Part shown: positions 1 to 13,941 of the stretch, one piece after another | How positions within the stretch are numbered: position 1 is the first letter of the stretch | How the letters are laid out: each line of letters starts with the position of its first letter | Assembly: GCA_964510165.1 (NCBI GenBank) | Contig: CAZEBC010000059.1 | Span: forward strand, 1-13,941 | Direction of reading: 5' to 3' | Origin: an uncultured bacterium | Lineage (GTDB): Bacteria; Abyssobacteria; SURF-5 | DNA length: 13,941 nucleotides | Notes under the pieces: model-generated | Database searches by the model: none | Seen by the model: the letters and a program-made list of their open reading frames with translations, nothing else | Told to the model about the DNA's origin: nothing | Translations under genes and position numbers: made by a program

Positions 1-2534
1 GCGTGAAGTATCCGATGAAGCGAGTTGGCGAACGCGGCTCAGGCAAATGGAAGAGAATCTCATGGGATGAGGCCATAGACGAAGTCTGCAACCACCTGCT
101 TGACGCCATGGAGACCGAGGGCCCCGAGTCAATCATTTACGAGCCGGGGCCAGGCAACGGCGGTTGGATACATCTGATAAGCATTTTCCGTCTGTTCAGC
201 GGACTGGGCGCGACGGAACTGGACCTCAACTCCACTATTGGCGACTTCAACAAGGGGGTGTACGAGACATTCGGCAAGTTCCAGTTCTGCGATTCGGTCG
301 ACGGCTGGTTCTTCGGCAAGCTCATCCTCATCTGGCACATGAACCCGGTGTATACCCGAATCCCGTCGTACCACTTCATCTCCGAGGCCCGGTACAACGG
401 GTGCGAGGTCGTCACGATAGCACCCGACTACTCGCCGTCCGCCGTTCACGCCGATCAGTGGCTGCCCATCGAGCCGGGCACCGACGCGGCTCTTGGCCTT
501 GCCATGGCGCAAGTACTCGTATCCGAAGGCACGTATGACAACGCATTCATGAAGGAGCAAACCGACCTACCGCTTCTGGTCAGGAGCGACACGAAGAAAT
601 TCCTGCGCGAGCCCGACCTCACCGGCAGTGGTCGTGAGGACCAAATGTACTTCTGGGACTCCGCTGCCAACGCTCCGGTCAAGGCGCCTCGCGGCACACT
701 CGTGCTCCCGTGCGACCCCGCCCTGGAGGGCAAATTCACGGTGACGTTGAAGGACGGACGTTCCGTGGAGGTACGGCCCGTCTTCGACCTCCTCAAGGAA
801 CTGTTGAACAAGGACTATACGCCGGAGCAGGCCTCCAAGATGTGCAGCGTACATCCGGACGCCATTCGGGACCTTGCCCACAAGGCATGGAAGGCGCGCG
901 GACACGTGCAGATACTTGTCGGCTGGAACTCCTCAAAGTACTATCATGGTGACCTGATGGAGCGCGCCATGTGTCTGCTGCTCGCGCTCACGGGAAGCGT
1001 CGGAAACAAGGGAAGCGGAATTCGCGGATGGAGCGAGTCGCTGTTTGACGGGGCTACCGCCCTCATGATCAGGGAACAGCGCGGCATGGCCACCCTGCTC
1101 CAATACGGCGAATCCCGGCTCGACCGATTCATGCTGAAGTCGCAGGACCCCGAAATCACTGACGAGATCATGCAGCGAGAGATGGAGCGGGCCGCCGACA
1201 GGGAGCGCCTCGGGATGGTGCCGCCCGTGTTCCTCTACTACTTCCACACCAACTATCGCAACACGTGGAACAACAGGGCGTGGAGCTGCCCCACCATGAA
1301 ACGCACCTTCGACGAGTACATGAAGGAGGCGCTCGATAAGGGGTGGTGGGACGGCCTCGTTAGGCCGGCGCCTGACCAGAAGCCTCTCGTCTATTGCTTC
1401 CTGGGCACAAGTCCGGCCAGAAAGAACCGGGGCTGGTTGAAAAACATATACCCGACCCTGTGGAAACAGTACAAATTCATCTTCACGTTCGAGACCCGCT
1501 GGAGCACGACCGCGCTCCTGGCCGACATGGTCCTGCCGGGCGCGGGTTTCTATGAAAAAACCGATACCCGGTTCCCCACCCCGCACGTGCCCTGGTTGAC
1601 ATTGACGGAAAGAGCGGTTACTCCCCTCGGTGAGGCCAAGGAAGAGTGGGAGATCGGCCGGCTGATCGCCGTGAAGGTGCAGGAACTCGCGCAAAAGAGG
1701 GGCAGGACAAAATTCAAGACCCGCTACGGCACCGAGCTGGACATGAGCAAGTTGGTCCAGCGGCAGGTGCTCGGTCGCGCGAGCGGCGACGAGACCCTTG
1801 ATGACGCCCTTAAACTCAGCGCCGTGCTCGGCACCCTGCCGCAGGAAACTACACTGGAAACCCTGCGCCGCGACGGCATCGTCCGCTTCACCAAAGTATC
1901 CAACCTCGACGTGATAGCCAAGCATCTCATGACCGACATCAAGCCGGATGAGCCAATCGTGCCGCTTACCTGGCACACCGGTCCGAAGAAGATCCCGTAT
2001 CCGACGTATAACCGCAGAATCACCTTCTACATAGACCACGACTGGTTCATCGAGGCCGGCGAACAATTGCCCGTCCACAAGGACAACCCGAAGATGGGCG
2101 GCAACTATCCGCTCCGAATGACGAGCGGACACCAACGCTGGAGCATCCATTCGATCTGGATCACCGACGATGTCCTTGCGCGCACTCATCAAGGCCGTCC
2201 GTTCATGTTCATGAACCCGGAGGACGCCAAGAAGCGCGGCATCGAGGACGGCGACCTCGTTCGCGTGCATAACGATTTCGATGATTTCAAGGTGCACGTC
2301 AAACTCACGGCGGCTGCGCGCTCTGAGGAAGGGCCGAGGCCCGGCCAGGTGATTATCTATCATGCGTGGGAACCGTACCAGTTCCCGGGCTGGAAGAGCT
2401 ATGACGCGGCGATACCGGGTCTGATAAAATGGCTTGACCTCGCGGCGGGCTACGGCCATCTGAACTATTACCGATGGAACTGGTGCACCCAGCCGATAGA
2501 CCGCGCGGTTTCGGTCGAGGTCGAGAAGGCATAG
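1..2534 (+). CDS. Molybdopterin oxidoreductase catalytic alpha subunit, DMSO reductase family type II, ethylbenzene dehydrogenase (EbdA)/steroid C25 dehydrogenase-like; 5' end lies outside the window
   Basis: The ORF opens within the conserved VKYPMKRVGERGSGKWKRISWDEA motif, so the GTG at 3 is not the true start and the expected Tat peptide and FS0 motif would lie upstream. Putative Mo-ligand Asp in DLNSTIGD (codon 243-245). Other motifs: NPVYTRIPSYHFISEARYNG, IAPDYSPSAVHAD, EQTDLPLLVR, SSKYYHGDLMER, ADMVLPGAGFYEK, FYIDHDWFIEAGE, HQRWSIHS, MNPEDAKKRGIEDGD. The segments VPPVFLYYFH..WNNRAW..KGWW..RPAPD match my recollection of EbdA-type rather than NarG-type proteins. Stop TAG 2532-2534. Confidence 0.92.
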   Translation, partial: VKYPMKRVGERGSGKWKRISWDEAIDEVCNHLLDAMETEGPESIIYEPGPGNGGWIHLISIFRLFSGLGATELDLNSTIGDFNKGVYETFGKFQFCDSVDGWFFGKLILIWHMNPVYTRIPSYHFISEARYNGCEVVTIAPDYSPSAVHADQWLPIEPGTDAALGLAMAQVLVSEGTYDNAFMKEQTDLPLLVRSDTKKFLREPDLTGSGREDQMYFWDSAANAPVKAPRGTLVLPCDPALEGKFTVTLKDGRSVEVRPVFDLLKELLNKDYTPEQASKMCSVHPDAIRDLAHKAWKARGHVQILVGWNSSKYYHGDLMERAMCLLLALTGSVGNKGSGIRGWSESLFDGATALMIREQRGMATLLQYGESRLDRFMLKSQDPEITDEIMQREMERAADRERLGMVPPVFLYYFHTNYRNTWNNRAWSCPTMKRTFDEYMKEALDKGWWDGLVRPAPDQKPLVYCFLGTSPARKNRGWLKNIYPTLWKQYKFIFTFETRWSTTALLADMVLPGAGFYEKTDTRFPTPHVPWLTLTERAVTPLGEAKEEWEIGRLIAVKVQELAQKRGRTKFKTRYGTELDMSKLVQRQVLGRASGDETLDDALKLSAVLGTLPQETTLETLRRDGIVRFTKVSNLDVIAKHLMTDIKPDEPIVPLTWHTGPKKIPYPTYNRRITFYIDHDWFIEAGEQLPVHKDNPKMGGNYPLRMTSGHQRWSIHSIWITDDVLARTHQGRPFMFMNPEDAKKRGIEDGDLVRVHNDFDDFKVHVKLTAAARSEEGPRPGQVIIYHAWEPYQFPGWKSYDAAIPGLIKWLDLAAGYGHLNYYRWNWCTQPIDRAVSVEVEKA

Positions 2535-2564
2535 GATTTGGGACAACAAGGGGGTCAATCACTC

Positions 2565-3242
2565 ATGGCTGAGAACGCAACGTTAGTCGGACAGATCACG
2601 GCGGCGAAAGTCTCCGCCTCTCGGGAGGAATTGCTCAAGCTGGATTCTCCCGAATGGGCGAAGGCCAAAGAGTACGTCTTGGAGATGGCTGCAACTCCTC
2701 TGGCGAACCAGCCCTCTCCCTACATTAAGGCCACCCGCGATGAGAAGGATATCGGCAAGATACAGAAGGTGAGCCTGAAGGTAGTGCACAATGGCAAAGA
2801 GGTATTTTTCTGCATCAAATGGCAAACTCCGGAAAAGAACCTCGCTATCGGCGACCTCAACACCTTCCCCGACGGCGTCGCGCTCCTTTTCCCGATAAAG
2901 GACGACCCGGATTGCCCGATCAAGGAAATGGGGACGGAGCAGTCCCCCACGAACGCATGGTACTGGAGGGCCGATTTCGAGAACAAGCCCAAAAACCAGA
3001 TCTCACAGGGGCTCTCGACAAGCCTCTATACCGAAACCAGCTCTGTGGTGGCTAACTCCGAATGGAAAGACGGAACATGGACCGTCATTATGGGACGAAC
3101 TCTCGAGGCGCCCGAGGAATCGGCAAAGCTGGCTGCGGGAGCCAAGAAGCCCATCGGCGTGGCCGCGTGGGAAGGAGCCGCCGGCGAGCGAGGCGGTGTG
3201 AAGGCCTTCTCAAAGGAATGGCGGGACCTCGTTCTTGCCTAA
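2565..3242 (+). CDS. Heme b-binding gamma subunit of type II molybdoenzyme (EbdC-like, ethylbenzene dehydrogenase gamma/DOMON-like fold)
   Basis: Motifs VHNGKEVFFCIKW, FPDGVALLFP, PIKEMG (candidate Met ligand, 2928-2930), NAWYWRAD, WKDGTWTVIMGR, AAWEGAAGERGGVKAFS (candidate Lys ligand, 3201-3203). Met/Lys heme ligation is the EbdC hallmark. ATG 2565 is preferred over TTG 2538 because it follows the AAGGGGGT RBS at 2548-2555. No signal peptide or transmembrane segment. Confidence 0.88.
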   Translation: MAENATLVGQITAAKVSASREELLKLDSPEWAKAKEYVLEMAATPLANQPSPYIKATRDEKDIGKIQKVSLKVVHNGKEVFFCIKWQTPEKNLAIGDLNTFPDGVALLFPIKDDPDCPIKEMGTEQSPTNAWYWRADFENKPKNQISQGLSTSLYTETSSVVANSEWKDGTWTVIMGRTLEAPEESAKLAAGAKKPIGVAAWEGAAGERGGVKAFSKEWRDLVLA

Positions 3243-3284
3243 GTCAACTAATGGTCTGCAACCATTGCTATAGGAGACAATGAA

Positions 3285-4412
3285 ATGCCAGTCTTAGAAC
3301 CGACCCCCGAAGACAAGAAGAGAGAGGAAGAATTAGCCAAAGAGTTCCTCGCCATAAAAGATGAGCTGCGTCGGACCAAACGCCAGCTCGTCATGGTGAT
3401 GGACCTCAATAAATGCGTCGGCTGCCAGCTCTGCAGCATGGCCTGCAAGAACACCTGGACCAAGAAAGAGGGCCGGGAATACATGTGGTGGAACACCGTC
3501 AACACCATGCCCGGAAAAGGCACCCCCAAAGACTTCGAAAAAATGGGCGGCGGCTACAAGGTCCTGTTCGAGGGAAGAGTGCGCGAACCCATCCGCGGGC
3601 AGTTGCCGACCCGCAAGGAGTTCGGCGACCTCTGGAAATTCAATCATGAGGAGGTCATCAACACCAAGTGGGGCGACGTCACGCTGACCGCCAAAAACTC
3701 CGACGGCACCACCCCCGATTGGTCCATGAACTGGGACGAGGACCAAGGCGCCATTGGCGTAGCCTACCCAAACAGTTTCTTCTTCTATCTGCCCAGAATA
3801 TGCAACCACTGCACATACCCGCCCTGCGTTGACGCCTGCCCGCGCCATGCCATCTACAAACGTGAAGAGGACGGAATCGTCCTTATCGACCAGGACCGCT
3901 GCAAAGGCTACCGGTTCTGCCTCGAATCCTGCCCGTACAAGAAGATTTACTTCAACTTTGAGAAACTGACCAGCCAGAAGTGCATCTTCTGCTACCCGCG
4001 CATCGAGAAGGGCGTGGCCAACGCATGCGCAAGACAATGCACCGGGCGGGTGAGGTTCGTTGATTACATCGATAACGAAAACGGGCCCGTTCACAAGCTC
4101 GTAAAGAAATGGAAGGTGGCGCTGCCGCTGTTCCCACAGTTCGGCACCGAGCCTAACGTGTATTACGTTCCGCCGCTCGCGCCGCCGAGACTCGACGACG
4201 CAGGCAAGCTCGACAGAACCAAGCCCCGCATTCCGCTGGGGTTCATGGTCCATCTGTTCGGGCCTGAGGTCGAACAGGCGCTGAAACTGCTCGAACAGGA
4301 GATGCAGCGAACCCGGGACGGCGAAAAGTCCGAACTCATGGAAATCCTCATAGCCAAGCGCTGGGGCGAAATGTTCGGACCCTTCGACAAAGACCCGATT
4401 ACTGCTGTCTAG
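3285..4412 (+). CDS. Iron-sulfur beta subunit of type II molybdoenzyme (EbdB/NarH-like; 3x[4Fe-4S] + 1x[3Fe-4S])
   Basis: Four Cys groups: CVGCQLCSMAC, CNHCTYPPCVDACP, CKGYRFCLESCP (one Cys replaced, indicating 3Fe-4S) and CIFCYPRIEKGVANACARQC. Family motifs KRQLVMVMDLNKC, NWDEDQG, FFFYLPRICNHC, KWKVALPL, GTEPNVYYVPP. RBS AGGAG at 3272-3276. Confidence 0.95.
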   Translation: MPVLEPTPEDKKREEELAKEFLAIKDELRRTKRQLVMVMDLNKCVGCQLCSMACKNTWTKKEGREYMWWNTVNTMPGKGTPKDFEKMGGGYKVLFEGRVREPIRGQLPTRKEFGDLWKFNHEEVINTKWGDVTLTAKNSDGTTPDWSMNWDEDQGAIGVAYPNSFFFYLPRICNHCTYPPCVDACPRHAIYKREEDGIVLIDQDRCKGYRFCLESCPYKKIYFNFEKLTSQKCIFCYPRIEKGVANACARQCTGRVRFVDYIDNENGPVHKLVKKWKVALPLFPQFGTEPNVYYVPPLAPPRLDDAGKLDRTKPRIPLGFMVHLFGPEVEQALKLLEQEMQRTRDGEKSELMEILIAKRWGEMFGPFDKDPITAV

Positions 4413-4431
4413 ACAAGGCCAAGACGAAACC

Positions 4432-4461
4432 TGTGGGGGCGGTGCGCGAACCGCCCCTGCA
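4432..4461. repeat. REP-like palindrome (degenerate GTAG-type) between the beta and delta genes
   Basis: TGTGGGGGCGGT-GCGCGA-ACCGCCCCTGCA forms a 12-bp stem (10 Watson-Crick, 2 G-U) with no U-tract; resembles GTAGGGGCGGTTCGCGAACCGCCCCTAC-type REPs. Confidence 0.65.
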
Positions 4462-4480
4462 ATAACATGTAAAGGCAAAA

Positions 4481-5191
4481 ATGAAACCGATTGCCGAGCT
4501 TGAAAATATCGAAGGCCCCGAGCAACATGAGCGGGCGCGACGAAGCCAGATGTACCGGTTCCTGGCTGAATCGTTTCGGTACCCCGATAAGGAATTCCTG
4601 AACATGGCCAGGGACAGCGGCTTCTTGGAGTCCGCCCTCGCCATCCTCCATGACATCCCGTATGAAGTCGCCGTGGAAGAAGGGGCGCTCTCGGGACGCC
4701 TGCTCGAAGGCGTTTCGCAGGATGATTTCGAGGCCGAATTCGTGCGCGTTTTCGAGGCGGGCCCCAAGGGTCCGCTCTGTCCCTTATACGAAGGTCATTA
4801 CGCCGGCAATCGGATGGGCAACATGGAGGAGTTGGTCCGGTTCTATAATCACTTTGGGCTTAGCGTGGCGGAAGCGCCGGAACGAGAATTGCCCGACCAC
4901 ATAACGACCGAGCTCGAGTTCCTGCATTACCTTGCGTTCAAGGAGGTGCTCGCCCTCCAGCGCGGAGAGGACCCTGCGCCGTATTGTTCCGCCGAAATCG
5001 ATTTTCTCAAGCGGCATCCGGCCAAATGGCTGCCCCAACTCCACAAGAAGACTGAAGACGTCTTCCGGGCAAAAATACCCAATCTCTGCGAGCCGGCCCT
5101 CTCGTTCTACTGCTCCCTGCTCGGGTTGTCGGCAAATTTCTGCGAGGCTGACCTCGCGCATCTTCAGCGCCTGTATCCCGACAGGAAATGA
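4481..5191 (+). CDS. Private molybdoenzyme maturation chaperone, TorD/DmsD/NarJ family (EbdD-like delta subunit)
   Basis: RSQMYRFLAESFRYP, CPLYEGHY, FYNHFGL, ELPDHITTELEFLHYL (E-x-x-D-H signature) and FLKRHPAKWLP; located directly after the beta subunit gene. Confidence 0.9.
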   Translation: MKPIAELENIEGPEQHERARRSQMYRFLAESFRYPDKEFLNMARDSGFLESALAILHDIPYEVAVEEGALSGRLLEGVSQDDFEAEFVRVFEAGPKGPLCPLYEGHYAGNRMGNMEELVRFYNHFGLSVAEAPERELPDHITTELEFLHYLAFKEVLALQRGEDPAPYCSAEIDFLKRHPAKWLPQLHKKTEDVFRAKIPNLCEPALSFYCSLLGLSANFCEADLAHLQRLYPDRK

Positions 5192-5207
5192 TTCGGCGAA
5201 CGGCGCC

Positions 5208-5233
5208 GTAAGGGCGGCCCTGCGGGGCCGCCC
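5208..5233. repeat. REP-like palindrome between the chaperone and cytochrome b genes
   Basis: GTAA then GGGCGGCCC-TGCG-GGGCCGCCC: perfect 9-bp stem, 5212-5220 pairing with 5225-5233. Confidence 0.6.
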
Positions 5234-5254
5234 GATCATCGAATATGTGCAGAC

Positions 5255-6016
5255 ATGAAGAAGCTCACAATAAAAGTTACTGAGACCCAGCTATGGCGTT
5301 CCATCTTTCGCCACAAGTTCTCCGACACGCCCCGCAATAGGGCGCTGACGGTCGTATCCAATTTCTTCCTGCATTTGCATCCTCCCAAGGTGCACGTCGT
5401 GGGCCTCAAGATCAGACACACGTTTTGCCTCGGCGGACTCACCTTTTTTATGTTCCTGGTCGAGACCGTCACCGGCGTCTTGCTCATGTTTTATTACAGG
5501 CCAACGGTCGAATACGCCTATCTCGACATGCGCCTGCTCGAGCATGTCGTAAAATTCGGGCCCATCATGCGTAACCTCCACCGCTGGGCGGCGCACGCCA
5601 TGGTGATACTGGTCATGATGCACATGCTCCGCGTATTCCTCACCGGCTCGTACAAGCCCCCCCGCGAGTTCAATTGGGTGGTCGGCGTCATGCTCCTGGT
5701 GCTGACGCTCCTCTTGAGCTTCACCGGATACCTCCTGCCCTGGGACCAGCTTTCCTTCTGGGCCATAACGGTCGGCACGCGCATGGGCGGCGCCACACCG
5801 TTCCTCGGGGCGGAAGGCCCGTTCCATTCCCTTCTGGGAATCGGCCCCGACAACGACATCCGCTTCCTCCTTCTTGGAGACACGGCCGTCGGGGAAAACG
5901 CCCTGCTCAGGTTTTACGTGCTCCATTGTATTCTGCTTCCCTTGGCGGCAACCGTACTGGTATTCGTTCATTTTTGGCGGGTGAGAAAAGATGGCGGTAT
6001 CTCGCATCCACTCTGA
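5255..6016 (+). CDS. petB: Cytochrome b6-type (short, N-terminal cytochrome b) subunit of a Rieske/cytb-family complex
   Basis: [12 protein letters not shown]; heme b His pairs in [23 protein letters not shown] and [54 protein letters not shown] carries the b6-type heme ci Cys (5426-5428). The C-terminus [10 protein letters not shown]-stop resembles the b6 ending RKQGISGPL. Confidence 0.92.
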
Positions 6017-6740
6017 GCTTAAGGAACAGCCATCCCAGGCTCGCGAGAAAAGGCTCGATGCGGACTACGAATTTGTGATGCCGCATCTCGTCATGATGGA
6101 GCTTATCGCAGCCATTCTGGCCAGCATTGTCCTTCTCGTGTGGTCAATGACGGTCAACGCGCCGCTCCTCAGCATCGCCGATCCCAACAAGACGGAAAAC
6201 CCCGCGAAGGCCCCCTGGTATTTCGTCGGTTTGCAGGAACTGCTCGTGTACTTCGACCCGTGGATCGCGGGTGTCGTGATACCGCTCCTCATAATCGCAG
6301 GCCTTATGCTGATCCCCTACCTCGACGTGAATAAGGCAGGAGTCGGAACCTATACATTCAAGAAACGAAAAGCGGAGGTCTCAAACTATATCTTTGGGTT
6401 CGCCTTGTGGATTATTCTGATACTGGTCGGCCAATTCCTGCGAGGCCCCAACTGGCAGTTCTACTGGTTATGGGAAGACTGGTCCGTCGCGAAGAGCGCC
6501 GAGGAAACCCTCGTGAATTTCCCGCTGTGGGCGGGCATCACATTCCTCGCCCTCTATTTCGGTCTGGGACTGAGCCTGCCAGCCCTCATTTGGAAAGGAC
6601 TGCACAGAAAGATGGGCACGGCCAGGTATGTGATCGCCTTTACATTGGTTCTTCTTATGTATGGAGTCGTCATAAAGATTTTCTTGCGACTTGCATTCCA
6701 CATACGCTACATCCTGGCTACTCCTTGGTTCAATATTTGA
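5991..6740 (+). CDS. petD: Cytochrome b6 subunit IV-like protein (C-terminal half of cytochrome b), extended to about 5 transmembrane helices
   Basis: PHLVMMEL..., [35 protein letters not shown] (aligns with subunit IV ADP..TP..I.PEWYF) and LIPYLD. Five hydrophobic segments by eye. The ATG at 5991 overlaps the cytochrome b gene by 26 nt; the start could alternatively be near 6075-6078. Confidence 0.8.
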
Positions 6741-6762
6741 CTGAAGTGCGCCGGAGTCATTT

Positions 6763-8973
6763 ATGAGCACAATCAGGGCAAAAACGATTCATCGCACGCT
6801 CTTCGTCGCGGCGACGCTCCTCTTTGCCGCCCTCAGCTACGGCGCGTACCTCCAGGAGACCCGCAAGGAATGGGTCGATTTCCAAAAGGAATTCAAGAAT
6901 CTCTCCAAGCGGAGAATTCAGGCAAAACTCGATGAAGCCCTAAGGAACAGCGACCAATCGTCTCAAGAGAAGTGGATGAAACGATTGTTGGAGGTCGAAT
7001 CGTCCGCAGCCCAACTTCGCCAGATTTTCCTGCCCGATGCGAACGTGAGAGACCTCTGTACCACTTGCCATCTCGGCATCGAGGACCCTCTCTTCGCAGA
7101 TGCGCCCGAACCCTTCAAGACCCATCCCGGCCGTATGCTCGACCTGCACCGCGTGCAACGCTTTGGCTGCACGGTCTGTCACCACGGCCAGGGCGTCGGC
7201 GTCACTACCGAGGCGGCTCACGGCTATGTGGAAACATGGTACAGGCCGCTCCTCCCGAAGGAACACGTCGAGGCGACATGTATCGGGTGTCACGAAACCT
7301 CATACGGCCTCGAAGGCGCCGAACGGCTTGAGCAGGGCCGCCTCACCTTCGCCAAATACGGCTGCTATGGCTGCCATAGCTCCCGCGGGTTTGAGAACCT
7401 GCCCAAATTCGCGCCCACTTTTGAGGGCTTCGCATCCAAACTCGCCGACGAACGCTGGATGCTGAGCTGGCTCAAAACGCCGGAAAAAATGCGTTCAACT
7501 ACCATCATGCCCACATTCAAGCTATCCGATGAGGAAATCCGTGACCTCACCGCCTTCGTGCTCTCTCTGAAAACGGAAAAGGAATATCCCAAGGTCAACC
7601 TCTCGGCGGCCTCCGCCCAGGACGGCGAGCGCCTCTTTACCGAACTCGGCTGCCGCGCATGCCATTCCTCCAAGAAAGACGAAGCCCCGCTCGAACGGCG
7701 TGTGCCTCTCCTGATCGATGCGGGCACGAAGCTCAACCCAAACTGGATTTTCGAATACCTTCGGGACCCAAAACAATATAATCCCGACACGCCCATGCCC
7801 AAACTCGATATCACCGAGACCGACCGCCTCAACCTGACCGCATATCTGATGACTCTCACGGCGAACGCCGACATCGTTAAGTCGGAACAGCTTACCGCCA
7901 AGGGCGCCTCGGTCGAGAATGGCGAGAAAATCGCGCAGTTGCAGGGCTGCTATGGCTGCCACAGGGTCGAATCCCTCGAAAAGGGTCCGATGCCCGGCGT
8001 CGAAGTGGCCGAAGTCGCCAAAAAGGCGCTCGATGAACTGCCCTTTGGAAACTCCACCGTTCCGATGACCAAATGGGATTGGATACTGAACAAGATCAAG
8101 ACGCCGAAGGTCTACGAAACATCCGATATGCCCCTCAAGATGCCTGAATACAAGTTCGAAGGTGACGAACCGCAACTCCTCACCACATACTACCTGTACA
8201 ACGCCCCGCTCCATTTGCCCGGAAATTACATGGCCGAGGCTACCTGGCAGCAGCGGCGCGGTCAGGCAGGCGAGCATCTGGTGACTTACTACAATTGCCG
8301 CGGCTGCCACATGTTTGAGGAGAACGCCAAGCCCCGTATCGACCAGTTCATCGACCTCAAGACCTATGTGCCTCCCAGGCTCGTCGGCGAGGGCGAAAAG
8401 GTCCAGCCCCAATGGGCCTTCCAATACCTCAATGGGCCGGTCCCGATGCGCCCGTGGCTGAAAATGCGGATGCCGACATTCTCCTTCACTTATGAACAAT
8501 TGGAAGATGCGATCAACTACTTCTCCATAAAGGCCGCTTCTCCCGAAGACGCGCGCGTGCCCTACGTCATCCTCCCCAGGAAAGAAGATATTCCGCAAAT
8601 CGAATTCGACATGGGCGAGTATCGCCTCCTCGCCGACAAATGCATGCAGTGCCATCCGGTTTCCCTCGAGGCCGGTCTCCCGCAGGACGTCAAGCTCGAG
8701 GACCTCTCCATAAACCTCATGCTTTCCAAAACCAGGCTTCGCTTCGAGTGGATCAAGAATTTCCTGCGAAACCCCGACAAGTACGCCGGAGCGGGAACCA
8801 AGATGCCATATGTCTTCTATACCCCTGAAGGCGTTCCCAGGGTGTCGGATGCGGAAATGTGGATCGATTACGTCACGCAATATCTGATGGTCATGGAGAA
8901 AATTCCCGAGGCCCCGCCCGAGGAAGAAAAGAAACCGGAAGATGAAGTGGATTGGACTCAGATGACCTATTGA
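6763..8973 (+). CDS. Membrane-anchored octaheme cytochrome c
   Basis: N-terminal hydrophobic anchor TLFVAATLLFAALSYGAYL, then a charged helical stalk. Eight CxxCH motifs with first Cys codons at 7057, 7168, 7279, 7363, 7651, 7948, 8296 and 8641. RBS GGAG just upstream; acidic C-terminal tail. Confidence 0.92.
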   Translation: MSTIRAKTIHRTLFVAATLLFAALSYGAYLQETRKEWVDFQKEFKNLSKRRIQAKLDEALRNSDQSSQEKWMKRLLEVESSAAQLRQIFLPDANVRDLCTTCHLGIEDPLFADAPEPFKTHPGRMLDLHRVQRFGCTVCHHGQGVGVTTEAAHGYVETWYRPLLPKEHVEATCIGCHETSYGLEGAERLEQGRLTFAKYGCYGCHSSRGFENLPKFAPTFEGFASKLADERWMLSWLKTPEKMRSTTIMPTFKLSDEEIRDLTAFVLSLKTEKEYPKVNLSAASAQDGERLFTELGCRACHSSKKDEAPLERRVPLLIDAGTKLNPNWIFEYLRDPKQYNPDTPMPKLDITETDRLNLTAYLMTLTANADIVKSEQLTAKGASVENGEKIAQLQGCYGCHRVESLEKGPMPGVEVAEVAKKALDELPFGNSTVPMTKWDWILNKIKTPKVYETSDMPLKMPEYKFEGDEPQLLTTYYLYNAPLHLPGNYMAEATWQQRRGQAGEHLVTYYNCRGCHMFEENAKPRIDQFIDLKTYVPPRLVGEGEKVQPQWAFQYLNGPVPMRPWLKMRMPTFSFTYEQLEDAINYFSIKAASPEDARVPYVILPRKEDIPQIEFDMGEYRLLADKCMQCHPVSLEAGLPQDVKLEDLSINLMLSKTRLRFEWIKNFLRNPDKYAGAGTKMPYVFYTPEGVPRVSDAEMWIDYVTQYLMVMEKIPEAPPEEEKKPEDEVDWTQMTY

Positions 8974-8978
8974 CCACT

Positions 8979-9007
8979 GTCGGGAGCGGTTCGATAACCG
9001 CCCTTGC
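8979..9007. repeat. REP-like palindrome after the octaheme cytochrome gene
   Basis: GTCGGGA-GCGGTT-CGAT-AACCGC-CCTTGC; core stem 8986-8991/8996-9001; shares GCGGT..AACCGCCC..TGC with the copy at 4432. Confidence 0.5.
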
Positions 9008-9048
9008 CCTATCGCGTTGAAGTTTGGTTACAACAACGGGGGACACAC

Positions 9049-12000
9049 ATGAAAACGTCGCTCATCAAGCCTCTCTTGATCGCCATCCTTGGGAGTTTCA
9101 TGCTGCTTTGCGGCTCGCGCGACTCACACGCCGCCACAGTCGTTAAGCAGAACATCGCCAAGAATTCGGTCTGGACCGCAAAGAAAAGCCCGTATGTGAT
9201 CGCGGGCAAGATCGCCCTCGAAGAAGGCGTCAGCCTCAAGATCGAGCCGGGCGCCCGCATCGAGTTCGCGCCCGAAGCCACGCTCGTCATCCTGGGCAAG
9301 CTCACAGCTATCGGGACTGAAGAAAAACCCATTGTGTTCACCGGCCGCTCAAGAGAACCCTGGGGCAATCTCCACTTCACCGATTTCAGCGAGAGCGCGA
9401 CCTTCTCCGAAGATGGCCACTTCATTGACGGTTGCATTCTCAAACATTGCATCGTCGAAGGCGGACGGGGCATCTATATAAGGTTCGGCGCGCCGTATAT
9501 CACCCAGTGCCAGATTCGCGGCAATTTCTCCAGCGGCATTCGCGTCGAATTCGGCGGCCCCCGCATCGTCGGCAATCAGATTTTCAATAACTCCACCGAG
9601 TCCGAGCCTGCCTCCGGCAACGGCGGCGGCATCATCGTATATTCAGATAAGGACGTCGTCATCGCCAACAACATAATCCATAACAATATATCCGACGGCG
9701 GACGTGACGGCGGCGGCGCCATTTACGCCTACGCGTCAGACAAAGGCAGCATCGCCATCAGAAACAACATCATGTTCTCTAACACGAGTTCCCGACTGGG
9801 CGGCGGCGTCTACGCTTACAGAGCGGAAATCGAAAGAAACACCATCGTCGGCAATCGCGCCGCACATCGGGGCGGCGGCATTTTCGCCGTCGAGTCCAGG
9901 ATTCACGATAACGTCGTCCAGTCCAACACCGCCCAGCAGGGCGGCGGCATCTTCGCCGAAAACAGCGAGGTCATCTCCAACAGCATCATCGGCAACGCTT
10001 CCCTGCATCCCGAGGGCGGCGCGCTCTACTACTTCGGCTCGGGCGTCGTCCTCCACAATACGCTCGTTCGAAACACCGCAGAAGGCCGGGCTGCATGCGG
10101 CGGGATATACCTTTCCGGTAATCCGTCCGTCCACGACAACAACATATTCAACAATTCGGGCTATGCTCTCTATGTCGCCAATGTCGCCGACGCCCCGCAA
10201 GTCGACGCCACCGACAACTTCTGGGGTATCCACTCCCTCAATGACGTGCTCAGGCTGACGTTTGACTGGCTCGACAACGGCTCAAACGGGCTCGCCATAT
10301 GTGCGCCCTACCTTGAAACCATTTCACGAAAAGCGCCCGCGCCTCCCCCTTCAAATCTGTTGGCCTCCGCCGCCCCCGACGGCATAAGACTGTCGTGGGA
10401 AATGCCCCAGGGAATCAACTTCGACGGCCATAGGATTTATTACAGCCAGGATGACGGATATCCTTACGATTCAATAACCGAAGCGGGGCCCGACAACGCT
10501 TATCTCTTGAAAGACATCAACCCCGGAGCCACATACTATGTCGCCGTCTCCGGCTTCCGGTTCATTAACGGCAATGAGATCGAAACCGCCTTATCCGAAG
10601 AAATCAGCGTGACCTTCACAAAGGCGGATGCGACGCCCGCCACTCCCGCCAATCTCTCCCCTGCCGAGAACGCCACCGTCCCGCGTTCGACGACCCTCGT
10701 CCTCAGGCAGCCAGGCCCCGAAGTCGCCGCCGCGCGATGGCAGCTCTCAACCTCCGAGGATTTCTCCGCACTTGCAATCGACAGGATTGCCTCTGCGGGC
10801 GAACTGTCGAAGTTTGCGCTTTCCGAGGAAATCGTGCTCGGCGGACAAAAGTATTTCTGGCGGGCCGCCTACCGGACGAGCGGAGGCAGTTGGTCCGACT
10901 GGAGCGAGCCAACCTCCTTCACAACCATGCTCGACAGTCCCTCCCTCATTTCCGGCCCGGTGTCCGGTCCGGTTACCCTCACCACCCAGCAAAGCCCCTA
11001 CACCGTGACGGGCAACATGCTCGTCATGCCGGGAGCAACTCTCTCGATTCAACCCGGAGTTCAGCTCCGATTCTCCCCCGGCACCAACCTCATGGTCCAT
11101 GGCAAACTCGTCGCCAGAGGCGCTGATTCCAAGCCGATATTTTTTACTCGCGACAGGAACGAGAACTGGGGACAGCTCATCTTCGCCGACCAGAGCGAGG
11201 ACGCCACACTCGACGACAAGGGTGAGTATGCCGGCGGCAGCATCATTGAGCACTGCCTCGTGGAATACGGCAATGGCATCGTCATCGAGTCCTCCTCCCC
11301 CATTGTCCTGGAGTGTGACATCTCAAACAACCAGGGCAGCGGTATTGTCGTCAGACACGGCGGCCCCATCATCGTGAGAAACGACATCCATCACAACTCC
11401 GCCCCTACCAATGGCGGCGGTATCTACGCCTACACCAATGACATCATCCGCCTTAAATCCAACAAAATCCATGACAACCGCGCGGGCGGTGATGGCGGCG
11501 GCGTTTACGCGTACGGCTATATGAACACCTCCGCCATTCGCGTGGAGGGGAACGACATCACCTCGAACGAGGCCGCCGGCAACGGCGGCGGCGTTTACAT
11601 ATCCCGCTCGTCCGCGCTCGGCAACTGGATCGCCTCCAACAAAGCCGAAGGCAACGGCGGCGGCGTCTTCGCCACGTTCGGACTTGTCGAATCCAACGAC
11701 ATTCGCTCCAACCGCGCCGCCGAGGGCGGCGGCATCTTCGCCGAACGCAACAGCAGCCTCACGCGGAACTTCGTCGCCTCCAACGAAGCCCTATCCGGAT
11801 TCGGCGGTGGCGTCTACATCAATTTCTGGGGCGCCTCCATCGAAAACGAGTCGTTCGTCCAAAATACCGTCACCACAAATCGCGCGCCCACCGACCGCGA
11901 CAACGGCGGCGTCTTCGTCTCGGGCTTCCTGCTCTTTGAAGAGAACAATATCTACGACAACGTCGGCAGCCAGCTTTATAACGCTAACGAATCGAAATCC

Positions 12001-12144
12001 GAGCCGCTCGTGGCTTCCCAATGTTACTGGGGCATCGCCGACAAAGACGCCATCGCCAAACGCATAACCGACGGCAACGACAACCCCAAGCTCGGTCTCG
12101 TCAATTACGAGCCGTTCCTCTCCGAGCCTGTCAAATTCGACTGA
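9049..12144 (+). CDS. Secreted right-handed parallel beta-helix repeat protein (two duplicated PbH1/NosD-like modules) with two central fibronectin type III-like domains
   Basis: ATG 9049 after a GGGGGA RBS is preferred over TTG 9004. Sec-type signal MKTSLIKPLLIAILGSFMLLCGSRDSHA. Many N-x-A-x-x-GGG(I/V)(Y/F) repeats. FN3-like segments at about 10340-10620 (IRLSW..YYVAVS) and about 10635-10925 (YFWRAAY..WSDWSEPTSF). Confidence 0.85.
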   Translation: MKTSLIKPLLIAILGSFMLLCGSRDSHAATVVKQNIAKNSVWTAKKSPYVIAGKIALEEGVSLKIEPGARIEFAPEATLVILGKLTAIGTEEKPIVFTGRSREPWGNLHFTDFSESATFSEDGHFIDGCILKHCIVEGGRGIYIRFGAPYITQCQIRGNFSSGIRVEFGGPRIVGNQIFNNSTESEPASGNGGGIIVYSDKDVVIANNIIHNNISDGGRDGGGAIYAYASDKGSIAIRNNIMFSNTSSRLGGGVYAYRAEIERNTIVGNRAAHRGGGIFAVESRIHDNVVQSNTAQQGGGIFAENSEVISNSIIGNASLHPEGGALYYFGSGVVLHNTLVRNTAEGRAACGGIYLSGNPSVHDNNIFNNSGYALYVANVADAPQVDATDNFWGIHSLNDVLRLTFDWLDNGSNGLAICAPYLETISRKAPAPPPSNLLASAAPDGIRLSWEMPQGINFDGHRIYYSQDDGYPYDSITEAGPDNAYLLKDINPGATYYVAVSGFRFINGNEIETALSEEISVTFTKADATPATPANLSPAENATVPRSTTLVLRQPGPEVAAARWQLSTSEDFSALAIDRIASAGELSKFALSEEIVLGGQKYFWRAAYRTSGGSWSDWSEPTSFTTMLDSPSLISGPVSGPVTLTTQQSPYTVTGNMLVMPGATLSIQPGVQLRFSPGTNLMVHGKLVARGADSKPIFFTRDRNENWGQLIFADQSEDATLDDKGEYAGGSIIEHCLVEYGNGIVIESSSPIVLECDISNNQGSGIVVRHGGPIIVRNDIHHNSAPTNGGGIYAYTNDIIRLKSNKIHDNRAGGDGGGVYAYGYMNTSAIRVEGNDITSNEAAGNGGGVYISRSSALGNWIASNKAEGNGGGVFATFGLVESNDIRSNRAAEGGGIFAERNSSLTRNFVASNEALSGFGGGVYINFWGASIENESFVQNTVTTNRAPTDRDNGGVFVSGFLLFEENNIYDNVGSQLYNANESKSEPLVASQCYWGIADKDAIAKRITDGNDNPKLGLVNYEPFLSEPVKFD

Positions 12145-12181
12145 GAATTAAGTATGATTTCCCGCGGCCGGGCCTACCACA

Positions 12182-12215
12182 ACCCTCTCCCCCTGGGAGA
12201 GGGTGGGGTGTGGGG
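12182..12215. repeat. BoxC-like palindromic element
   Basis: ACCCTCTCCC-CCT-GGGAGAGGGT is a perfect 10-bp stem followed by the G-rich tail GGGGTGTGGGG. This is the architecture of CCCTCTCCC-N3-GGGAGAGGG..GGGGTGAGGG dispersed repeats. Confidence 0.65.
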
Positions 12216-12246
12216 CCTTGCTTACGACTCCGCCACGGTGCCCTTG

Positions 12247-12255
12247 TGGTATACT
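12247..12255 (+). promoter_or_regulatory. Possible extended -10 promoter element for the DUF2851 gene
   Basis: TG-G-TATACT (TGn plus 5/6 match to TATAAT) about 70 nt upstream of ATG 12323; no recognisable -35 at 17-bp spacing. Confidence 0.35.
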
Positions 12256-12270
12256 AACTACCGTCCCTTT

Positions 12271-12296
12271 GTAGTGGCGCACGCCGTGCGCCCTGC
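12271..12296. repeat. REP-like palindrome (GTAG-type) upstream of the DUF2851 gene
   Basis: GTAG-T-GGCGCAC-GCC-GTGCGCC-CTGC: GTAG foot plus a perfect 7-bp stem, 12276-12282 pairing with 12286-12292. Confidence 0.6.
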
Positions 12297-12322
12297 CACG
12301 GCCACCAGCGAGGAATCGAACC

Positions 12323-13831
12323 ATGGCATTCTCCGAAGATTACTTTAAACTCTTCGACAACGCCCCCGCATTCCATGACAAGGTCGCCCACAAATATCTC
12401 CTCGCCTCACAGAGCGCCCACATATCGGAACGCCTCCTCAGATGCATCTGGTTCGACAAACTTTATGATGGCCACAAACTGACCACCCATGACGGCGCCC
12501 CCATAATCGTTCACTCGCCCGGCACATGGAATCTCGAGAGCGGCCCCGACTTCCGAAACGCCGACCTCACCCTCGCCGGACGCCGCGTCAAGGGAGATGT
12601 CGAGCTCCATCTCGATCCCGCCGGTTGGCGCCTCCACGGCCATGCCCGGGACCCGCGCTATGACAACGTCATTCTTCACGTGGTCCTGAAAGCGCGACAA
12701 AAGGGCGAGCCGCCGCTGTCTCGCCACGGCGTCGAAATCTCCGAAGTCGCTTTCTGGAATTGCCTCACCGACGACCTCAAAGTGCTCAAGTGCGCGCTCA
12801 GGCCCGACGAGTACCCTTACAAAAGCCTCCGCAATTTCGGCCGATGTCAGGCATTGCTCGAGCAATTGCCCGCCGGTGCCGCCCCAAGACTCCTCAATAT
12901 CGCGGGCGACGCCCGCATCATCGCCAAGCAGCGACGATTCGGTTACGAAGCCGAAAAGCTCGATCTCGACCAGGTCGCCTACTGCGCCATTCTCGAAGGC
13001 TTGGGCTATAAGGCCTTCACAAAACAGTTCGCCCAACTCGCCCAAAAGCTCCCCTATCACCGGCTGCGCGAACGCGCGCTGTCGGTCCCACACGCGAACC
13101 GCCCGCTTCTCACGCAGGCGCTGCTTCTAGGCGCAGCCGGCCTGCTGGATTGCTCCGACAAGGAGACGCCCGCTGAATCGCGCGGATACCTCAATGTCCT
13201 CTGCCGCCTCTGGCGCGAGTTCGGGTTCGATGACCCGCCCGAGCCGACAATCACTTGGAAGGCCTCCGCCGTCCGCCCCGCAAACCTGCCCGAGCGCCGC
13301 ATTGCCGGCGTCAGCCACGTCCTCTCTCGCTCGTTCGACGACGGCCTCTTCAATTCTATTGTTGGATGCGTGACAAACGAAAACGTGAAGACCGCGCGAA
13401 ACAGTTCAATCGAGTTCCTCTCCAGCGCCACCGATGACTTCTGGTCTCATCACTACACCGCGTCCGGCAAGCGAACCGAGAAGCCTGTAAGCCTCCTCGG
13501 AAAAGGCAGGGCGCTCACCATCGCCGTAAACGCCTTCGTGCCGCTTGGATTGCTTCACGCCCGCACAGCCACCCGTCCCGACTACGAAAACCGCGTCCAC
13601 CAACTCTACTCCTCCCTCCCCTCCCCAATCGCCAACTCCATCTCTCGCCTCATGGAATACCGCATGTTCGGCCCAGAGCCCCGACAGCGCCTGGCCCGCA
13701 CCGCTCGAGCCCAGCAAGGCCTCCTCCAAATCTTCGCCGACTGGTGCAGCGACGACCCCTCCTGCGAGAATTGCGGCATCCTCTCCGGCCTCCAAACCGG
13801 CTTCATCAAAGACAAGATCACAGCCCCTTGA
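12323..13831 (+). CDS. DUF2851 family protein (uncharacterised)
   Basis: Characteristic N-terminal block ERLLRCIW..SPGTWNLESGPDF..GDVELH...WRLHGHARDPRYDNVILHVV; LGYK; RPANLPERRIAG; FWSHHYT; LLGKGRA..IAVNAFVP; C-terminal QQGLLQ...C-x5-C-x2-C. RBS GAGG at about 12310. Confidence 0.85.
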   Translation: MAFSEDYFKLFDNAPAFHDKVAHKYLLASQSAHISERLLRCIWFDKLYDGHKLTTHDGAPIIVHSPGTWNLESGPDFRNADLTLAGRRVKGDVELHLDPAGWRLHGHARDPRYDNVILHVVLKARQKGEPPLSRHGVEISEVAFWNCLTDDLKVLKCALRPDEYPYKSLRNFGRCQALLEQLPAGAAPRLLNIAGDARIIAKQRRFGYEAEKLDLDQVAYCAILEGLGYKAFTKQFAQLAQKLPYHRLRERALSVPHANRPLLTQALLLGAAGLLDCSDKETPAESRGYLNVLCRLWREFGFDDPPEPTITWKASAVRPANLPERRIAGVSHVLSRSFDDGLFNSIVGCVTNENVKTARNSSIEFLSSATDDFWSHHYTASGKRTEKPVSLLGKGRALTIAVNAFVPLGLLHARTATRPDYENRVHQLYSSLPSPIANSISRLMEYRMFGPEPRQRLARTARAQQGLLQIFADWCSDDPSCENCGILSGLQTGFIKDKITAP

Positions 13832-13866
13832 ATCGGCGCATCTCTTTCGAGTCAAGACCCAACTTC

Positions 13867-13895
13867 TTGCATAATTGTAAGGGTTGTGGTAAAAT
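13867..13895 (+). promoter_or_regulatory. Sigma70-type promoter for a gene downstream of the window
   Basis: -35 TTGCAT (13867-13872), 17-bp spacer ending in TGG (extended -10), -10 TAAAAT (13890-13895); locally AT-rich; RBS-like AAAGGA at the window end. Confidence 0.65.
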
Positions 13896-13941
13896 CTGCA
13901 TCAATTCGGTCGTCAAGATGACCAATTGTGAGGCGAAAGGA

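Follow-up and report, generated by a model that had tools for sequence, protein, structure and literature searches.

Enzymes of the ethylbenzene dehydrogenase (EBDH) type hydroxylate unactivated C-H bonds without O2, and they release electrons at potentials above those of menaquinone and of sulfate reduction. How a sulfate reducer such as Desulfosudis oleivorans Hxd3 could use such an enzyme is a question for which we found no explanation in the literature that we read. To our knowledge, EBDH itself has no co-encoded membrane complex. The same question is raised by a 13,941-nucleotide stretch of DNA (the window) from a Candidatus Abyssubacteria-like bacterium, in which genes for an EBDH-type molybdoenzyme are followed by genes for a split cytochrome b and an octahaem cytochrome c. 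The genome encodes DsrA (dsrA, 567 bits) and AprA (aprA, 914 bits) with scores above both cut-offs, and it contains a single match to the haem-copper oxidase family. As judged from gene order and protein identity, the window holds most of one operon orthologous to the ahy locus of Hxd3.

Organization of the locus

Seven co-oriented genes on the + strand encode, in order, alpha, gamma, beta, a chaperone, cytochrome b6, subunit IV and an eight-haem cytochrome c. A preliminary description of the sequence had read them in this way, and its account of gaps of 68 nt or less with one overlap agrees with the open reading frame coordinates. Alpha and gamma are separated by 3 nt, or by 30 nt if gamma begins at the ATG at 2565, and the later junctions are, in order, gaps of 42, 68 and 63 nt, a 26-nt overlap between the cytochrome b (5255-6016) and subunit IV (5991-6740) reading frames, and a gap of 22 nt. 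The genes and order of the proposed seven-gene operon therefore stand, but its completeness does not. Window position 1 is the first base of contig C59 and the alpha reading frame is open there, so the part of the operon upstream of alpha is missing from the window. On the other side the cluster continues past 8973 with a beta-helix gene (9049-12144) that is also part of the conserved arrangement.

No terminator-like site occurs on the + strand in any intergenic gap, in agreement with the earlier statement that a U-tailed terminator is lacking. Across the whole window 14 such sites are observed against 14.9 expected from shuffles, and the combined promoter and terminator scan likewise gives counts no higher than in shuffles. 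Because the counts do not rise above this background, the scan neither shows nor excludes a transcript boundary at 5192-5254.

Subunits of the molybdoenzyme

The alpha gene (3..2534, + strand) encodes an AhyA-type bis-MGD catalytic subunit of the type II DMSO-reductase family (Pfam Molybdopterin and Molydop_binding; TIGR03479, 753 bits), from which the contig start has removed about 126 N-terminal residues. A PDB sequence search matches it to EbdA (2ivf_A) with 670 bits over residues 1-843, compared with 397 bits for PcrA, 148 for NarG and 109 for NxrA. These scores bear out the assignment of alpha as EBDH-like and place it outside the nitrate and perchlorate reductases, in a comparison that is limited to PDB entries and so leaves out SerA, ClrA and DdhA, which have none. 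By hand count on the alignment, D81 corresponds to EbdA Asp223, which we take to be the Mo ligand, and K312 to EbdA Lys450. Both residues are invariant in the alpha alignment (D81 in 14/14 sequences). EbdA His192 aligns, again by hand count, to Pro50, and the active site consequently differs from that of EBDH. Full-length alpha homologues (969 aa; 60-85% identity) contain RRxFLK and HX3CX3C motifs.

The gamma gene (2565..3242, + strand) encodes a haem b subunit with the EB_dh fold (PF09459, 105.5 bits) that matches EbdC (2ivf_C) with 112.6 bits and also matches NxrC; its score on TIGR03477 is 128 bits, below the cut-off of 169.85. We place the start at ATG 2565 rather than TTG 2538 because relatives have stop codons just upstream of the ATG. 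Counted from this start, the Met/Lys haem b ligands that had been predicted for gamma are Met122 and Lys213, which are kept in 15/15 sequences and align to positions 108 and 201 of 2ivf_C. A signal peptide is absent from gamma in 15/15 sequences. With a twin-arginine signal on the alpha orthologues and no separate signal on gamma, the enzyme is probably exported to the periplasm in folded form.

Beta (3285..4412, + strand) is a four-cluster Fe-S electron-transfer subunit (TIGR03478, 486.2 bits with a cut-off of 480.7; Fer4_11). The delta gene (4481..5191, + strand) encodes a NarJ/TorD-type assembly chaperone (PF02613, 69.7 bits) that scores 138 bits on TIGR03482, below the cut-off of 152.3. 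On the NCBIfam equivalog models the four products reach 702 bits for EbdA (cut-off 2000), 455 for EbdB (740), 127 for EbdC (400) and 101 for EbdD (360). As all four scores are below cut-off, the locus is not ethylbenzene dehydrogenase proper. Alpha, beta and gamma carry the cofactor-binding residues of an EBDH-type enzyme. The locus resembles EbdABC(D) of Aromatoleum aromaticum (PDB 2IVF) in its alpha/beta/gamma architecture and chaperone, in the equivalents of the Asp ligand and Lys450 and in the gamma haem ligands, whereas it differs in its equivalog scores, in the replacement of His192 by Pro and in its alpha-gamma-beta gene order.

The cytochrome b pair, octahaem cytochrome c and beta-helix protein

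The product of 5255..6016 (+ strand) is the cytochrome b6-type N-terminal half of a split cytochrome b (PF00033, Cytochrome_B, 142 bits; b6 model, 191 bits). It matches cytochrome b6 with 160.8 bits versus 91 for bc1 cytochrome b, and its four haem-ligand His residues and the Cys of CxGG (FCLGG) align with those of cytochrome b6. The C-terminal half (5991..6740, + strand) is of subunit IV type and is extended to 249 aa. Its match to PF00032 (Cytochrom_B_C) is weak and borderline, at 20.3 bits against a cut-off of 20.7, and the PDB sequence search returns no match for it. The overlapping start is supported because orthologues align from residue 1.

The Qo motif APWY (APWYF) and the CxGG motif are both present in 20/20 ahy-linked loci, with CxGG read here as FCLGG or FCMGG whereas the APWY clade usually has WCMGG. 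Assignment to this clade of Rieske/cytochrome b complexes is by motifs, as defined by Kao and Hunte 2014 (PMC4122944). These authors describe the clade as uncharacterised and link it to reverse operation, citing the p-cresol methylhydroxylase cluster of Geobacter.

The octahaem cytochrome c (6763..8973, + strand; 736 aa; Pfam Cytochrom_C and Cytochrome_CBB3) is predicted to be membrane-anchored. An N-terminal hydrophobic helix is followed by a compact four-haem part and then by four class-I-like domains. Its 8 CXXCH motifs and five Met-Pro pairs are invariant in 15/15 orthologues, and no match to it was found in the PDB sequence search.

Downstream lies the gene for a putative secreted protein (9049..12144, + strand; Beta_helix, 103 bits; fn3). 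The protein has an Fn3 domain and two regions of right-handed beta-helix, and from M16 of the TTG frame onward its N-terminus looks like a signal peptide. This gene follows the octahaem gene in 8/9 family loci and also occurs in Desulfobacterota loci with 36-43% identity. An Atlas search with the protein yields only generic beta-helix/Fn3 clusters with scores of 0.84 or less.

Genes upstream of alpha

Relatives, like contig C106 of this genome, carry a Rieske gene and the gene for a small 2[4Fe-4S] ferredoxin just upstream of alpha, and this lineage also has Zn alcohol dehydrogenase and MerR regulator genes there. The Rieske gene (C106 11752-12321) has a PF00355 match, both cluster-binding boxes and an RR signal. 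Upstream Rieske and ferredoxin genes are present in 5/5 family loci that reach that far and in 11/11 Desulfobacterota loci, and in every locus examined the gene for the ferredoxin, which appears to be cytoplasmic, stands between those for the Rieske protein and alpha. Just past the Rieske, ferredoxin and alcohol dehydrogenase genes, C106 ends in 25 codons for the start of an alpha subunit, which has the twin-arginine motif RRQFLK. The link from C106 to C59 is made by synteny with relatives, with about 100 codons between them unassembled. A continuation of C106 into an alpha paralogue on C294 was rejected, because that paralogue begins with a start codon of its own and is preceded by a different sequence.

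The order of the full cluster, as reconstructed from relatives and contig C106, would be MerR, Rieske (with a Tat signal), ferredoxin, Zn alcohol dehydrogenase, alpha, gamma, beta, delta, b6, IV, octahaem and beta-helix. Taken with the Rieske gene upstream, the cytochrome genes specify, as judged by motifs, a complete APWY-clade complex in which cytochrome b is split and a haem-ci motif is present.

Conservation and relation to the ahy locus

The association of the cytochrome genes with the molybdoenzyme, which was central to the preliminary description, holds in other genomes. As far as contigs reach, the gene order is the same in 9/9 family genomes, and it recurs in Desulfobacterales and Thermodesulfobacteriota loci, including that of the genome encoding the Hxd3 protein. 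The full arrangement thus spans two phyla; beside the more distant Chloroflexota homologues this gene order is absent.

A FastTree phylogeny of 61 alpha rows, built from aligned segments, contains one 29-row clade (support 98) that holds all 16 cytochrome-linked alphas, while cytochromes accompany 0/21 rows of the sister clade for which 6 kb or more of downstream sequence is available. IQ-TREE analysis of 33 hand-picked rows recovers the same clade (SH-aLRT 98), with 12/12 cytochrome-linked rows inside it and 0/13 in the sister clade. The type II phylogeny groups alpha with the AhyA-type alpha of L107, a locus in the genome encoding the Hxd3 protein. None of the named EbdA, CmdA, S25dA, SerA, ClrA and DdhA sequences is in the tree, so alpha is placed relative to them by PDB and HMM scores and by PMC7803848. 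The clade also holds orphan alpha paralogues, including one from Desulfobacterota (L036), and they are more numerous here than in Desulfobacterota.

Correspondence with Hxd3 extends along the operon. The octahaem cytochrome c is 45% identical to ABW66010.1 / WP_012173629.1 of D. oleivorans Hxd3, an accession that stands six after WP_012173623.1, which is AhyA of this strain (PMC7803848). Genome G047 encodes a protein 100% identical to the Hxd3 octahaem cytochrome at locus L107, where the order is alpha, gamma, beta, delta, cytochrome b, subunit IV, octahaem and beta-helix, with Rieske and ferredoxin genes upstream. Identities to this locus are 62% for alpha, 67% for beta, 56% for gamma, 77% for cytochrome b, 54% for subunit IV and 45% for the octahaem protein. 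The two loci share their gene order from Rieske to beta-helix and their alpha clade, and both genomes are of sulfate-reducer type. They differ in phylum, to go by the names of the nearest proteins, and in the Zn alcohol dehydrogenase gene between ferredoxin and alpha, which among the loci compared is confined to the Abyssubacteria-like lineage.

Hydroxylation of n-alkanes at C2 by AhyABC is a proposal resting on Hxd3 proteomics (cited in PMC3653055), and the literature that we read contains no biochemical demonstration, even for Hxd3. CANT-HYD reported AhyA matches in Abyssubacteria (PMC8767102). Because orphan alpha paralogues fall within this clade and any substrate in Abyssubacteria is conjectural, ahyA matches alone would be unsafe as a marker of alkane degradation. 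The papers searched make no mention of cytochromes in the ahy locus, the name AhyABC covering alpha, beta and gamma only; an earlier description is possible.

Proposed electron flow

We lean slightly toward a periplasmic hydroxylase that feeds a reversed Q cycle into menaquinone via the co-encoded Rieske/b6/octahaem complex, with both direction and substrate inferred. An alkyl chain would be hydroxylated with water, n-alkane being the substrate proposed for Hxd3, and the two electrons could pass from Mo through the Fe-S chain to the haem b of gamma, then to the octahaem cytochrome c and the Rieske cluster. Running in a reversed Q cycle, the complex would reduce menaquinone at the Qo site and spend proton motive force. 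The high-potential electron output would thereby become usable by an organism with low-potential acceptors, and the alcohol product may be oxidised by the co-encoded alcohol dehydrogenase. The preliminary description had instead led electrons from the octahaem protein through the b haems to quinone. Given the Rieske gene directly upstream of alpha, entry from the Rieske cluster at the Qo site is likelier.

In Acidithiobacillus ferrooxidans, proton motive force drives high-potential electrons into the quinone pool through a complex with an unsplit cytochrome b and the Qo motif PPWY, where the donor is Fe(II) acting via soluble carriers and not a co-encoded enzyme. A bc complex run backwards is what this uphill pathway would have in common with our proposal (PMC4122944). 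A closer precedent is the Geobacter metallireducens cluster in which an APWY complex accompanies p-cresol methylhydroxylase, another periplasmic O2-independent hydroxylase with its own Rieske/b complex, and for which a reversed Q cycle into menaquinone has been proposed (PMC4122944). That hydroxylase is a flavocytochrome rather than a molybdoenzyme. The earlier suggestion that a complex with these components still awaits characterisation agrees with the literature that we read, but neither composition nor idea is without precedent: the former equals the ahy locus of the cultured sulfate reducer Hxd3, and a hydroxylase driving an APWY-type complex backwards has been put forward for Geobacter. 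The locus represents a known idea in a conserved, uncharacterised form.

A more speculative version, to which we assign little probability, makes the 2[4Fe-4S] ferredoxin an n-side subunit. Menaquinone would then be reduced by confurcation with proton motive force unspent, as a low-potential electron from ferredoxin via haem ci and the b haems and a high-potential electron from the hydroxylase via the octahaem cytochrome and Rieske cluster meet at the Qo site. If true, the complex would be a ferredoxin-assisted quinone reductase, a new operating mode for Rieske/b complexes.

Alternative interpretations

Electrons might also flow in the reverse direction, with the Rieske/b6 complex oxidising menaquinol and the octahaem cytochrome passing electrons to the gamma haem b, so that the molybdoenzyme reduces some periplasmic acceptor. 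In other systems, type II enzymes that share the Met/Lys haem b are reductases supplied by bc complexes, and the direction consequently cannot be read from gene content alone. A supply of this menaquinol-oxidising kind is assumed for selenate, chlorate and haloarchaeal nitrate reductases. The haem ligation is common to reductases and oxidases of the family, as the match of gamma to NxrC illustrates. The haloarchaeal Rieske/cytochrome b-NarGH gene cluster, which is read in the reductase direction, likewise joins a Tat-exported type II enzyme to a Rieske/b complex of its own and a haem carrier in the periplasm (PMC3509893). However, electrons are proposed to pass there from quinol to nitrate, a c-type cytochrome is lacking, cytochrome b is not split, and the alpha described here is not Nar-like. 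Contig C109 of the same genome carries a Nar/Nxr-like type II enzyme beside a Rieske/b/nine-haem complex, a pairing which suggests that such combinations may also serve reductases in this lineage. Set against this direction, alpha is far nearer to EbdA than to PcrA or NarG and groups with the AhyA-type alpha of the genome encoding the Hxd3 protein, an alcohol dehydrogenase gene lies inside the operon in this lineage, and the APWY motif is the one tied in print to reverse operation (PMC4122944). We therefore regard a reductase as unlikely, although it is the strongest competitor of the hydroxylase reading.

It is rather improbable that the Rieske/b6/octahaem proteins form a general respiratory complex whose genes merely lie beside those of the molybdoenzyme. 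Related cytochrome b/subunit IV/multihaem modules do exist with no molybdoenzyme nearby (loci L024-L026), and a complex prediction for gamma and octahaem residues 75-736, run without controls, gives no reading on their contact (score 0.00, below the mark). But the genes of the complex flank those of the molybdoenzyme, with Rieske and ferredoxin upstream and b6, IV and octahaem downstream, and this split order occurs in two phyla. Further cytochrome b loci are present in the genome, on C12 and C109, and only one alpha clade shows the cytochrome linkage.

A Rieske-less b6/subunit IV pair like the Ext/Cbc modules of Geobacter, in which the octahaem cytochrome would reduce quinone directly through the b haems, is very hard to credit, for although the window contains no Rieske gene and the pair matches ExtP (cytochrome b, 267.6 bits) and ExtQ (subunit IV, 54.7 bits), both scores are under the cut-offs of 290 and 150, and the Rieske gene upstream of alpha on C106 and in every relative that could be checked makes the apparent absence a product of the contig break at window position 1.

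Implications

The dedicated and conserved Rieske/b6/octahaem complex offers a concrete, testable answer to the question of how an EBDH-type enzyme could serve a sulfate reducer, namely reverse electron transport via an APWY-type complex. Because the locus occurs in the cultured strain Hxd3 as well as in Abyssubacteria, this question can be taken straight to the bench, and the locus would give the first natural partner for study of the uncharacterised APWY clade.

Gene content of the cluster

The window is the opening 13,941 bases of contig C59 of genome G000, an Abyssubacteria-like assembly of 4.17 Mb in 325 contigs. Its plus strand carries nine long open reading frames, and the first seven could be identified with Pfam and NCBIfam models. 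These encode, in order, the molybdopterin (alpha) subunit of an ethylbenzene dehydrogenase (EBDH)-type enzyme (3-2534; TIGR03479, 753 bits; EbdA model, 702 bits), an EB_dh haem-b (gamma) subunit (2538/2565-3242), a four-cluster beta subunit (3285-4412; TIGR03478, 486.2 bits, above cut-off), a NarJ-type chaperone, delta (4481-5191), a cytochrome b6-type protein (5255-6016), a subunit IV-type protein (5991-6740) and a 736-residue octahaem cytochrome (6763-8973) that has eight CXXCH motifs and an N-terminal hydrophobic helix. The seven-gene run of the preliminary description is confirmed, including its intergenic gaps. Its statement that these gaps hold no terminator agrees with a consensus scan of the plus strand, but that scan gives the same counts on shuffled sequences.

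The last gene of the cluster (9049-12144) encodes a secreted protein of about 1030 residues with two beta-helix regions and an Fn3 domain. Both phyla in which the cluster occurs retain this gene, as a 923-residue reading frame in the Hxd3-type locus L107, and its product might act by binding or presenting a hydrophobic substrate. A DUF2851 protein follows (12323-13831), and in two other Abyssubacteria-like MAGs (loci L033 and L068) a DUF2851 gene lies directly upstream of an orphan alpha paralogue. Extending beyond the window, C59 13745-19822 (L105) encodes a Porin_5 porin, a c7-type trihaem cytochrome, an Fe-S protein and a molybdopterin-like protein of at least 1069 residues, which looks like an ACIII/Qrc-type module.

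Molybdoenzyme

Compared with solved structures, alpha aligns over its whole length with ethylbenzene dehydrogenase alpha (2ivf_A) at 670 bits, versus 397 for perchlorate reductase, 148 for NarG and 109 for NxrA, so, by these scores, the placement among nitrate reductases that would have counted against the original proposal is not what we find. An identity with the EbdABCD equivalogs is ruled out, since all four scores fall far under the cut-offs. By manual count on the 2ivf_A alignment, D81 and K312 lie opposite EbdA Asp223 and Lys450, and both are invariant in 14 homologues. The same count places Pro50 (window 150-152) opposite His192, a residue important in EBDH catalysis; members of the AhyA-type clade have the consensus GPGNGG around this position.

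Gamma retains the Met and Lys that ligate haem in EbdC, and both are invariant in 15/15 orthologues. All gamma orthologues start 10-25 residues ahead of where the solved EbdC chain begins, with stop codons just upstream, and none has a signal peptide. Full-length alpha homologues (969 residues) carry RRxFLK and HX3CX3C. The RRxFLK motif of these alpha homologues and the lack of a signal peptide on gamma are most simply read as indicating a periplasmic heterotrimer exported by Tat, with gamma carried along by alpha.

Cytochrome complex and upstream genes

The cytochrome b scores 160.8 bits against cytochrome b6 of b6f complexes versus 91 bits against bc1 cytochrome b, and both the four His ligands of b6 and the Cys of the haem-ci motif CxGG are matched. 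Subunit IV has APWY at the position of the b6f PEWY motif, and APWY and CxGG are present in 20/20 ahy-linked loci. An APWY clade has been defined by Kao and Hunte 2014, who point out that it has the CxGG motif and that it lacks any characterised member (PMC4122944). The eight CXXCH motifs of the octahaem protein are kept in 15/15 orthologues, as are five Met-Pro pairs, a pattern that would fit several His/Met haems. Neither this protein nor subunit IV has a solved-structure relative detectable by sequence.

Alpha is interrupted by the start of the contig, and related loci indicate what precedes it. Directly upstream of alpha, L017 (from a genome of the window's family) and L107 both encode a Rieske protein with a Tat signal and a 2[4Fe-4S] ferredoxin of about 100 residues. 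With tblastn, both were found there in 5/5 family loci whose contigs reach this far and in 11/11 Desulfobacterota loci. The end of another G000 contig, C106, has the order MerR regulator, Rieske protein, ferredoxin, Zn alcohol dehydrogenase and alpha N-terminus, stopping after 25 alpha codons that include the twin-arginine motif. By synteny, the window is the continuation of C106, the assembly lacking about 100 codons between the two. That C106 is instead the start of an alpha paralogue on C294 is ruled out by the paralogue's own start codon and different upstream region. MaoC-type hydratase and acyl-CoA dehydrogenase genes of beta-oxidation type occupy C106 (L111) 5031-7082, a few kb upstream of the regulator and Rieske genes. 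Because a Rieske gene lies upstream of alpha, the b6/subunit IV pair can be assigned to a Rieske/b complex that, by its gene content, is complete, with its genes split around those of the molybdoenzyme.

Relationship to strain Hxd3

The octahaem protein is 45% identical to P0188 (ABW66010.1 / WP_012173629.1) of Desulfosudis oleivorans Hxd3. AhyA, from the proposed alkane hydroxylase (AhyABC) of that strain, is WP_012173623.1 (PMC7803848); the octahaem accession comes six later, as expected for a run of seven genes. Genome G047 encodes a protein 100% identical to P0188, and its locus L107 has the order Rieske, ferredoxin, alpha (62%), gamma, beta, delta, cytochrome b (77%), subunit IV, octahaem and beta-helix. 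Octahaem orthologues occur in 13/13 genomes of G047's family, in three of which gene adjacency was inspected. The window's system represents, in Abyssubacteria, the ahy-type locus known from Hxd3, and it includes Rieske, ferredoxin and beta-helix proteins. CANT-HYD reports AhyA matches in Abyssubacteria (PMC8767102). The papers searched yielded no description of the ahy-locus cytochromes.

Conservation and phylogeny

Octahaem orthologues (65-73% identity) are present in 9/9 other genomes of the window's family, and at all nine loci gene order matches that of the window as far as each contig extends. Seven of these loci show alpha, and in the other two the contig ends before it; the beta-helix gene comes next after the octahaem gene in eight, and the ninth contig ends inside the octahaem gene. 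Among 75 loci encoding alpha relatives (one genome per species), cytochrome b, subunit IV and octahaem genes lie downstream of alpha in nine. Two duplicate family loci, and the remaining seven come from Desulfobacterales or Thermodesulfobacteriota MAGs (alpha identity 62-66%). The Chloroflexota and other loci in this set, with alpha identities of 44-53%, have no such genes downstream. The conserved synteny sought on the suggestion of the preliminary description therefore exists, the cytochrome genes being co-conserved with the molybdoenzyme in the nine family loci, as far as their contigs reach, and in the seven Desulfobacterales or Thermodesulfobacteriota MAGs.

Alpha trees were drawn from 124 rows of aligned segments plus an outgroup, the Nar/Nxr-like alpha of G000 contig C109. 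Six loci repeating G000 contigs or G043 (L102-L106, L110), two repeating family loci (L061, L069) and segments covering fewer than 780 residues were left out before counting, and a 61-row FastTree additionally omits rows below 47% identity (64/125). One 29-row clade (support 98) contains all 16 cytochrome-linked alphas, together with nine rows that have too little downstream sequence to judge and four orphan alphas. Within it, the Desulfobacterota rows, L107 among them, make up one half and the Abyssubacteria rows, including the window's, the other. Its 31-row sister group, in which 21 rows have at least 6 kb downstream, includes no cytochrome-linked row. An IQ-TREE of 33 hand-picked rows recovers the same clade (SH-aLRT 98), with 12/12 cytochrome-linked rows inside it and 0/13 in the sister group. 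Both trees were built without named EbdA, CmdA, S25dA, SerA, ClrA or DdhA; ahyA has been reported to cluster separately from ebdA, cmdA and S25dA (PMC7803848).

Orphan alpha paralogues, up to three per MAG and with no adjoining beta, gamma or cytochrome genes, occur in G000 (C294 1-3002; C69 17549-17713) and at loci L027-L034 and L036. Identity to the window's alpha is 74-79% for the Abyssubacteria paralogues and 67% for the one from a Desulfobacterota MAG. Such paralogues resemble the multiple alphas of steroid C25 dehydrogenases, which share beta and gamma, and this analogy suggests that the system may act on several substrates.

Electron path

G000 encodes dsrA (567 bits) and aprA (914 bits), both above cut-offs, and has one haem-copper-oxidase-family match, so it resembles Hxd3 in relying on low-potential acceptors. 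Two dsrA/dsrB-like places with identical scores (C8 7853-10059 and 22141-24347) reflect a duplication or an assembly repeat. The potentials of the ethylbenzene/1-phenylethanol couple and of EBDH haem b lie above menaquinone, and electrons from an EBDH-type reaction must consequently be lifted. The established route is that of iron and nitrite oxidisers, which spend proton motive force to drive a Rieske/b complex in reverse. Hydroxylase electrons would be lifted to quinone in the same way here. Like the ebd operon, which includes a dehydrogenase, this operon has an alcohol dehydrogenase gene, and that gene fits an alcohol product.

Electrons might instead move in the reductase direction, with the co-encoded Rieske/b complex feeding the molybdoenzyme. 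Haloarchaeal periplasmic Nar has been read in this manner (PMC3509893), and C109 also pairs a Rieske/b complex with a Nar/Nxr-like enzyme. There (L102, 835-13329), a GltD-like NAD(P)/FAD Fe-S protein, a Rieske protein, a fused cytochrome b6-subunit IV (518 residues) and a nine-haem cytochrome c precede a periplasmic-type type II DMSO-reductase-family set (1190-residue Nar/Nxr-like alpha, then beta, gamma and chaperone), a layout that recalls anammox-type NAD(P)-linked Rieske/b complexes. We nevertheless regard this direction as rather unlikely. Mere adjacency of the two gene sets is less probable still, because their split order is kept across two phyla. The Rieske-less b6/subunit IV pair of the preliminary description is contradicted by the Rieske gene upstream of alpha and has very little chance of being correct.

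The core of that proposal, a dedicated route by which hydroxylase electrons reach the quinone pool, holds as the best reading. It has a published conceptual precedent in the p-cresol system of Geobacter: in Geobacter metallireducens an APWY-type complex is clustered with p-cresol methylhydroxylase, and a reversed Q cycle that reduces menaquinone has been proposed for it (PMC4122944).
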